NCBI GenBank assembly: GCA_019694795.1
Contig: JAIBBF010000001.1
Coordinates: 262,265 to 326,264 of the forward strand
Length of the DNA stretch: 64,000 bases
DNA from: Flavobacteriales bacterium
GTDB lineage: Bacteria > Bacteroidota > Bacteroidia > Flavobacteriales_D > UBA2798
Reading direction: 5' to 3'
Shown: positions 1 to 64,000 of the stretch, one piece after another
Layout: the number at the start of each line of letters is the position of its first letter
How positions within the stretch are numbered: position 1 is the stretch's first letter
The notes under the pieces: generated by a model
What the model was told of the DNA's origin: nothing
Database searches by the model: none
What the model saw: the letters and a program-made list of their open reading frames with translations, nothing else
Made by a program: the position numbers and the translations under genes

Positions 1-891
1 GGAAAAACATTAAATATTCATTTGGGTCGACATCCGGTTATAGAAAAATCTTTACCCGAAGGTGTTCCTTATGTACCGAATGATATTTATCTCGATAACG
101 ATCAGCAACAAATCATTATGATAACCGGTCCGAATATGGCCGGTAAATCTGCCCTGCTTCGTCAGACTGCGCTGATTGTTTTAATGGCACAAATGGGTTC
201 TTTTGTTCCGGCACAATCTGCACAAATCGGAATTATCGATAAAGTATTTACACGCGTTGGTGCTTCAGATAATATTTCGTCAGGAGAATCAACCTTTATG
301 GTTGAAATGAATGAAACCAGCAGTATTCTGAATAACATTTCCGACCGCAGTTTAATTCTACTTGATGAAATCGGTAGAGGAACGAGTACCTACGACGGAA
401 TTTCAATTGCCTGGGCCATTGCCGAGTTTTTGCACGATAACGGTAAAGCGCGACCAAAAACGTTATTCGCTACCCATTACCACGAACTAAACGACATGGA
501 AGGTACTTTCCCTCGCATTAAGAACTTTAATGTTTCGGTAAAAGAATCAGGAAACAAAGTCATTTTCATGCGAAAATTAGTACCAGGTGGTAGTGAGCAT
601 AGTTTCGGAATACACGTTGCAAAACTCGCAGGAATGCCCTCCAAAGTGGTTTTAAGAGCCAATGAAATACTTTCTCAACTCGAAGCTTCCCACGGAGCTG
701 CAGAACGAGGAGAAAAAACCGGGAAAAAATCACCCGTTGCGGGTGATGAAATGCAGCTTAGCTTTTTTCAATTGGATGATCCGGTTTTATCTCAAATCCG
801 CGATGAGATTGAAAATACCGACATCAATACGCTCACTCCCGTAGAAGCTTTGATGAAGCTGAACGAAATAAAAAAACTTATCGGAAAATAA
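1..891 (+). CDS. mutS: DNA mismatch repair protein MutS, C-terminal part (5' end lies upstream of the window)
   Basis: Frame is open from the window edge to the stop at 889-891. Walker [23 protein letters not shown] and THYHEL motifs match the MutS ATPase domain. Confidence 0.9.
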
Positions 892-920
892 AAAACCCCG
901 CCTTTTGAGCGGGGTTTTTC
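892..920. terminator. Bidirectional intrinsic terminator between mutS and the convergent adhesin gene
   Basis: Hairpin aaaaccccgc/gcggggtttt has an A-run on one side and a T-run on the other. Confidence 0.7.
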
Positions 921-936
921 TATTTATAAAACCGAA

Positions 937-3900
937 TTAGTCCATCAACACTACACGCTGAACCATTTTGTTCGAAGCGTTTTCTATAGTGATAAAATAA
1001 ACTCCACGTTCGAAGGTGCTTAAATCAATCGTTGTTTGAGTTCCATTTACAGATTTTGTTAATACAACTTGTCCAACTGCATTGATTGCACTTACATTGT
1101 ACTGACCAGCATTACTTAATGTAAGATTAAAGATTCCATTGGAAGGATTTGGATAAATTGAAACCTGAACAGTATTCAATTCGCTAACTCCAACCTGAGA
1201 ACCGATCGTTACTTGGGCATTTTCTGTACAGCCATTTGCATCCGTTACAATTACATCATAGGTTCCTGCAACTAATCCAGAAGGATCTTCGGTAGTAGAA
1301 GTAAATCCGTTTGGACCTGTCCAACTGTATCCATATGGTGCAGAACCACCGGTTACAATCAGGTTAACAGAACCATCATTTCCTTGCATTTCATCGAAAC
1401 CGATGGCAGTTGCTGCCATAACTGAAGGTTCATTTACGGTAACAATAGACGAAGCTGTACATCCATTATCATCTGTAATAGTTACTGTATAATCACCACC
1501 GTGAAGTCCATTTACATCTTCAGTTACAGAAGTGAAATTGTTTGGATCCACCCAGTTAAATGAATAAGGAGAAATTCCTCCTGTTACAGTAATATCAATT
1601 GAACCATTTTGATTTCCATTACATGTTACATTGGTAATTGCAGTTGAAATATCAATAGCATCCGGCTCTATAACATCTACATCAATCGTTGCGATACAGT
1701 TGTTGTTATCGGTAACTTCAAGTGTATATGATCCTGCGCTTACTCCTGAAATATCTTCAGTAGTGCTGCCGTTCACATCATTCCACAAATAAGTAGCAGA
1801 AGTTGCAGTTCCGTTAAGTACTACATCAATTTGAATATCTCCTGTTACATCACCATTACAATTTAAATTCAACACAGAGCTGGCATTTAAACTAACGGTC
1901 GGACCATTTGGATCTACAACAGAAAGTGAAGCTGTTCCGGTACATGAATTATCGTCGGTAACAGTTACTGTGTATGAACCTGCAGCCAGATCTGTTGGAT
2001 CTTCATTGCTTGAAGAATAGCTGCCACCATCAGTCCAACTAAATCCATAGTTAGCACTTACAGTACCACCATTAACAGTAATAGAAGCTGTACCGTCGTT
2101 TAATCCGCATACTGAAGGATCAGTAGTGAAATCTACGGTAACATCTATTGCAGAAGGTTCAAAAATAGTAACGCTTCCTGCATCTGCACATCCATTGGCA
2201 TCAGTAGCAAAACCAGAATAGGTACCTGCTGATAAACCTGATAAATCTTCCGAGTTGATAGTTCCGTCCCAAATTACAGTATATGGAGCTGTTCCACCGC
2301 TAATAGTAATATCGATGAATCCATCATTACCACCATTACATGAAACATCTCCTGTTACTACTCCTACAACTGCAAAATCATTCGTTACTGTAACATCAAA
2401 AGAAGATGTGGTAAAATTACCGGCATCATCCGTTGCTGTATAGGTTACAGTAGTAGTACCAACTGTAAATGCATCACCTGAAGCATAATCTGAAGTAATT
2501 ACTACAGTTCCTCCACATACATCACTTGCTGTAGGTTCTGTCCATGTAACAATTCCTGTACAACCATTATTATTAGCAGCAATGGTAACATCTGTTGGCA
2601 TAGATGCTAAAACAGGTGCTTCATTGTCTACAACAGTCACAGTAAATGATGAATTGGTTGTTTGTGAAGAAGCGTCGGTGTATGCATACGTAACGGTTGT
2701 TATCCCAACAGGGAATAAAGAACCTGAAGATAAACCTGCAGTTAATGTTCCTGATAAACCATTACCATCACAATCATCATTAAATGTAGGTGAAGTATAG
2801 TTCACAATTGCTCCACATGTAGAAGCATCAACGTTTACATTGATATTAGAGGTGGAAGTCGCAACTGTTGGAGCATTATCCTGTACAGTAACAGTTACTG
2901 TATTGGTCATCTCCAAATTGCATGAACAGTTTGATACACCGGTTTGCCATGCGATATTTTCATCAACATTGGTAAGGATACCTTCGTTTGCATTCACAGA
3001 ATGATCAGTTGCAGTTGTGCTTCCAGAAACCTGATTAAAGTTGTAATACAACAACAATCCCATTTCATTACCATTTACACAATTGCTCATGTTCGCCGAT
3101 ACTTCACTTGCTGATAAAGCGTAATTCCAGATTCTTAATTCATCCAGATTACCGCCAAAATTATCTGCTCCCCAACCCGTATTACCAACATGTACTACAC
3201 CTGATCCGTTGTAATCTCCCGATGCAATACGTGTTGCTGCCAATACGCCATCCATATACAGATTTTGTGTATTGGTAATTGCATCATAAGTGCCTACCCA
3301 ATGGTGCCAGTTTAAGTCGGTAATTGCAGCAGTGTTGATATCGTCAGCCCAAAATGCCATGGTAAACTCATTGCTTCCTCTGAATCCAAAATGCAATGCC
3401 TGGTCTGTACCAGGTGTACCTTGTGATACGATAAAATCATTTGTTCCAATTGAATTTCTTTTGGCCCAAACTTCAACAGAGAAAGATCTTCCTCCTATCG
3501 AAACCTGATCGGTAGTAATGATTTCATCATTTACACCATCCAATAAAATTCCATTCACATTGCTCTCCGCATAAACGTTATAAGTAGTGGTTGAAGATAA
3601 ATTTCCTGTAGAGAAAGTTAAGGCACTTCCCGTTCCGGTAGTTGGACCATCAACTACAGCATTAGTTGCATCGTTACGCAAATAATAGGTAACACCACTT
3701 TGTGATGAAGCGGTGGTAATTGTAGTTCCTGTATTTGGACAAACAATTGCAGCAGTTGCAGCAGTTGTTTGATTTGAAAGTGCATTTACAGTAAGTGTAG
3801 GAGTGCTTGTCATTTCAGCCGAACAAGAACCGCAAGTTCCGGAACCGCTAACCCAGTCTTGTGCCGGATTCATATTTGTAAGCGTTCCATTTGCTCCACC

Positions 3901-5328
3901 CAAAACATCAGTTAATGTGGTTGAGTTAACACCGTTTTCATATTTGTAATAAGCCACTAATCCTGTTTCTGTTCCAACAAGACATTTATACATAGCAGAG
4001 CGAATTTCAGATTGAGAACGAGCAACATTCCAAACACGCGTTTCATCCATTTGTCCGATTAATGGTTTATGTACACCAGGTACTCCGGCACCAATGGTTA
4101 GCGGACTGGTAGTAGTAAGAGGAACGCCTGTATAGGTAGTACTGGCCATTTCCACTCCGTCTAAATAAATTTTACAAATAGAACCGGAACGCGTAGCAGC
4201 GATGTGATGCCAACCTGAACCAGGAGTGATCACATTTGTTGTAGACAAATTCAAATCTGTTGTTCCATAGATTTGCCATAAAATAAATCCGGAAGGATTC
4301 AGCCAAAGTCCATAGTTACGATTAATAAAATCTCCTTTACCAACAAGGCGAACCCAATCAGAAGAAGTAGCATCCACTTTTACCCAGGTTTCTAATGTAA
4401 TATCACCTGTGATAGTTAATGGAGCGCTATTACCACAATCAACATAATCATCTACACCATCAAAATCCAAAGCACCGGAGGCAGATTGTGCATATACATT
4501 ATACGTAGTTGTTGTAGTGGTAACACCAGTATTTAAATCAATCGCCGCACCGGTTCCTGCAACAGGACCACCAATTACAGTATTGTCGGCATCGTTGCGC
4601 AAATAGTAGTTCATTCCGGCTTCAGATCCACCAAGGTGAACATCGGTTGAACCGGAACAAATCAGCGAACTTGAAATCAGGGACACTGATTGATTTGCTG
4701 CAGAAACAACATTTACCTGAATTAATTGACGTGGACCTTCACAACCACCGGCATCAAGCTGAGATACGCCATAATAGCGTGTACCCACTGCAGCAGTACT
4801 TGGTGTTGGAGCAGTTGTTGTATGTCCGGAACCATATTGATCCGTATACCAACGCAAAGAAGCACCTGTTCCATTTAAAGATGCCATTAATTGGGCAGCA
4901 GTTGCACCCTGGCAATAGGTATAACTAGTTATTGGTGTAGTTGGCAATGCAGGAGCAGATGCTGAGTTAGAAGTAACATGCAAGCTAGCATCTACCGTAT
5001 GCCATGTACCGGCATTGGAAGTCACCTGTAAACTGGTAATCGGAATATATGGTGTTAAATCTAAAGTAGTAGGGGTAGGAAATGAACCCAAATTCGTTCC
5101 GTTTACAATTACGGAGAAGTTTCCACTGCTCCATACAAAGCCGTTCCAAATTCCACAACTACCATCCAGACTAACCGATGTTTGGCAAGTTGACAAATAG
5201 TTAAAATTGACCGAGGCTGTAATTCCTCCATTTACACCTGTAGCTTCATGATAGTCTACAGTGTGTGTCTGAGCCGTCCCTAGCAAGTGGAAGGATGTGG
5301 CCCAAACCATCAGTAAAAGTTTTTTCAT
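937..5328 (-). CDS. Large T9SS-sorted cell-surface adhesin (2x LamG-like, 2x HYR-like, about 6x SprB-type repeats, C-terminal sorting domain)
   Basis: 1463-aa ORF with an N-terminal signal peptide (MKKLLLMVWATSFHLLGTAQ). Two LamG/concanavalin-like blocks end in DETRVWN and DELRIWN. Two HYR-like modules follow (CGAIVNY..., CTGIVTW...), then repeated units of the form CNG..DG.I...GG..PY..W. The C-terminus (IYPNPSNGIFNL...YFITIE...) is typical of a T9SS type A sorting domain. Confidence 0.8.
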   Translation of the reverse strand: MKKLLLMVWATSFHLLGTAQTHTVDYHEATGVNGGITASVNFNYLSTCQTSVSLDGSCGIWNGFVWSSGNFSVIVNGTNLGSFPTPTTLDLTPYIPITSLQVTSNAGTWHTVDASLHVTSNSASAPALPTTPITSYTYCQGATAAQLMASLNGTGASLRWYTDQYGSGHTTTAPTPSTAAVGTRYYGVSQLDAGGCEGPRQLIQVNVVSAANQSVSLISSSLICSGSTDVHLGGSEAGMNYYLRNDADNTVIGGPVAGTGAAIDLNTGVTTTTTTYNVYAQSASGALDFDGVDDYVDCGNSAPLTITGDITLETWVKVDATSSDWVRLVGKGDFINRNYGLWLNPSGFILWQIYGTTDLNLSTTNVITPGSGWHHIAATRSGSICKIYLDGVEMASTTYTGVPLTTTSPLTIGAGVPGVHKPLIGQMDETRVWNVARSQSEIRSAMYKCLVGTETGLVAYYKYENGVNSTTLTDVLGGANGTLTNMNPAQDWVSGSGTCGSCSAEMTSTPTLTVNALSNQTTAATAAIVCPNTGTTITTASSQSGVTYYLRNDATNAVVDGPTTGTGSALTFSTGNLSSTTTYNVYAESNVNGILLDGVNDEIITTDQVSIGGRSFSVEVWAKRNSIGTNDFIVSQGTPGTDQALHFGFRGSNEFTMAFWADDINTAAITDLNWHHWVGTYDAITNTQNLYMDGVLAATRIASGDYNGSGVVHVGNTGWGADNFGGNLDELRIWNYALSASEVSANMSNCVNGNEMGLLLYYNFNQVSGSTTATDHSVNANEGILTNVDENIAWQTGVSNCSCNLEMTNTVTVTVQDNAPTVATSTSNINVNVDASTCGAIVNYTSPTFNDDCDGNGLSGTLTAGLSSGSLFPVGITTVTYAYTDASSQTTNSSFTVTVVDNEAPVLASMPTDVTIAANNNGCTGIVTWTEPTASDVCGGTVVITSDYASGDAFTVGTTTVTYTATDDAGNFTTSSFDVTVTNDFAVVGVVTGDVSCNGGNDGFIDITISGGTAPYTVIWDGTINSEDLSGLSAGTYSGFATDANGCADAGSVTIFEPSAIDVTVDFTTDPSVCGLNDGTASITVNGGTVSANYGFSWTDGGSYSSSNEDPTDLAAGSYTVTVTDDNSCTGTASLSVVDPNGPTVSLNASSVLNLNCNGDVTGDIQIDVVLNGTATSATYLWNDVNGSTTEDISGVSAGSYTLEVTDNNNCIATIDVDVIEPDAIDISTAITNVTCNGNQNGSIDITVTGGISPYSFNWVDPNNFTSVTEDVNGLHGGDYTVTITDDNGCTASSIVTVNEPSVMAATAIGFDEMQGNDGSVNLIVTGGSAPYGYSWTGPNGFTSTTEDPSGLVAGTYDVIVTDANGCTENAQVTIGSQVGVSELNTVQVSIYPNPSNGIFNLTLSNAGQYNVSAINAVGQVVLTKSVNGTQTTIDLSTFERGVYFITIENASNKMVQRVVLMD

Positions 5329-5494
5329 AGATGTTATTTAGTTTAGGCCGAAAATAAATTTTTGAAAACAAACTAAATAAGAACGGAGACGCTATGACGT
5401 GAAATGCAAAACTTTGTATTTAAAATACACAATCGAATGCTTGAGGGGAAAGAAATGAACCGGACTTAAAAAAATAAATAACCTGCGTTTTGGA

Positions 5495-5863
5495 TTACCC
5501 TTCCAGGTGTTCAATATCCCATCCATTAAATAATTCATTCAGAAACTGGTTTTCCTCGACCGTAATTTTTTTATCGGCAATCACCATTTTAACTGCTTTA
5601 TTTAAAAAATCGATGCGTTCTTTCTCTGTAGAATCCTCATAAAAATCGCCCATTGCTTTCACAAAGTGATTGTAATATTCGTCTCTCGGTAATTTCGATA
5701 ATTCCTCTAATTCATTATCGAGGTTGACATTAAATGGGAAACTTTCACTGAGATAATCGACCATCATTAAACCTTCTTCGGGCGAAAACTCACCATCCGA
5801 ATTAGATATAATCATTAATATATGATAGCCGGCGATTACCTTGTTAAACTTTCTCGTTTTCAT
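5495..5863 (-). CDS. Small cytoplasmic protein, possibly TerB-like
   Basis: The ORF extends to 5905, but the likelier start is the Met at 5863 (MKTRKFNK...). The acidic helical protein weakly resembles TerB-type domains. No diagnostic motif was found. Confidence 0.4.
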   Translation of the reverse strand: MKTRKFNKVIAGYHILMIISNSDGEFSPEEGLMMVDYLSESFPFNVNLDNELEELSKLPRDEYYNHFVKAMGDFYEDSTEKERIDFLNKAVKMVIADKKITVEENQFLNELFNGWDIEHLEG

Positions 5864-5915
5864 TGCAATTGTATTTACAGGGTAAAAATAGAATTGGATA
5901 CTCAAGAAAAAAATT

Positions 5916-5944
5916 TTGGGGGTCTAAAATATTTTTTATTTTTG
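5916..5944 (+). promoter_or_regulatory. Candidate Bacteroidota sigma-A promoter for tRNA-Gly (-33 TTG, -7 TATTTTTG)
   Basis: TTG at 5916-5918 and TATTTTTG at 5937-5944 match TAnnTTTG with 18-nt spacing, about 58 nt upstream of the tRNA. The motif is short, so chance hits are expected. Confidence 0.4.
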
Positions 5945-6001
5945 CAGTCCATTCTTCGAATCCTTTAGCCTACCCTTCTAGGTTAAAGACTTGAAAATCA
6001 A

Positions 6002-6075
<74 letters not shown>

Positions 6076-6076
6076 A

Positions 6077-6106
6077 AAACCTCTCGGAAAAGAGAGGTTT
6101 TTTTTT
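6077..6106 (+). terminator. Intrinsic terminator after tRNA-Gly
   Basis: Hairpin aaacctctc-ggaaaa-gagaggttt is followed by a T-run. Confidence 0.7.
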
Positions 6107-6158
6107 AGGACTTTCAAATGTCCGCAAGATAAGAACCGGTTTTACGGTTCAGTTCTTT

Positions 6159-6243
6159 GCCCGGGTGGTGAAATGGTAGACACGAGGGACTTAAAATCCC
6201 TTGGGCAGTAATGCCTGTGCGGGTTCAAGTCCCGCCCCGGGTA
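6159..6243 (+). tRNA. tRNA-Leu (anticodon TAA), class II with long variable arm
   Basis: Acceptor GCCCGGG/CCCGGGT (G1:U72 wobble), anticodon stem-loop AGGGA-CTTAAAA-TCCCT, long variable arm, T arm GCGGG-TTCAAGT-CCCGC. Confidence 0.9.
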
Positions 6244-6248
6244 CAAAA

Positions 6249-6588
6249 TCAGAGCGAGAATGAGAGCGAGAGCGAACATTCTGCTCTGATTTTCCTTCGT
6301 TCTGATTCTGATTCTCATTTCGTCCACCATTAAGTTTGAATTAATGTCCAAACCAAATGTATACAGCGAGAATGAGAGCGAGAGCGAACATTCTGCTCTG
6401 ATTTTCCTTCGTTCTGATTCTGATTCTCATTTCATCCAACATTAAGTTTGAATTAATGTCCCAAACGAAAGTATACAGCGAGAATGAGAGCGAGAGAGAA
6501 CATTCTGCTCTGATTTTCCTTCGTTCTGATTCTGATTCTCATTTCGTTCAATATTAATGTTTGAATTCCAAAATTTAGAAGTTTATAA
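6249..6588 (+). repeat. Tandem repeat, 112-bp unit x about 3, running from tRNA-Leu into the start of the four-helix-bundle gene
   Basis: The string agcgagaatgagagcgagag(c/a)gaacattctgctctgattttccttcgttctgattctgattctcattt begins at 6253, 6365 and 6477, giving a 112-bp period. Each unit holds an imperfect inverted repeat, at 6256-6316, 6368-6428 and 6480-6540. Confidence 0.85.
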
Positions 6589-6901
6589 AAAGGCTAAGGC
6601 ATTTCACTCCGAGTGCAGAAAGCTAATTAATACTAACAGGCTAGATAATTACGTGAAGGACCAATTAGGGAGAGCTTCATTCAGTATTCCCTTAAACATT
6701 GCCGAAGGGAGTGGGAAATTTTCAAAGGCAGACAGAAAAAGTTTCTTTGTCATTGCAAGGGCTTCTGTTTTTGAATGTGTAGCGGTTTTAGATATACTAA
6801 GTGATGAAGAAGTAATTTCAAAAGAATCATTTCAATCACTTGTTGAAAAGGCTGAAGAACTTTTCAAGATCCTATTTTCAATGATTAGGAACCTGAGTTA
6901 A
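6557..6901 (+). CDS. Four-helix-bundle protein (23S rRNA intervening-sequence protein / S23p / Avd-like family)
   Basis: 114 aa. The N-terminal FEFQNLEVYKKA, the central SIPLNIAEGSGKFSKADRKSFF.IARAS..E, and the length all match the family pattern (NIAEG...F..IA.GS..E). Confidence 0.85.
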   Translation: MFEFQNLEVYKKAKAFHSECRKLINTNRLDNYVKDQLGRASFSIPLNIAEGSGKFSKADRKSFFVIARASVFECVAVLDILSDEEVISKESFQSLVEKAEELFKILFSMIRNLS

Positions 6902-7091
6902 TCAACACCACCCTCACCCCTATTCAAAAACAGAATTGCCGGGGAAATTTTCATTTGGAATTTTACTCTTTTAATTCCCTCGATCAATACAAAGTAGAAA
7001 AACAATTAGCGTTTTATTTGCCAAATGAAATAACCTCAACGATTTTTTCTCATGTAAATAAGGAGCAGGGTAAATCAAAAAAATAAAAAGC

Positions 7092-7123
7092 AAAAAAAAT
7101 CCCGCATGTATGGTGCGGGATTT
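7092..7123 (-). terminator. Intrinsic terminator of the lipoprotein gene 7143-7478
   Basis: Hairpin aaatcccgca/tgcgggattt, with a T-run on the minus strand (A-run 7092-7099 on plus). Confidence 0.7.
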
Positions 7124-7142
7124 ATTCTATTCGTATTACGAT

Positions 7143-7478
7143 TTACTTTCGTTTTAAAACGATATCGTTGTCCTTCGATTTAAATTTCAAGAGGTCACCC
7201 TCGATGGTTACACCCATCATGGTTTCTTCTTTTCTTCCTTCAGGTTGAAGAATAATATCCTTTTTGTCTTCGGTCCATTTCCATGTCCCCTTTTCTTCCC
7301 TGCCATCCATAGAAACAGTAATTGTTCCATCACCATGGAATGTAAACACTGCTGCTTTTTCGCGTTCGCTTAATTCTTCGCCGGAAACAGATTCCATTGC
7401 CCAGCTACCTTCGATGGATGGTCCACCCCCACAGGAGATGAACAACAAAAGGATAAATCCTAAAATTGCTTTTTTCAT
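7143..7478 (-). CDS. Small lipoprotein, lipocalin-like
   Basis: Signal peptide with lipobox (LLFISCGG), then a beta-rich 90-aa domain (GSWAMESV... GTWKW...). Confidence 0.55.
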   Translation of the reverse strand: MKKAILGFILLLFISCGGGPSIEGSWAMESVSGEELSEREKAAVFTFHGDGTITVSMDGREEKGTWKWTEDKKDIILQPEGRKEETMMGVTIEGDLLKFKSKDNDIVLKRK

Positions 7479-7504
7479 TTTTTGTAAGATGTATTTGTGA
7501 TTTA

Positions 7505-9736
7505 TTAATTGGCCATTTCACTCATGAACTTAATACGCATGAGCCGCAATTCCTCTTCAGAATATGCACCATCAAATTCATGGTAAGCATCCGTCAACGA
7601 ATCGGATTCTGCACTGCGGAAATAATCAAAAATTTCTTCCTGACAATCCTCATCCAGCACATCATCGATTACATAACTGATATTAATCCGGGTACCGGAA
7701 GCAACAATGCTTTCTATTTCGGCTACAACTTCATTCACGGATTTACCTAATGCTTTTCCAATGCTTTCCAATGAGAGTTTTCGGTCGACATTCTGTATAA
7801 TCTGAACTTTAGCGCCGGATTTATTGACTACGGATTTAATCACTAAATCTTGCGGACGATCAATGTTGTTTTCTTCGACGTATTTAGCAATCAAATCAAC
7901 AAATGGTTTACCAAATCGCTCGGCCTTTCCTGCTCCAACTCCGGTAATGTTGTTTAATTCTTTTACGGTTATCGGATATTGAACAGACATATCCTCCAAT
8001 GAAGGATCCTGAAAGACTACAAATGGCGGAACATTTTTTTGTTTCGCGATTGTCTTGCGTAAATCCTTTAGCATACTGAATAGATTTTCATCTACCGCAG
8101 TTCCACCGGATTTTCCGGAAATAATATCATCATCATCGTCACTGGAATCACCTTCGTAGTCGTGTTCCTTTAACACCATAAATGAAACCGGGTTTTCCAT
8201 AAAGGCCTTCCCTTTTTTGGTGATGTTTAAAACACCATAGGTTTCAATTTCTTTATTGATGTATCCTGCAACAATGGACTGACGAATTACGGCCGCCCAG
8301 AATTTATCGGAATGCTCTGCTCCTTTTCCAAAAACTTCAAGTTTATCGTGCTTGTAAGTGCGGATATCGCCCGTTAAATCGCCGGTTAAAATACTGATAA
8401 GGTGTTTTGCTTTATGTTTTTCTTTGGTCTCGGCAATTGAATCGAGAAGAATTAATAATTCATCTTTTCCTTCTGTTTTTTCACGTGGGTTCCTGCAGTT
8501 ATCACACATATCCCCGCAGCTTTTCTCTTCGAAGTGCTCACCGAAATAATAGAGGAGGTATTTTCTCCTGCACATGGAGGTTTCTGCAAACGAAACAATC
8601 TCATGCAATAATTGCTTGCCGATTTCAACTTCGGAAACATGTTTACCGTTGAGGAATTTTTCAAGTTTTTCAACGTCTTTATAACTATAAAAAGCAAGGC
8701 AATGTCCTTCCCCACCATCCCGGCCTGCACGACCCGTTTCCTGGTAATAGGATTCTAATGATTTTGGAATATCATGATGGATTACAAAACGGACATCCGG
8801 CTTGTCGATTCCCATTCCAAAGGCAATTGTGGCAACAATAACGTCAACATCCTCCATCAAAAACATATCCTGATGTTTTGCGCGGGTAGTTGCATCTAAT
8901 CCTGCATGGTATGCCAGTGCTTTTATTCCGTTGACCTTTAGAATTTCAGCTATTTCTTCAACTTTTTTCCTGGATAGGCAATAAACAATTCCTGATTTCC
9001 CCGACTTGGTTTTAATAAAGCGGATAATCTCTTTTACAACATCACGTTTAGGGCGAACTTCGTAAAACAAATTAGAACGGTTAAATGAGGCTTTATAAAC
9101 CGTAGCATCCATCATACCTAAATTCTTCTGGATATCCATTTGAACTTTAGGTGTAGCCGTTGCCGTTAATGCAATAATGGGTACATTTTCCCCTACCTGA
9201 TCAATCATTGGGCGTAGCTTGCGGTATTCGGGACGAAAATCATGTCCCCATTCCGAAATACAGTGCGCTTCGTCAATTGCAAAAAAGGAAACTTTAATGG
9301 TGGTGAGAAAATCTATATTTTCCTGCTTCGTGAGCGACTCCGGTGCAACATAAAGTAATTTTGTTTTACCGTCGAGAATATTCTTTTTTACTTTTTGTAT
9401 TTCTGCCTTGGTTAAGGAAGAATTTAAAAAATGTGCTACGCTATCATCTGAACCATAATTGCGAATGGAATCAACCTGATTCTTCATCAAAGCAATCAAA
9501 GGAGAAACAACAATAGCTGTTCCCTCCATCATCAATGCGGGCAACTGATAACAGAGCGATTTTCCACCTCCGGTTGGCATGATAACAAAAGTATGGTTGC
9601 CCGAAAGTAAATTATTGATAATAGCTTCCTGATGCCCCTTGAACTTATTAAAACCAAAAAATTTCTGTAGTGCGTCCTTCGGGGAAATCTCTAATGTCTC
9701 CATCTCTAAATCTAAAACTTTGTTCTTGTTTTTCAT
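7505..9736 (-). CDS. recQ: ATP-dependent DNA helicase RecQ
   Basis: 743 aa. Helicase motifs TGGGKSLCYQLPAL and DEAHCISEWGHDFRPEY, a zinc-binding cysteine cluster, and a C-terminal HRDC-like region. Confidence 0.92.
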   Translation of the reverse strand: MKNKNKVLDLEMETLEISPKDALQKFFGFNKFKGHQEAIINNLLSGNHTFVIMPTGGGKSLCYQLPALMMEGTAIVVSPLIALMKNQVDSIRNYGSDDSVAHFLNSSLTKAEIQKVKKNILDGKTKLLYVAPESLTKQENIDFLTTIKVSFFAIDEAHCISEWGHDFRPEYRKLRPMIDQVGENVPIIALTATATPKVQMDIQKNLGMMDATVYKASFNRSNLFYEVRPKRDVVKEIIRFIKTKSGKSGIVYCLSRKKVEEIAEILKVNGIKALAYHAGLDATTRAKHQDMFLMEDVDVIVATIAFGMGIDKPDVRFVIHHDIPKSLESYYQETGRAGRDGGEGHCLAFYSYKDVEKLEKFLNGKHVSEVEIGKQLLHEIVSFAETSMCRRKYLLYYFGEHFEEKSCGDMCDNCRNPREKTEGKDELLILLDSIAETKEKHKAKHLISILTGDLTGDIRTYKHDKLEVFGKGAEHSDKFWAAVIRQSIVAGYINKEIETYGVLNITKKGKAFMENPVSFMVLKEHDYEGDSSDDDDDIISGKSGGTAVDENLFSMLKDLRKTIAKQKNVPPFVVFQDPSLEDMSVQYPITVKELNNITGVGAGKAERFGKPFVDLIAKYVEENNIDRPQDLVIKSVVNKSGAKVQIIQNVDRKLSLESIGKALGKSVNEVVAEIESIVASGTRINISYVIDDVLDEDCQEEIFDYFRSAESDSLTDAYHEFDGAYSEEELRLMRIKFMSEMAN

Positions 9737-9926
9737 TTACAGTACTAATATATAGGAAAAAAAAATGGTTTCCCGACAGATCAGACCACTTTTTATTAAT
9801 AAAACTACGATACAAAGAAATTGTTCGATGAATTGAAATTGTAGACCGCCCAATATTCCAAAGAGAAATGTTTGGAATTTTTCAGGAATTTAAAGAATGA
9901 ACAAAATGTGTTATGAAATTGGAATC

Positions 9927-10625
9927 TTAAGTTAAATTAACTTTTGCTTCCATATCCCGCCACAAATTATCAGAAGGAACCGGTGCTTCAATTGTAATTG
10001 GTAAACCGCTTGTTGGGTGAATAAAATCGAGTTTGCGGGCATGCAGGGAAATAGATCCGTCTTTATTGCTGCGCTCAGCTCCATATTTTAAATCCCCTTT
10101 TATCGGCGACCCAATAGCTGCCAATTGCGCTCTGATTTGATGATGGCGTCCGGTTAACGGTAATATTTCCAATAAATGATAATTTTCTCCGGAGGCAATT
10201 AAGCGATACTTCAATTCTGAACGTTTGCTTCCCGGGACTTCCTTTTGAAATGCTTTTGATTTATTGGTTTTTTCATCCTTCACTAAAAAGTGAACCAAAT
10301 CATCTTCCGGTTTAGCAGGCTTTTTTTTCACCAGTGCCCAATAGGTTTTCTGTATGTCTTTCTCTCTAAAACTTTCCGACATCCTGCTGAGTGCTTTACT
10401 GGTTTTTGCAAATAAAACCACGCCGGTTACAGGACGATCAATCCGGTGAATTACTCCACAAAAAACATTTCCGGGTTTATTGTATTTCTCCTTCAGATAA
10501 CGTTTTAATGATTCACTCATTGGTTCATCACCTGTTTTATCACCCTGCACAATTTCTCCTGAACGTTTATTTACGGCAATGAGATGATTGTCCTCATAAA
10601 TGACTTCCGGAGAATATTCTTTCAT
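9927..10625 (-). CDS. RluA-family RNA pseudouridine synthase
   Basis: 232 aa with the catalytic-loop motif HRIDRPVTGVVLFAK and a C-terminal HQIR motif. Confidence 0.85.
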   Translation of the reverse strand: MKEYSPEVIYEDNHLIAVNKRSGEIVQGDKTGDEPMSESLKRYLKEKYNKPGNVFCGVIHRIDRPVTGVVLFAKTSKALSRMSESFREKDIQKTYWALVKKKPAKPEDDLVHFLVKDEKTNKSKAFQKEVPGSKRSELKYRLIASGENYHLLEILPLTGRHHQIRAQLAAIGSPIKGDLKYGAERSNKDGSISLHARKLDFIHPTSGLPITIEAPVPSDNLWRDMEAKVNLT

Positions 10626-10627
10626 GT

Positions 10628-11446
10628 TTAGTACGATTCTTTTTCATTGGGGAAATCCACTTTTTTCACATCGGTGATAAATTGTTTCACTGCCCCATTG
10701 ATAATACTGCTTAAATCGGCGTATTTCCGCAAAAATCGCGGCTGAAATTCTGTGTTAATCCCCAACATATCGTGCATCACTAAAACCTGACCATCTACGC
10801 CAGAACCTGCACCTATACCAATAATTGGAATAGTGACTTCAGATGCCACACGCGCGGCCAACTTTGCCGGAATTTTTTCCAATACAATGGCAAAACATCC
10901 CGATTCTGCTAATAAATGTGCGTCTTCAATCAAACGATTGGCTTCTTCTTCTTCTTTTGCACGAACAACGTAAGTACCAAATTTATAAATGGACTGCGGT
11001 GTTAATCCCAGGTGACCCATAACCGGAATACCTGCCGATAAAATTCGCTCCACTGAATCTTTAATTTCTCTTCCGCCTTCCATTTTCACAGCGTGCGCAC
11101 CCGATTCTTTCATAATTCGAATGGCAGATGCCAAGGCTTCTTTGGAATTTCCCTGATACGAACCAAACGGCAGATCCACTACCACCAAACATCTTCCTGC
11201 AGCTCTTACTACAGAGGAAGCGTGATATATCATTTGATCCAAAGTAATAGGCAGCGTAGTTTCGTGTCCTGCCATCACATTGGATGCCGAATCTCCCACT
11301 AAAATCACGTCAATTCCTGCTTCGTCGATGAGTTTAGCCATGGAAAAGTCATAGGCTGTCAGCATCGAAATCTTCTCTCCTCTGGCCTTCATTTCAGCCA
11401 AAACGTGGGTAGTTACCCGCTTAACTTCTTTTTTTGCGAACGACAT
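10628..11446 (-). CDS. panB: 3-methyl-2-oxobutanoate hydroxymethyltransferase
   Basis: 272 aa, with MLTAYD, ILVGDS and KMEGG motifs typical of PanB. Confidence 0.9.
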
Positions 11447-11589
11447 GTAAGTCTGTTTTTTGGCAAATCTACGATATTGAGGGAATTATGCCCTGTAATG
11501 TCTACGAAAACAGGCAAAGGGTCGACCTGATGAACGAACGGTCCGCCTGATGATTGTTTTTTTAATATTTTTGAGCTTCAGATTTAGCA

Positions 11590-12633
11590 ATGAAGACATT
11601 TAAAAATATTCTGGCAGGATTCGCAGCAGCCACTGCGCTTGTTTCCTGTTCTACCGATTTCGACATTATCGCTCCTTACGAAGAGCATACGATTGTATTT
11701 GGGCTATTGGATCAAAATGACAATATCCAGTGGATCAAAATCAATAAATCATTTCTGGGTGATGGAAATGCCTATGATATGGCCGCCATTCGCGATAGTT
11801 CTGAATACGACCTTGTTGTTGGTAATGTAGAAGCCTGGGCGGGTGGAGCATTACAAGCCACTTATCCACTTCGTGATACCGTAGTTACAAATCGTGATTC
11901 AGGTGTATTTTATTATCCTGAACAAACTCTTTATTACTTTAATGCCACACTGAACGACGCTTACGAATACCGTTTAAACTTACAGGTAGGAGAAAACGGA
12001 AAAGAAGTATCGGGCCGCACCAACCTGGTGAAGAATACCAATTTTACGGGTAACATTACCGCATTTTCATTTGCCTACTCCACTAGTTCTATAACTGGTG
12101 TTTACCCGCCAAACTCCCAGGTAAGGTTTAATACCGGTCAATACGGAAAACGTTACGACACCTGGTTACATTTTTGGTACGATGAATACACGGCCAGCGG
12201 AGTTGAGCGGAAAGACTTAACATGGAAAATTGATAATTACATTACCTTATCTACCAATGGAGGTGAAAACCGGACCATTACATTTGATGGAGATGCTTTC
12301 TATCGTTATGTTTCCCAACAAATTCATTTTGACGCGAATGTAATTAAGCGGATTCCAAGGCAGATGGATATTCAAATTGTTGCTGCCAGCGAAGATTTGT
12401 ATACCTACATGAAATTGAATGAACCGTCCACCGGAATTGTTCAGGAGAAGCCTTCGTTTACCAATCTAACAGACGCTATCGGTCTATTTTCCAGTCGCTA
12501 TACCAAATGGATCAGAGGTAAAGTGCTTAACAAGGACTCCATGAATGAATTGGCGATGGGCCAATTTACCAATGGTCTTCAATTCTGTTCCGACTCATTA
12601 ATATGGGCTGCAGAACCTTGTGCTTGTCCTTAA
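11590..12633 (+). CDS. Lipoprotein of unknown function (DUF4249-like?)
   Basis: Signal peptide with lipobox (ALVSCSTD). The overall layout and the near-C-terminal AIGLFSS motif resemble DUF4249 lipoproteins. This family call is weak. Confidence 0.45.
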   Translation: MKTFKNILAGFAAATALVSCSTDFDIIAPYEEHTIVFGLLDQNDNIQWIKINKSFLGDGNAYDMAAIRDSSEYDLVVGNVEAWAGGALQATYPLRDTVVTNRDSGVFYYPEQTLYYFNATLNDAYEYRLNLQVGENGKEVSGRTNLVKNTNFTGNITAFSFAYSTSSITGVYPPNSQVRFNTGQYGKRYDTWLHFWYDEYTASGVERKDLTWKIDNYITLSTNGGENRTITFDGDAFYRYVSQQIHFDANVIKRIPRQMDIQIVAASEDLYTYMKLNEPSTGIVQEKPSFTNLTDAIGLFSSRYTKWIRGKVLNKDSMNELAMGQFTNGLQFCSDSLIWAAEPCACP

Positions 12634-12659
12634 AAAAAGACGAATTGTCCTGAAATAAC

Positions 12660-12690
12660 AGCCGGAACTGACGTTTCCGGCTTTTTTTTG
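12660..12690 (+). terminator. Intrinsic terminator
   Basis: Hairpin agccggaa-ctgacgt-ttccggct is followed by T8. Confidence 0.75.
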
Positions 12691-12745
12691 GTTTTGACAG
12701 TCAAAATCCTGCCATTTTTTCTGTTTTTATTCCCTTCATTTCCAT

Positions 12746-12761
12746 TGGCACATCTATTGAC
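12746..12761 (+). promoter_or_regulatory. Sigma-54-like -24/-12 element upstream of dnaK (TGGCAC-N5-TTGAC)
   Basis: TGGCACATCTATTGAC lies 36 nt upstream of the dnaK ATG. The -24 half is perfect, but the -12 half reads TTGA rather than TTGC. No TAnnTTTG box occurs in this intergenic region. Confidence 0.25.
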
Positions 12762-12796
12762 TATTCCTGTAAGAAACTTGTAAATAAATAAATCAA

Positions 12797-14695
12797 ATGA
12801 GTAAGATTATCGGAATCGACCTTGGAACAACCAACAGTTGTGTTGCTGTAATGGAAGGTAACCAACCTGTTGTAATTCCTAATAGCGAAGGAAAAAACAC
12901 CACCCCATCCATTGTAGGATTTGTAGAAGGAGGGGAACGCAAAGTTGGGGATCCTGCAAAACGTCAGGCGATCACGAATCCGCGTAACACTATATTTTCC
13001 ATTAAACGCTTTATGGGGAATACCTACGACGAAGTGAAAACGGAAGTATCCCGCGTTCCTTATGAAGTGGTTAAAGGTGATAACAATACCCCTCGTGTAA
13101 ACATCCACGACCGTCTCTATACCCCACAGGAAATTTCTGCAATGATTCTTCAGAAAATGAAGAAAACCGCAGAAGACTATTTGGGTCACGAAGTGACAGA
13201 AGCAGTTATTACTGTTCCTGCCTATTTTAACGACGCGCAACGTCAGGCAACCAAAGAAGCCGGAGAAATCGCAGGCTTAAAAGTTCGTCGTATTATCAAC
13301 GAACCAACCGCTGCTTCATTGGCGTATGGTCTTGACAAGAAAAATCAGGAAATGAAAGTGGTCGTATTCGACTGCGGTGGAGGTACACACGACGTTTCAG
13401 TTCTGGAATTAGGAGACGGGGTTTTTGAAGTAAAAGCAACAGATGGAGACACTCACCTTGGTGGTGATGACTTCGATCAAAAAATTATTGATTGGTTAGC
13501 AGAAGAATTCCTAAAAGAAGAAGGAATTGATCTTCGCAAAGACCCAATGGCACTTCAACGCTTAAAAGAAGCTGCTGAGAAAGCAAAAATTGAATTATCC
13601 AGCACCACTAGTTCTGAAATTAACCTGCCATACATCATGCCGGTTAATGGAATTCCAAAACACTTAGTTCGCTCTTTAACCCGTGCTAAATTCGAACAAT
13701 TGGTGGACGACCTGATTAAACGAACCATTGAGCCATGTCGCTCTGCACTTAAAAATGCAGGTTATACCGTAAATGATATTGATGAAGTAATTCTTGTTGG
13801 CGGATCTACGCGTATACCTGCTGTACAAGCTGCAGTAAAAAGTTTCTTTGGAAAAGATCCTTCTAAAGGTGTAAATCCGGATGAAGTTGTTGCTATCGGA
13901 GCAGCTATTCAAGGTGCGGTATTAACAGGTGAAGTGAAAGACGTATTGCTCCTGGATGTTACTCCACTTTCATTAGGTATTGAAACCATGGGTGGTGTAC
14001 TTACCAAATTAATTGAAGCGAATACAACCATTCCTTCGAAAAAAACAGAAACCTTCTCTACAGCATCCGATAACCAACCTTCGGTTACCATTCACGTATT
14101 GCAAGGTGAACGTCCAATGGCAAAAGACAACCGCACCATTGGTCAATTCAATCTTGATGGAATTCCACCAGCACCACGCGGCGTACCACAAATTGAAGTG
14201 ACATTTGATATCGACGCGAATGGAATTCTGAATGTTTCTGCAAAAGATAAAGCAACCGGAAAAGAACAAAAAATCAGAATTGAAGCCAGCTCTGGATTAA
14301 GTAAAGATGAAATTGATCGCATGCGTAAAGAAGCAGAGGCTAATGCTGAAACGGATCGTAAAGCGAAAGAAACCATCGATAAGTTGAACCAGGCCGACAG
14401 TATGATTTTCCAAACCGAAAAACAATTGCAGGAATTTGGAGATAAAATACCCGCCGACAAACGCTCAGCGATTGATAATGCTCTGGCAGAACTCAAGAAA
14501 GCACATGAATCGAAAGATTTACCTTCCATTGAAACGGCTATGGCAAACCTGAACAATGTATTCCAGGCTGCTGCACAGGAAATGTATGCAAATACAGGAG
14601 GAAATCCCGGCGCTGACCAAAACAGCGGTGCCAATACCGGAAACGATCAGGAAGTAACTGACGTGGATTTTGAAGAGGTAAAAGACAAGAATTAA
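12797..14695 (+). CDS. dnaK: Molecular chaperone DnaK (Hsp70)
   Basis: 632 aa with the canonical Hsp70 signatures [22 protein letters not shown]-like ([10 protein letters not shown]) and [11 protein letters not shown]. Confidence 0.97.
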
Positions 14696-14714
14696 TTCAT
14701 TTATCATTCGATAA

Positions 14715-14746
14715 AAAGGGCGACATAGGATGTCGCCCTTTTTTTA
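14715..14746 (+). terminator. Intrinsic terminator of dnaK
   Basis: Hairpin gggcgaca-tagga-tgtcgccc is followed by a T-run. Confidence 0.8.
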
Positions 14747-14813
14747 TTTGCCCTGACCGAAACTTAAATTCAGAAAAAATCTAACTACCAGTCAGCCTGA
14801 ATAAAGCTGATTT

Positions 14814-16925
14814 TTGAACTGCATGTTTTTGGCATCAGTTCCATTTATACGTTACCTACCATTTCTAATGGCGGGAATTTTAACTTCGGCTATTTTTACA
14901 GCCGAACATACACTGCTATTTTCCTGTTTAGCAGCAAGTATTTTAGTTCAATTCATCTTCTTGTTTCCAGCAATGAGAGATGTCCGGATTAAATTCAAAA
15001 AATCCAGAAGTATCGTTTTATTTATTTCTGTTTATCTATTTGGCTGGAGTCTTAGTAGCTGGAACAATCACCTTAAAACTGCGCATCACTATTCCAACTT
15101 TATTTCCAGCGGAGAAAATCAAAAGGTTGTATTGAAGTTAAATTCTCCCTGGGAAGAAAGCCATTTCGGTTATAAAACAGAGGCTGTTGTTGAGCAAATT
15201 TTTTTTAATGAGTCCTGGTATTTTACCAATGGAAAAATACAACTGAAAACCAAAAAAGAAATTGAATTCAAATTACCTCAAGCGGGTGAACAAATTATTA
15301 TTTACACGAAATTAAATCCTATTAAAAAATCAAAAAATCCGTTTGATCCTGATTTTGCCACCTTGCTAAAGCGAAAAACAATTACGCACCAAATCTATCT
15401 TGATAGCACGAACTGGAAAACGGGAACAACGATTTCGAACTCCATCTTTTTAATGGCAGGTGAAATAAGAAATTCCCTTTCTGAACTTTTAAAATCAGGA
15501 ATAGAAAGTTCAGCTCATCATGCAATTGTAAGTGCTTTAATTCTTGGAGAGCGCACAAATATTGATCAACAAATCATGCTGGCATTTTCAGCAACGGGTA
15601 CCATTCATGTGCTTTCAGTATCCGGAATGCACGCTGGATTAATTTATCTCCTGATCTCCTACCTTGTGAAATTGGTTTTCCCTCAGGAAAGAAAGCCTCT
15701 TTTCTACTCATTGTTTACCATACTTCCCCTATGGAGTTATGCCTTAATAACCGGATTTTCTCCTTCTGTTTTAAGGGCTGTTGCCATGTTAAGTCTGATT
15801 ATCATTGGTAAATCTGCAAAGATGTTTACCAATGTATACAATACCCTTGGCGGATCTGCTTTTATCCTGTTATGCATCAATCCCGATCTAATTAATAATG
15901 CCGGATTTCAGCTTTCCTATCTTGCAGTGATAGGGATTGTGTCAGTACATCCAATGGTTTATTCCATTTTCTATTTTAAAAATAAGTGGGTCGATAAAGC
16001 TTGGGTTTTAAGCTCAGTATCATTATCAGCACAGCTGACCACCTTCCCCTTGGCACTTTTCCATTTCGGCACTTTTCCAAATTACTTTCTATTCACCAAC
16101 CTCCTTATTATCCCCTTGAGTAGTCTGGTGTTGTTTTCAGGAATCGCAGCACTTGCATTTTCGTCCATTCCATTTTTAAATGAACTCTGTTTTTTCGTGC
16201 TGAATAAATCCATGATTGTCCTAATGGCAACTGTCCATTGGTTTGCCTCCATCCCCGGAGCAACCACTACCATTTATTTATCTGCAGTTGAATGTATCAT
16301 TGTTTATTTGATGCTGCTTTCCATTTTTATTTTAATTCGATTCAAATTCCAAATTGCCAAACACATTTTTCTCAGCTCCGCAGCTTTATTTTTTATCGTA
16401 AAGTCGTTCAATTGGAACACTAATCATAATACACAAATCCGATTTCTGTATTGTAAAAACTGTAACGCTATCAGTTTTCAAACTCAATCCAAAAACTACC
16501 TATTTACTCAAGGGAAATTACCTGATCCTTTTTTTATGAATGGAATCCAAAACGAAAAGGATAGAAGGGAACTAAATACGTTAATTCAATTTCATGTCGA
16601 CAGTCTTCCAAATCAAGCATTTTCCTGTCCATACTTCTGCTACAATGAAGGCATTCTTTCTATTGGGAATTTCAGAGTTGGATTAATTATTGGTTCACAA
16701 AAAAAGAGAGCTCCGCTAAATGTAAACGCGGTACTTGTAAGTGGATTACATCCTTATTCCAGCATTAGAGAAATGGATCAGTTCAATTGCCAATTAATCA
16801 TTTTAGGGAATGGATGCAGTAAACGCCGAAGAGAAAAATGGAAGGAATATGCACTAAACAACAAAAAAACAATGTGGAGTATTCCGGATTCAGGAGCTAA
16901 AGTGATCTCCCTTTATTTTCCCTGA
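14814..16925 (+). CDS. comEC: ComEC/Rec2-family membrane protein
   Basis: Polytopic membrane protein with the competence-domain core (GTIHVLSVSGMHAGL...). The TTG at 14814 opens the ORF, and the first ATG is at 14823. The C-terminal roughly 200 aa lack an HxHxDH motif. Confidence 0.8.
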   Translation: MNCMFLASVPFIRYLPFLMAGILTSAIFTAEHTLLFSCLAASILVQFIFLFPAMRDVRIKFKKSRSIVLFISVYLFGWSLSSWNNHLKTAHHYSNFISSGENQKVVLKLNSPWEESHFGYKTEAVVEQIFFNESWYFTNGKIQLKTKKEIEFKLPQAGEQIIIYTKLNPIKKSKNPFDPDFATLLKRKTITHQIYLDSTNWKTGTTISNSIFLMAGEIRNSLSELLKSGIESSAHHAIVSALILGERTNIDQQIMLAFSATGTIHVLSVSGMHAGLIYLLISYLVKLVFPQERKPLFYSLFTILPLWSYALITGFSPSVLRAVAMLSLIIIGKSAKMFTNVYNTLGGSAFILLCINPDLINNAGFQLSYLAVIGIVSVHPMVYSIFYFKNKWVDKAWVLSSVSLSAQLTTFPLALFHFGTFPNYFLFTNLLIIPLSSLVLFSGIAALAFSSIPFLNELCFFVLNKSMIVLMATVHWFASIPGATTTIYLSAVECIIVYLMLLSIFILIRFKFQIAKHIFLSSAALFFIVKSFNWNTNHNTQIRFLYCKNCNAISFQTQSKNYLFTQGKLPDPFFMNGIQNEKDRRELNTLIQFHVDSLPNQAFSCPYFCYNEGILSIGNFRVGLIIGSQKKRAPLNVNAVLVSGLHPYSSIREMDQFNCQLIILGNGCSKRRREKWKEYALNNKKTMWSIPDSGAKVISLYFP

Positions 16926-17458
16926 TTCTTTTTGTAAAGAATTTTTATCTGGTCATTCTCTTTACCAATCGAACCGGTGATTTTTGCTTCAGTAATTACA
17001 TATTTACTGTCAAGCTTAATATGATGCACATAATAAACTGTGAGTGCATTATTCACCATGATATTGGCCCAAAAATCGATTTCGTAACCATTTGCTTTAT
17101 TTACAGAAGAGTTCATGGCGGTGGACAAAGAATCAATTTTACGGTCCAGCTTTTTTAAGGAGGCTTCGAATTCTTCTTTGGTTTTTTTAATTTCCCCTGC
17201 GGCAAAGTTTTGTTTTAATTCCTCACGATATTCTTTTAAGCTGGAAACCTGGTTCTCGAGTTTAAAAAAATCGTTGGAAGGAATCACCAGAAATTTTTCA
17301 AAGCGGGGACCATCATAATACTCAAATGTTTTATCCGCCCACTCTAAAATTGATTTTTCTACCATCTCCTGCTCGGGACTGGAAGAAATTTCCGGAATTC
17401 TGAATGCATAAATCAGAACCAACACGAATAAAATGGCAGAGGTAAATACGATTCTCAT
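16913..17458 (-). CDS. Hypothetical membrane-anchored protein
   Basis: 181-aa ORF with one N-terminal TM helix and a charged coiled-coil-like middle. No recognisable motif. Its 3' end overlaps comEC by 13 nt. Confidence 0.5.
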   Translation of the reverse strand: MRIVFTSAILFVLVLIYAFRIPEISSSPEQEMVEKSILEWADKTFEYYDGPRFEKFLVIPSNDFFKLENQVSSLKEYREELKQNFAAGEIKKTKEEFEASLKKLDRKIDSLSTAMNSSVNKANGYEIDFWANIMVNNALTVYYVHHIKLDSKYVITEAKITGSIGKENDQIKILYKKNQGK

Positions 17459-17491
17459 TCCCTTGTTGAATGATTAAATTTATGATTTTCC

Positions 17492-18478
17492 CTATTTAGT
17501 TTCAAAATACTGTTCATAAGGTGCTTCAACAAATTGAATGCCACCGATAACAAACCACGCATCAAGCTCAAAATAAAGGCATTGCGACACCAGCTCTTTT
17601 TTATCGTTTAAGGTACTAAAGCGGCAAAAAACGCTGTAGCCAACCAATACCTCCTTATTATCCGAAACCTCATACACCCCTTTAACCGGACTAAACTCGC
17701 CGATGGTATAGCCTTTATAGGATACCTGATCCGACTTCAAATAATCATGAATCACTTCTTTTACTATACGGTTGGGATCATATTCGCCTGTTTTTTTTAC
17801 TGTGCGAATGCAAATTAAAGCCGAACGCATCAGGTCATTTTTCTGCATTTCAACGGGAGAAGTTAATCGTAAATCGAAATAAGAATAAATGGCCTCCGAC
17901 TCTTCGCGCCCATTGAGATCGCTATCCTCCGAAAACAGATTAAAGCGCATAAAATAATAGTAGAACCAATCATACTCTTCATCATTCAAAAGAAGATCCA
18001 TAGAGATAGAAACATCCCTTACTTTAAAATTTGCGGACAATGAAAAATTTACCTGATAGATTTTATGACCTTCTGCGGAATTAATAGCGAATAAATGATC
18101 GATACGGTAATTATTTCTTGGTTTTCGTTCCTGAATAATTTTTTCCTGCTCTACAATCATGCTATCATAAGCTCTAAGCACACTGTCGTGACGTTCACCA
18201 AAGTGATCTTTCATTCCTGATGCTGTTTTTCTGTTGGCCTTTAACTCCTCCAAATAGGCAACATCCCTCGGAATAACAATTTCTATTTCGCCAAATGAAT
18301 AAGGCCGGTAGGTTCCCGTTTTTTTAAAGGAAGAATTGACGTAATTGGTCACAGAACTTTCTGCATATTGCTGTGCAAGATCCTTTTCTGCAGTTTGGCA
18401 TTTTGCATCACCAAAACCTAACAAAACGAAAACCAAGGCAACAATTACGGCCGGAAATTTGCATTTGAATGTTAACAT
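17492..18478 (-). CDS. Hypothetical secreted protein
   Basis: 328-aa ORF with an N-terminal signal peptide (VFVLLGFGDAKCQ). No recognisable motif. It lies 33 nt upstream of 16913-17458 on the same strand. Confidence 0.5.
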   Translation of the reverse strand: MLTFKCKFPAVIVALVFVLLGFGDAKCQTAEKDLAQQYAESSVTNYVNSSFKKTGTYRPYSFGEIEIVIPRDVAYLEELKANRKTASGMKDHFGERHDSVLRAYDSMIVEQEKIIQERKPRNNYRIDHLFAINSAEGHKIYQVNFSLSANFKVRDVSISMDLLLNDEEYDWFYYYFMRFNLFSEDSDLNGREESEAIYSYFDLRLTSPVEMQKNDLMRSALICIRTVKKTGEYDPNRIVKEVIHDYLKSDQVSYKGYTIGEFSPVKGVYEVSDNKEVLVGYSVFCRFSTLNDKKELVSQCLYFELDAWFVIGGIQFVEAPYEQYFETK

Positions 18479-18531
18479 AAATTACAATATGCAATTACTA
18501 TGCAAAAAAAGTCAAAATATCTTTACTTTTC

Positions 18532-20364
18532 ATGACTAAAGGAATATCTATGAGAGAATTCATATTTGTACTACTAGTTTGCAACAGCCTTCTGCTCCAG
18601 GCAGCGACCGACACCTGCAAGGTAACAATCGATTTACGAACAGTAACGGATGACAAAGTAAAAGTTATAGTCATCCCACCTGCTCTAAACGAGGGTATTG
18701 CGGAATACATTATGCCGGCGGTTATTCCGGGTTCCTATTCAAAAAAAGATTTTGGTCGCTTTATATCTGAGTTTACAGCCTATGATAAAAAGGGTAAAAA
18801 ACTTAAGATGAGTAAAGAGGGTCCCAACGTTTTTAAAATCAAAAAAGGCGAACAGATTTCACGAATAGAATATTGGGTTGACGACACCTGGGATGCGACC
18901 AACGAGCAATTTATTTTTCAGCCGGGAGGAACAAATATTCAAGAGAACAGAAATTTCGTAATCAACCACCAGGGATTCTACGGCTATTTCGAAGGAAAAA
19001 AAATGAATCCGTATACAATCACCATTCATCACCCCGATCAGCTGTATGCGCATTCTGCTTTAAATGTTAACCGCGGAAAGCAAAGGGACGATGTAACAGA
19101 AAAAAACTACGTGAAACTCGTCGATAATCCCATTATGTACAGCCTGGCCGACACCTGTTCTTTTCGTGTTTCCAACATGCAGGTTTCAATTGGCGTTTAT
19201 TCCGACAATGGCGTGGTAAATGCTGCACAAGTAAAAAAAGCTGTTCAACCACTGGCGGAAGCTTTAAAAAATTTCTTCGGAAAATTACCGGTAGATCATT
19301 ACAATTTCATCATGTATTTTCCGCGCTATGGCAAAATGGGAGTGTCGAGATACGGAGGATTTGGCGCATTGGAACATTCCTATTGCTCTTTCTATTTTTT
19401 ACCTGAAATTCAAGATCAGCTTCAACTGGAGGACATGATTCAAAGCATTGCCGGTCACGAATTCCTTCACATTCTTACTCCCTTAAACATCCATAGTTTC
19501 GAAATTGAAAACTTCGATTTCAGAAACCCGAAAATGTCCATGCACCTTTGGATGTACGAAGGCGTTACCGAATACTTTGCACAATTGGTGAGAGTAAAAA
19601 ATAATCTGATCGATGAAAAAGGATTTCAAAATGAAATGCTTTCAAAAGTGATTAACATGAACAAATACCCTTCTGTTTCATTTACTGAGATGAGCAAAAA
19701 CATCCTGCAACCTGAATTCAAGGAGATGTATTCGAATGTATATGAAAAAGGTGCATTGTTTGGATTGTTGCTGGATATTCGCCTGCATGATCTCAGCAAA
19801 GGCACAATGGGGTTGAGAGAATTAATGTTGATGTTGGCGGAAAAATTCGGAGCAAATAAACCATTTAACGATGAGCAATTAATTCCTGAAATTGTACAAA
19901 TGACTTACCCTGAAATCAAATCCTTTTTCACTGATTTTATCATCGGGAATAATCCTTTACCCCTGAAAAATGATTTGGGGAAACTTGGCTGGGAATTATA
20001 TATCGATGAAGAAGTAGAAGAATGGAGTCTGGGAAAAATTCATTTATTCAGCGACAAACGAAACGGACAGGTTATCGTTTTGGAAACAGACTCAACCAAA
20101 AACAAGCTGGGATTGCATAAAAACGATATCATTCAGAAAATTGACACCTTGGAGGTAAAACCGGGAATGGACCAGTATTTCGACCTGGTAGAAGCTCCAT
20201 CCTCCGGTAAGCCGGTTACAGTAAGCATACTTCGTAATGGAAAAGAAATCACACTGTCTGCAAGCCCTTTAAGAGTAAAGAATAAATACAAATTCCTGCT
20301 CCGGACTTCAGAATCACTCAGTGAAGAGCAAATAAAATTCCGAAATTCCTTTTTTGGGCGTTAA
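18532..20364 (+). CDS. Secreted zinc metallopeptidase (M61-like) with C-terminal PDZ-like domain
   Basis: 610 aa with a signal peptide and an HEFLH zinc motif followed by E-containing helices (WMYEGVTEY). The C-terminal roughly 90 aa are PDZ-like. Confidence 0.55.
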   Translation: MTKGISMREFIFVLLVCNSLLLQAATDTCKVTIDLRTVTDDKVKVIVIPPALNEGIAEYIMPAVIPGSYSKKDFGRFISEFTAYDKKGKKLKMSKEGPNVFKIKKGEQISRIEYWVDDTWDATNEQFIFQPGGTNIQENRNFVINHQGFYGYFEGKKMNPYTITIHHPDQLYAHSALNVNRGKQRDDVTEKNYVKLVDNPIMYSLADTCSFRVSNMQVSIGVYSDNGVVNAAQVKKAVQPLAEALKNFFGKLPVDHYNFIMYFPRYGKMGVSRYGGFGALEHSYCSFYFLPEIQDQLQLEDMIQSIAGHEFLHILTPLNIHSFEIENFDFRNPKMSMHLWMYEGVTEYFAQLVRVKNNLIDEKGFQNEMLSKVINMNKYPSVSFTEMSKNILQPEFKEMYSNVYEKGALFGLLLDIRLHDLSKGTMGLRELMLMLAEKFGANKPFNDEQLIPEIVQMTYPEIKSFFTDFIIGNNPLPLKNDLGKLGWELYIDEEVEEWSLGKIHLFSDKRNGQVIVLETDSTKNKLGLHKNDIIQKIDTLEVKPGMDQYFDLVEAPSSGKPVTVSILRNGKEITLSASPLRVKNKYKFLLRTSESLSEEQIKFRNSFFGR

Positions 20365-20392
20365 AAATTGCTTTTTATCCTAATTTTGCCCC

Positions 20393-21205
20393 ATGCCAGA
20401 AAAGGACCCTAAAGAAATGTCATTTTTCGGTCATCTCGAAGAAATGAGATGGCGACTGGTTCGTATTGCTGCAGTGGTTCTCACCTTTGCAATTTTGATT
20501 TTCATTAATACGGAATGGATCATCAATACGGTATACATCAACATGGCAAAAACCGACTTTATTACCTACCGTTGGTTTTGTGCAATCGGAAATTTTTTCG
20601 GATTAGAAGATTCACTCTGTGCCACTGAAATAAAACTGAAGTTTCAGAGTATTAAAATGACCGGACAATTCTCCACTAACATTTATTTTTCAATTGTTGG
20701 AGGAGTTGTTTTAGCCTTTCCATTTATCGTTTATCAGATTTGGGGATTTGTAAATCCGGGATTAAAAACCAATGAAAAATCTGCCACCCGTGGAATTGTA
20801 GGTTGGGCCAGTCTTCTTTTTATTCTTGGAATCGCCTTTGGATATTTCATTATTGCCCCCCTCACCGTACAATTTTTCGGAAATTATACGATGTCGGACG
20901 AAATCATGAATATTCCCACCATCGGCGATTATATTGGCATCATTACATCAACTACTTTCTGGACCGGCTTGCTGTTTGAACTACCGGTTATCATTTACAT
21001 TTTAACCCGCCTTGGAATTGTTGGTCCGGAATTTTTAAGAACCTATCGGAAACATGCTGTTGTTGTTGTTTTAATCGTATCTGCCGTTATCACTCCACCT
21101 GATTTCTTTTCGCAAATTGTAGTTGCCATTCCGATTTTATTACTCTATGAAATCAGTATTATGGTCTCGGCAAGAACGCAAAAACGATCCGCTGCTAAAT
21201 CCTAA
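20393..21205 (+). CDS. tatC: Twin-arginine translocase subunit TatC
   Basis: 270 aa with six predicted TM segments and the N-terminal FFGHLEEMRWRL motif characteristic of TatC. Confidence 0.85.
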   Translation: MPEKDPKEMSFFGHLEEMRWRLVRIAAVVLTFAILIFINTEWIINTVYINMAKTDFITYRWFCAIGNFFGLEDSLCATEIKLKFQSIKMTGQFSTNIYFSIVGGVVLAFPFIVYQIWGFVNPGLKTNEKSATRGIVGWASLLFILGIAFGYFIIAPLTVQFFGNYTMSDEIMNIPTIGDYIGIITSTTFWTGLLFELPVIIYILTRLGIVGPEFLRTYRKHAVVVVLIVSAVITPPDFFSQIVVAIPILLLYEISIMVSARTQKRSAAKS

Positions 21206-21207
21206 TT

Positions 21208-21552
21208 ATGAGCAATCCAGTAGATGATTTTAATGACTACCGAAGCAAAATGAACGAAAAGCTTCTGGGCAATGATAACCTGGTCATAAAACGATTCTTT
21301 AATTTAGATACCAATTGTTACAGCGAAGGGGTTCTCCCGGAGAAAACAAAGGAAATGTTGGGATTGGTTGCTTCCCTGGTTTTGCGTTGCGACGATTGTG
21401 TAAAATATCATTTGGAAAAATGCTATGAACTGAAAGTTTCCAGAGACGAAATGCTGGAAATAATTCAGGTTGGACTGGTCGTTGGTGGTTCCATCACCAT
21501 TCCCCACATCCGCAGAGCCTACGAATTCTGGGAAGCACTCGAAAATCGCTAA
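21208..21552 (+). CDS. Carboxymuconolactone decarboxylase / AhpD-like family protein
   Basis: 114 aa with the AhpD-core CxxCxxxH motif (CDDCVKYH). Confidence 0.7.
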   Translation: MSNPVDDFNDYRSKMNEKLLGNDNLVIKRFFNLDTNCYSEGVLPEKTKEMLGLVASLVLRCDDCVKYHLEKCYELKVSRDEMLEIIQVGLVVGGSITIPHIRRAYEFWEALENR

Positions 21553-21591
21553 AATATCCTTGGTTTTTTGCTATTTTAGGGCTGTTATAGC

Positions 21592-24072
21592 ATGAAGTCG
21601 AAAACCGGATTATTTACCCTGCTTTTATTTCTCATTGTGGGGAATAGCATCAATTTATTGGCCCAGACCACCAAGGTGAGCGGGACGGTTATTGACGCAT
21701 CCACCAAGGAACCACTACCCGGAGTTCACGTTGTGTTTACTGGAACGAAAATCGGAGTTGTTACCGATCCGGACGGAAATTATTTATTGGAATCGTATTA
21801 CAACTCAGACTCTGTTACAGCCACCTTTATCGGTTATCAAAAACAAACAAAAGCGATAAAAAAAGATAAAGCTCAAGTTGTAAATTTTGAATTAACCGTA
21901 GAAGATGAAATGCTGGATGAAATCGTGGTGCGTCCACCCGACGTTGATCCGGCAATTATGATTTTCAAAAACATCATTCGGTATAAGGATGTAAATAACC
22001 GGGAAAAACTGGCATCCTACGAATATGATGTGTACAACAAAGTTGAATTTGATTTGAACAACTTCGATGAAAAATTCATGAACCGAAAAATTCTGAAACC
22101 CCTCAGTTTTGTTTTCGAGAACATGGATTCTACAAATAACAAACCTTATTTACCACTTTTCATTACCGAATCTGTATCGGAATTTTATTTCCGGAAAAAT
22201 CCAAAAACACACAAAGAGTTTATTCAGGCCACAAAAGTATCCGGTGTAGAAAATGAAAGTGTTTCTCAGTTTTTGGGCGACATGTATCAAAACATCAACA
22301 TCTACGATAACATGGTTTCCGTATTCGGAAAAAGTTTTGTAAGTCCTGTGTCGGACCGAGGAATGTTGTATTATGATTATTTTTTGGTTGACTCCTCCTT
22401 TCTGGGTAACGATTGGTGTTATAAAATCAGATTTGTTCCAAAACGAAAACAAGAACCAACTTTTATCGGACAGTTTTGGGTAAATGATACCACTTATGCT
22501 ATTCGAAAAGTGGAAGCAAGTTTAGCAGATGAAGCCCCAATTAATTTCGTTACCTATTTCGAATTCGTTCAGGAATTTCAGCAAGTAGAAAACGAAGTCT
22601 GGATGTTGAGCAAAGATTACTTGTTAGTCGATTTTAAATTGATTGACAGTAAAAAAAACATGGGCTTTTATGGTAGAAAAACAACCTCCTATCGCAATCA
22701 TGTAATTAATCAACCTAAGGACGAATCCTTTTATGCGGGTCCAAATAACATTGTTGTAGCAGACGATGCCGACACCAAAGATGATGCCTATTGGCTAACG
22801 GCTCGTCATGATACCTTAACACAACAGGAAAAAGATATTTACGCCTTGATGGACACCATACAGGAGATTCCTCAAGTAAAAAGCACCATCAATTTAATTT
22901 CGATGTTGATTAACGGATACAAAGTTTTTGGTCCGGTGGAATGGGGTCCATATTTCACAACCATGTCATTTAACCGATTTGAGGGTCCTCGCTTCCGTTT
23001 GGGAGGAAGAACATCCAATAATTTTTCGAAACGAATCGAGTTGAATGCGTATGTAGCCTATGGCACGCGTGATGAAAAATGGAAATACAGCGGTGGTTTC
23101 AGGTATATGATCACTAAAAAACCAAGGCGACAGATGTTGTTGTTTCAATACAAATACGATTTGGAACAATTGGGAATAAGTTCAAATGCATTTCGATCGG
23201 ATAATTTACTTGCCTCCGTATTTAGAATAAATCCTGCCAATAAATTATCGATGGTGGAGGAATATAAAGGATACTATGATTTGGAGTATTATCCTGGATT
23301 AAGCAACCAATTTATGTTTCGCAGAAGAAGCATCTCGCAACTTCCGGATAGCAATTTATATCAGCGTCAAATTTCTCCAACTGAATTTGAATCCTTGAAG
23401 CATGTTACCATTTCAGAATTCACCTATTATTTGCGTTGGGCAAAAAATGAAAAATTTCTTTCCGGGGAATTCGACCGCATCTCTCTGGGGACAAAAAAAC
23501 CCATTTTCGAATTGCAATTGGCAGCCGGTATTAAAGGACTTTTCGGTGGTCAATACAACTACCAAAAAACAGTCGCCTCCATCACACAGTGGTTTCCATT
23601 AGGAACGATAGGATGGGGAAGATACCGGATTGAAGCCGGCAAATTCTGGGGTACGGTTCCTTTTCCTGTGTTAGAAATTCATCGCGGAAACGAAACATAC
23701 TACAACGATGAAATGGCATTTAACACCATGCTCTACCTGGAATTTGTAAGCGATCAGTATTTTAGTGCTTATTACACCCATCACTTCGATGGTTTCTTTC
23801 TTAATCATTTACCCTTGTTACGTCGTTTAAAATGGAGAGAAGTGGCTACCATTAAAACCTGTTGGGGGACAATTTCCAATGCCAATAGAAATGAAATTCA
23901 ATTTCCGGCCTATCTGCATTCCTTTTCAGCACAACCTTTTATGGAAGCAGCAGTAGGAATTGAAAATATTTTCAAATTTTTACGCGTGGATTTCGTTTGG
24001 AGAATGTCCTACCTCGATCATCCAAACATTGCGAAATACGGGATAAGGGCTAAATTTGATGTTGACTTCTAA
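21592..24072 (+). CDS. Outer-membrane-type protein with N-terminal carboxypeptidase-regulatory-like domain (DUF5686-like)
   Basis: 826 aa with a signal peptide and a CarboxypepD_reg-like start (KVSGTVIDASTKEPLPGVHV..GT..G..TD.DG.Y). The long beta-rich remainder ends in an aromatic residue (DVDF). Confidence 0.55.
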   Translation: MKSKTGLFTLLLFLIVGNSINLLAQTTKVSGTVIDASTKEPLPGVHVVFTGTKIGVVTDPDGNYLLESYYNSDSVTATFIGYQKQTKAIKKDKAQVVNFELTVEDEMLDEIVVRPPDVDPAIMIFKNIIRYKDVNNREKLASYEYDVYNKVEFDLNNFDEKFMNRKILKPLSFVFENMDSTNNKPYLPLFITESVSEFYFRKNPKTHKEFIQATKVSGVENESVSQFLGDMYQNINIYDNMVSVFGKSFVSPVSDRGMLYYDYFLVDSSFLGNDWCYKIRFVPKRKQEPTFIGQFWVNDTTYAIRKVEASLADEAPINFVTYFEFVQEFQQVENEVWMLSKDYLLVDFKLIDSKKNMGFYGRKTTSYRNHVINQPKDESFYAGPNNIVVADDADTKDDAYWLTARHDTLTQQEKDIYALMDTIQEIPQVKSTINLISMLINGYKVFGPVEWGPYFTTMSFNRFEGPRFRLGGRTSNNFSKRIELNAYVAYGTRDEKWKYSGGFRYMITKKPRRQMLLFQYKYDLEQLGISSNAFRSDNLLASVFRINPANKLSMVEEYKGYYDLEYYPGLSNQFMFRRRSISQLPDSNLYQRQISPTEFESLKHVTISEFTYYLRWAKNEKFLSGEFDRISLGTKKPIFELQLAAGIKGLFGGQYNYQKTVASITQWFPLGTIGWGRYRIEAGKFWGTVPFPVLEIHRGNETYYNDEMAFNTMLYLEFVSDQYFSAYYTHHFDGFFLNHLPLLRRLKWREVATIKTCWGTISNANRNEIQFPAYLHSFSAQPFMEAAVGIENIFKFLRVDFVWRMSYLDHPNIAKYGIRAKFDVDF

Positions 24073-24075
24073 GCT

Positions 24076-24813
24076 ATGAAACTCTGGACCCGACAAATAT
24101 TTAAGCAGTATAAAAACCGTGTGGTAGTAAACGGGGTATCCGTAGAAGTAAAACAAGGAGAAATCGTCGGTTTACTTGGTCCCAACGGAGCGGGAAAAAC
24201 AACTTCATTTTACATGATCGTTGGCCTGATTAAACCGGATAGCGGAAATGTATTTCTGGACGATGAAGACATCACCGGCGAGCCCATGTACAAACGGGCG
24301 CAAAAGGGTATCGGATATTTACCACAAGAGGTTTCCGTTTTCCGGAAATTAAGTGTAGAGGATAATATACTCGCGGTTCTCGAAACAAGGGGATTGAATA
24401 AGGCAGATCGAAATTTCCGACTGGAAGAATTACTTGAAGAATTCTCTTTAAATCATGTTAGAAAAAATTTAGGTATTAAACTTTCGGGTGGTGAAAAAAG
24501 AAGGACAGAAATTGCACGCGCTTTAGCCTCCGATCCTAAATTCATTTTGTTGGATGAACCTTTTGCAGGAGTAGACCCCATCGCAGTTGAAGACATCCAA
24601 AGTATCGTTGCCAAATTAAAGCTGAAAAACATCGGTGTATTAATTACCGATCACAACGTGCAGGAAACACTTTCTATTACCGACCGCGCCTATTTATTAT
24701 TCGAAGGAAAAATTTTAATGCAGGGAACTGCAGAAGAATTGGCGGCCAACGAAATGGTTCGAAAAGTTTATCTCGGTCAACATTTCCAATTGCGCAGAAA
24801 AAATTATTTCTGA
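24076..24813 (+). CDS. lptB: LPS export ABC transporter ATP-binding protein LptB
   Basis: 245 aa with Walker [10 protein letters not shown], the signature LSGGEKRR and Walker B ILLDEP. Size and the C-terminal tail fit LptB. Confidence 0.85.
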
Positions 24814-25332
24814 TTAAATGGCAAGTCGAAACGACTCCATCATCTTTTTCATATCCTCTTTATACCAGTTTGTCCTGGCACCGGTGGTTGTCCACGCTGT
24901 TTGAATGTAAAAATCCTGAGCCCCTTCTACAATCACTACCTGATAAGAAATACTTTGAGCAATGTCAGGTTTACCGGTTACTTCAAAACGATAGGCTTTC
25001 AGTCCACCACAGGTGATTTCACCATGATCCGTATTCGAAGATTTTTTCAAATTCTCCGTCATACTTTTCATCAACTCTTTCGAAAATGCAACCAGATTAA
25101 ATTCAACACCGGCATCCGATAACTCCGATTTTTTCCGCTTATCAATCATAAAATACAATTCCCTGGCCTGATTTTCTAATTGAACTAAAGCATCCGGAGC
25201 AAGTTCATGAGTAACCGTCATGTAATTCGGAACTTCAATTGAAACGCCTCCTTCAAATGTTTTTCTTTCCCAGGTAACACTACCGCAGGAAAACATCAGT
25301 AAACCAAAAAATAATACTATTGCTCTTTTCAT
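24814..25332 (-). CDS. Hypothetical lipoprotein
   Basis: 172 aa with a signal peptide and lipobox (LLMFSCGS). Its stop abuts the lptB stop with zero spacing. Confidence 0.5.
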   Translation of the reverse strand: MKRAIVLFFGLLMFSCGSVTWERKTFEGGVSIEVPNYMTVTHELAPDALVQLENQARELYFMIDKRKKSELSDAGVEFNLVAFSKELMKSMTENLKKSSNTDHGEITCGGLKAYRFEVTGKPDIAQSISYQVVIVEGAQDFYIQTAWTTTGARTNWYKEDMKKMMESFRLAI

Positions 25333-25341
25333 ATCACAAAC

Positions 25342-26034
25342 TTACTCATCTTGCAATCTGAATCCAACTCCATGCACATTGGTGATGGTAACTTTTTCAT
25401 CATCCTTAAGGTATTTCCGCAATTTGGTGAGGAAAACATCCAAACTCCGCCCATTAAAATAATTATCGTCGCCCCAAATCATATTTAACACCAGCTCTCT
25501 GGGTAAAACTTCACCTTTGTGTGCGCACAATAATTTCAATATTTCTGCTTCCTTCTTTGTCAATTTTTGTTCGTTTCCATCTATTTTTAAATTGTAATTG
25601 GACGAATCAAATACATATTTTCCAATTGTAAAAACATCTTTATTTTGCTCAACTGCGGGCTTTATGCGTTTTAAAATAGCTTCAATCCGCAACAATAATT
25701 CCTCAGTGGAAAATGGCTTTGTAATGTAATCATCACCACCGCTTCTAAATCCCTTAATTTTATCTTCGGTCATTGATTTCGCCGTTAAAAAAATAATAGG
25801 AATTTCTTTATTCGTTTTACGAATATCTTCTGCCAAACTAAATCCATCCTTGTAGGGCAGCATCACATCCAGTAAACAAAGATCAAACTTACCTTCATTA
25901 AATTGCTTTAATCCCTGTTTCCCATCCGACGACAACACCACTTTGTAGCCGCTCATTTTCAAATTATCCTGCACTACAAATCCAAGATTCATATCGTCTT
26001 CTACCAATAATATCGTTGCTTTTTGATCAGGCAT
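25342..26034 (-). CDS. OmpR/PhoB-family response regulator
   Basis: 230 aa. The receiver domain has the DD...D...K pattern (LLVEDD, LLDVMLP), followed by a winged-helix output domain (LT.KE..IL..L). Confidence 0.9.
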   Translation of the reverse strand: MPDQKATILLVEDDMNLGFVVQDNLKMSGYKVVLSSDGKQGLKQFNEGKFDLCLLDVMLPYKDGFSLAEDIRKTNKEIPIIFLTAKSMTEDKIKGFRSGGDDYITKPFSTEELLLRIEAILKRIKPAVEQNKDVFTIGKYVFDSSNYNLKIDGNEQKLTKKEAEILKLLCAHKGEVLPRELVLNMIWGDDNYFNGRSLDVFLTKLRKYLKDDEKVTITNVHGVGFRLQDE

Positions 26035-26040
26035 AATTTT

Positions 26041-27369
26041 CTATTTTATATTAAACGGTAACTCCAAAATAAAACGGCTTCCCTTTTCCGGCTCACTTTC
26101 CACATGAATAGTTCCACCGTGTTCTTCTGTCATAACTTTTACATAATACAATCCCAATCCAAATCCTTTCACATTGTGAACATTTCCGGTTGGCACCCTA
26201 TAAAATTTATCAAAAATATGACGAAGCACATCCTTGCTCATTCCGATTCCATTATCAGAAATCACAATTCGAATTCCTCGTTGTGTATTCTCTGTAGAAA
26301 CGCGGATCAAGGGATCCACCGGCGAATACTTCCGCGCATTATCAATCAGGTTATATAAAATATTTGTAAGGTGAACTTTATCGCCGTTCACCAAATATTT
26401 TTCGGCATTCAAATTCAATTCAAGCACACCACCCGAAGCTTCAACGGCAATCTTAAAATTATCAACGCAATTTTTAATCAGATCATGAATATCAATTTCA
26501 GATTTGCGCAATACAATTTTTTCCTTTTCCAAGGTTGCCATCTGCAATACACGCTCTACCTGATTCTCCAGTCGTTTATTCTCATTAAAAATGATTTTCG
26601 CATATTGGTGTATTCGGTTCGGATCATTGGAAATATTGTCGCGCAATAGCACTTCTGCAGATAGAGAAATTGTACTAATCGGCGTTTTTAATTCGTGAGT
26701 CATATTATTAATAAAATCCGTCTTCACATCTGCTAATCGCTTTTGTTGCAGAATTAAAAACACGGCATAACCGAAAAACCCGATTACGATTAAAACAATT
26801 ACCGATGAATACAGCCACACATTTAATTCCGGTTGTGAAACGTTGCCTTTAAATCCAGCTCTATTGGGAAAAAACACACTGAAATAATGCGCGTCCTTGT
26901 CCCACTTAATATCTGGCTTTTTACTCACATCATTTTCCTTGCTTTCATCCATCGAAACGTATTTACCATACACTAATGAATCGGTAAAGCAATCGTAAAT
27001 AGCATATTCAAAATCTTCCTTAATGTTACTCTTGGCAAATTCCTGTTGTAAAAAACTCTCAAGAATATATGGATGCAATGTGTCGTTGATCCGGACCACA
27101 AAATAATTGGACTGCACCTGCTCAACGTTGTTAAATAAATCGGACGGATCGTTGTAAAAATCCAAAATACGGTCGGCAACATTACTTAATGCAATTGTAA
27201 CGCGATCATTAAATATTTTTTCCTGCTGACTATATTCCCTTTCCTGCAACAACTCCTCATTCTTTTGGGCAATTAATGCTTTATTCACCCAATAAATCTG
27301 AATTCCCACAATCCCAATCAGAGAAAGCGTTCCCAGCAACAATAAGGATCTGAATGTACGTGGTTTCAC
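26041..27369 (-). CDS. Sensor histidine kinase
   Basis: 442 aa with two TM segments, the H-box HELKTPIS, and N/G boxes (DNGIGM, GFGLGL). Confidence 0.9.
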   Translation of the reverse strand: MKPRTFRSLLLLGTLSLIGIVGIQIYWVNKALIAQKNEELLQEREYSQQEKIFNDRVTIALSNVADRILDFYNDPSDLFNNVEQVQSNYFVVRINDTLHPYILESFLQQEFAKSNIKEDFEYAIYDCFTDSLVYGKYVSMDESKENDVSKKPDIKWDKDAHYFSVFFPNRAGFKGNVSQPELNVWLYSSVIVLIVIGFFGYAVFLILQQKRLADVKTDFINNMTHELKTPISTISLSAEVLLRDNISNDPNRIHQYAKIIFNENKRLENQVERVLQMATLEKEKIVLRKSEIDIHDLIKNCVDNFKIAVEASGGVLELNLNAEKYLVNGDKVHLTNILYNLIDNARKYSPVDPLIRVSTENTQRGIRIVISDNGIGMSKDVLRHIFDKFYRVPTGNVHNVKGFGLGLYYVKVMTEEHGGTIHVESEPEKGSRFILELPFNIK

Positions 27370-27391
27370 GGCGGTTGAATAATTGGCAAAA

Positions 27392-27422
27392 TAAAAAAAA
27401 AGCCCCCGATAAACGAGGGCTT
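27392..27422 (-). terminator. Intrinsic terminator of 27446-27769
   Basis: Hairpin aagcccccg-ataaa-cgagggctt, with a T-run on the minus strand (A9 on plus). Confidence 0.65.
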
Positions 27423-27445
27423 AACAAGTCTATAACAAGTTACGG

Positions 27446-27769
27446 TTATTTCTTTTTAATTGTAATTATTTCAGCAGGCATTCCCACTGTACAACCTTCT
27501 GGGTTAGGCATTCTAAGCTGACGATAAGAAAACATGATTTTGAGTCCATCAACATCAAATTTACCCAAGGAATTACTTGGAATTAATACCAAGGTATCCG
27601 CTTCCGGTTGGGCAACCTTAATTACCGTTTTACAACCACCGGCTCTGTATTGATGAGATACAGTTCCTTCGCTTAAATTCTGCATGGGGTCAGTTGCTTT
27701 TTTAGAGGATTTACACGATAAAAAAAACAGTCCCAGGCTTACCGATATCAGTACAAAAACATATTTCAT
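27446..27769 (-). CDS. Small hypothetical lipoprotein
   Basis: 107 aa with a signal peptide and lipobox (LFFLSCKS). It lies 16 nt downstream of 27786-29597 on the same strand. Confidence 0.5.
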   Translation of the reverse strand: MKYVFVLISVSLGLFFLSCKSSKKATDPMQNLSEGTVSHQYRAGGCKTVIKVAQPEADTLVLIPSNSLGKFDVDGLKIMFSYRQLRMPNPEGCTVGMPAEIITIKKK

Positions 27770-27785
27770 AAACTGTGAAAATCAA

Positions 27786-29597
27786 TTATTGTACCACAAC
27801 CTTAACAACGTTTTGGAAATTCTCATTTCCAACACGAATCAAATAAGCCCCGGCCGCAAGTCCGGAGATATTAATCTGAGATTTAAATTCTCCATTCACA
27901 GGTACAACCTGTGATGCAGAAATTAATTTTCCTTGCACATCAAATAAATCTACAGCAACTTTTTCCTGACTCGGAATTTGACTTGCATTCACAAGCAGGG
28001 AAGTTCCATTTTGATTCACGGTAATTTCTCCTCGTACTTGTTTATCATCAAGTCCGGAAGCACCTGCTATTCGGAATGAAAAAATTCTGGTTTTTCTACT
28101 TGCAGAAATATACTCGCCGGTATGCCAGAATGTAAGACCATCCGGATCAAGTGTAGTTTGAGAATAATCACCGAATCGGTTAACGTTTGTTTGCGCAGAA
28201 GTTCCTGTAGCTGCAGTTTGTTCTACAAATGTCATTTGTCCAAGCGGATCACTTGCAAGTCGTCCTGTATAACGGATGCTTGGAAAAGTGGATGAACTGG
28301 AAACGGCATAAGCAAGCCCAATGTTCCCTTGATTGTCCATGGCGATACTTCCCACCCATCTGCTTTCCGTTGTCGGCGCATATGTTCCTTCCTGATAAAT
28401 ACTCCAAACACCGGTGGCCGTATTCTGTCTTAATTCATACCAGCGAATACCTGCTTGTCCGGTTCCTGCATTTACCTTTACTACGTTACACAACATCACC
28501 GTATTGTAACCCGTCCAGCGCATATACTGTGCACGGTAGGTAAACACTCCTGCAATAGCATCCAGTTTTTGTGAAGTTCCGGGTTGTGTAATATCGTTCC
28601 AAGTGGTAGTAAATACTGCGTCGAAGGGAGTAGTAGGAAGGGTTTGATCCAATACCAATGTAGCCGTTCCGCCTGTCCAGTCGCAAGTCATTTTGTAAAC
28701 ACGGATCTGATCGGTATTACCTGAATTCCATCCGTCGTCTTCGAAAGTGAAAACCGGACATGGCGTTCCTGCCGGAGGCAATGCTCCGTCTGCATCTCCT
28801 GCAAGTGCACAGAAAAATCCGTTAGAAGGTGTAGAAGGCATGGATTTCACAATCATACCAGCCGTTGGATCGCCGGTTAAAATTTTTGCGCGCTCAAATA
28901 CAACAACGCGCTTGGTGGTATAATTCGATGTCATGTAATACCCATCATGCCAGATGGAAAATTTCGGATAATCCGGAAACTGATTCGACACCGGAATAAA
29001 GGTATAGGCATAATAGGTTCCGAGCGGATCCGGCGAGGTACTCACCGCAATCAATATTTTATTTCCTGTAATTTGAAACTGAGAAATAAACCAACGATCA
29101 GCGTGACGATCATACATTACAATTGGATCACCATCGTTGGCAGAACCGGACCATAAGGTACTTAAGTTGGATGCTGATGCTAATGCGGTGCCTGATTTAT
29201 TGTAAACGCGATAGGAAGTATTTACGGCTTGCACATAGTGATTAGGACCTGCAGCTCCGGAGGGATCTGGTGGAATAGCTCCTCCACTACCATTCCATGC
29301 CACCAATGGTGATCTGAACGAACGCTCTCCCATTTGAGTTTGAGCGATAGGGTCATTTCCTAAAGGAAGCGCATTGGGATTGTTTTTTTCAAAAGCCATC
29401 CGATTGTTATGCACTTCAATTTCATCTCCCTTTTCTGCATTTTTATCAGGATACATTTCAATTAATTCACGCAATGGCATAGTGATTTCAAAACTCGCAC
29501 ATCGAATAAAATAATTATCATTTTCTTTTTGCTGGGCATAAGCCAACGAGCCCGAAAAGAAAAGGGCCAGAGTGAGTATTCTTGTTTTCATTCGCAA
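27786..29597 (-). CDS. T9SS-sorted secreted protein of unknown function
   Basis: 603 aa with a signal peptide (LAYAQQ). The C-terminal roughly 80 aa match the T9SS type A sorting-domain pattern (...DLFDVQGKLI...GAYLIRV...). Confidence 0.6.
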   Translation of the reverse strand: MRMKTRILTLALFFSGSLAYAQQKENDNYFIRCASFEITMPLRELIEMYPDKNAEKGDEIEVHNNRMAFEKNNPNALPLGNDPIAQTQMGERSFRSPLVAWNGSGGAIPPDPSGAAGPNHYVQAVNTSYRVYNKSGTALASASNLSTLWSGSANDGDPIVMYDRHADRWFISQFQITGNKILIAVSTSPDPLGTYYAYTFIPVSNQFPDYPKFSIWHDGYYMTSNYTTKRVVVFERAKILTGDPTAGMIVKSMPSTPSNGFFCALAGDADGALPPAGTPCPVFTFEDDGWNSGNTDQIRVYKMTCDWTGGTATLVLDQTLPTTPFDAVFTTTWNDITQPGTSQKLDAIAGVFTYRAQYMRWTGYNTVMLCNVVKVNAGTGQAGIRWYELRQNTATGVWSIYQEGTYAPTTESRWVGSIAMDNQGNIGLAYAVSSSSTFPSIRYTGRLASDPLGQMTFVEQTAATGTSAQTNVNRFGDYSQTTLDPDGLTFWHTGEYISASRKTRIFSFRIAGASGLDDKQVRGEITVNQNGTSLLVNASQIPSQEKVAVDLFDVQGKLISASQVVPVNGEFKSQINISGLAAGAYLIRVGNENFQNVVKVVVQ

Positions 29598-29665
29598 CTT
29601 TTTATTGGGAACAAATTAAGAATAAAAGAGGAAAAAGAAAAAGAAAATGAAGGAACGGAAAGGGT

Positions 29666-31576
29666 TTACAACTGACTGTTTAACTCTTCCCATTCTAAAA
29701 ACAAGGACTCCAGCAACTTCTTAACATCATCATATCTTGATGTCAATGTTTTTGTTTTTTCCTCATTGGAAAAATCATTCACCGCTAAATCCTGCTCAGC
29801 TATTTTTAACTGCTGCTCCTTTTCGCTGATTTCCTTTTCCAACTTTTCTATTCTGTTCTGAATTTTTTTCTTGTCCTTTTCGTTCGATTTCACCTCAACA
29901 TTCGGAACATTGACTGCTTTTTCAGCACTTTTTTTCTCCTTTTTGATGTGCTCAAACTCTGCAATACTTTCATTCTTTTTCATCACCAGGAATTCATCCA
30001 CCGACATGTGATGAACACCTACTTTTCCATTTTTCATTTCGAAAATACGCGAGGTTAAACCCGACAAGAAATCACGATCGTGCGATACAAGAAGTAAAGT
30101 TCCGTCATAATTTTTCAATGCGTTTTTCAGCACTTCCTTACTCGCTAAATCAAGGTGATTGGTCGGCTCATCGAGAATCAGAAAATTCACCGGCGACAAC
30201 AACAATTTGCAAAGCGCCAGTCTGGTTTTTTCTCCACCCGAAAGCACAGAAACTTTTTTCTCAATATCATCTCCGCCAAATAAAAAGGCACCTAATAATC
30301 CTCTTACACTTTTTCTAATTTCACCCTGTGCCTCATCGTCAATGGTTTCAAAAACCGTTTTATTCCGATCCAGTTTTTCCGCTTCATTTTGTGCAAAATA
30401 TCCAATGGATACCTGGTGACCTAAATTCAATTCTCCTTCAAAATTTTCTCTGCCGGTAATGAGTTTGGTCAATGTCGTTTTACCTGCACCATTTTTCCCT
30501 ACCAGTGCAATTTTTTCGCCTCTTCCAATTATCAAATCCAATCCATTAAACACCGATTTATTTTCGTATGTTTTGCTCAGGTCTTTAGTTTCCAAAACCA
30601 CTTTTCCCGAATGGGGAGCTGCCGGAAAACGGATGTTTATTTTAGCTGCTTCAAAATCATCAATTTCAACTTTCTCTATACGATCCAGTTTCTTCATTAA
30701 GCTTTGAGCAAATGCTGCTTTACTCGCCTTTGCGCGAAACTTATCAATTAATTGTTCGGTCTCCTTAATGAATTTTTCCTGATTCTTTTTAGCGGATTTT
30801 TGTAGCTCAATTTCTTGTCTCCGCAACTCCACATATTTCGAATAGGAGGCCTTATAATCGTATGCTTTCCCATTGGATATTTCAATGGTTCGTTTCGTAA
30901 CTGAATCAAGAAACCTTCTATCGTGCGAAATAAGCAATATTGCGCCACGGTGTGATAATAAAAAATCCTCAAGCCATTGAATCGATTCAATATCCAAATG
31001 GTTCGTGGGCTCATCCAGCAACAATAATTCAGGACTCTGTAAAAGTATTTTAGCGAGCTCTACACGCATTTTCCAGCCCCCACTGAACTCCGACATCTTT
31101 CGTGTTAGATCTTTTCGTTCAAACCCCAATCCAAACAAAACACGTTCAACTTCTTCATCCACATTTGCCGCACCAATCATATTTAGCCGTTCATTCAGAT
31201 CGCTGATCAGGTTCAGGATTTCTCCATATTCCTCCGATTCATAATCTTCGCGGGTCACCAATTCTTCGTTGAGCTGGTCCAGCTTAATGGTAATCTCATT
31301 GTATTCTGCCAAGGCGGATTTTGCTTCCTCAAATATCTCTGCCTCTTCATGATGATGCATTTCCTGTGGCAAATAACCAATGGTTAATCCTTTCGGCATC
31401 GCCACCGCTCCGGAATCAGGTTTCTGAGTACCTGCAAATATTTTTAACAAGGTTGACTTCCCCGCTCCGTTTCTACCTGTTAAACCAATCCGGTCATCTT
31501 TATTAATCATAAATGATAACTCATCGTACAGGACTCTGTCGCCAAAATGTATTGATATGCCGTTTACTGAAATCAT
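29666..31576 (-). CDS. ABC-F family ATPase (two ABC domains, C-terminal coiled coil)
   Basis: Two Walker A sites (GRNGAGKST, GKNGAGKTT) and two signatures (FSGGWKMR, LSGGEKTR). The likely start is the Met at 31576 (MISVNGI...), although the ORF extends to 31627. Confidence 0.85.
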   Translation of the reverse strand: MISVNGISIHFGDRVLYDELSFMINKDDRIGLTGRNGAGKSTLLKIFAGTQKPDSGAVAMPKGLTIGYLPQEMHHHEEAEIFEEAKSALAEYNEITIKLDQLNEELVTREDYESEEYGEILNLISDLNERLNMIGAANVDEEVERVLFGLGFERKDLTRKMSEFSGGWKMRVELAKILLQSPELLLLDEPTNHLDIESIQWLEDFLLSHRGAILLISHDRRFLDSVTKRTIEISNGKAYDYKASYSKYVELRRQEIELQKSAKKNQEKFIKETEQLIDKFRAKASKAAFAQSLMKKLDRIEKVEIDDFEAAKINIRFPAAPHSGKVVLETKDLSKTYENKSVFNGLDLIIGRGEKIALVGKNGAGKTTLTKLITGRENFEGELNLGHQVSIGYFAQNEAEKLDRNKTVFETIDDEAQGEIRKSVRGLLGAFLFGGDDIEKKVSVLSGGEKTRLALCKLLLSPVNFLILDEPTNHLDLASKEVLKNALKNYDGTLLLVSHDRDFLSGLTSRIFEMKNGKVGVHHMSVDEFLVMKKNESIAEFEHIKKEKKSAEKAVNVPNVEVKSNEKDKKKIQNRIEKLEKEISEKEQQLKIAEQDLAVNDFSNEEKTKTLTSRYDDVKKLLESLFLEWEELNSQL

Positions 31577-31603
31577 GGCCGCGAAATTAGTTAAAAGGAG
31601 CGC

Positions 31604-31640
31604 CCTAAAAAAGAAAAGGCCCCTCAATGAGGAGCCTTTT
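31604..31640 (-). terminator. Probable intrinsic terminator of the gld operon
   Basis: Imperfect hairpin aaaaggcccctc/gaggagcctttt, with a T-rich tract on the minus strand. Confidence 0.5.
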
Positions 31641-31660
31641 CAATAATTTGAATTCAAGAA

Positions 31661-32596
31661 TTACAAATCCCAAACATCGTGTTCGAAATCAGCCATTCCA
31701 TCTTTTATTTTTTCAGATTCAAGTAATGCATCTACCCCTGAGGTGTAATCCACAATTTTCCTGTCGTAAATATTCGATTCCTTTTTAATGTAACTGGTAA
31801 ACATTCGTTTCCAGAACAAGTCATCAAACGACATCCGCTGCGCATCATTCTGACGGTTATACACGAAGTGGTTTTGTAAGATGTATCTCAACTCAGGGAA
31901 ATATAACCAGAACAATGTACGCACGCCGGTTACAGCTTTTGTAGCAGGATCGATAGAGTAAATAATCGGTGCAATACCAATAATACGAACGTCTAAAACA
32001 GAGCGTTGTTTATCGAAAAACCAATCCTCCTTCAATTCCCAGGCAATGATATCTTTGGAAGTAATCCAAACCGTATCTGCCGGTGGATAAACAGGGTTAC
32101 CTGCTCCATCCAATGAGTCCATTGTACCTCCCATACCATCAGAAACCTGATAAGCATTGGTAGATTGAGAAACGTCTTGTACCAAGAGGTTTTGAACGTC
32201 TTTCAGATAGGTGGGACTACTTTGATTTAAAGGAAATAGAAACTGGTCAGCACCAAAATCTGCTTCATTCAGATCCTTTGCATTAAGATTCAAAGGTTGA
32301 TAAACTGTGAGCTCTCCTTTAAGCATCCAGAACATCATTACGTCGAATAATGACATACGATCTGTAAGAGGCTTTAAAGGATAGTAGAGCGGGAAATTAA
32401 TTTTCTCGCGTAAGTCGATCACTCTCCAGATGCGTTTTTCCCACATCACGTCAGCCTCACGCAAATGCGTGTACTGAATGAGTTTTTTGGTCGGAATGTG
32501 CTCTTTCACGTAAACACCATCCAACACGTTCTGCGCCATCGACGATGAAGCGATGATAAGCGCAATTCCAATCAATATCGATCTCATAACTCTCAT
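31661..32596 (-). CDS. gldN: Gliding motility / T9SS protein GldN (PorN)
   Basis: 311 aa with a signal peptide. It is the last gene of the gldKLMN set, and its sequence pattern is GldN-like. Confidence 0.85.
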   Translation of the reverse strand: MRVMRSILIGIALIIASSSMAQNVLDGVYVKEHIPTKKLIQYTHLREADVMWEKRIWRVIDLREKINFPLYYPLKPLTDRMSLFDVMMFWMLKGELTVYQPLNLNAKDLNEADFGADQFLFPLNQSSPTYLKDVQNLLVQDVSQSTNAYQVSDGMGGTMDSLDGAGNPVYPPADTVWITSKDIIAWELKEDWFFDKQRSVLDVRIIGIAPIIYSIDPATKAVTGVRTLFWLYFPELRYILQNHFVYNRQNDAQRMSFDDLFWKRMFTSYIKKESNIYDRKIVDYTSGVDALLESEKIKDGMADFEHDVWDL

Positions 32597-32617
32597 AATT
32601 TATCTGCCTTTCAACTA

Positions 32618-34342
32618 TTACTTGATGATGAATGCAAGTGGTGATACTTTCAATTTAGTTCCACCAGGACCTACACACTCAATCGCTGTAAAGGAAACAC
32701 TCATTCCTGAAGAAAGACCGTTTAACAAGCCTTGCATTTTAGGTGTTAATGCACCGCTGGTAGTGGTTTCACGAATTGGTGTTCCTTTTACCATAACAAC
32801 CATTGTAAAGGAAGTTACACGGAAAGAAACTTTTGTAGGGTCAAGTGGTACTGAAGGATCATACGCTACACGTACACCTGCGTTCGAGTTTGCTTTAAGG
32901 TCAGCCTTACTAATGTTACCCTCAGAGGAAGGAATACTTCCAAGGTAAGAAGAAGGCTTCGGAAGCTGTTTTACTACAAAGGTTGGACCAGAAAGTGATT
33001 TACTTCCGCCACCGTCAGTTTTAACGGTTATGGACGATTGTACTTTCTTACCAATCATTCCAACTGGAGCTTTAACGGAAAACTTACCGCCACCTTTTGA
33101 ACCAACTGCTAATCCTGGTAAATTCAGGTTAACACGATCCTGAGGATACCCGGATGCAGATGCAGAGAAAGTGTGCTCATAGTTTGCGTAAACTACAAGG
33201 AAGTCCTCATTAGCAATTACACCTGTAGGTTCTCCAACTTCATATTGGTATTTCCAAGGTTTCCACTTCTCTTCTCCTTTTTCTTTTACAGAAATCAGAC
33301 CATAAGCTGTATATGCTCCTGGAGTAGTTCCGCGAACGGAAATTTTTCCAATTTGTTCTTTGTAATTAGCCGGATTCGAATCGTTAATTCCAAAACGAAT
33401 TTTAGGAACTTCTGTCGAGTCATAGGCTGCAATCATAACGCGAAGATCCATCGAGTCGCCAACGTTCAGGTAAGATGTACGGGCAAATGCCAATGGTTCA
33501 ATTTTGTTAAAGTTGAATGTTGGCGCCTGAACTTTACCTAAAAGGTGGTCGATAGCTACTGCCTCTGCGTTACGGATATCGTTACGAAGTGAGGTGAACA
33601 ACGCTGCTGCGGCTACTACCGGAGCATGGTCGAACATACCAGCCTGCCAAGGAACTTCTTCCTCGTGGTTCTTCATTTTCTCTGGAAGCGTAAGCATTTG
33701 ATACACCTGCTTGATTTTAGCTGTGTCTTCAGGATTACATTCCTTCAGAGCTGCTAATAACTCTTCATCCGAGAATGAAGAACCATCAAACTTAGGTGCA
33801 AACTTAAATGTACGTTTTCCTAAAGTGTAGTTTGCTAAAACAAAACATACAGAGTCACGATAAGTATGGAACTTAGTTACAAGGTCCTTACCACGTTGGT
33901 TGATGTTACCCGGATCTCCTACGAATAAGCGGGTAGCCGCATCGTAATCGTCTTTTGAACCAACTTCGTGAAGTGTATGAAGTTTCTTTTTGCCGTTTTC
34001 ATCATCCAGCCAATCTTTCTTCTCAACTTCTTTGATCAGATCGTTGGTTTCCTGAAGGAAAAATGAATACGCATTGTTAGCCATTCCCTGAATTTGAGTA
34101 GCACGCGCAGCCCATGGCTTAGCAGCTTCTTTCGTCTGAGGAACTTTCATGAAATTTTCAAAGGCCTGATAAACTCCACCATTCTTTGTTTCGATAGCTC
34201 GGGTTGAATTTTCGAGTTTATCGTTCAAAGTGATAAAAGCTACCACGATTTCCTTTGATACGTTAAGTGCGAGAAGAGCGGTGAGTACAAGGTACATCAT
34301 CCCGATCATCTTCTGTCTGGGCGTTTCTTTACCACCTGCCAT
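32618..34342 (-). CDS. gldM: Gliding motility / T9SS protein GldM (PorM)
   Basis: 574 aa with the N-terminal GKETPRQKMIGMMYLVLTALLALNVS TM anchor typical of GldM. Confidence 0.9.
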   Translation of the reverse strand: MAGGKETPRQKMIGMMYLVLTALLALNVSKEIVVAFITLNDKLENSTRAIETKNGGVYQAFENFMKVPQTKEAAKPWAARATQIQGMANNAYSFFLQETNDLIKEVEKKDWLDDENGKKKLHTLHEVGSKDDYDAATRLFVGDPGNINQRGKDLVTKFHTYRDSVCFVLANYTLGKRTFKFAPKFDGSSFSDEELLAALKECNPEDTAKIKQVYQMLTLPEKMKNHEEEVPWQAGMFDHAPVVAAAALFTSLRNDIRNAEAVAIDHLLGKVQAPTFNFNKIEPLAFARTSYLNVGDSMDLRVMIAAYDSTEVPKIRFGINDSNPANYKEQIGKISVRGTTPGAYTAYGLISVKEKGEEKWKPWKYQYEVGEPTGVIANEDFLVVYANYEHTFSASASGYPQDRVNLNLPGLAVGSKGGGKFSVKAPVGMIGKKVQSSITVKTDGGGSKSLSGPTFVVKQLPKPSSYLGSIPSSEGNISKADLKANSNAGVRVAYDPSVPLDPTKVSFRVTSFTMVVMVKGTPIRETTTSGALTPKMQGLLNGLSSGMSVSFTAIECVGPGGTKLKVSPLAFIIK

Positions 34343-34398
34343 TTTTAATCAATTGTTTTGGTTGTTCAACAAACATTGAATTACATCGGGAGACGGAA

Positions 34399-35217
34399 TT
34401 AACCGCGAGCTCCTGTATTGATGTTCATGGCAGCAAGCATGTTGCCGTAAATAGTATTCAGAGCAGACAAGTTACGAGCAAGGTCGGACATGTTCTCTTT
34501 GTACTTCTTAGTATCATCTAATGAATCGTGCAGATTTTGCATTAATTCATTGATACCGGAATACAATTTCTGAGTTGACTCAAGATGAGAAGATGAACCT
34601 TTCAATTGCATTTCGTAAATGTTGTTCAATGCAGAAAGATTAGTAGAAAGTTTTTGCATTTGCTCACCGAATGATTGTCCTTCAGCTTGTGTGCTGGTAA
34701 GACCCATTAATGATTCAGATGCTTTTACATACGATTCAGAAAGTTTTTCAACTTTTTGAGAAGCACCTTTCAGGCTATCGATGTATTCATTTGTTGCAAT
34801 AGATGCGTTAGATACGTCACCAATTTTGTGTGTTGCATCCGTTAATGAACGTAATCCTGTTCCAAGGCTTTGGATCAATTCAGGTTCAATTTTGGCTTCT
34901 TCAAGCATCTTGTCGAGCTCTTCAGTTACCGATCCTTTTTTCTCCACTTTGTGATGTTGTGCACCATGCTCATGTTCGTCGTCCATGTGACCTAATGCGA
35001 GTTCAGGGTAAACAAGTTCCCACTTCGGATCTTCATGAATCGGTTCAAACGCCGAGAAGATAAAGATAATTGCCTCAGTCGACAGACCGATTACAAGCAT
35101 CGCTCCAGCACCCGGCCAGTGCATAATTTTAAACATCGCTCCAACGATTACCACGGCTGCACCAAATCCGTACAGCTTGGCCATGAATTTTTTCCACGCT
35201 TTGCTTCCTGGTTTCAT
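34399..35217 (-). CDS. gldL: Gliding motility / T9SS protein GldL (PorL)
   Basis: 272 aa with two N-terminal TM helices (YGFGAAVVIVGAMFKI.HWPG..., LSTEAIIF.FSAFEP) and the repeated L.ALN.IY motif. Confidence 0.9.
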   Translation of the reverse strand: MKPGSKAWKKFMAKLYGFGAAVVIVGAMFKIMHWPGAGAMLVIGLSTEAIIFIFSAFEPIHEDPKWELVYPELALGHMDDEHEHGAQHHKVEKKGSVTEELDKMLEEAKIEPELIQSLGTGLRSLTDATHKIGDVSNASIATNEYIDSLKGASQKVEKLSESYVKASESLMGLTSTQAEGQSFGEQMQKLSTNLSALNNIYEMQLKGSSSHLESTQKLYSGINELMQNLHDSLDDTKKYKENMSDLARNLSALNTIYGNMLAAMNINTGARG

Positions 35218-35271
35218 AGTTTTTCTTGCTTTTATTTGGTTTTACATTGTTTGATTGCTACTTCAAGGGTA

Positions 35272-36714
35272 TTATTTTGCCTCCTCATCCTGGTTAGGAC
35301 CGCCACGACCGAGATAAGTCATAACACAACGGAATCCTACGTATGATTTAGCCGAATCCTGGTATTCGAATGAACGGCTACCGGTTTGCAGATAATAAGC
35401 GATGTCTTTCCAAGAACCACCACGAATTACCTTACGTTTCATACTTGGCGGATCATGGTCTAATGCATCATATCGATACTCTGTATTTAAATCGTGAGCG
35501 AATTCGTAAACCGACTCATCATAGGCTGTTTCGCACCACTCAGATACGTTTCCGGACATACAGTACAGACCATAATCATTAGGATGGTAAGAAGTGATTT
35601 TCACGGTGTGGAAACCACCATCTTCCATATAGCGACCACGCATTGGTTTAAAGTTTCCTAAGAAACACCCGTGTGCGTTACGGATGTAAGGACCTCCCCA
35701 TGGGTAAGGACTTAAATCCAGACCACCACGTGCAGCATATTCCCATTCAGCTTCTGTTGGTAAACGGAAGTCCTGAACATAGAAATCGCCATTGCTTTCT
35801 AACCAAGAGTTCAATAATTGGGTTCTCCAAACACAGAATGCTTTTGCCTGAACCCAGGTAACTCCTACTACCGGATACTCATCATAAGCCGGATGCCAGA
35901 AATACATATTGGTCATCGGGTCGTTGAATGAATAGGTAAAGTCGCTAATCCAGCACAATGTATCAGGATAAACGTTGATGATTTCTTTAATGATAAAGCG
36001 TGAACGATCGGTATGACCACGGATAGCATTGTTTTGCCCCTTTTTGTTGCGGTAACCCAAATCTAAGTCACGACCAACCGGTTCTTTGGTAATGGGATCT
36101 TCCGGGTTGGAAAGTGTACGGTGCTCCGGATCTTCCGGGTTCTCTTTAATATTGTAACGTCCCTTTTTAGCAGCTGCCTGAAGGTCGATCCAATAGTATT
36201 CGAACAACAATTTACGCACATCGAATTCTTTACGGCGATAGTAGCGTTCATGATCCGGTAGATACATTTCGGACAAAAGCGGCATGTAGTCCTCATCGAA
36301 ATAACGAAGACGAGTGGACCAATTTAAATCCCATTCACTTTGATCCAATTCATTCATTTCGTCATCATAACGAGGATTGAGGAATTCATCTGGGAAATCT
36401 TCTGATAATTTACGACGAGCGATTGAATCTCGTACATAGTAAACAAACTGGCGATACTCATTATTCGAGATCTCAGTTTGATCCATATAGAAAGCCTGAA
36501 TCGAAACAGTTTTCGTGCGATTGGTATGCGCCCAAGGCACATCCTGATCACTGGCTCCCATATTGTATGATCCCGCCGGGATATACAACATTCCGTACGG
36601 TGTATTCTGATACCAAGCTGGACGCGGGATAACTCCTACGAGCTCTCCGTTGTTCCCTTGTGAACAAGAAAACAGCGTAACTACAATTGCTGAATAGAAC
36701 AACAACTTTTTCAT
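35272..36714 (-). CDS. gldK: Gliding motility / T9SS lipoprotein GldK (PorK), FGE/SUMF1-fold
   Basis: 480 aa with a lipobox (TLFSCSQ). FGE-sulfatase-like motifs are present (RLPTEAEWEYAARGG, RGGSW, GFRCV). Confidence 0.9.
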   Translation of the reverse strand: MKKLLFYSAIVVTLFSCSQGNNGELVGVIPRPAWYQNTPYGMLYIPAGSYNMGASDQDVPWAHTNRTKTVSIQAFYMDQTEISNNEYRQFVYYVRDSIARRKLSEDFPDEFLNPRYDDEMNELDQSEWDLNWSTRLRYFDEDYMPLLSEMYLPDHERYYRRKEFDVRKLLFEYYWIDLQAAAKKGRYNIKENPEDPEHRTLSNPEDPITKEPVGRDLDLGYRNKKGQNNAIRGHTDRSRFIIKEIINVYPDTLCWISDFTYSFNDPMTNMYFWHPAYDEYPVVGVTWVQAKAFCVWRTQLLNSWLESNGDFYVQDFRLPTEAEWEYAARGGLDLSPYPWGGPYIRNAHGCFLGNFKPMRGRYMEDGGFHTVKITSYHPNDYGLYCMSGNVSEWCETAYDESVYEFAHDLNTEYRYDALDHDPPSMKRKVIRGGSWKDIAYYLQTGSRSFEYQDSAKSYVGFRCVMTYLGRGGPNQDEEAK

Positions 36715-36817
36715 GCTACCTCCATTAATTTATTAAACCCCCACAGGTTCCAACCTCCTGAAATCGGACCACCATGGAATGCTTTTAACGCTTTCAATTC
36801 CTTTTGAGTTACAGAAA

Positions 36818-37765
36818 TTATAAAAATCTTACAGTTTTGGACTTCTGAAGTGTTGGAACAGGCACCACATTAAAGCAGTAACTCACCATAAATTCATGAC
36901 TTCCTTTACTATAATTCTTAATCTCGCTGGTGGTTACATCGTATGAGTAACCAATTTTAATCATACCTGGCATTTTTTTCGGATCGCCAATGGCTTGTTG
37001 ATATCCTAACATAGGTACAATTGCATCTTTAATACGGTAGCTCAGACCTCCCCAGAACATATTTCTCCAAAGGACATTCGCGTTGATGTCAACCTGAGTT
37101 GAAGTAGCATCAGATTCCAAACGCATAGATGGGCGAATCATAAAATCTGCATTTGAAGGCAGTGTCCAATCATATCCCCCCATGAGGTAGTAGTGACGAA
37201 CATTTTTTACGTTCAGATTCTTAAGATCAGTTTCCGTTAAATGGGTTGCTGATAAACCGGCATACCAATCGTTGGCTTTATAATAAACCCCTAATCCAAT
37301 ATCATAAGAACCTTGGCTGTAGCTGGCTCCATTATTAGGAATGGCATTATCTAAAGACGGATCGGTTATAGCTACCCATTGTGGGTTTAAGGAAACATTC
37401 ATAAACCCAATGGAAATACCTCCACCAAGAATACCTCCCTTAACTGGCTGGTGAAAAGAATAATTTAACCGAGCCGAGAAATTATTGAAAAATCCGATTT
37501 TATCGCTGTATAAAGATAAACCTAAACCACCGTGAAGCATTTTAACCGGACCATGAGCATTAAATAAAAATGTTGAAGGCGCACCGGTAAAACCTGCCCA
37601 TTGCTGACGGAAAAACCCGGTAGCACAGATTTTGTTGTCAATTCCTGCATAAGCCGGATTGATCGATAAACGATCAAACATATACTGCGAGAACTGATAG
37701 TCCTGCTGTGCATAGGAAACCATTCCTGTGAACAAGCATGCTGCAGAGAGTAAAATTTTCCTCAT
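36818..37765 (-). CDS. T9SS membrane protein, PorP/SprF family
   Basis: 315 aa with a signal peptide followed by QQDYQFSQYMFDRLSINPAYAG, the hallmark N-terminus of PorP/SprF beta-barrels. Confidence 0.8.
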   Translation of the reverse strand: MRKILLSAACLFTGMVSYAQQDYQFSQYMFDRLSINPAYAGIDNKICATGFFRQQWAGFTGAPSTFLFNAHGPVKMLHGGLGLSLYSDKIGFFNNFSARLNYSFHQPVKGGILGGGISIGFMNVSLNPQWVAITDPSLDNAIPNNGASYSQGSYDIGLGVYYKANDWYAGLSATHLTETDLKNLNVKNVRHYYLMGGYDWTLPSNADFMIRPSMRLESDATSTQVDINANVLWRNMFWGGLSYRIKDAIVPMLGYQQAIGDPKKMPGMIKIGYSYDVTTSEIKNYSKGSHEFMVSYCFNVVPVPTLQKSKTVRFL

Positions 37766-37904
37766 AAAGTAATTTACTTTATTCTTTTTTTCGGTTTAGT
37801 ATGGATAGAATACTCCATCCAAAGTCCGGTAAAGTTAAAGAAAAATTAGTCTGGAAAAAATTTTTGGTAACATTTTCACAGGATTTTGAACAATCCTTTA
37901 AGAT

Positions 37905-39080
37905 TCAAGACAACTTCTGGTAAGTTTTCCACCACAAATCTGGCATCTCACCCTCGGAAGCAGTCTGATAATCAGCATATGAGCAAGGAACCATGTGGTG
38001 GCGCTCAAATTTAAGTCGTTTGTCGGGCGGGTATGGAACGTCCATCCACCAGCGGTCTGAACGGTTACTTTTATAAAAAATAATCTCGTGGTCGGTGTTA
38101 ACCCCGGCAACCCGGTATTTTGTAAACAAGGCTTTATCCCCTATCGGATAGTCTTTTTTACGGTTATAGTAACCATCCATAAGGTACCAAATCATCTGGG
38201 CTACCAAATGTGAAGTTTGTCCCCTGCTATCGAGTTTAGGATTTAATTCGTAAAAACCGGCTGAAGTCAGTTTATCACTCATTCCGGCATAGCGGCACAT
38301 TTGGCAAGCTTCCTCTCCAAATAATCCGTTGGGGCTTGCATTACCATTTCCGGGCGCTTCCGAAAACCTGAGTGCGCCGATATCGAAACTCAACACGTCT
38401 GCATTTCTAATTAAGGGTTCCGTTTGGGTGATGTCCTTACGGATTTCGCCAAGACGAAAATTATCGAAATACAATTTATCCATCAGATCCAGCGTCTTTG
38501 CATCCGAAAAATGAGTTTGCAAAGCGATATTACAGTAATTGAATAAATAATTCGGTTGGTGTAAAATGATTTTTCCCAAATAGGTTCGGGATGAAATTTC
38601 TTCCTCAATGGCACCTAAATCCAATCGTGAATCGATGGTGACCATATTTACCGTCTGCTCCAGTTTTTCATAGGCAAGATAATTGGCGTAGGTCAAATCC
38701 TGACTCCCACCTATGATGATTGGAAAAATATTTCGCCGAATTAAAAATGCGAGGGATTGCGATAAAGCATACCAGGTATCTTCAATGGTGGCTCCTGCTT
38801 TTATATTTCCGAGATCAGCAATTTTGGGTTGGTAACCCGACAAGGCTAATGCGTATAAATATTTCCGTACCTGATCTGCACCTGAAGCACAACCCTGGTT
38901 GTTATAAGCCAAACGCTCTTCATGAACTCCTATGATGGCAATTTCAATCCCTTCCAAAGATGGAAAACCGGAAGCATTGTGATAATCGACACTCTTGGCA
39001 AGCGTATCGTTTAATAAATTTTCTTCCGGAATTGATTCGGGTATAAAACCCGGCTCAAAGAAGATTGAAATATCCTTCAT
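37905..39080 (-). CDS. Arginase/formiminoglutamase-fold protein with non-canonical metal-site residues
   Basis: 391 aa. The ureohydrolase signature region is recognisable (SFDIGALRFSEAPGNGNASPNG), but GGDHS reads GGSQD, DAHxD reads DSRLD and SxDxD reads SFDIG. There is also an extra C-terminal extension of about 80 aa. Confidence 0.6.
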   Translation of the reverse strand: MKDISIFFEPGFIPESIPEENLLNDTLAKSVDYHNASGFPSLEGIEIAIIGVHEERLAYNNQGCASGADQVRKYLYALALSGYQPKIADLGNIKAGATIEDTWYALSQSLAFLIRRNIFPIIIGGSQDLTYANYLAYEKLEQTVNMVTIDSRLDLGAIEEEISSRTYLGKIILHQPNYLFNYCNIALQTHFSDAKTLDLMDKLYFDNFRLGEIRKDITQTEPLIRNADVLSFDIGALRFSEAPGNGNASPNGLFGEEACQMCRYAGMSDKLTSAGFYELNPKLDSRGQTSHLVAQMIWYLMDGYYNRKKDYPIGDKALFTKYRVAGVNTDHEIIFYKSNRSDRWWMDVPYPPDKRLKFERHHMVPCSYADYQTASEGEMPDLWWKTYQKLS

Positions 39081-39083
39081 TGG

Positions 39084-41564
39084 TTATTTGCGCTTTTTCG
39101 CTGATTTAACTGAAGTGCTTTTCTTTTTTACGGTTGTTGTCTTTTTTACTGCAGTTTTTGCGGAAGCTGACTTCTTACTTACCGTTTTTTTTGCGGTCGA
39201 TTTTTTTGGCGTCGCCTTTTTTGCTGCTGCTTTCTTTACACCAGTGCCAGTACTCTCTCCAGCTTTTAATTTTTTAACCTTGGTTTCTCCGGCTAATTCT
39301 AAACACTTCTCCAGCGTAAGGTCAGTTGGTTCAATATCTTTTGGAATACGTACATTTTTACGTCCCACTTTAATAAACGCTCCCCATCTTCCTTTCAATA
39401 CTTGCACTTCCTTATTTTCAGGGAATGTTTTTATTGTACGTTCTGCATTCGACTTCCGTTTTTCTTCCAACAGCTGTAGCGCTCTTTCAAGCGTGATGGT
39501 CATTGGGTCATCCCCATCTGCTTTTTTCAAGGAAGCGAAAACGCCATCGTGACCTACATATGGACCGAATCGTCCGACGCTTGCAACTACTTTTTTACCA
39601 TTGGATTCTCCCAGCGTACGAGGAAGTTTGAAAAGATCCATTGCTTCGGCGAGGGTGATCGTACCTATACTTTGTTCTTTACGCAAAGAAGCAAAACGTG
39701 GTTTTTCTTCATCATCTGCATCACCTATCATTACCATTGGTCCATAACGACCAATTTTCACCACTACTTTTTTCCCGGTCTCCGGATCTTTACCTAATTC
39801 ACGTTCACCTGTTGCGCGGTCAGATGTCTCTAAGGTTTCCTCCACATCTTTATGAAATGGTCCGTAAAAACGGCGAATCATTTCATTCCATTTCAACATC
39901 CCCTGAGCAATATCATCGAACTCTTTTTCTACAGAAGCAGTGAAACTAAAATCAAGCACATCACCAAAGTTCTTTACCAGAAAATCATTTACAACAATTC
40001 CTATATCGGTAGGGAATAATTTCCCCTTTTCAGCTCCGGTATTTTCTGTTTTTATCTCTTCAGAAATTTTCCCCTTTTTCAGTGTGAAAACATCATAATT
40101 TCTTTTTACGCCTTCACGTTCTTCACGAACTACATAGCCGCGCTTTTGAATGGTAGAGATGGTTGGTGCGTAAGTTGATGGTCGGCCAATACCTAGTTCC
40201 TCTAACTTTTTCACCAAACTTGCTTCAGTATAGCGAGCAGGGTGATGCGTGAATCGTTGAGTTCCGGTGATTTCAGAAACATCTAATGCTTGTCCAACTT
40301 TCATTGGAGGCAACATGGATTCATTTTCCTCCTCGGTATTTTCATCGTCGGTTGACTCTAAATATACTTTTAGAAAACCATCGAATTTAATTACTTCACC
40401 CTGTGCAATAAATTGTTCGGTTGTAGTGGAAATTCCAATGGTAACCGTGGTTTTTTCCAATAATGCATCTGCCATTTGAGAAGCTACGGTTCTCTTCCAA
40501 ATCAGTTCATATAATTTTTGTTCTGATGCATCACCCGGAACAGTCTGCTTATCGAGGTAAGTTGGACGAATGGCTTCGTGGGCCTCTTGTGCTCCTTTGG
40601 ATTTTGTCTGGAATTTGCGAGGATTAGAATACTTAGCACCATATAATTTGGTGATTGCATTCTTTGCTCCATCAATAGCTGTATCGGATAAATTTACGGA
40701 ATCGGTACGCATATAAGTAATGAACCCTGCCTCGTATAGTTTTTGAGCAACGCTCATGGTACGGGCCACCGACATTCCGATTTTACGTGATGCTTCTTGT
40801 TGTAAAGTAGATGTTGTAAATGGTGCGGCTGGAGAACGTTTGGCAGGTTTAGTCACCAAATCGGCCACTTTGAATTTTGCATTCGTACATTTTTCCAGAA
40901 AATCAAGAGCGTCTTTTTTCTTGGTAAAACGCTTATTTAATTCTGCTTTCACCAGGTGCTTTCCATCCACTAAAAAGACACCAACAAATCGATAAAATGT
41001 CTCTGCTTTAAAATCGTTAATCTCCCTTTCACGATCTACGATAATACGTACTGCAACCGATTGAACTCGTCCCGCAGAAAGCGAAGGTTTCACCTTTTTC
41101 CATAAGACTGGAGATAATTCAAATCCCACCAAACGGTCCAAAACCCTTCTAGCTTGCTGTGCATCAACCAGATGTTTATCAATTTTCCGCGGATTTTTAA
41201 TCGCGTTTTGAATTGCCGGTTTAGTAATTTCATTAAATGTAATACGCTTGGTACGGGAATCGGGTAACTCCAACGCCTCTTTCAAGTGCCATGAAATTGC
41301 CTCTCCTTCCCGGTCCTCATCCGTTGCTAACCAGATGATCTCTGCATCTTTCGACAACTTTTTGAGTTCGGTAATAACCTTCTTTTTATCTTCAGAAACC
41401 TCATAATGAGGTGCAAATCCTTTATCGATATCAATGGACAAACCATTTTTAGCCAAATCACGAACGTGACCAAAGCTTGATTTTACGATATAATCTTTTC
41501 CTAAAAACCCCTCGATGGTCTTAGCCTTTGCAGGCGACTCCACAATCACCAGATTTTTTGCCAT
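39084..41564 (-). CDS. topA: DNA topoisomerase I with lysine-rich C-terminal tail
   Basis: 826 aa with the Toprim start (LVIVESPAKAKTI), the active-site region (YITYMRTDS), and a C-terminal K/A/T-rich tail of about 60 aa. Confidence 0.95.
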   Translation of the reverse strand: MAKNLVIVESPAKAKTIEGFLGKDYIVKSSFGHVRDLAKNGLSIDIDKGFAPHYEVSEDKKKVITELKKLSKDAEIIWLATDEDREGEAISWHLKEALELPDSRTKRITFNEITKPAIQNAIKNPRKIDKHLVDAQQARRVLDRLVGFELSPVLWKKVKPSLSAGRVQSVAVRIIVDREREINDFKAETFYRFVGVFLVDGKHLVKAELNKRFTKKKDALDFLEKCTNAKFKVADLVTKPAKRSPAAPFTTSTLQQEASRKIGMSVARTMSVAQKLYEAGFITYMRTDSVNLSDTAIDGAKNAITKLYGAKYSNPRKFQTKSKGAQEAHEAIRPTYLDKQTVPGDASEQKLYELIWKRTVASQMADALLEKTTVTIGISTTTEQFIAQGEVIKFDGFLKVYLESTDDENTEEENESMLPPMKVGQALDVSEITGTQRFTHHPARYTEASLVKKLEELGIGRPSTYAPTISTIQKRGYVVREEREGVKRNYDVFTLKKGKISEEIKTENTGAEKGKLFPTDIGIVVNDFLVKNFGDVLDFSFTASVEKEFDDIAQGMLKWNEMIRRFYGPFHKDVEETLETSDRATGERELGKDPETGKKVVVKIGRYGPMVMIGDADDEEKPRFASLRKEQSIGTITLAEAMDLFKLPRTLGESNGKKVVASVGRFGPYVGHDGVFASLKKADGDDPMTITLERALQLLEEKRKSNAERTIKTFPENKEVQVLKGRWGAFIKVGRKNVRIPKDIEPTDLTLEKCLELAGETKVKKLKAGESTGTGVKKAAAKKATPKKSTAKKTVSKKSASAKTAVKKTTTVKKKSTSVKSAKKRK

Positions 41565-41708
41565 GCGTTAAAATAATTTCAAAATTGAGACCCCTAACCA
41601 GCCGGTCAGGGGTGCAAATAAAGCGAAAAGGAAAATTGAAAAAAAACACCTTGCCCCGCATTTTTTTTTAAACGTCTGATTTAGTGGATCTAAAAATATC
41701 CTGTCATT

Positions 41709-41738
41709 TTGACATATACCTTATAATGCTTATCTTTG
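41709..41738 (+). promoter_or_regulatory. Candidate sigma-A promoter for miaB (-33 TTG, -7 TATCTTTG)
   Basis: TTG at 41709-41711 and TATCTTTG at 41731-41738 have 19-nt spacing. The -7 box ends 27 nt before the miaB ATG. Confidence 0.45.
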
Positions 41739-41765
41739 CCTCCTTAATTTTTACAAGACTTTACG

Positions 41766-43202
41766 ATGGCAGGGAATGCTGAACATATGATGGAGGAAAG
41801 TCGCCAGGGCGAGGCGATGGTATTAGAATCGAGCACATCGAATCCTAATAATGGTAAAAAATTACTTCTGGAAAGCTACGGATGCCAGATGAATTTTTCG
41901 GATTCGGAAATAGTTGCATCTATATTAGTGGGTGCCGGGTTTAGCACTACCCGCGATGCCGACGAAGCCGATGTGGTTTTAATAAATACATGTGCCATTC
42001 GCGATAATGCCGAGCAAAGGGTAAGAAACCGGTTGCAGGAATTCCATAGCAAAAAACGAAATAAGCCCTCGTTGGTAGTTGGCGTTTTAGGCTGTATGGC
42101 GGAACGATTAAAATCGAAATTACTCGAAGAAGAAAAGCTGGTGGACATTGTTGTTGGTCCGGATGCCTACCGGGATCTACCGCAATTAATAGCACAAGTT
42201 GAAGGGGGTCAAAAAGCCGTTAACGTTTTACTTTCCCGGGAAGAAACCTATGCCGATATCAACCCGATTCGATTAGATAGTAATGGTGTATCGGCCTTTG
42301 TTTCTATTATGCGGGGTTGTGATAATATGTGTTCATTTTGTGTAGTACCTTTTACACGAGGAAGAGAGAGAAGCCGCGATCCGGAATCCATTGTTCACGA
42401 AGTGAAATACCTGTTTGACCAGGGCTACCGCGAAGTGACTTTGTTGGGCCAGAATGTAGATTCCTACAAATGGAATATGAACGGGAAAGGAGAAATCCTT
42501 GACGCCTCTAAACCTACTTTAAATTTTGCCGGCTTATTGGCGAAAGTAGCAGAAGTATCACCCCTTTTACGAGTACGCTTTTCTACCTCACATCCAAAGG
42601 ATATGACGGATGAAGTTTTAGAAGTAATGGCTGCATATGAAAACATTTGCAAATACATCCATTTACCGGTTCAATCCGGAAATTCTGAAATTCTAGAAAA
42701 GATGAACCGGGGCTATAGCCGTGAATGGTATCTGGACCGCATAAAAGCTATTCGCCGGTATATGCCGGATTGTGCGATTTCTACCGATATCATAACCGGT
42801 TTCTGCAGCGAAACTGATGAGCAGCATAAAGAAACGATTTCACTGATGGAAGAAGTTAAATATGATTTTGCTTACATGTTTAAATATTCTGAACGTCCGA
42901 AAACCCTTGCGGAAAGAAAATTTGAGGATGATATTCCTGAAGAAATTAAAAATAAGCGTTTGACTGAAGTGATCGAGTTGCAACAACAACACTCCCTGCT
43001 CAGTAATAAAAAAGCTGTAGGAAAAGTTCACCGCGTTCTTGTAGAAGGAGTATCAAAACGTTCGAAGGAACATTTATACGGACGTAATACCCAAAATACA
43101 GTAGTTGTTTTTCCTAAAGAGAATTACAATAAAGGTGAGTATGTAAACGTCTTAGTAGAAGAATGCACCGCAGCAACCTTAATGGGCAAAGCGGTAAAAT
43201 GA
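41766..43202 (+). CDS. miaB: tRNA-2-methylthio-N6-dimethylallyladenosine synthase MiaB
   Basis: 478 aa with the N-terminal UPF0004 cysteine pattern (GCQMN), the radical-SAM CxxxCxxC motif (CDNMCSFC), and a C-terminal TRAM-like domain. Confidence 0.9.
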
Positions 43203-43209
43203 CGGAAGA

Positions 43210-44469
43210 ATGAATTTGCAAAATATTACCAGCATAAAACAACGGTTTGGAATTATAGGTAATTCTCCATTGCTGAATCGTGCCATTGAAGTTGCCTCTC
43301 AGGTTGCTTCTACCGATTTATCCGTTTTGGTAACGGGAGAAAGCGGTACCGGTAAGGAAATAATGCCTCAGATTATTCATAATCTTAGTCCACGAAAACA
43401 CGGTCCGTACATCGCCGTAAACTGCGGAGCCATTCCGGAGGGAACCATTGATTCGGAATTATTTGGTCACGAAAAAGGTGCATTTACAGGTGCTCATGAA
43501 TCGCGGAAAGGGTATTTTGAGGTGGCCAATACGGGTACCATTTTTTTAGATGAAGTAGCAGAACTTCCTTTACAAACACAAGCGCGGTTATTACGCGTTT
43601 TGGAAACCGGAGAATACATTAAAGTTGGTTCTTCGAAGGTGATGAAAACGGATGTCCGCATTATTGCAGCAACCAATGTGAACATACCCGAAGCCATCCG
43701 GAAAGGAAAATTTCGCGAAGATTTATATTATCGTTTAAATACTGTTCCGATTTTTATTCCTTCACTTCGTGAGCGAAAGGATGACATTCAATTATTGTTT
43801 AGAAAATTTGCTTCAGATTTTGCTGAAAAATACCGGATGCCAGCCGTAAAATTAAATGACGAGGCCATGCATTTGTTAAGCAATTACTCCTGGCCGGGAA
43901 ATATTCGTCAATTAAAAAATATAGCGGAACAAATCTCCGTCATTGAAACGGACCGCGAGATAAACGCCGTGCAGTTAAGTCAATATTTACCAAAAGAAAC
44001 AGCAGGATTACCTGCCGTAGTTGGATTAGGTGGAAGTGCGTCTGAAATGAGTGAGCGGGAAATTCTATACAAGATCATTTTCGATATGCGCAGTGAATTG
44101 AATGATTTAAAATCGGTGGTGGTAGATTTAATGCAGGGGCGAAATCCCGAAATGAACTTTAATACCGAAAGTAGTCCACTTGTAAAACGCATATTGAATG
44201 ATGCTGAAAACGGCAACATTGCTGTAGAAGGCACCATCTCCCGTCCTGTAGTTGCCAATCCGATTGTCCATTCGAACATGCCTCATTTTGCAGAAGAGAT
44301 TGAAGAACACGAAGAGGTGGAGGAATCGCTTTCGCTGGAGGAAAGGGAAAAAGATCTGATTAAGAAAGCACTTCAAAAGCATCGCAACAAGCGCAAACAT
44401 GCGGCTGAAGAATTAGGAATTTCTGAGCGGACATTGTATCGAAAAATTAAAGAGTATAATATCAAGTGA
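43210..44469 (+). CDS. Sigma-54-dependent transcriptional activator lacking an N-terminal sensory/receiver domain
   Basis: The AAA+ core starts at about residue 15. It has Walker A GESGTGKE, GAFTGA, Walker B FLDEV and a C-terminal Fis-type HTH (AAEELGISERTLYRKIKEY). Confidence 0.85.
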   Translation: MNLQNITSIKQRFGIIGNSPLLNRAIEVASQVASTDLSVLVTGESGTGKEIMPQIIHNLSPRKHGPYIAVNCGAIPEGTIDSELFGHEKGAFTGAHESRKGYFEVANTGTIFLDEVAELPLQTQARLLRVLETGEYIKVGSSKVMKTDVRIIAATNVNIPEAIRKGKFREDLYYRLNTVPIFIPSLRERKDDIQLLFRKFASDFAEKYRMPAVKLNDEAMHLLSNYSWPGNIRQLKNIAEQISVIETDREINAVQLSQYLPKETAGLPAVVGLGGSASEMSEREILYKIIFDMRSELNDLKSVVVDLMQGRNPEMNFNTESSPLVKRILNDAENGNIAVEGTISRPVVANPIVHSNMPHFAEEIEEHEEVEESLSLEEREKDLIKKALQKHRNKRKHAAEELGISERTLYRKIKEYNIK

Positions 44470-44960
44470 GAATATTTCTTTTCATATTGATAATTGCTTT
44501 AGAAAGCTGTTCGGTAAAATATTCCTTTACCGGAGCGGATATTCCACAGGAAGCAAAAACCGTGAGTGTTGCATTTTTCCAAAACAATGCTGCACTGGCT
44601 GGTCCAAACGTTCCTCAACTTTTTACTGAATCGTTAAAAGATATTTTTATTTCCCAAACCAAACTTAACCTTGTACGCCAAAACGGAGATCTTCAATTTG
44701 AAGGAGCAATTACCGGATATGATGTGCGTCCGATGGCCATTCAGGGAAATGATGCTGCTGCGTTAAACCGTTTAACCATGACGGTCAACGTCCGTTACGT
44801 GAATCAATTTGATTCCAAGAAAAATTTCGAGCAGAATTTTACTCGTTTTGTCGATTTTCCTTCAACCACAGATTTAACCAGCAATGAAGAATCACTGGTA
44901 GGTGAAGTAAACCGACAATTGGTACAAGATATTTTTGACCGTTCATTTGGAAATTGGTAA
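44466..44960 (+). CDS. LptE-like lipoprotein
   Basis: 164 aa with a lipobox (IALESCS). The GTG start overlaps the upstream stop (GTGA). Size and context resemble Bacteroidota LptE-family proteins, but no diagnostic motif was found. Confidence 0.5.
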   Translation: MRIFLFILIIALESCSVKYSFTGADIPQEAKTVSVAFFQNNAALAGPNVPQLFTESLKDIFISQTKLNLVRQNGDLQFEGAITGYDVRPMAIQGNDAAALNRLTMTVNVRYVNQFDSKKNFEQNFTRFVDFPSTTDLTSNEESLVGEVNRQLVQDIFDRSFGNW

Positions 44961-46156
44961 TGAATAAAGATCAGTTCATAGCGATGATTAAAGGGGATGG
45001 CCATCCACAAATTAGCCATTACCCGGCTATTTCCATGCTAAGTCATAAATACCCCTGGAGTCAGGCCATACAAATTGTAAAGACCCGGATATTGCATGAT
45101 GAAAAAAGCACGGAATATCTGGAGCAATTAAAACTTACTTCTGCATTAACATCGGATCGAAAGCAGTTGTATCGTTTTATCATGCAAAAAGCATTGGTTG
45201 AAAAGCTGATTGCGTTGGATGAAGAAATCACAACTGAACTCAATTCGGAAAGTGAAATAAAAGAAATCCCGGAAAATGAAAGGGTGATCAGCACCGTCTC
45301 CTCCGAAGTAGAACCTTTACATTTCAAATTAAGTGATGATATCCTCAAGGAGGAATCTGAGCAACCTGATTTAGAAAACAATGAAAAAATAGGTACAGGT
45401 GACGTCACTCAGAAATCAACTAATAATTTAGTTGTTGTAACTAAAGATATTCTTGAAGAATTAATCGAGCGAAAAATTAATGAGGTTATTGTTCCCGAAA
45501 AGAAAGAAAAGGAACAAGAAATTAGTTCATTACCTGTTCAGGAAGAATTCCATTCAACCGAAGCATCAGAGGAAATAATAATTTCGAATGAGGCTGCAGA
45601 AAAAGAAAATATTGCAGAGCACTACGATGATTTGGAAAAGCAATTTTTATGGGAGGCCGTAAACGCGACCATTCAGGTGGACGTGATGAAAGATTTGGAG
45701 AAGTTACCGGAATTAGAAGTTGAAAATCCCATAGAATCGCCCAAAATTCAAACTTTACGTCCGCAAAAACCAAGCGAAAAACCAAGTGTGGAAGAGTCAT
45801 TTAATTGGGAACAACCTCATTCTTTTTTGAATTGGCTTGTGCCTAAAAAGGAGGATTCCGAAGGCAAAAACAACATCCCGGTTGAAGACCTTGTAGAGCA
45901 ATTTTTGAAAAATGATCCTAAAATTACCCCTCAGAAAGTGGAGTTCTACACCCCCGGAAATGTAGCAAAACTATCGATAGCCGACAACGAAGACTTTGTT
46001 TCTGAGACACTTGCGAGCATTTACGAGAAACAAGGTTATTATGCCAAGGCGATTCGGGTATATGAAAAATTAAGTTTGAAAATTCCAGGAAAATCCGCTT
46101 ACTTTGCGTCCCGCATTAAAGAGCTGGAATCGCTTAAAAACAATAAAACAAAATAA
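44960..46156 (+). CDS. Hypothetical protein with acidic central region and TPR-like C-terminus
   Basis: The ATG at 44960 overlaps the upstream stop (TAATG), although the ORF track starts at the TTG at 44954. The middle is Glu-rich and low-complexity, and the C-terminus reads ASIYEKQGYYAKAIRVYEKL. Confidence 0.5.
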   Translation: MNKDQFIAMIKGDGHPQISHYPAISMLSHKYPWSQAIQIVKTRILHDEKSTEYLEQLKLTSALTSDRKQLYRFIMQKALVEKLIALDEEITTELNSESEIKEIPENERVISTVSSEVEPLHFKLSDDILKEESEQPDLENNEKIGTGDVTQKSTNNLVVVTKDILEELIERKINEVIVPEKKEKEQEISSLPVQEEFHSTEASEEIIISNEAAEKENIAEHYDDLEKQFLWEAVNATIQVDVMKDLEKLPELEVENPIESPKIQTLRPQKPSEKPSVEESFNWEQPHSFLNWLVPKKEDSEGKNNIPVEDLVEQFLKNDPKITPQKVEFYTPGNVAKLSIADNEDFVSETLASIYEKQGYYAKAIRVYEKLSLKIPGKSAYFASRIKELESLKNNKTK

Positions 46157-46158
46157 TA

Positions 46159-46476
46159 ATGGCAACTATTTTTACAATCCTTTTGATTTTGGTATGTGTA
46201 CTAATGGTTTTGATCGTATTGATTCAAAATCCAAAAGGTGGAGGTATTAATTCCGGCTTATCCGGTGCAAGTCAGATGTTAGGTGTAAAACAACAAACTG
46301 ACCTCGTTGAAAAATGGACCTGGTATTTAGCGGTTGGTCTGGTGGTTCTTTGCCTGATCAGCACTCCGATTTTACATGGAAATACTTCCGGTGAAGAGCA
46401 AAAATCGATTGAGACAGAAGTTCCTGTACAAGGTATTCCTCAAGGTGGTATTAACACTGCTCCCGGAGTAAAATAA
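46159..46476 (+). CDS. secG: Preprotein translocase subunit SecG
   Basis: 105 aa with two TM helices flanking LIQNPKGGG, the typical SecG loop. Confidence 0.75.
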   Translation: MATIFTILLILVCVLMVLIVLIQNPKGGGINSGLSGASQMLGVKQQTDLVEKWTWYLAVGLVVLCLISTPILHGNTSGEEQKSIETEVPVQGIPQGGINTAPGVK

Positions 46477-46498
46477 TTCGCCGATTAATGAAATTAAA

Positions 46499-46535
46499 AT
46501 GTCAGTGTGTCGCAAGCACTGACATTTTTGTTTTA
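46499..46535 (+). terminator. Intrinsic terminator after secG
   Basis: Hairpin aatgtcagtg/cactgacatt is followed by a T-run. Confidence 0.75.
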
Positions 46536-46622
46536 TACCACTGACAAATCATCCTTGATCCAATCAATTTTTATGATTGGAATGATTTCTGAGTATTGAT
46601 TGCACTATAAAATCGAATAAAA

Positions 46623-48550
<1,928 letters not shown>

Positions 48551-48571
48551 TCAACTAAATAATTAGTTATA

Positions 48572-48602
48572 AAAAAGGGCGATCTATTGATCGCCCTTTT
48601 TG
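48572..48602 (+). terminator. Intrinsic terminator of groESL (probably bidirectional)
   Basis: Hairpin gggcgatc-tatt-gatcgccc has A6 upstream and T5 downstream. Confidence 0.8.
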
Positions 48603-48782
48603 TTATAACACTTTCATCTCAACGCGGCGATTAAATTCATGCTCCTCTTCGGAACATTTTACACCGTTTTTACATTGATTTAAAACCTTTGTCTCACCAT
48701 AACCTTTGGGTACGAGTCGACCCGCAGCAATTCCGTGTTCAATTAGGTATTTTACGGTGGACTCCGCTCTTACTAATAAAAC
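48603..48782 (-). pseudogene. Remnant of an OmpA-family gene (C-terminal 59 codons only)
   Basis: The minus-strand frame reads VLLVRAESTVKYLIEHGIAAGRLVPKGYGETKVLNQCKNGVKCSEEEHEFNRRVEMKVL*. This matches the end of OmpA-like peptidoglycan-binding domains (RA..V..YL...GI...RL...GYGE......C.....H..NRR.E). An in-frame stop lies directly upstream, and the only in-frame start codons (ATG, GTG) lie 3 to 5 codons before the stop. Confidence 0.6.
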
Positions 48783-48904
48783 TTATCCTTTGTGTCTCAA
48801 ATTTATTACTGAATCTTTGTCAATAATATTTTGTCAAATAAACATTGTAATTTAAAACCAAAAGTAGAAATGATTTATTAAATAATTCTTCTTAATGTCA
48901 ATTG

Positions 48905-50833
48905 TCACTTTTTATGGCGACGTCCACCCTGTTTTCCGGATTTTGCTTTTTGTTCGTTGCGTTTTTTTTCGAGCCAGGCAGGGACCTTTGATTTTGATTC
49001 CTGTTTTTCTCCCAATAAGCGAAAACTTAAATCGGAACGTTTCAATGTTTTTAAACGCTCACGAATCCACTCTCTGTTTTCTTTTTGATACCAAAAGAAA
49101 AAGCGATGCTGATCTCGTTTTTCTTTTTCTGATTTGGGTGTATGTACAGGTTGTAGTGTATATGGATGATAACCGGAATAATAGATCTCTGTTGCAACCG
49201 TCATTGGTGTTGGTGTAAAATCCTGCACCTGCTCCAGATGAAATCCGAGTTCTTTTGTTTCTGCTGCAAGATTTGCCATGTCTTCATCACTGGTGCCGGG
49301 ATGACTGGAAATAAAATAGGGAATGAGTTGTTGTTTCAAATTGAATTTGCGATCAATTTCATCAAAGCGTTTTTTAAATTCTTTAAAATGCTTGAAAGAT
49401 GGTTTTCGCATTATTTTTAATGTCTCGTCCGAAGTATGTTCCGGTGCAACTTTTAATCGACCGGAAACATGTCGCTTCAACACTTGTTCTAAATATTCAT
49501 CAATGGATTCATCTGCATTTTTATTATATGATTTTGTAAGCAAATCATATCGTATTCCGCTTCCCACAAATGCCTTTTTAACTTTAGGATTGGCATCTAC
49601 TTTTTTCAGAATACTTGTCATTGCCGAATGATTCGTATCGAGATTACTGCAAATCACAGGGTGAATGCAGGAAGGACTAACACAGCGATCGCAAATTTCC
49701 TGAACCTTCCCTTTCATTTTGTACATATTGGCAGAAGGTCCGCCCAAGTCGGATATATACCCTTTAAAATCCTGCATACTTACCACCTGTTCCACTTCTT
49801 TTAAAATCGATTCTTCGGAACGGCTGGCGATAAATTTACCCTGATGAGCGGAAATGGTACAAAAGCTACATCCGCCGAAACAACCGCGGTGCATATTGAC
49901 CGAAAATTTGATCATTTCCCAAGCAGGAATTTCTCCTCGCTTTTTGTATTTGGGATGCGGGTAACGGGTATAAGGTAAATCGAATGACTGATCCATTTCC
50001 TTTTCCGTCATGGTTTGAAAAGGCGGATTGATGATCAGAAATTTATTATTGACTTCCTGTATAATTCGTTTGGCGTTTAATTTATTTGATTCCTGTTCTA
50101 CATGTTTAAAATTGGAAGCGTATGTTTTTTTATCCTTCAAACAAGCTTCATGTGAATTCAGATACAAATCTTTCCACGCTTTATTTTTGGGAATACCTTC
50201 ACTTTTATTTTTAAGGTAGGCCGTTTGCTTCACCATGGTGAGTTGGTGAAAAGGAACTCCTTTTAACAATAAATCGACCATCTCACGAAGCGGTTGCTCT
50301 CCCATTCCATATACGAGCAAATCGGCACTGCTACTTTCCAAAATCGTTGGAAATAATTTATCTGCCCAATAATCATAATGCGTTACTCTTCTTAATGAAG
50401 CCTCAATTCCGCCGATAACAATCGGGCTATCCGGATAAATTTCTTTTAAGATTTTAGAGTAGACATTCACAGCGTAATCCGGACGAAAACCGGCTTGTCC
50501 GCCCGGTGTATATGCATCGGTAGAGCGCTTTCTTCGATTCGCGGTATAATGGTTCACCATGGAATCCATACAACCGGAAGTAACGCCAAAAAACAATTTT
50601 GGTTTTCCGAATTTTTTAAAATCGCGCAGATCATCTTTCCAGTTTGGCTGCGCTACAATTCCAACCCTCAATCCGCAATCTTCCAGTATCCGGCCAATTA
50701 CGGCAGTACCAAAGGCAGGATGATCCACATATGCATCACCGGAAATGAGCACAACATCCAATTCATCCCAACCTCGTTGTTGAGCTTCTTTTACAGTAGT
50801 GGGTAACCAGGCGGTAATTGGCAGATCTTGCAT
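48905..50833 (-). CDS. ygiQ: YgiQ-family radical SAM protein (UPF0313)
   Basis: 642 aa. The N-terminus reads LPTTVKEAQQRGWDELDVVLISGDAYVDHPAFG, and a radical-SAM-type cysteine cluster is present (CFGGCSFC). The C-terminal tail is basic. Confidence 0.85.
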   Translation of the reverse strand: MQDLPITAWLPTTVKEAQQRGWDELDVVLISGDAYVDHPAFGTAVIGRILEDCGLRVGIVAQPNWKDDLRDFKKFGKPKLFFGVTSGCMDSMVNHYTANRRKRSTDAYTPGGQAGFRPDYAVNVYSKILKEIYPDSPIVIGGIEASLRRVTHYDYWADKLFPTILESSSADLLVYGMGEQPLREMVDLLLKGVPFHQLTMVKQTAYLKNKSEGIPKNKAWKDLYLNSHEACLKDKKTYASNFKHVEQESNKLNAKRIIQEVNNKFLIINPPFQTMTEKEMDQSFDLPYTRYPHPKYKKRGEIPAWEMIKFSVNMHRGCFGGCSFCTISAHQGKFIASRSEESILKEVEQVVSMQDFKGYISDLGGPSANMYKMKGKVQEICDRCVSPSCIHPVICSNLDTNHSAMTSILKKVDANPKVKKAFVGSGIRYDLLTKSYNKNADESIDEYLEQVLKRHVSGRLKVAPEHTSDETLKIMRKPSFKHFKEFKKRFDEIDRKFNLKQQLIPYFISSHPGTSDEDMANLAAETKELGFHLEQVQDFTPTPMTVATEIYYSGYHPYTLQPVHTPKSEKEKRDQHRFFFWYQKENREWIRERLKTLKRSDLSFRLLGEKQESKSKVPAWLEKKRNEQKAKSGKQGGRRHKK

Positions 50834-50923
50834 ATTGCAAAACTAGGGAAAAGTAAAATAGAATTTAGCCTTAAATAATCGTTCAATTACTCATCAAATT
50901 GTATTTTTATAAAAAATCTGGAT

Positions 50924-51133
50924 ATGAGTGGAAAACAAAAATTATTTATTGCTCTCGGCTTTTTATTGGTTTTAATAATAGGCCTGATGGTTTGGATCAA
51001 GCAACCTGCTCCTGTTACCCAAAAAGATCTAGATAAAGCAGAAGAAGTTGCCAGTGATGATGATTTAATGGATGCCATCGAAACTGGTACTAGTGGCGAC
51101 AGTTTACACGTTGCAGACAGTATTTCCCACTGA
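50924..51133 (+). CDS. Small hypothetical membrane-anchored acidic protein
   Basis: 69-aa ORF with one N-terminal TM helix and an acidic tail. It has no homology signal, so coding status is uncertain. Confidence 0.35.
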   Translation: MSGKQKLFIALGFLLVLIIGLMVWIKQPAPVTQKDLDKAEEVASDDDLMDAIETGTSGDSLHVADSISH

Positions 51134-51931
51134 TTATTTTAATTTTTGCAGGAGTTTCTCGCATTCTTTGCGGGTCTTTTCATCATCTTTCGATTTAACC
51201 GGATATTCCATTACTTTATCTGCGAACTTTTTCGCATTGGCTTTTTGACCCATTTCGTAATAGGTCAATGCCAATTCATAAACATGCATCGAAAGCTTGG
51301 GTTCCAGTTTAATTGCCTTTGAAAACATATCTAATGCGTCTGCATAAGTTCCTCCTTTGGGTGTTCCACCGTAAAGTGTGTTAATCATAGTCCGTTCAAA
51401 TCCGTTTAATCCGGCGAAAGTCCGGTGCCATCTTCCCATAATGTGGAAGGCCGTTGCATTGTTTGGATCAATCTTAAATACCTGATCACATTCGGTCTTT
51501 ATTTCTTTTGCGTTCGAAATTTTGGTTTTAGTAGATGCATTTTCATTTTCCCTTGCAAGCGCCACTGCATAAGCAAGATGGGAATCGGCATAATTCGTAT
51601 TTAATTTAATGGCCAGTTTACCCAATCGCTTGGCTTCGGAATAATATTTTTTTTGTGTTTCACCAACCGACATTAATGCTCCTGCACGGCTATACGACAA
51701 ACTCATTCCGCAAATTATTTCCACGTTGAGTGAATCCTTCGCGTATAGCGTTTTATATGCAGAAAGAGCTTCTTCATGTTTACGCTCATCCTGAAGCTTT
51801 TTAGCCTGTTCTAAATTCATTTGAGCGCTGGATTGGGTAGATAATCCCAAAACAAACAATAAATAAACCAATGCTTTCATAACCATTTTTTTGAAAGGAA
51901 ATTTTTCAGTTAAACCCATAATCAACAACAA
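51134..51931 (-). CDS. Secreted TPR-repeat protein
   Basis: TPR-like helical repeats occur throughout. The likely true start is the Met at 51886 or 51880, just before the signal peptide (MKALVYLLFVLGLSTQSSAQ). Confidence 0.6.
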   Translation of the reverse strand: MLLIMGLTEKFPFKKMVMKALVYLLFVLGLSTQSSAQMNLEQAKKLQDERKHEEALSAYKTLYAKDSLNVEIICGMSLSYSRAGALMSVGETQKKYYSEAKRLGKLAIKLNTNYADSHLAYAVALARENENASTKTKISNAKEIKTECDQVFKIDPNNATAFHIMGRWHRTFAGLNGFERTMINTLYGGTPKGGTYADALDMFSKAIKLEPKLSMHVYELALTYYEMGQKANAKKFADKVMEYPVKSKDDEKTRKECEKLLQKLK

Positions 51932-52009
51932 AGTTCTTAAAACCGCATTTTAAATATTACTTTGATTCAAATGATTGTCCTTCAATTTACGAAAATGAAC
52001 TGAAAATAA

Positions 52010-52017
52010 TAACTTTG
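52010..52017 (+). promoter_or_regulatory. Candidate -7 box (TAACTTTG) for tRNA-Arg
   Basis: Matches TAnnTTTG and ends 10 nt before the tRNA 5' end. Confidence 0.4.
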
Positions 52018-52027
52018 TCAACCATTT

Positions 52028-52102
52028 GGCTCCGTAGTTTAATGGATAGAACGAGAGTTTCCGGAACTCTTGGTAGGGGTTCGATTCCCTTCGGGGCTAC
52101 CA
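52028..52102 (+). tRNA. tRNA-Arg (anticodon CCG), CCA encoded
   Basis: Acceptor GGCTCCG/CGGGGCT (two G:U pairs), anticodon stem-loop AGAGT-TTCCGGA-ACTCT, T arm AGGGG-TTCGATT-CCCTT, and a 3' ACCA. Confidence 0.88.
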
Positions 52103-52110
52103 TGAAGTAG

Positions 52111-52146
52111 AAAGGCTATGAGGATCCTCATAGCCTTTTTTATTTT
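52111..52146 (+). terminator. Intrinsic terminator after tRNA-Arg
   Basis: Perfect palindrome aaaggctatgagga/tcctcatagccttt is followed by a T-run. Confidence 0.8.
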
Positions 52147-52274
52147 TCCGGCCTTTCACTTCATGGTAGACCTCTTTAGACCGTCGTCTAAAGTTCAATT
52201 TGTATTAAGATGGGAATTGATTCTGTGTTTTATGAGGGATAGGTCCAGAATTTTTGCGAAATGTGGAGATCGTA

Positions 52275-52608
52275 CCCCTGAAGCAGATCCTCCTTCGTCA
52301 GATCGCTACAGGGCTATGAGGAGAAAAAATTCAGTTCTTACGTTTATTATTCTTCCCTGAAGCAGATCCTCCTTCGTCAGATCGCTACAGGGTGATGAAG
52401 CGAAAAAGTCCAAGGGTTACCTTGTAAAGGATGAAGATTGTTCCCCTGAAGCAGATGCTCATTCTTCGCATCGCTACAGGGTGATGAAGGGAAAAATTCA
52501 GTTCTTACGTTTATTATTCTTCCCTGAAGCAGATCCTCCTTCGTCGGATCGCTACAGGGCAATGAAGCGAAAAAGTCCAAGGGTTACCTTGGACTTTTTC
52601 TGCTTCAT
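52275..52608. repeat. Array of four 38-39 nt imperfect hairpin elements (R1-R4) with alternating A/B tails, equivalent to a roughly 167-bp unit x2
   Basis: R copies lie at 52275-52313, 52355-52392, 52443-52481 and 52522-52559, with consensus ccctgaagcagatcctccttcgtcagatcgctacaggg. The tails alternate: A (..aaaaattcagttcttacgtttattattctt) and B (..gaagcgaaaaagtccaagggttacctt..). The last B tail forms a long hairpin abutting tRNA-Met. Confidence 0.85.
52561..52608 (-). terminator. Long hairpin immediately 3' of tRNA-Met (bidirectional terminator-like)
   Basis: aatgaagc-g-aaaaagtccaagg-gtta-ccttggacttttt-c-t-gcttcatt has about 21 paired positions, with T5 following the core stem on either strand. 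Confidence 0.6.
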
Positions 52609-52683
<75 letters not shown>

Positions 52684-52698
52684 TCGTTTTTGAGAGTG

Positions 52699-52706
52699 CA
52701 AATATA
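52699..52706 (-). promoter_or_regulatory. Candidate -7 box (TATATTTG on minus strand) for tRNA-Met
   Basis: Matches TAnnTTTG and ends 15 nt upstream of the tRNA 5' end. Confidence 0.4.
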
Positions 52707-52719
52707 GTAATTAGTTTAA

Positions 52720-52727
52720 TACCTTTG
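52720..52727 (+). promoter_or_regulatory. Candidate -7 box (TACCTTTG) for era
   Basis: Matches TAnnTTTG, 15 nt upstream of the era ATG and divergent from the tRNA-Met promoter. Confidence 0.4.
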
Positions 52728-52742
52728 TAAAAATACTTTGAA

Positions 52743-53624
52743 ATGGCGCATAAAGCCGGATTTGTCAATATTATCGGAAGTCCCAATGTAGGGAAGTCAA
52801 CTCTCATGAATGCTCTTGTTGGTGAAAGGGTGTCAATTATTAACGCTAAAGCACAGACTACCAGGCATCGTATCATGGGTATAGTGAGTGGGGAGGATTT
52901 TCAGATTGTGTATTCAGACACCCCGGGTGTGCTGAATCCTGCGTATAAAATGCAGGAGGGGATGATGGGATTTGTAAACGCAGCATTTCAGGATGCGGAT
53001 ATTTTTATTCTGGTTACCGATTTAAATGAAGATCAACCCGCTGTACCGGATATCGTGGAGCGATTAAACAAACAAAGCGTTCCGGTATTTGTATTGGTGA
53101 ATAAAATAGATTTAAGTACACAGGAAAAAGTAGCGGAGCGATTGGATCATTGGAAAAGCCTACTCCCTAATGCATTGGTAGCAGGTATTTCCGCTTTACA
53201 CAAGTACAACCTGGATATTCTTTTTGAAAAAATCTTAGAATTATTACCGGAGAGTCCGGCGTATTTCGACAAAGAAGAATACACCGACAGATCCATGCGC
53301 TTTCTTGTGTCGGAAATTATCCGTGAAAAAATACTTACGTTATACGACAAGGAAATCCCCTATAGTTCTGAAGTTGTAGTAGAATCGTTTAAAGAGGAAG
53401 AGCATATTACACGAATCTCCGCCGTGGTTTACGTTACGCGCGATTCTCAAAAAGGAATAATTATTGGTCACCAAGGCAAAATGATAAAACTGCTTGGAAC
53501 CAAAGCAAGAAAAGAAATGGAAGAATTTCTCGGTAAAAAAGTTTTTTTGGAACTCTTTGTGAAAGTCCAGAAAAACTGGAGAGATGATGAGCGGCATTTA
53601 AAGAATTTCGGATATATTAACTAA
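52743..53624 (+). CDS. era: GTPase Era
   Basis: 293 aa with G1 [10 protein letters not shown]3 DTPG, G4 NKID and a C-terminal KH domain. Confidence 0.93.
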
Positions 53625-53629
53625 TCAAC

Positions 53630-54937
53630 ATGGCAAACATTGTAGCAATTGTAGGAAGACCCAACGTGGGGAAATCCACTTTATTTAACCGGCTTACAGA
53701 AAGTCGGGATGCCATCGTTGATCCCACCGAAGGCGTAACACGTGATCGCCATTATGGAAAAAGTTTGTGGAATGGTCACGAATTTTCGGTGATCGACACA
53801 GGAGGATATATTCACGGTAGTGAAGATGTTTTTGAAGAAGAGATCCGCAAACAAGTGAAGCTCGCCATTGAGGAAGCAAATGTGATTCTTTTTGTTGTTG
53901 ATGTAATGGCTGGTGTAACCGATATGGATCAGGAAGTGGCTGACATGCTCCGCAAATCGAAAAAGAAGATTTTTCTGGTGGCGAATAAAGTTGATACTTC
54001 CGACAAAGCCGCTTATGCAGCAGAATTTTATCGCTTCGGTTTAGGCGAAATTTTTTCTTTATCGGCACAGAACGGATCCGGAACCGGAGAATTACTGGAT
54101 GAGATCACAAAAGATTTTGTACACGAAGAAGAAGATGAAAACCCTGAACGTTTACCGCGAATTGCAATCGTAGGAAAACCAAACGTTGGTAAATCATCTT
54201 TATTAAATGCGCTTACCGGACAGGAACGAAATATTGTAACCCCTATTTCCGGTACTACACGCGATTCGATTCACACCCACTATAAAGCATTTGGATTTGA
54301 TTTCGATTTGATTGACACTGCAGGTATCAGAAAAAAAGCAAAAGTTCAGGAGGACATCGAATTTTATTCCGTGTTAAGGTCTATCCGCACCATTGAAGAA
54401 TCGGATGTTTGTCTGTTTATGATTGATGCTGCCGAGGGATTGCAAAAGCAGGATTTAAATATTTATTATCTCGTTGAAAGCAACAAAAAAGGTGTAGTGG
54501 TTCTTGTCAACAAATGGGACCTGGTAGAAAAGGACACCAAAACGCTAAAACAATTCGAAGAAAATTTAAGAAGCGGACTTGCACCGTTTAATGATGTTCC
54601 GATTATTTTTATTTCTGCGTTAACCAAACAACGAATTCATAAAGCACTGGAAGAGGCCATGCGCGTATATAATAACCGTGCAAGAAAAATTCCAACGTCG
54701 AAACTCAATGAAGCGTTATTACCCATCGTAGAGCAAAATCCGCCGCCTTCCTATAAAGGAAAATACATTAAGATTAAATACATTACTCAATTACCAACCG
54801 AGGTGCCAAGTTTTGCCTTTTTCTGCAATTTACCGCAGTATATAAAGGATCCTTACAAACGTTATCTTGAAAATCAGTTGAGAAAGATTTTTGATTTCGA
54901 AGGTGTACCGGTGCGTATATTTTTCCGCCAGAAATAA
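53630..54937 (+). CDS. der: Ribosome biogenesis GTPase Der (EngA)
   Basis: 435 aa with two tandem GTPase domains ([18 protein letters not shown]; DTGG, DTAG; NKVD, NKWD) and a KH-like C-terminus. Confidence 0.93.
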
Positions 54938-56128
54938 TCAGGCAAATACTGCACCTGCCATTAGCATCATTCCAATACGAAGTGCATCCTCATCCACATC
55001 GAAGGTAGCCGTGTGTACAGGAGAAACAATTCCTTTGCTTTCATTGCGGGTACCGAGACGGAAAAAGCAGGAAGGGATCTCCTGAGAATACCAGGCAAAA
55101 TCTTCTGCAGTCATGCGAAGTTTTAATTCTGTTACATTTTCTTTACCCAAAAGATCAGTGGCAACACTCCTGATTTTTTCAGTGGTGGTTGGGTCGTTCA
55201 CCAAAAAGGGATACCCTTTTTCAATGGTGAATTCAACAGACCCTCCCATTGATTTTGCGATCGAATTTGCAGTTTGAATCAAAACCTCATGCGCCTTTTT
55301 TCGCCACTCTTCATTCATGGTTCTGAATGTTCCTTCGAGGTTGACAAAATCAGGTATCACATTGGTGGCACCTGCTCCGGTAATTTTTCCGAATGCAAGA
55401 ACGGTAGGAATTTTTTCCGGATTTAATTCAGAATTCGCAACCATAAATTTGTTGTTCAGTTCCTGAATTATGGCAGCTGCGATCAATAGCGGATTATTGT
55501 ATTGTTCCGGGAGAGCAGCATGTCCACCTTTACCTATAACTTTCAAATATAATTCGTCGGTAGAGGCCATATACATTCCACTTTTGAATCCAACTTTCCC
55601 AACTTCCAGTTCAGGAAAAACATGCAGACCAACAATGAAATCGGGAACAGGATTTTTCAATACTCCTTCGGCAATCATCAATGTAGCACCTCCGGGTAAT
55701 TTCTCTTCTCCGGGTTGAAAAATCAATCGGACTTTACCTTGAAATTTATCCTTGTGGTTGTTCAGAATTTTTGCCGCTCCCAACAAACATGCAGTGTGTA
55801 CATCATGTCCGCAAGCATGCATCACGCCTTTGTTTTTAGATGCAAATTCAATTTCGTTTTTTTCCAGAATCGGTAAAGCATCGTGATCGGATCGTAATGC
55901 AATTAAACGTGATTCCGGATTGGTACCGCATATTTCGGCCACAATACCGGTATTTCCTACTCCACTTTTAAAACTGATACCTTCTTTCTCTAAAACAGAT
56001 GCAATAAAGCGCATGGTTTCTGTCTCCTGAAAAGATAACTCAGGATGCGCATGGATATGCCTTCTGATTTGAATGATTTCCGGAAGCAATGCTTGTGCCT
56101 CAGTTTGCAAAAAGGAAAGATCAATCAT
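54938..56128 (-). CDS. M20-family amidohydrolase (N-acyl-amino-acid amidohydrolase type)
   Basis: HPELSFQE and MHACGHD motifs are present. The start is taken at the Met at 56128 (MIDLSFLQ...), which gives an ATGA overlap with the upstream gene. The ORF-track start at 56257 lies inside that upstream gene. Confidence 0.8.
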   Translation of the reverse strand: MIDLSFLQTEAQALLPEIIQIRRHIHAHPELSFQETETMRFIASVLEKEGISFKSGVGNTGIVAEICGTNPESRLIALRSDHDALPILEKNEIEFASKNKGVMHACGHDVHTACLLGAAKILNNHKDKFQGKVRLIFQPGEEKLPGGATLMIAEGVLKNPVPDFIVGLHVFPELEVGKVGFKSGMYMASTDELYLKVIGKGGHAALPEQYNNPLLIAAAIIQELNNKFMVANSELNPEKIPTVLAFGKITGAGATNVIPDFVNLEGTFRTMNEEWRKKAHEVLIQTANSIAKSMGGSVEFTIEKGYPFLVNDPTTTEKIRSVATDLLGKENVTELKLRMTAEDFAWYSQEIPSCFFRLGTRNESKGIVSPVHTATFDVDEDALRIGMMLMAGAVFA

Positions 56129-56520
56129 TTTGCCCAGAAGGTTTTTAAAGCACTTAAAATCATTTTTACGGCAGCATAAAGCATCACACTGCCAAAAACT
56201 AGTTTTATGACGTGTACGGACTCTTTTAGCGATTGTGAAGCCAATCCGCCAAGCCATCCGCCAAGAATAAATGTAAGCGCGATAACTAGCGCGTAAGGAA
56301 TATTAATATCGCCTTGCTGATAATACACCATTGCTGCCCCAATTCCAATGGGTGGTAACATGACGGCCACTGAGGTACCGATAGCCTGATGTTGGGTAAG
56401 ACCTAAAAAATATACAAGGGCAGGCACGATAATAATTCCTCCACCTACACCAACAAACCCGCCAAGTAATCCGGCAAAAAATCCAATGAGTGCGAGAATG
56501 ATAATGGTAGAACTTTCCAT
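56125..56520 (-). CDS. Half-length TauE/SafE (DUF81)-type membrane protein
   Basis: 131 aa with four predicted TM helices and the Gly-rich FFAGLLGGFVGVGGGIIIVPAL motif typical of TauE/SafE. Confidence 0.6.
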   Translation of the reverse strand: MESSTIIILALIGFFAGLLGGFVGVGGGIIIVPALVYFLGLTQHQAIGTSVAVMLPPIGIGAAMVYYQQGDINIPYALVIALTFILGGWLGGLASQSLKESVHVIKLVFGSVMLYAAVKMILSALKTFWAK

Positions 56521-56523
56521 GTT

Positions 56524-59500
56524 TTAAAAATCGAGTGAGAGCGAAAAATAACGGATGGCCTTATAACGCACGCCGTCATCCACACCCCATGCCCAGTCAA
56601 ACCGAATAAAATATCCGAACAAACGACTTCTTAATCCCCAACCATATCCGTAAATAATAGGTTCGCGTTGGTTCTTCAACGTTATGATAATCGGATTTCC
56701 TGAACTGGAATATTGAATGGTATTGAATGAATTTTCATCTGAATACGGATTCGGACCTGTCCATGCTGCGCCTACATCAAAGAAACTTACCACCTGGAAA
56801 TTTTCGAGAAAGTCAGATTTTAGCGGTTTCTCTGCAAAATATTTTACCAATGGCATTCTTAATTCAGCATTCACCACTCCAAAATTAGATCCGTTTCGTG
56901 CATTCTGATAAAATCCGCGCACCGGTGTGGCAATGGTTTGATAGGCGTAATTCTGACTTTGTGAAACCTGAATGGTATTATCATACTTTGGCGCAATCCA
57001 GTTATCCACTCCTCCTAAATAATAAACCAATCGTTTATCACCGAGTGATGCGCTACCTGCAACACGTGCTGCAAAAATAAAATCGCGGTGGATTTTTTGA
57101 TAAAAACGATAATCGAATCCGGCGACAATAAAATTGGATTGATTGGTAATGATCTCTCTGTAATATTCACCCCAAATTTTAAACCTCATTCCGTAATATA
57201 AATTCAGTCCGCGTGGTATGGTATTATCAAAAACCAATTCAAGTTTACTTCCCAACATATGGTAGTAATCATTTTTGCGTTGTAAATTATTATAATCCGT
57301 AGCAAGTGTTACAACCCGGTCGAAACGATAATTCGCTGTCCCTCTCAAACTCAAAACTTCATTGAACGGATATTTTAATAAATACCGCATGTCGTAAATA
57401 TTCGTTTTGGTAACACCGCGGTCGCGATTATAATCGTTAAATGCCTGACGATAGGCTACGTATTGCTTATCTAATCGTTTTGAATTATCCATGTAGGTCA
57501 ACAACATTTCATTGCTGCCAAAGTTCCCTGCGAGACGATAACCTCCAATAATCCGGTGATCTTCGAATACATCCGTTATGCCGATTTTAATCAGTGCATT
57601 TAAACCGGGATTAAAATAGCCTTGTCCGGGAGTATAACGTTGATAAGTTTGATTGAGGTAATTATTGTCAAATTGCGAAACAATATAATCCGTTGCAAAA
57701 TTTCTTCTGTATTGAGCATAAGGAGCAGGCTTGAATTCTTCTTCCGGTTTTTTCTTAACCTTTGTACTATCCTTTTTCTCCGATTTTTTAGGCTCTTCTA
57801 CAATCCGGATGGTCTCCTTTTCATATTGTGGATTTTCGTCGCTGAATACATAATTGTTGATGTCAATTAATCCACTATCCAGTTTTGGTGTAGAACTAGT
57901 ATTTACAATAACCGTATTCGATTTTACCGAATCCTTCTTTACCGAATTGTTGGCTTTAAGCAAGGCCATGTTTTGCTGAACGCGATACCTGGTTTTAGGA
58001 AGCGATCCTGCAAAACGAACATCTTCAGAAAATTTACCTGTAAGAAATTGGTACTGACCACCGGTTTTCATCAACAGCGCATACTTTCCTTTTTTCTCGT
58101 TTACATCATATTCGAGAATGTTATTGTTAAAGTTGGTCAATGCCGTAACAGTTGTAAAATACCTGTAATGCACCGTTGTATCCACATAGGCAATTGCACT
58201 GTCGTAAATAGCTGCGTAACGATTGATTATTCCGTTCTCATCACTCAAATAGGTATAATTGAGCGTATCCATTTGAGAAGGCCAGCTTTCATCAGCCAAA
58301 GGCGTATTGGTAATTCGTTTTAAATACCTGGATTTATCTTTGATGTCGATCACGAAAATATCTTTGGTATTATCATAAGGCTTCACCTTTACATCCTTAT
58401 GAAGTGTATCAGAACTCCGGTTGGAGGCGAATATCACTGCCGTGCTTTTGTCTACAAATTTCGGATACAAATCATCGTAAATATCATTGGTCACCTGATC
58501 CAATGCATTACCCGCAATGCGATAAATATATAAATCGGTCTGACCACCGGCTACTCCCGACATCACCAGCATTTTTCCGTCGTCGGAATAATCCATGCTC
58601 AAAACTTTATCCAATTTTCCAATGGGTTTTTTATTGGTGCTGCCGTCTTCGATGGAATAAATACAGAACCATGTTTCACCCTTTTTTTCTACCACATAAG
58701 CGATCCCCTGACTACCCGGGTGCCATGCTGTAACCGGAAATGAAAAATCGTTGATGCGGTTTAATTTATGCTCGCCTTTTACTACGCGTTTTAATTCCTT
58801 TTTGGAAATATCATAAATCCATAATTTGTATTGCCCCATCTGGTTGGTGACAAAAGAAGCATATTGTCCGTTCGGACTCATTTTAAACTGCTGAAAAACG
58901 GTATTGGGTTTTTGTTTTTTTCTAATCTCCAGTTTTTCCAATTGTGGTTCAACAAGAATTTTGTTGTCCTCATTAAATTTCCGCTTGTAATAATTTACGT
59001 AATCGCTCGATAATTTTTTCAAACCAACACCCAACACAAACAAAAATCCACTTTCAACATTACGGGAGATACGCGTCATGTATAAAATATTCGGGATAAC
59101 GGATGGACCGTAAACCTCAGCGATATAATTCCACATAGCGTGACCCGCAAATTGGGCATCAATTCCTTCGAGGCGATAAAAGCGATCGAATTTACCGGAT
59201 AGTACACCGTCCTTTACATAACCCTCCGTTTCCGTGTCCCAGGGTTGCGACACGTAAGAAACAAATCCTTGTAAATACCATTCCGGCAATGTCATTAATG
59301 TAGAATTCTTCAATACATCCTTCCAATCGCCGCCATACATCATCTGATTACATAAAACCGATGCAATACCTGCGCGAATCTGGCGGTCCAGCTTTTTATG
59401 GTCTCCTTCGTAATAAAGAAAAACCTTTGTGCCCACTATACGTGATACACCACCGATGTTATACATTTCATCACCTGTGACACCAATGTTGCTTTGACGA

Positions 59501-59811
59501 AATTGGGATTGAGAATTGTAAATAATAAATTCAATTTTATCGTCCAGATAAAAATCAAACATCTTCTCCACTTCCATAAGTTGGCGGTGCGCCGATTGAG
59601 CTATATAAGCCGCATGCGTTTTCCCGCCAATGGCATAATAAATTTTAAAGCGCTCATAGTTTTGCGACATCCAGGTAAAACCATTGTACTGAACTCGATT
59701 TTTACCAAAGGTCATTTGCGAACCATTGTAAAACTGGGCAGAAGCATTCTGACTGAATAACAGAATGAAAATTGCCAGGATTCGCTGAATATAGGTAATG
59801 GCTCGGGACAT
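56524..59811 (-). CDS. Large outer-membrane protein: N-terminal domain + TolB-like beta-propeller repeats + Omp85/D15-like C-terminal barrel
   Basis: 1095 aa with a signal peptide (SQNASAQ). PD40/TolB-like repeats are present (SPNGQYASFV...LWIYD; DDGKMLVMSG...DLYIYR). The C-terminal part has LGGVDNW...VRGF and ends in Phe (SLSLDF). Confidence 0.55.
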   Translation of the reverse strand: MSRAITYIQRILAIFILLFSQNASAQFYNGSQMTFGKNRVQYNGFTWMSQNYERFKIYYAIGGKTHAAYIAQSAHRQLMEVEKMFDFYLDDKIEFIIYNSQSQFRQSNIGVTGDEMYNIGGVSRIVGTKVFLYYEGDHKKLDRQIRAGIASVLCNQMMYGGDWKDVLKNSTLMTLPEWYLQGFVSYVSQPWDTETEGYVKDGVLSGKFDRFYRLEGIDAQFAGHAMWNYIAEVYGPSVIPNILYMTRISRNVESGFLFVLGVGLKKLSSDYVNYYKRKFNEDNKILVEPQLEKLEIRKKQKPNTVFQQFKMSPNGQYASFVTNQMGQYKLWIYDISKKELKRVVKGEHKLNRINDFSFPVTAWHPGSQGIAYVVEKKGETWFCIYSIEDGSTNKKPIGKLDKVLSMDYSDDGKMLVMSGVAGGQTDLYIYRIAGNALDQVTNDIYDDLYPKFVDKSTAVIFASNRSSDTLHKDVKVKPYDNTKDIFVIDIKDKSRYLKRITNTPLADESWPSQMDTLNYTYLSDENGIINRYAAIYDSAIAYVDTTVHYRYFTTVTALTNFNNNILEYDVNEKKGKYALLMKTGGQYQFLTGKFSEDVRFAGSLPKTRYRVQQNMALLKANNSVKKDSVKSNTVIVNTSSTPKLDSGLIDINNYVFSDENPQYEKETIRIVEEPKKSEKKDSTKVKKKPEEEFKPAPYAQYRRNFATDYIVSQFDNNYLNQTYQRYTPGQGYFNPGLNALIKIGITDVFEDHRIIGGYRLAGNFGSNEMLLTYMDNSKRLDKQYVAYRQAFNDYNRDRGVTKTNIYDMRYLLKYPFNEVLSLRGTANYRFDRVVTLATDYNNLQRKNDYYHMLGSKLELVFDNTIPRGLNLYYGMRFKIWGEYYREIITNQSNFIVAGFDYRFYQKIHRDFIFAARVAGSASLGDKRLVYYLGGVDNWIAPKYDNTIQVSQSQNYAYQTIATPVRGFYQNARNGSNFGVVNAELRMPLVKYFAEKPLKSDFLENFQVVSFFDVGAAWTGPNPYSDENSFNTIQYSSSGNPIIITLKNQREPIIYGYGWGLRSRLFGYFIRFDWAWGVDDGVRYKAIRYFSLSLDF

Positions 59812-59883
59812 GAATAAATTGAGACTTGTAAATATAACTAATACGGAACAATTCTAGTATTTTTACACTCCTAAAGTGTAGCA

Positions 59884-60549
59884 ATGGCCGAAATAATCTG
59901 CTTTTCTTTTAATCCTTTTCAGGAAAACACCTATATCGTTTTCGACGAAACCCGTGAATGCGTCATCATTGATCCCGGTTGCTTCGAAAACTTTGAGAAA
60001 AAGGCCCTTCGCGACGAAATCGAAAAAAGGAATTTAAACCCGGTACGATTACTCAATACCCATTGCCATATTGATCATGTTTTGGGAAATAAATTCGTGG
60101 CAGATACCTGGAAACTTAATCTGGAAATTCACAGGGAGGACCTGCCTACCTTACATGCGCTGCCCAATTACGCACATATTTTTGGCGTTGGAAATCTGGA
60201 AGAATCGCCTGAACCCGGTTCGTTTTTAGAGGAGGGCGACAAAGTACAGTTCGGAAACACCACGCTCGATGTGATTTTTGTTCCAGGTCACGCCCCCGGC
60301 CATATTGCTTTCGTAAATCATCCGGATAAAACTGTTATCAGTGGAGATGTTCTCTTTGCAGGCAGCATAGGCAGAACCGATCTCCCGGGAGGCTCATTAC
60401 CTGTATTATTAGCCAGCATAAAAAACAAACTATTGCCACTGGGTGATGATTTTACCGTTTATAGCGGGCACGGTCCCAGCACTACGATCAAAAAAGAGAA
60501 GCGGGAAAATTATTTTTTACAAGCCGAATTCGAAGGAAGATTTAACTGA
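59884..60549 (+). CDS. MBL-fold metallo-hydrolase (glyoxalase II-like)
   Basis: 221 aa with the HCHIDH (HxHxDH) motif, a later PGHAPGH, and a GD..F...GR.D pattern. Confidence 0.8.
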   Translation: MAEIICFSFNPFQENTYIVFDETRECVIIDPGCFENFEKKALRDEIEKRNLNPVRLLNTHCHIDHVLGNKFVADTWKLNLEIHREDLPTLHALPNYAHIFGVGNLEESPEPGSFLEEGDKVQFGNTTLDVIFVPGHAPGHIAFVNHPDKTVISGDVLFAGSIGRTDLPGGSLPVLLASIKNKLLPLGDDFTVYSGHGPSTTIKKEKRENYFLQAEFEGRFN

Positions 60550-61823
60550 AATTCGAGAACATCCTTCCACCCTTTCCATTTGCTGGAATCATTTATGGTT
60601 TCATTGTGCCATAACACCGATAAAAAACCGCCGTATTTAACTACTTCATCCCACAATTGCCGGCTCCGCAATTTAGCTTGTTCGGGAGTCAATCTTAAAT
60701 ATTCATTGAGAGTGCCATCCATAATATGCATGGGATACACCAATAATTCACCTTGTTTCTCTTCCTCTAAATCATAAAAATAAAAGGGAAAACAGGTGCC
60801 TGCTCTAAACCCGGTATCAGCTGCGTGTCCCATCGAATGCTCTTCCCGGATTCCTGCATTTTGAGCAATGCGATACGATTGGGGTAATTTAAATCTTAAA
60901 TAATGAAATCTGCTTCTGGTATTTTTTTCTCCGCTAATCAGACTTAATCGTTGGCTCTCGGTATTGAAAGCCTCCTGATTCAAATGAGAGGCATATCCCG
61001 GATGAATTCCAATTGAAAAATTTTCCGACATCCGCTGAATCAGTCGAACCATTTCCGGATGATTATAACTTATATTCCTGTCGAACTTACTTCTGTTGGC
61101 CAATAAAAAAAACATCATTTTACTGACCGTTTTCCCATTGAGCAAAAACATTAAATCGTCGTAGGTATCATAAGGATCTTTTTCTTTTCCTCTGGCCACA
61201 CGGATTTTATTTTTTAAGTCAGTAAGATTGAACGAAACCAAGGTTTTTAACCAGGAAGCGGTTTTCACCCATGGTGATTTATTCTTAAAAGCCCAGGCAT
61301 GATCGATATCTACTGTTAAAAGTAAAACCGGCTTTTTTTCGGCAATGGTATAATGAGAAAAATGATTCGACAACACCTTTTCAAACCACCGGATTTGTTC
61401 TTCAACGATTGGTCGCTGAAGTAAATTTTCTTTAAATAAAACAGATTCCGCTACAGGAAAACGATCATGCAAATCTCTGGTGGTACAGGTATATTCTTCA
61501 TGCCGACTTAACAACCAAAAAATGGAAGAAAAAAGATCGAAAGGAATAATTGAATTTTCCACTGGGAAAAAACCGGTTACATCTTGCCGTTTTACTAAAT
61601 CAGGTTTTACAGGTCTGATATTGTTCTCTTCGAGTAAACCACAAGGAATGATCTGCACACTTCCTGAGATTTCTTCCGTCGAATAATTTATTCTCACTCC
61701 GGAGTAAGAAACAAATTCATTTTTATTATCTGTAATTCTAAAATCATTAACATTCATTCGCCTTACCAATTCGGTACAGACAAACGACAAGCGGGGGCCT
61801 ATATGTTTAGAAAAAACAATCAA
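60510..61823 (-). CDS. Hypothetical protein, possibly polysaccharide-deacetylase-like
   Basis: 437-aa ORF overlapping wecB by 4 nt at its start. TVDIDHAW and IGIHPGYASH are reminiscent of NodB-type motifs, but only weakly. Confidence 0.4.
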   Translation of the reverse strand: MIVFSKHIGPRLSFVCTELVRRMNVNDFRITDNKNEFVSYSGVRINYSTEEISGSVQIIPCGLLEENNIRPVKPDLVKRQDVTGFFPVENSIIPFDLFSSIFWLLSRHEEYTCTTRDLHDRFPVAESVLFKENLLQRPIVEEQIRWFEKVLSNHFSHYTIAEKKPVLLLTVDIDHAWAFKNKSPWVKTASWLKTLVSFNLTDLKNKIRVARGKEKDPYDTYDDLMFLLNGKTVSKMMFFLLANRSKFDRNISYNHPEMVRLIQRMSENFSIGIHPGYASHLNQEAFNTESQRLSLISGEKNTRSRFHYLRFKLPQSYRIAQNAGIREEHSMGHAADTGFRAGTCFPFYFYDLEEEKQGELLVYPMHIMDGTLNEYLRLTPEQAKLRSRQLWDEVVKYGGFLSVLWHNETINDSSKWKGWKDVLEFQLNLPSNSACKK

Positions 61824-62968
61824 GGGATCTGTTGCACAATTTCATTCGCGATAAATTCAGCTGCTTTTCCGTCGCCATAAATGGAAGGCATATTGCTCAA
61901 ATCTCTATTCATCAATAAAGAAAACGCATCCATGATCCGTTTGGTATCGGCATCTGCTAAAATTGCGGCACCGAGTTCAACGAGTTCAACCCATTCCGTT
62001 TCCGGACGAAGAATTACACACGGTTTTCCAAAATAGAACGCTTCTTTTTGTACTCCACCAGAATCGGTCATCACTAAAACTGCATTTTTTTCCAATGCAA
62101 TCATTTCTAAAAATGAAGCCGGCTCTATAATATGAAAATTGGGATTGTTTTCGATTTTTGATTTTAACTGCTCACTTAAAAACTGATTCATGCATTTTTT
62201 GGTCCGTGGGTGTAGCGGGAGAATCATCGTGGTGGATTCACTTTCACAAATCCGGATCAATGCTTCAAAAATGGAATTCAACTTTTCAGGCTGATCCGTA
62301 TTTTGATTGCGGTGAATGGTAACCAAAACAAAATCGTTTCCGGTACAACCTAATCGATGGAATACATCTTTTTTATTTTCTGCCAGTTCAGAAAAGAAAA
62401 TACTATTGTCGTACATCACATCACCACAGTGGTAAATATGGGGATTATCATTGGTAAAAGGCCCCTTATTTCCATTTTTAAATCCCTCGCGAACCAAATT
62501 ATCAATGCCGGTTTTTGTTGGAGAAAAAAGCAAGGTTGAAACATGATCGCAAACGATTCTGTTTATCTCTTCGGGCATCGATTTATTGAAGGATCGCAAA
62601 CCGGCTTCAATATGTACCACTGGAATTCCCATTTTCGAAGCGACAATTGCACCTGCAAGTGTAGAATTGGTATCGCCATACAACACTAAAGCATTTGGTT
62701 TTTCTTTCACCAAAACTTCTTCCAGCCCCACCATCATTTTTGCTGTTTGCACACCGTGTGATCCGGATCCTGCATTGAGATTATAATCCGGTTCGGGAAT
62801 TCCCAATTCCCGGAAAAATACGGCCGACATATTATCGTCGTAATGCTGACCCGTATGTACAATGATTTCCTGAAGTTGATGCGGGAATTTGTTTTTTACC
62901 GCTCTGCTTAAAGCTGCTGCTTTAATAATTTGCGGACGGGCACCGATAACCGTAATAATCTTTTTCAT
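61820..62968 (-). CDS. wecB: UDP-N-acetylglucosamine 2-epimerase (non-hydrolysing)
   Basis: 382 aa with VIGARPQIIKAA, HTGQHYD, GDTNSTLAGA, HIEAGLRS and TDSGGVQKEA motifs. Confidence 0.9.
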   Translation of the reverse strand: MKKIITVIGARPQIIKAAALSRAVKNKFPHQLQEIIVHTGQHYDDNMSAVFFRELGIPEPDYNLNAGSGSHGVQTAKMMVGLEEVLVKEKPNALVLYGDTNSTLAGAIVASKMGIPVVHIEAGLRSFNKSMPEEINRIVCDHVSTLLFSPTKTGIDNLVREGFKNGNKGPFTNDNPHIYHCGDVMYDNSIFFSELAENKKDVFHRLGCTGNDFVLVTIHRNQNTDQPEKLNSIFEALIRICESESTTMILPLHPRTKKCMNQFLSEQLKSKIENNPNFHIIEPASFLEMIALEKNAVLVMTDSGGVQKEAFYFGKPCVILRPETEWVELVELGAAILADADTKRIMDAFSLLMNRDLSNMPSIYGDGKAAEFIANEIVQQIP

Positions 62969-63000
62969 ACTACGAAGTTAACGGATTCAACCGAAAATTA

Positions 63001-63696
63001 TCAGGGCATCATTCCTTCATCTGAAAAGCTGTAATAACCCCTCTCCGTAACAATCAAATGATCCATTACCGGAATATCCATGATTTTACCGCCCTCCACA
63101 ATTTTGCGTGTAAGATGAATGTCCTCATTACTTGGTTTTAAATTCCCCGAGGGGTGATTATGGCAGAGTATGATTGAGGTGGAATGATGATCAATAGCCG
63201 ATTTAAAAATAAGACGGGAATCCACCACAGTCCCTGTGATTCCTCCGGAGCTGATTTTTGTTTGTGCAATACAAATGTTTGCCCGGTTAAAATGCAATAC
63301 ATGAAATTCTTCATGCGGTAAATCTGCCAAATGGTGTCGGATCAATTCATACGCATCGGCAGAATTGGTTACCGGTTTTCGCTGTTCTTTGGGAAGCTCT
63401 TTTCTGCGCTGGCCTAGTTCCAGTGCTGCAATAATGGTGATGGCTTTTACCTGACCAATCCCTTTTGTCTTTTGTAATTCCCCGATGGTCATTCTTCCCA
63501 ATTTCCCCAGGTCATTGTCTACCGACCTTAACAATTTCCGGGAAAGGTCCAACGCACTCTCCTTACCTGAACCTGTGGCAATCAAGATGGCCATCAATTC
63601 CGCATCACTCAAGGATTTGCGACCCAGGTTTTTCAACTTTTCCCTTGGCCTGTCATTTTCTGCCCATGCCTTAATTGGAGTAAACGAATTTTCCAT
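63001..63696 (-). CDS. radC: RadC-family JAB-domain protein
   Basis: 231 aa with an N-terminal HhH-like region (ELLAILI-type: AELMAILIATGSG) and the JAMM motif HNHPSG. Confidence 0.85.
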   Translation of the reverse strand: MENSFTPIKAWAENDRPREKLKNLGRKSLSDAELMAILIATGSGKESALDLSRKLLRSVDNDLGKLGRMTIGELQKTKGIGQVKAITIIAALELGQRRKELPKEQRKPVTNSADAYELIRHHLADLPHEEFHVLHFNRANICIAQTKISSGGITGTVVDSRLIFKSAIDHHSTSIILCHNHPSGNLKPSNEDIHLTRKIVEGGKIMDIPVMDHLIVTERGYYSFSDEGMMP

Positions 63697-63781
63697 ACCC
63701 CAATAATATGTAAATCAATACTATAGCCGACGTCAAATTTTGGACAAGTTTACGCTTCGGCAATGCTTGAAAAATCAAGGC

Positions 63782-63813
63782 AAAAAAAAAGCTTCGGCGA
63801 ATACCGAAGCTTT
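63782..63813 (-). terminator. Intrinsic terminator of rpsT
   Basis: Hairpin aaagcttcgg/ccgaagcttt, with T9 on the minus strand. Confidence 0.75.
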
Positions 63814-63833
63814 AATTTCAAACAATGTAACAA

Positions 63834-64000
63834 TTAAGCCATTGTGTTCACATGCTTGTGAAGGCTTGACTTAACGTTTGCAGCTTTGTTTTTATGGATA
63901 ATGTTTTTCTTAGCCAGTTTATCGAGCATCCCAAACACTTTTGTAAGCAGAGACTGAGCTTCCTTCTTGTTATGAGAAGTTCTGATTGCTTTTACCGCGT
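63834..64000 (-). CDS. rpsT: 30S ribosomal protein S20, C-terminal part (5' end beyond the window)
   Basis: The minus-strand frame reads ...AVKAIRTSHNKKEAQSLLTKVFGMLDKLAKKNIIHKNKAANVKSSLHKHVNTMA*, which is the S20 pattern (D.a.kkg.iHkNkAar.KS.L). Confidence 0.85.
   Translation of the reverse strand, partial: AVKAIRTSHNKKEAQSLLTKVFGMLDKLAKKNIIHKNKAANVKSSLHKHVNTMA

Follow-up and report, generated by a model that had tools for sequence, protein, structure and literature searches.

A tRNA-trailer module with a conserved RNA hairpin is triplicated upstream of a PF05635 four-helix-bundle gene in a Flavobacteriales genome

Introduction

Proteins of the PF05635 family are very widespread, and outside the Avd proteins of diversity-generating retroelements (DGRs), which belong to a homologous family with a four-helix-bundle fold (PMC10053308; Pfam family), they have no known function. 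Apart from Avd, the only context that we found described for them in the literature is the intervening sequence (IVS) of rRNA genes. In Coxiella burnetii, for instance, a 428-nt IVS carrying an S23p ORF is located in helix 45 of the 23S rRNA (PMC4990558). A search of the full-text literature found no paper tying the PF05635 family to tRNA genes; its coverage was incomplete and the novelty of such a link is unproven.

Here we describe a locus in which a PF05635 four-helix-bundle (4HB) gene follows a tRNA-Leu gene and three repeat units, within a 64-kb stretch of Flavobacteriales DNA that was analyzed as a whole (hereafter the window). It probably represents a promoter-less 4HB cassette that rides tRNA transcripts behind a leaky terminator, the three units being a lineage-specific tandem expansion of a ~90-nt tRNA-trailer module. 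In this way it would act much as an IVS does, although it is not one. The transcription, processing and mobility steps of this explanation are those that we infer, and they are discussed below with the alternatives.

Results

The locus and its repeat array

The main features of the locus are as follows.

6002-6075, + strand: tRNA-Gly(gcc), found by ARAGORN; Rfam tRNA score of 70.2 bits
6076-6101, + strand: simple terminator-like hairpin with a T-run, 3' of tRNA-Gly, found by terminator scan and as an inverted repeat; unrelated to the module
6159-6244, + strand: tRNA-Leu(taa), found by ARAGORN; Rfam score of 59.5 bits; its 3' end is the module start
6253-6364, 6365-6476 and 6477-6588: repeat units, with 100, 95 and 79% identity to the first unit, respectively
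6557-6901, + strand: 4HB gene, 114 aa, PF05635 (23S_rRNA_IVP) and TIGR02436
7097-7123, scored on both strands: terminator-like hairpin between the 4HB gene and a convergent lipocalin-like gene

The 4HB gene product is a member of the PF05635/TIGR02436 family, matching PF05635 over profile positions 1-105 of 106 (1.4e-24, 86.7 bits against a cutoff of 33.8) and TIGR02436 with 83 bits against a cutoff of 24 (1.6e-23). It has more than 1300 homologues, and 2GSC and 2RLD are weak relatives in the PDB. In the window, the gene is surrounded by a TerB-like gene, RecQ, a gene for a large surface protein and the lipocalin-like gene, and the hairpin at 7097-7123 is likely the 3' end of the 4HB transcript. 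At gathering thresholds, Rfam searches of the 64-kb window returned four tRNAs, no rRNA and nothing else. Only one of these four tRNA genes carries the module. The synteny of tRNA-Gly, tRNA-Leu(taa) and the module extends to many Bacteroidota (loci L007-L009, L011, L087-L090, L117, L126, L142, L179, L195 and L202).

The triplicated 112-bp unit that a preliminary description had placed between tRNA-Leu and the 4HB gene was recovered by TRF, which reported a 112-nt period at 6253-6567 (2.8 copies, 95% matches, score of 563). The array begins directly 3' of tRNA-Leu(taa) and extends into the 4HB gene. Its purine arm occurs exactly three times in the 64 kb, as does its pyrimidine arm, for a chance expectation of 0. 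Unit-to-unit differences are mixed substitutions and one indel. Five metagenome contigs, including L001, encode an identical protein and each of them ends within the repeat; L001 reproduces unit 3 and part of unit 2 exactly, providing independent support for the repeat. The module may also explain assembly breaks beside tRNA genes in Bacteroidota metagenomes. The end of each unit had been described as homologous to the first ~30 nt of the 4HB gene; only approximately 11 nt (ATGTTTGAATT) are in fact common to the gene and units 1 and 2. Apart from L001, which represents this very locus, neither the window nor the first 91 loci fetched contained a second copy of the 22-nt junction segment.

Linkage of the 4HB family to tRNA and tmRNA genes

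Among 70 relatives of the 4HB gene from several phyla, 42 have a co-oriented tRNA or tmRNA gene at most 500 nt upstream, compared with 2/70, 1/72 and 4/72 at control positions. The linked loci include members of the Bacteroidota, CPR (Patescibacteria), Chloroflexota and Gammaproteobacteria. The association of the family with stable-RNA genes, previously proposed from this single locus, is therefore confirmed and far broader than could be seen there. The cassette adjoins at least 12 tRNA species as well as tmRNA. At the orthologous tRNA-Gly/tRNA-Leu(taa) locus the 4HB gene is present, absent or decayed, and closely related 4HB proteins are found behind different tRNAs. In 20 CPR loci that we checked, none had the 4HB gene inside an rRNA.

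A conserved module with a covarying hairpin

Each repeat unit reproduces a module of ~90 nt that is conserved across Bacteroidota and begins at the tRNA 3' end. In this module, an A-tract is followed by a ~17-bp stem with a single bulge, by a purine internal loop and by the GC-GNRA-GC apex; next come a U-tract and a pyrimidine-rich tract, 10-50 nt past which the ORF starts. Its conservation is seen in a 20-sequence alignment and in CM R1 scores of 55-103 bits at dozens of loci. About a dozen spurious coding-region matches of the metagenome pattern search were removed by a CM score threshold of ≥55 bits. In the window, CM R1 matched the three units only, with no module 3' of the ORF.

6241-6329, + strand: module copy 1, complete; CM R1 88.7 bits, E 8e-13
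6245-6293, + strand: hairpin T of copy 1 (A-tract, ~17 bp, one bulge, U4); -24.4 kcal/mol in isolation, z -6.1
6266-6273, + strand: hairpin T apex GC-GAGA-GC, in which a 2-bp clamp carries a GNRA tetraloop; the motif recurs in units 2 and 3
6294-6316, + strand: pyrimidine tract of copy 1
6351-6441, + strand: module copy 2; CM R1 59.3 bits; fold of -16.2 kcal/mol, z -3.5
6464-6553, + strand: module copy 3; CM R1 58.3 bits; fold of -15.9 kcal/mol; the real start codon follows directly

Hairpin T is a conserved structured RNA, as indicated by compensatory base changes. In alignment, 86% of its cells are paired, compared with 40-58% when the partner is slid, and its covariation score of 0.281 (0.084 in shuffles) was reached by none of 500 shuffles, with eight pairs changed on both sides. 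The same hairpin was predicted independently by RNAalifold (seven pairs with changes on both sides), which also paired the apex at columns 27-34 and 28-33. Cognate arms had a mean of -19.5 kcal/mol against -12.0 kcal/mol for non-cognate arms, a difference reached in 0/2000 permutations. The tetraloop is GAGA (18), GAAA (10) or GGGA (2) in 30 of the 32 protein-selected modules, and the remaining two are without the GC clamp. The 11-bp pairing previously noted as a possible tRNA-Leu terminator (6245-6255/6283-6293) exists and belongs to hairpin T, the sole structure with strong covariation.

In unit 1, hairpin T has the anatomy of an intrinsic terminator, namely a stable stem-loop followed by TTTT, and relatives have U5 to U8; a terminator scan flagged sub-hairpins at 6269-6287 and 6381-6399. 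We suggest that hairpin T would end most tRNA transcripts and that the 4HB gene would be expressed from the read-through fraction. Against read-through, a hairpin of -24 kcal/mol could end nearly all transcripts and leave the 4HB gene silent. Copy 2 has GTATAC in place of the A-tract half of the stem, resulting in a weaker, shifted hairpin. Because the A-tract arm is missing from units 2 and 3 and each of the three units has just U4, units 2 and 3 would be additional weak attenuators or neutral.

The module was found without a 4HB gene in 46 of 74 cases and without a called tRNA in 44 of 78, and is therefore not strictly a 4HB leader. Across 6245-6560, Rfam 15 at E ≤ 1 matched tRNAs alone; having no counterpart in Rfam 15, the module is a candidate new RNA family.

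The purine:pyrimidine helix

The preliminary description had proposed a second structure, a ~21-bp hairpin between the purine and pyrimidine arms of each unit. According to the corresponding model, the tRNA and the 4HB mRNA share a precursor, RNase III separates the mRNA from it by cutting this hairpin, and the locus is an IVS-like cassette. The complementarity of the arms is indeed conserved: in register, 82% of cells can pair, compared with 42-65% when slid, and the duplex reaches approximately -27 kcal/mol in 79 modules. The CPR relatives have an analogous, longer helix between a purine arm and a pyrimidine arm (16/17 bp in L061, predicted by RNAalifold), of quite different sequence and with the order A-B-A'-B' unchanged. 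The model also has a precedent in the IVS, where RNase III cuts a 28-bp stem (PMC4990558).

However, the helix shows no covariation above shuffles (82.4% of cells paired, the shuffled mean being 82.4% as well), and cognate pairs have no advantage over non-cognate ones (-27.1 versus -26.6 kcal/mol, p ~0.12). Variants of the 5' arm (AATG vs AAAC) are not compensated in the distal tract (pair 22-89). Moreover, this arm is common to hairpin T, which covaries and would be the earlier of the two to form as the RNA is transcribed. Minimum-energy folding gives the purine:pyrimidine hairpin for unit 2 only (z -1.9); unit 1 favors the A-tract/U-tract hairpin, and unit 3 folds otherwise. The stem also lies entirely upstream of the ORF rather than around it. 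Cleavage of this helix by RNase III thus appears unlikely to us as the basis of the locus. Of the earlier proposal, the link to stable RNA and the complementarity of the arms are supported; the locus lies outside rRNA, and no stem encloses the ORF.

Module arrays and their origin

In the favored explanation, a single module would normally separate the promoter-less 4HB gene from a tRNA gene, in most cases tRNA-Leu. Just one module is found in L090, the closest syntenic relative (its protein is 77% identical), hence the triplication is lineage-specific. Arrays of 2 to at least 11 modules were nevertheless found elsewhere, among them four modules in L098, three in each of L182, L196 and L152, at least four in L125, at least 11 in L207, and 3.3 copies of 110 nt in L042.

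Such arrays could be neutral. The triplication would then be a minisatellite made by slippage in a repeat-prone spacer, without effect on expression. The module is rich in hexamer sub-repeats, unit boundaries and periods vary by lineage (59-190 nt), units 1 and 2 are recent given their 95% identity, and L090 manages with a single copy. On the other hand, many lineages have arrays, whose position and orientation do not vary, and every added unit puts a hairpin and a U-tract on the only route by which the ORF would be transcribed, so that some effect is likely. These points do not amount to a proof of function. On balance, we judge a purely neutral origin to be somewhat improbable.

The unit-tail box and the promoter question

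Between the modules, units 1 and 2 carry tails with a distinct box.

6330-6364, + strand: unit 1 tail with box TTAAGTTTGAATTAATGTCCAAACCAAATGTATAC, resembling the ORF start and the AAGTTYGA...GGTAY box
6442-6476, + strand: unit 2 tail, with the second copy of the box
6331-6338 and 6443-6450: TAAGTTTG, a perfect TAnnTTTG

In other loci, the AAGTTYGA...GGTAY box precedes modules that are ORF-less or downstream and not adjacent to a tRNA. The unit 1 tail aligned to the L133 box with a score of 15, reached by 3/2000 shuffles, and its mean over 19 boxes was reached by 8/2000. A different origin, in which the tail would have decayed from the 3' end of the tRNA-Leu in the window, found no significant support (p 0.29).

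The tail had been described as a Bacteroidota -7 box turned into a start codon by a 1-nt indel. The positions of TAAGTTTG and the ATG at 6557 were confirmed, and the family gave the idea no support. TAnnTTTG is missing from 13 of 16 related spacers; each of the other three has it only as T+ATGTTTG, spanning the start codon itself. As a feature of the family, a -7 box is thereby ruled out. Since TAAGTTTG is unique to the window among related spacers and is part of the recurring AAGTTYGA...GGTAY box, the indel story is disfavored, and a relation between the ORF start and the recurring box appears, from the sequences, to be the better reading. Canonical spacers being without a Bacteroidota -7 box, a tRNA-mRNA co-transcript is the simplest expression route for the 4HB gene.

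The boxes of the window could nonetheless be new promoters, which would count against a promoter-less cassette: a -7 box lies 5' of a start codon in units 1 and 2 only, so that the duplication would have given the 4HB gene promoters of its own. The match to TAnnTTTG is perfect in both units, and an ATG just past each box opens a 33-codon ORF, the last of which ends in TAATG on the 4HB start. The Bacteroidota -33 consensus is TTTG. Read from the sequence, TCTG, which has three of these four letters, lies ~20 nt 5' of the box, and no clean -33 element is found upstream of the TAAGTTTG boxes. The 33-codon ORFs are not conserved from unit to unit and none occurs in single-copy modules. TAnnTTTG arises trivially from the TTA + AGTTTGA of the box family, related spacers have no usable -7 box, and transcripts from the box promoters would still cross one or two module hairpins. 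We therefore regard working promoters in units 1 and 2 as highly improbable.

Possible mobility of the cassette

Under the promoter-less cassette explanation, the module and the ORF would form a small cassette relocating among tRNA 3' ends by recombination, and the same recombination, or slippage, would have left the two ORF-less units (1 and 2) 5' of the ORF-bearing unit 3. Direct module repeats often flank the ORF, the best of them with few mismatches (e.g., one over the first 60 nt aligned in L014 and L017). Against integration, these flanking repeats could also come from tandem duplication followed by loss. The absence of a module 3' of the ORF in the window also counts against the explanation.

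A rival explanation holds that the module is chiefly DNA, an att-like recombination site of a tiny non-autonomous integrative cassette targeting tRNA/tmRNA 3' ends, and that the units are what repeated integration and excision left behind, either scars or empty sites. The near-identical repeats around the ORF sometimes include the last 0-7 nt of the tRNA, a host-tRNA 3' repeat being short in L039, L040 and L017. It is longer in two other loci: in L087, the part of tRNA-Leu that runs from the anticodon stem to the 3' end is duplicated 1.9 kb downstream, and the array units of L152 include the adjacent tRNA-Met from the T-arm to the 3' end. No such repeat was seen in the window. The box 5' of downstream modules, the variety of tRNA and tmRNA neighbors, a protein tree interleaved relative to the neighboring tRNA, and a GIY-YIG gene occupying the same niche in L010 are also consistent with an att site.

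This reading is opposed by the GNRA apex and the stem covariation, which indicate selection at the RNA level, and by the junction, which coincides with the tRNA 3' end in many different tRNAs, a misfit to a classical attP with the 3' part of one tRNA. No integrase or other recombinase was found in or near the cassettes examined: none lies within ~3 kb of the 4HB gene in the window, and Pfam detected no recombinase domain in the ORFs next to the cassettes of L087, L086 and L043 (two ORFs of L087 had no Pfam match at all). In addition, no module was present in 2.9 million viral contigs, where the five pattern matches were all one spurious non-module sequence, and the 4HB protein had no match among the 50,697 records of a phage collection; a phage origin was rejected on both grounds. 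That the module is mainly an att site, and not an RNA element, thus seems doubtful.

The lack of a recombinase near the cassettes also counts against the mobility step of the explanation that we favor, and this explanation gives no role to the conserved pyrimidine tract.

Discussion

A wider reading may be put forward tentatively, with less confidence than the explanation of the locus itself. The standalone PF05635 genes of this clade may be cross-phylum promoter-less cassettes, each an A-B-A'-B' leader and an ORF, that insert exactly at tRNA/tmRNA 3' ends as their relatives do inside rRNA, are expressed via stable-RNA transcription and move without a recombinase of their own. If so, the cassettes would constitute a previously undescribed small selfish or regulatory element, and the 4HB protein may bind the hairpin as its RNA ligand. 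The linkage to tRNA and tmRNA, the covarying module and the cassette-like behavior provide handles on the function and spread of 4HB proteins.

Comparison with known systems

By inspection, the locus resembles integron cassettes with attC sites in its small promoter-less ORFs, its ~60-140-nt imperfect-palindrome site with a bulged base, its arrays beside a fixed site and its ORF-less units. It differs from them in that the GTTYGA-type boxes are direct and not inverted, neither an R''/R' core pair nor an IntI-like gene is apparent and the array has one kind of ORF only. A diversity-generating retroelement was rejected, as there is no RT within ~3 kb and no TR/VR pair, and the differences between units are not adenine-specific.

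With integrative elements targeting tRNA or tmRNA genes, the cassettes share direct repeats containing the tRNA 3' end (L039, L040, L017, L087 and L152), tmRNA and tRNA-Leu sites, and tandem arrays at the site. Unlike these elements, they are only ~450-600 bp long and encode no integrase, the junction falls exactly at the end of many tRNAs, and the tail in the window does not appear to derive from the local tRNA-Leu.

Intrinsic terminators or attenuators 3' of tRNA genes have the same stem-loop, U-tract, stable tetraloop and A-tract mirroring the U-tract. In contrast to them, the loop, internal loop and 25-30-nt pyrimidine tract of the module are conserved across families and tRNA genes, and the module forms tandem arrays and direct repeats around a gene.

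Finally, the locus is similar to the 23S rRNA IVS in its PF05635 protein, in a gene attached to a stable-RNA unit with no evident promoter of its own, in complementary purine and pyrimidine segments beside the ORF, and in a sporadic distribution like that of a selfish element. It lies outside rRNA, whereas IVS are located in helix 25 or 45, and both complementary arms are upstream of the ORF instead of a long inverted repeat bracketing it. Here, the structure with the best support is the terminator-like hairpin that begins where the tRNA ends.

Repeat structure at the tRNA-Leu locus

A tandem repeat with a period of 112 nt (2.8 copies, 95% matches, score 563) was placed at 6253-6567 by Tandem Repeats Finder, and a repeat search mapped three units directly 3' of tRNA-Leu, in agreement with the preliminary description. 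The locus is arranged as follows.

tRNA-Gly(gcc): 6002-6075
tRNA-Leu(taa): 6159-6244, 9 nt before the repeat start
Unit 1: 6253-6364, reference (100% identity)
Unit 2: 6365-6476, 95% identity to unit 1
Unit 3: 6477-6588, 79% identity to unit 1
Four-helix-bundle (4HB) ORF: 6557-6901 (+), full-length PF05635 / TIGR02436 protein

The purine-rich and pyrimidine-rich arms of the units each have exactly three copies in the 64 kb, where chance would give none. An identical 4HB protein is encoded on five metagenome contigs, all of which end within the repeat; one of these contigs is an exact match to unit 3 and to a portion of unit 2. Of note, a perfect 14-nt inverted repeat (6763-6776 / 6922-6935; TTCTGTTTTTGAAT / ATTCAAAAACAGAA) has one arm towards the 3' end of the 4HB ORF and its pairing partner immediately past the stop codon.

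A conserved module behind tRNA genes

We collected 80 loci encoding relatives of the window's 4HB protein (protein-selected sample). The usual position of the gene in Bacteroidota is 85-200 nt 3' of tRNA-Leu (anticodons taa, caa, tag, cag, gag); in one case it follows tmRNA. The tRNA-4HB spacers align to a single module of ~90 nt that starts at the tRNA end. Whether similar sequence accompanies other members of the gene family had been raised in the preliminary description; the module indeed adjoins 4HB relatives in many loci.

Table. Parts of the conserved module, from the spacer alignment
Part 1: AAAATCAGAG-(T/C)-GAGAAAC
Part 2: AGA-GC-GNRA-GC-GAA
Part 3: GTTTCTC-CTCTGATTTTT
Part 4: CTTCATTCTCATTCTGTTTCTCACTCT
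Part 5: 10-50 nt, then ORF start ATGTTYGA...

A covariance model built from this alignment scored units 1, 2 and 3 at 88.7, 59.3 and 58.3 bits and had no other match in the whole window, while the module matched no Rfam family. Judged by this alignment, each window unit is a copy of the conserved module. Copy number at this locus, another point of the preliminary description, varies among relatives: L090, the closest syntenic relative (same tRNA-Gly and tRNA-Leu(taa), 4HB protein 77% identical), has one module in a 93-nt spacer vs three here; the triplication is therefore lineage-specific.

Two other repeat features were observed. ATG ORFs of 33 codons start at the unit junctions (6344-6445 and 6456-6557, +; MS(K/Q)..YSENESE.EHSALIFLRSDSDSHF...), the second terminating in TAATG, which overlaps the 4HB start codon. 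Since they are not conserved from unit to unit and are missing from single-copy modules, they are probably a by-product of hexamer repeats. In five loci (L021, L024, L030, L034, L041), no module is recognisable ahead of the 4HB gene; its place is taken by long hexamer microsatellites, among them (CATTCT)n, (GAGAGT)n and (GAGAAA/GAGAGC)n, which reach up to ~21 copies.

RNA structure of the module

Hairpin T, the terminator-like A-tract/U-tract hairpin of the module, had 86% of its alignment cells paired, compared with 40-58% when the 3' partner was slid by 1-3 columns. Two-sided changes were seen in eight pairs, and none of 500 shuffles equalled the covariation score (0.281 vs 0.084 shuffled). 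RNAalifold recovered the hairpin unprompted, including its apical GC/GC clamp. Across 79 non-redundant modules, cognate arms reached -19.5 kcal/mol vs -12.0 kcal/mol for non-cognate arms (0/2000 permutations as good). Among 32 modules chosen via the protein and not via the loop, 30 had GAGA, GAAA or GGGA as the apex tetraloop; the remaining two had no clamp. These comparative measures support hairpin T well. Of the three units in the window, the first folds into hairpin T at -24.4 kcal/mol (z -6.1). The A-tract arm has been lost from units 2 and 3, each of which forms a shifted hairpin of ~-16 kcal/mol, and the window's U-tract is only U4, compared with U5 to U8 in relatives.

The preliminary description had proposed a purine:pyrimidine hairpin in each unit, which is the minimum-energy fold of unit 2 only. 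Its complementarity is kept in register across the module (82% of cells vs 42-65% slid), but the shuffled mean in the covariation test was identical to the observed 82%, and cognate arms were no better than non-cognate ones (-27.1 vs -26.6 kcal/mol; 244/2000 permutations as good). This helix is best described as conserved pairing potential rather than a demonstrated structure. It is kept alive as a possibility by Patescibacteria (CPR) leaders, which have the same element order in quite different sequence (A, purine arm B, A', directly followed by pyrimidine arm B') and for which RNAalifold predicts B:B' pairing. This leader, conserved in 11 loci (L052, L055, L056, L060, L061, L064-L066, L068, L073, L075), starts exactly at the tRNA/tmRNA 3' end and runs ATAAATTTTTCG..., then GAGTAGTTAGTAATTAGTATTTAGGG, then ...CGAAAAATTTAT-CCCTAACTACTAATTACTCACAC, then ATGTTTGATTTT. 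Its topology is of the pseudoknot type (A-B-A'-B'), in which A':A plus B':B would total ~28 bp.

Unit tails and the start codon

The ends of units 1 and 2 had been read as a TAnnTTTG -7 box that a 1-nt indel turns into the start codon in unit 3. TAAGTTTG is present at 6331-6338 and 6443-6450, and the sequence in unit 3 is ATTAATGTTTG, whose ATG is at 6557. However, TAnnTTTG was found upstream of the start codon in 0 of 16 related spacers, and elsewhere only as T+ATGTTTG spanning the start codon in three spacers. The proposed homology of the unit ends to the ORF exists but is shorter than claimed: units 1 and 2 share ~11 nt with it. Their 35-nt tail (TTAAGTTTGAATTAATGTCCAAACCAAATGTATAC) matches a box, AAGTTYGA-TAAT-TCCAAcCC...GGTAY, which in other genomes lies 5' of modules without an adjacent real tRNA, often right behind the stop codon of a 4HB gene. 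The L133 box aligned best, with a score equalled by 3/2000 shuffles, and the mean score against 19 boxes was equalled by 8/2000; the tail showed no significant similarity to the 3' end of the window's own tRNA-Leu (p 0.29). Box and ORF start (ATGTTYGAAYTCCAA) resemble each other, so the AAG vs ATG contrast is better read as one between box and ORF start that recurs across the family, and the reading as a private indel is not borne out.

The conserved ORF start ATGTTYGA(A/T)TTYCAA (window 6557-6571; L006-L091) also resembles the tRNA T-loop/T-stem (GGTTCGAATCC) as well as the box before downstream modules, either as a recombination core or by coincidence.

Linkage to stable-RNA genes and cassette-like behaviour

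Across the full protein-selected sample of 80 loci, the 4HB gene had a co-oriented tRNA or tmRNA gene ≤500 nt upstream in 42/70 cases, compared with 2/70 on the opposite strand upstream, and 1/72 (same strand) and 4/72 (opposite strand) downstream. The upstream genes were Leu (22), Ser (5), tmRNA (4), Arg (3), Tyr (2) and six others, and the link extends to Patescibacteria, Chloroflexota and Gammaproteobacteria loci. The suggested tie to stable-RNA genes is thus upheld, but not as a 23S rRNA intervening sequence (IVS): the gene lay within rRNA in 0 of 20 CPR loci checked, and the window's ORF has no stem around it. A rough NJ tree of 4HB proteins places side by side proteins that stand behind different tRNAs. 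The Leu isoacceptors are intermingled in it, and members of a single CPR clade occur behind Ser, Arg, Glu, Trp, Tyr and tmRNA. This pattern argues that leader and ORF have relocated, and against their co-divergence with any single tRNA gene. No 4HB homologues were found in phages, and no module in viral contigs.

Many loci have the 4HB ORF between two direct module copies, at times including the last tRNA nucleotides. In the best cases (L014, L017, L039, L040), the flanking modules differ by 0-1 mismatches over the first 60 aligned nt, and divergence is much greater between loci than between flanking copies. L087 has a duplicated tRNA-Leu fragment (anticodon stem to 3' end) 1.9 kb downstream, and the array units of L152 include part of the neighbouring tRNA-Met, from its T-arm to its 3' end. 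Genomes differ in the state of the 4HB gene at the orthologous locus (tRNA-Gly, tRNA-Leu(taa), module): some have it, some lack it, and in L133 and L179 it is reduced to a remnant of fused start and end, followed by box and module. Loci were also chosen by the module core alone, keeping covariance-model scores ≥55 bits (84 modules, 72 loci). In this unbiased sample, 34/78 modules abutted a called tRNA (Leu 23, Met 4, Arg 4, Glu 2, Phe 1), a 4HB gene came next after 28/74, and seven modules stood behind a 4HB gene.

Tandem module arrays are common between tRNA and ORF, with 2 to at least 11 units and periods of 59-190 nt. Short-read contigs very frequently stop 40-360 nt upstream of the 4HB gene (L001-L005 and several genome loci: L019, L025-L028, L032, L040, L043), so module arrays appear to be a systematic source of assembly breaks beside tRNA genes.

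Other elements were noticed near tRNA genes. In L010, an intact tRNA-Leu(caa) is separated from a displaced tRNA 3' fragment, module and 4HB gene by a GIY-YIG ORF (~1950-2400; PF01541, E 8e-9) that has a terminator of its own. This ORF is a second kind of selfish gene in the same tRNA-Leu niche. A small palindrome, CCCGATAGCTATCGGG (and variants), recurs in the tRNA-module spacers of L010, L020, L022, L036, L152 and L182, within tRNA-derived segments in the last two, and may be a REP-like element. A second tandem repeat in the window (52267-52591; periods 79, 89 and 167; ~4 units, each with a CCCTG...CAGGG hairpin) is located in the trailer of tRNA-Met(cat), which is encoded on the minus strand at 52609-52683. 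The repeat follows a terminator-like hairpin at ~52566-52597 and stands ~165 nt behind tRNA-Arg(ccg). It belongs to another sequence family than the module, the common theme being repeats behind tRNA.

Proposed mechanism and comparison with known systems

From the observed anatomy, conservation, covariation, context and polymorphism, we infer a course for termination, read-through, spread and unit origin. Hairpin T would end most tRNA transcripts and, because the spacer has no consensus promoter, the 4HB ORF would be expressed from read-through processed at the tRNA 3' end. A promoter-like site (TTTG-N18-TATTTTTG, 5915-5944), read from the sequence against the consensus, lies upstream of tRNA-Gly. 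The cassette may spread by recombination at the module or tRNA end. Units 1 and 2 could be ORF-less units produced by recombination or slippage within the array and, being 95% identical, duplicated later. One study lists a Flavobacterium psychrophilum 23S-IVS-protein gene among those down-regulated in biofilm, alongside ribosomal genes (PMC5787105), which would be in keeping with growth-rate-coupled expression.

The window repeat represents local copy-number variation in a conserved element, and its interest lies in the conserved module and tRNA/tmRNA-linked 4HB cassette that it reveals, not in the repeat itself. Our full-text literature search found no paper tying the PF05635 family to tRNA genes, and a study of CPR rRNA insertions called the domain functionally uncharacterized (PMC11270868). 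The defining features of diversity-generating retroelements, integrons and classical integrase-borne islands are absent from the window locus. Those of rRNA IVS are also lacking, since the locus lies outside rRNA and its ORF has no enclosing stem. Nevertheless, as in IVS with a 4HB ORF on a stable-RNA transcript, of which Coxiella is an example (PMC4990558), the ORF would ride a stable-RNA transcript, and complementary segments adjoin it.

Follow-up and report, generated by a model that had tools for sequence, protein, structure and literature searches.

Why should four hairpins of nearly the same sequence be lined up between two tRNA genes that face each other? The question arises from a 64,000-nucleotide stretch of a Flavobacteriales genome (the window), where a first-pass annotation had described, between convergent tRNA-Arg(CCG) and tRNA-Met genes, four copies of a small folded element, R1 to R4, and had taken a paired base change between copies as an argument for selection on structure. 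For annotators the point is a practical one: a hairpin array beside a tRNA gene, even one that displays an apparently 'compensatory' change, may be neither a structured RNA nor a REP family. Homing-endonuclease cassettes can leave such debris behind, and events in the DNA itself can produce paired changes in a palindrome. Judging from what relatives carry at the same place, R1 to R4 look like boundary leftovers of small selfish cassettes, carriers of a nuclease gene, that had settled beside the initiator tRNA. What is new here is that the relatives' spacer hosts GIY-YIG cassettes with partial tRNA duplications, and that R is, as the alignments have it, part of their boundary module.

The convergent arrangement is as first described: ARAGORN and Rfam both recover tRNA-Arg(CCG) at 52028-52102 (+ strand, CCA encoded, 62 bits with the Rfam tRNA model) and tRNA-Met(CAT) at 52609-52683 (- strand). 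The latter is the probable initiator tRNA, consistent with its three G:C pairs by the anticodon loop and its non-standard 1:72 pair, and it is 100% identical in three related loci (L021, L024 and L031). According to the terminator scan, the array sits between two convergent intrinsic terminators. On the arginine side, the trailer TGAAGTAGAAAGG, an intrinsic terminator hairpin (52109-52140) and a T-run, also found as an inverted repeat, occupy 52103-52147 on the + strand; there follows on the - strand (52148-52172) the relic of a partial tRNA acceptor end with its trailer, GGTCTACCATGAAGTGAAAGGCCGG, which forms an inverted repeat with the 3' end of tRNA-Arg. A decayed spacer (52173-52275) comes next. 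A small hairpin occupies 52174-52193, and the relatives' spacers show homology to this piece only in the native X-type 5' flank of R1 (52264-52275). On the methionine side, the terminal hairpin reported to touch the CCA end of tRNA-Met is indeed there, as an extended palindrome of 23 pairs (52560-52610) that encloses a bidirectional intrinsic terminator and has the tRNA-Met 3' trailer as its right arm.

Between these borders, coordinates and a mismatch search recover all four copies on the + strand, 38 nt each, with the pattern CCCTGAAGCAGAT[13 nt]ATCGCTACAGGG. R1 (52276-52313, 83.4 bits with a covariance model) and R2 (52355-52392, found by both the mismatch and the covariance-model searches) have the same sequence, as had been claimed. 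Also as claimed, R3 (52444-52481, 81.8 bits) is a diverged copy with five changes, all in the apical 13 nt, which include the conversion of the closing C:G pair to G:C and a new C:G pair, while the single change of R4, A25 to G, creates a C:G pair. The earlier count started from 52275, one base before the present numbering, so that its C15:G27 is C14:G26 here. R4 (52522-52559, 90.9 bits) is the copy in orthologous position, adjoining the tRNA-Met terminator, and belongs to a block of 235 nt shared with L022, L024 and L031 at 84-88% identity. A search allowing at most three mismatches returned three matches against none in 100 shuffled sequences, and the repeat is therefore not a matter of chance; Tandem Repeats Finder (TRF) reports a period of 167, 1.9 copies, 90% matches and a score of 545. 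The duplication of a 167-bp unit is real, but the units are unequal: A-R2-B and A-R4-B are 97% identical, R1 and R3 with their flanks only 82%, which means that the array is not one recent duplication.

The tails and the alternating A and B segments are laid out as first drawn. Tail 1, CTATGAGGAGAAAAAA (52314-52329, + strand), can be aligned with the left arm of the palindrome at the tRNA-Met terminator, of which it is a degenerate copy, and is followed by the first A segment (52330-52354, + strand), a candidate deletion scar. Between R2 and R3 (52393-52443) lie Tail 2, segment B (52402-52424), which repeats part of the tRNA-Met terminator inside the array and is seen as an inverted repeat, terminator-like on the - strand, and an X-type flank (52425-52443); between R3 and R4, repeat alignment places Tail 3 and the second A segment (52482-52521, + strand). 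A tail does follow each R as announced, but its consensus should read Y-D-ATGARGNGAAAAA, not YR. The unit of the array, present four times, is a module of about 65 nt with three parts: R, a short leader, and the tail, which is the outer arm of the palindrome at the initiator-tRNA terminator. Other identities fail: the open reading frames of 67-80 codons that span the array are but translations of the repeated hairpins; a CRISPR array would not have 'spacers' that are themselves repeated (A, B, A, B), with B a copy of a tRNA terminator; and similarities of R to tRNA fragments or to the N-terminal coding region of GIY-YIG genes are short and unconvincing. The sole other tandem array of the window also lies 3' of a tRNA gene and holds 5' fragments of a small accessory gene.

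Comparison of the orthologous spacer shows that R is kept in related lineages. It is present in five, at Era identities to the window of 100, 84, 84, 84 and 65%, and absent from three intermediate relatives (L028, L029 and L037, Era 74-76% identical). Between lineages, 33-35 of its 38 positions are identical where four-fold degenerate sites of era are saturated, at 27-33% identity. R and tail together are about 90% conserved across these saturated lineages and the genome with Era at 65% identity, and on this comparison of sequences R is conserved beyond the host background. The single copy in that most distant genome (L040) scores 73 bits, is identical to R4 of the window at 34 of 36 positions and bears the window's A-type flank. 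The loop, CCUCCUU(C/U)GUC, is near-invariant in the five lineages, and on the + strand a hairpin with a U-run always comes within 10-40 nt after R.

Outside this locus, R was not found in the sequences searched. The covariance model returned only the known copies in the window and 15 loci (220,579 bases) and in five further loci (32,643 bases), apart from a weak match at 41579-41632 of the window, an unrelated small hairpin; a fuzzy pattern search of the 64 kb gave no copy outside the array. Scanning 185,579 species genomes for CCTGAAGCAG-N12-20-TCGCTACAGG yielded eight matches where about 10 are expected by chance, and a metagenome scan with a slightly different pattern, CCCTGAAGCAG-N12-20-CGCTACAGGG, yielded four against about four. 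Three of these matches (L012, L017 and L018) are real hairpins with the same lower stem, scoring only 20-30 bits with the covariance model, in unrelated contexts, such as downstream of a pair of open reading frames that resembles by eye a toxin-antitoxin operon, or between rplW and rplB; no tRNA or GIY-YIG gene lies nearby, and we consider them look-alikes rather than family. Rfam 15 recognises tRNAs only, whether 51500-53200 is searched with E as high as 10 or the window and five loci are searched at the gathering threshold. Scans of viral contigs with patterns of R or of the trailer gave nothing, or chance matches in coding regions of unrelated contigs, and the array has no match in plasmids (blastn).

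The relatives are most instructive through what else they hold in this spacer. GIY-YIG genes are found there in six loci (L021, L022, L023, L024, L039 and L040), adjoining era in the 3' flanks of tRNA-fMet and tRNA-Arg. The predicted proteins are stand-alone, of 85-110 residues, with no DNA-binding domain; NCBIfam gives only sub-threshold similarity to a family of group I intron endonucleases, and tblastn against phages only distant GIY-YIG matches. Pfam PF01541 matches the genes of L021 (9343-9615, called as 9302-9615), L022 (1759-2031) and L024 (9451-9708) with E of about 1e-16, and a partial tRNA copy comes after each of them. The junctions fall exactly in the T-loop of tRNA-Arg in L021 and L022, and in the D-arm or the anticodon-variable region of tRNA-fMet in L024, L039 and L040. 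In the latter three, each displaced copy of tRNA-fMet has a hairpin CCCTTCCG..CGGAAGGG in place of part of its sequence, and the extra tRNA-Arg copies of the former two carry a 40-nt double hairpin in the T-loop. What lies between era and the TPR-protein genes differs between the window, L021/L022, L024, L031 and L040, the cassettes being present or absent between close relatives, a presence/absence polymorphism at one conserved site. The module that flanks them is more conserved than the synonymous sites of era.

Two of these loci tie R to the cassettes. In L024, a module of 186 nt, composed of partial terminator, flank, R, tail, terminator and the beginning of the tRNA-Met 3' end, occurs twice with 99% identity, 482 nt apart, and flanks the nuclease gene on both sides. 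In L040, a unit of 377 bp (99% matches) is repeated in tandem 6.2 times after tRNA-fMet; it comprises a terminator, a GIY-YIG gene and a partial tRNA-fMet and lacks R, so amplification needs no R. Past the tandem units come an extended palindrome, one copy of R and, after 22 nt, a frameshifted GIY-YIG gene (GIY-B). The sequence that follows it, GGTCTACCATGAAGTAGAAAGGCC (L040 3837-3860), matches positions 52172-52150 of the window at 23 of 24 positions, and the last 26 nt of the window's tRNA-Arg with its trailer block (52077-52146) align with L040 3815-3889, the 3' end of the GIY-B cassette (72% over 75 nt). By this homology, the module with R is the boundary of stand-alone GIY-YIG gene cassettes in related Flavobacteriales.

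The spacer of the window contains no GIY-YIG gene or coding remnant detectable by tblastn. The window is consequently at most a cassette relic, and its deletions are to be read from junction homology alone. In the internal partial terminator, the hairpin is cut short exactly where it is in two L024 copies (9243-9262 and 9725-9744). The A segment, on the - strand, joins the first 12 nt or so of the nuclease-gene leader to the last 12 nt or so before the tail, and is for this reason read as a putative deletion scar: the flank of R2 and R4, TTTATTATTCTT, matches the L040 flank TATTTATTATTT, while the other half of the segment aligns with L040 3374-3385. Our preferred reading, to which we give an about even chance of being correct, is that the array is the decayed remnant of an amplified array of nuclease cassettes, with R probably the leader hairpin of the nuclease transcript. 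The scenario would be as follows. Nuclease-induced breaks in or near tRNA genes would be repaired by recombination between repeated tRNA and terminator segments, and this would amplify the cassette units, an outcome demonstrated by experiment for phage SegB. Later deletions between the tRNA or terminator repeats would rid the locus of its nuclease genes and partial tRNA copies. The window would be the end state, with the nuclease gene gone, four boundary modules left, B as a recombinant terminator and the A segments as fusion scars. More generally, the cassettes look like elements that repeatedly settle, multiply and decay beside the initiator tRNA in this group of Flavobacteriales.

Where does this leave the argument from structure? 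R1 to R4 fold as previously described on either strand (-15.6 to -21 kcal/mol, z-scores -1.2 to -3.3). Covariation, by contrast with what had been argued, gives weak support to selection on this structure. Only two of the 14 pairs changed on both sides, and five depart by mismatch only. With eight sequences from five lineages, hence few independent ones, the RNAalifold covariation term is slightly unfavourable (+0.41), and 22 of 500 shuffles attain the observed paired percentage. What is conserved in R is its sequence, the loop above all. Template switching on DNA palindromes can yield paired changes without any selection, and the neighbouring palindrome provides fully matched ones: L021 and L031, whose Era proteins are 98% identical, have co-varying arms, ATGAAGC/GCTTCAT in one and ACAAAAC/GTTTTGT in the other. 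The G:U pairs are ambiguous as evidence for the transcribed strand, with one wobble pair for each.

We infer a probable role for R from its position. It lies just after the terminator on the tRNA-Met strand, 22-29 nt upstream of the start of the nuclease gene or of a remnant of that start, and its purine-rich loop, GACGAAGGAGG, is conserved, which leads us to propose a leader stem-loop of a read-through transcript. With lower confidence, it would act in cis on the tRNA-Met strand, limiting or stabilising the expression of a toxic nuclease; in the window there is no gene left to control. The GGAGG-like loop is about 35 nt from the start codon, too far for an ordinary ribosome-binding site, and an in-frame CTG upstream of the GIY-B start of L040, only 2 nt after GGAGG, is too close to be a start. 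If the cassette reading is right, this hairpin, whose loop GAAGGAGG/CCUCCUU does not vary, would be a candidate element of cassette control, a noteworthy one since the host phylum largely avoids Shine-Dalgarno pairing. A broader version of this idea can be held as a tentative possibility. It takes R for a working part of minimal selfish GIY-YIG cassettes that would home into the 3' flanks of initiator tRNA-Met and tRNA-Arg genes on Bacteroidota chromosomes, a family that we did not find described; R would serve as a regulatory leader or antisense hairpin, or else as a DNA hairpin that the nuclease recognises, the cassettes would bring along tRNA fragments as replacements and multiply in tandem, and the window would have kept four copies of the control element after loss of the nuclease gene. 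To be sure, a well-conserved R persists in four lineages with no adjacent nuclease gene, and a host-level or nuclease-independent function fits this as well as recent cassette turnover does.

Unlikely, in our view, is a role of R as a structure in DNA, a hairpin or cruciform that would be, like the long palindromes beside it, the substrate or the product of Slx1-like GIY-YIG nucleases, with breaks there seeding the duplications. The cassettes are crowded with palindromes (the 23-pair terminator, R, the tRNA-fMet hairpins and the tRNA-Arg double hairpin), and prokaryotic stand-alone GIY-YIG proteins have been described as the minimal Slx1-like form (PMC1564403). The ambiguous G:U signal is also what a DNA hairpin would show, and the matched arms of L021 and L031 are explicable by template switching. 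The loop sequence, however, is the most conserved part of R, and recognition of structure alone does not predict this; moreover, R is found in alleles that have the nuclease gene and in others that lack it, and the amplified unit of L040 does without it.

Somewhat less credit still goes to a stem-loop maintained by the host as part of an independent small RNA or of a cis-acting RNA, the structural-RNA reading put forward at first. The small-RNA version would have a + strand transcript of about 100 nt, ending at the bidirectional tRNA-fMet terminator and antisense to the nuclease leader, the array being its multi-hairpin form. The hairpin and U-run invariably placed after R, the near-invariant loop, a conservation far above neutral sites and the two base pairs changed on both sides would all suit such an RNA. 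Yet no Rfam family matches, the covariation is not significant, R is missing in the intermediate relatives, and reading by eye reveals no conserved TAnnTTTG (Bacteroidetes-type) promoter box upstream of it. The weak promoter candidates of L021 and L031 are the reverse complement of the start-codon remnant, with nothing alike in L040; a sigma-70 promoter scan is uninformative for this phylum.

We see little prospect for a plain and recent duplication in tandem, in which slippage or unequal crossing-over at hairpins 3' of a tRNA gene would have multiplied neutral spacer DNA, much like the 178-bp repeats distal to E. coli tyrT, with no function and no link to cassettes. The identity of R1 and R2 and the near-identity of the two A-R-B blocks would be expected of it, and tandem arrays 3' of tRNA genes do exist elsewhere in the window and in L029. 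This account is weakened, to judge by the alignments, by the conservation of R and tail across saturated lineages down to the genome with Era at 65%, and the junctions of the array match cassette boundaries in L024 and L040. Finally, that R would be a REP/BIME-like element moved by a RAYT (IS200/IS605-type Y1) transposase encoded elsewhere, as its imperfect palindrome with mismatch and bulge and the GTAG on the - strand of the stem might have suggested, is very improbable, for there is no second locus in the 64 kb or in about 190 kb of related loci, the genome and metagenome matches are at chance level with none from a multi-copy genome, and CTAC, present in the window copies as noted at first, is not conserved in orthologues (CTTT in L021; CTTC in L031, L024 and L040). 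A single locus and a tetranucleotide specific to one genome do not support this family; for the transposase itself, tblastn gave no significant match in the 64-kb window, a search of low sensitivity whose query was an IS200 TnpA sequence.

How does the locus compare with known systems? With REP/BIME it shares a short imperfect intergenic palindrome and, in the source genome, a GTAG-like tetranucleotide; it differs in being undispersed, at a single locus tied to an orthologous position and to GIY-YIG cassettes, and in that the tetranucleotide is not conserved. Quasi-palindrome template-switch mutagenesis (the Ripley model), which creates matched changes in the arms of DNA palindromes with no selection on RNA structure, covers the C:G to G:C change of R3, a G:C to A:T change in L021 and the changes in the L021 trailer and tail. 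It is, however, a mutational mechanism and not a family of elements, and it leaves the conservation of the loop unexplained. The distal repeats of Escherichia coli tyrT are closer in layout. There, 178-bp units (with the rtT RNA) form a tandem array directly 3' of the tRNA gene, include pieces related to the tRNA 3' end and trailer, and are thought to arise by unequal recombination. Our array has the same placement and also contains tRNA 3'-end and trailer pieces, but its units have a conserved hairpin with terminator arms at their core, it lies between convergent tRNA genes, and in relatives it is tied to nuclease genes.

For the leader hairpin, the nearest likeness is with T-even-like phages, where regulatory hairpins or terminators lie upstream of free-standing homing endonuclease genes (mobE, I-TevI), the hairpin sequestering the ribosome-binding site. 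Here too a stem-loop separates a strongly expressed host gene from an endonuclease gene that is potentially toxic and depends on read-through. By contrast, the GGAGG-like loop is remote from the start, in a phylum that rarely uses Shine-Dalgarno pairing, and a regulatory role of R would be our inference.

The most telling comparison is with SegB of phages T4 and T6, a free-standing GIY-YIG homing endonuclease encoded in a tRNA gene cluster, which recognises the T-psi-C motif of tRNA (PMC2330249). It drives recombination-dependent segmental amplification of tRNA loci, and the amplified segments later collapse (PMC13096335). In both systems a GIY-YIG gene sits among tRNA genes; recognition of T-psi-C has its parallel in the L021/L022 junction within the tRNA-Arg T-loop, and amplification followed by collapse in the 6.2-copy array of L040 and the relic array of the window. 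The differences are as clear. SegB belongs to phages and the present cassettes to a bacterial chromosome, its DNA-binding region is missing from the small catalytic domains found here, and the latter are not detectably closer to it than to any other GIY-YIG protein. Here every unit comes with a partial tRNA copy, the R module has no counterpart in the SegB system, and the nuclease and homing activities are putative. Should the cassette reading be true, tRNA-targeted cleavage and segmental amplification of the SegB type would also operate in bacterial chromosomes, and would do so at the locus of the essential initiator tRNA, with nucleases much smaller than SegB.

A 38-nt element, R, occurs four times in the spacer between tRNA-Arg(CCG) (52028-52102, + strand) and tRNA-Met(CAT) (52609-52683, - strand); it reads CCCTGAAGCAGAT, 13 nt, then ATCGCTACAGGG, and its copies start at 52276, 52355, 52444 and 52522. 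R1 and R2 are identical in sequence, R4 departs from them by a single base change that adds one C:G pair, and the five changes of R3 are all apical, two of them converting C:G to G:C. On either strand, every copy folds into 5 bp, an A.A mismatch, 3 bp, a bulged A and 4-5 bp, closed by a loop of 9-11 nt. Each is followed by a conserved tail (..ATGARGNGAAAAA) and by one of two alternating segments, A or B, and the terminal tail with its B segment makes a palindrome of 23 pairs adjoining the CCA end of tRNA-Met. The first-pass annotation had described all of this correctly, minor points of consensus and numbering aside. A chance origin is ruled out by shuffling (the pattern was matched in 0 of 100 shuffles) and by TRF, which reports a 167-bp period with a score of 545.

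The window comes from the MAG of an uncultured member of the Flavobacteriales. Era homologues gave access to the era-proximal loci of relatives. Three lineages whose Era is about 84% identical to that of the window (L021/L022/L023, L031 and L024) carry one R copy at the same place and in the same orientation beside the tRNA-Met terminator. These copies are identical to those of the window at 33-35 of 38 positions and the tRNA-Met at 100%, while era has reached saturation at its four-fold degenerate sites (27-33% identity), so that R is conserved far beyond neutral DNA. Its best conserved part is the loop, CCTCCTT(C/T)GTC. Support for the fold is thin. The compensatory change in R3, taken earlier as a sign of selection on structure, is real, but it falls short of proving that an RNA fold is under selection: over eight sequences only two pairs changed on both sides (C:G to G:C in R3, and G:C to A:U in L021, with the A.C intermediate present in L031 and L024), five gained mismatches only, and the RNAalifold covariation term is +0.41. 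The neighbouring tRNA-Met trailer/terminator palindrome evidently has arms that co-evolve fast, because those of L021 (9820-9872) and L031 (175-228), loci 98% identical in Era, differ by fully matched substitutions (ATGAAGC/GCTTCAT against ACAAAAC/GTTTTGT). Template switching in quasi-palindromes can yield matched arm changes of this kind without selection.

In the relatives, the orthologous spacer houses small stand-alone GIY-YIG nuclease genes (PF01541), each followed by a partial tRNA copy. In L021 and L022 the gene sits after tRNA-Arg and its terminator; behind it come the T-arm and the acceptor end of tRNA-Arg, in which a 40-nt double hairpin is inserted exactly between GGGG and TTCGATTCCC; the two loops of this insert are complementary to one another. 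L022 has two additional tRNA-Arg copies with the same insert. The extra tRNA-Arg(CCG) copies with the T-loop double hairpin (TCCAGACGCTTCGTTCTGGATGCCGACCGAAGCGTCGGCA) lie at 1389-1747 in L022 and at 9016-9103 and 9616-9680 in L021, and ARAGORN still calls insert-bearing copies, as 88-nt tRNAs. L024 has a different GIY-YIG gene (33% identical), which shares the strand of tRNA-Met. After it come the 3' two-thirds of tRNA-Met, where a palindrome stands in for part of the anticodon/variable region. This gene is bracketed by two copies, 99% identical, of a 186-nt module that includes R, tail and terminator. Homologues of the L024 nuclease are found at the same era/tRNA-fMet locus in far more distant genomes, L039 and L040, the order in L039 being tRNA-Met, nuclease gene, partial tRNA-Met and a second, truncated nuclease gene. 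In every displaced tRNA-fMet copy (L024 9390-9450; L040 1378-1441 and repeats; L039 2780-2830 and 3259-3323), the anticodon-stem/variable region (ACCCGAAGGT) is swapped for a palindrome, CCCTTCCG-loop-CGGAAGGG, with a loop that differs per genome. The palindrome resembles an inverted duplication of neighbouring sequence, and the replacement could render the displaced copy immune to the nuclease.

L040 (JGI 3300056789, Ga0558720_00026), with Era 65% identical to that of the window, shows a nuclease gene strikingly amplified on the chromosome. Immediately downstream of the initiator tRNA by era, positions 1029-3362 hold 6.2 tandem units of 377 bp (99% matches); every unit has a terminator, an 86-aa GIY-YIG gene that is intact, and part of tRNA-fMet. 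Beyond the last unit come an extended terminator palindrome and a single R copy, which scores 73 bits with the covariance model, matches window R4 at 34 of 36 positions and has perfect G:C and A:U pairs where the window has its A.A mismatch. A second GIY-YIG gene, frameshifted (GIY-B), starts 22 nt after this R and ends in a partial tRNA acceptor end with the trailer GGTCTACCATGAAGTAGAAAGGCC. R is not present in three intermediate lineages (L028, L029 and L037; Era 74-76%), where tRNA-Arg is co-oriented behind tRNA-Met. Being found in relatives at about 84% and 65% Era identity and lacking at 74-76%, R is patchy against the host tree and moves with the cassette module. L029 (Era 76% identical; 5460-5830 and 5270-5370) has tandem repeats of about 120 nt between tRNA-Met and tRNA-Arg, and several partial tRNA-Arg 3' ends, one with a hairpin insert. 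As a separate observation, Logan short-read era contigs of this clade (L001-L008, L025-L027, L030, L032-L035) all break inside tRNA-Met, mostly in the anticodon/variable region, as expected if the 3' part of the tRNA gene is repeated in those populations.

The window array can be read against these cassettes. On the tRNA-Met strand it runs from tRNA-fMet through the trailer/terminator/tail palindrome to R4', A', tail, R3', X' and a partial terminator (B), then tail, R2', A', tail, R1', about 100 decayed nt, GGTCTACCATGAAGTGAAAGGCC and a terminator common with tRNA-Arg. Flanks of R alternate between an X type, as in L021, L031 and L024, and an A type, as in L040, and three junctions correspond to cassette boundaries. 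GGTCTACCATGAAGTGAAAGGCC agrees at 23 of 24 positions with the sequence that closes the GIY-B cassette of L040. The internal partial terminator ends at the same position as those of L024; recombination between two terminators flanking a nuclease unit, with loss of the unit, would leave exactly this. In A', the first ~12 nt of an L040-type leader (AAGAATAATAAA) are fused with the ~12 nt immediately before a tail (AACTGAATTTTT; compare AACAGGCTTTTT in L040), a junction that deletion of the nuclease gene between two R modules would create. We infer these deletions from junction homology, short of proof because nothing of a nuclease coding sequence is left in the window. What lies 3' of tRNA-Arg also seems to be a replacement, because the window gene encodes CCA and has a trailer (52100-52116), TGAAGTAGAAAGG, that matches the L040 GIY-B cassette end, whereas relatives have no encoded CCA and a different trailer (CTAAGCTTTC; L024 9008-9020, L022 1744-1756). 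The R array has most likely become inert debris. The 64 kb contain just one more tandem array (6253-6567; 112-bp unit, 2.8 copies, 95% matches), which also starts directly after a tRNA gene, tRNA-Leu(TAA) (6159-6244), its unit combining a terminator-like hairpin with a 5' fragment of the next gene (6557-6901), which encodes a 23S rRNA-intervening-sequence protein (PF05635, E = 1.4e-24). This lineage seems prone to decaying arrays on the distal side of its tRNA genes.

As for the role of R, hairpins upstream of phage homing endonuclease genes restrain or stabilise expression. R always comes after the terminator palindrome on the tRNA-Met strand, where its loop reads GACGAAGGAGG, and 22-29 nt separate it from the GIY-B start downstream (L040) or from what is left of that start, TTATGCAT (L021, L031). 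We favour R as the leader stem-loop of a read-through transcript, restraining or stabilising expression of a toxic nuclease, with less certainty than we attach to the cassette cycle. R may otherwise be a DNA hairpin recognised by minimal Slx1-like GIY-YIG nucleases, prokaryotic stand-alone proteins of this sort being described as of that type (PMC1564403), or else an antisense or small RNA of the + strand that stops at the bidirectional terminator. The REP/BIME kinship proposed at first is not supported, because R is not dispersed over the window and related loci and CTAC/GTAG is in none of its orthologues. Rfam finds two tRNAs and nothing else over the region, the 64-kb window holds no further R, and a covariance model seeded with eight copies retrieved, over about 250 kb made up of the window and related loci, only copies already known. 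Exact-pattern scans gave 8 matches in 185,579 species genomes and 4 in a metagenome collection, roughly our chance estimate for collections of that size; three are real hairpins, but in unrelated contexts and with poor covariance-model scores. These three, on unrelated contigs (L012 3100-3172, L018 2604-2638, L017 325-360; one between rplW and rplB), have exactly the lower stem of R (CCCTGAAGCAG...CGCTACAGGG), its A.A mismatch and its bulged A, with different upper stems; the shared imperfections are curious, but the number of matches is that expected by chance and we do not treat them as a family.

The era/tRNA region is a hot spot of gain and loss for small GIY-YIG genes with their partial tRNA copies. 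These cassettes can expand into tandem arrays, and duplication can take in the R module. The literature searched, incomplete in coverage, has no account of such chromosomal cassettes beside tRNA-fMet or tRNA-Arg, and the system with its conserved hairpin merits a proper survey. Membership of a SegB type cannot be claimed, because the window has no nuclease gene and because the relatives' proteins, putative nucleases, are bare catalytic domains. In behaviour, SegB with its tRNA cluster is the closest known system. This phage GIY-YIG homing endonuclease recognises a tRNA T-psi-C motif (PMC2330249), and its breaks lead to recombination-dependent segmental amplification of tRNA loci, in arrays that collapse under relaxed selection (PMC13096335). 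On our preferred reading the same cycle of break, amplification and deletion would have run here, with the window array as its relic.
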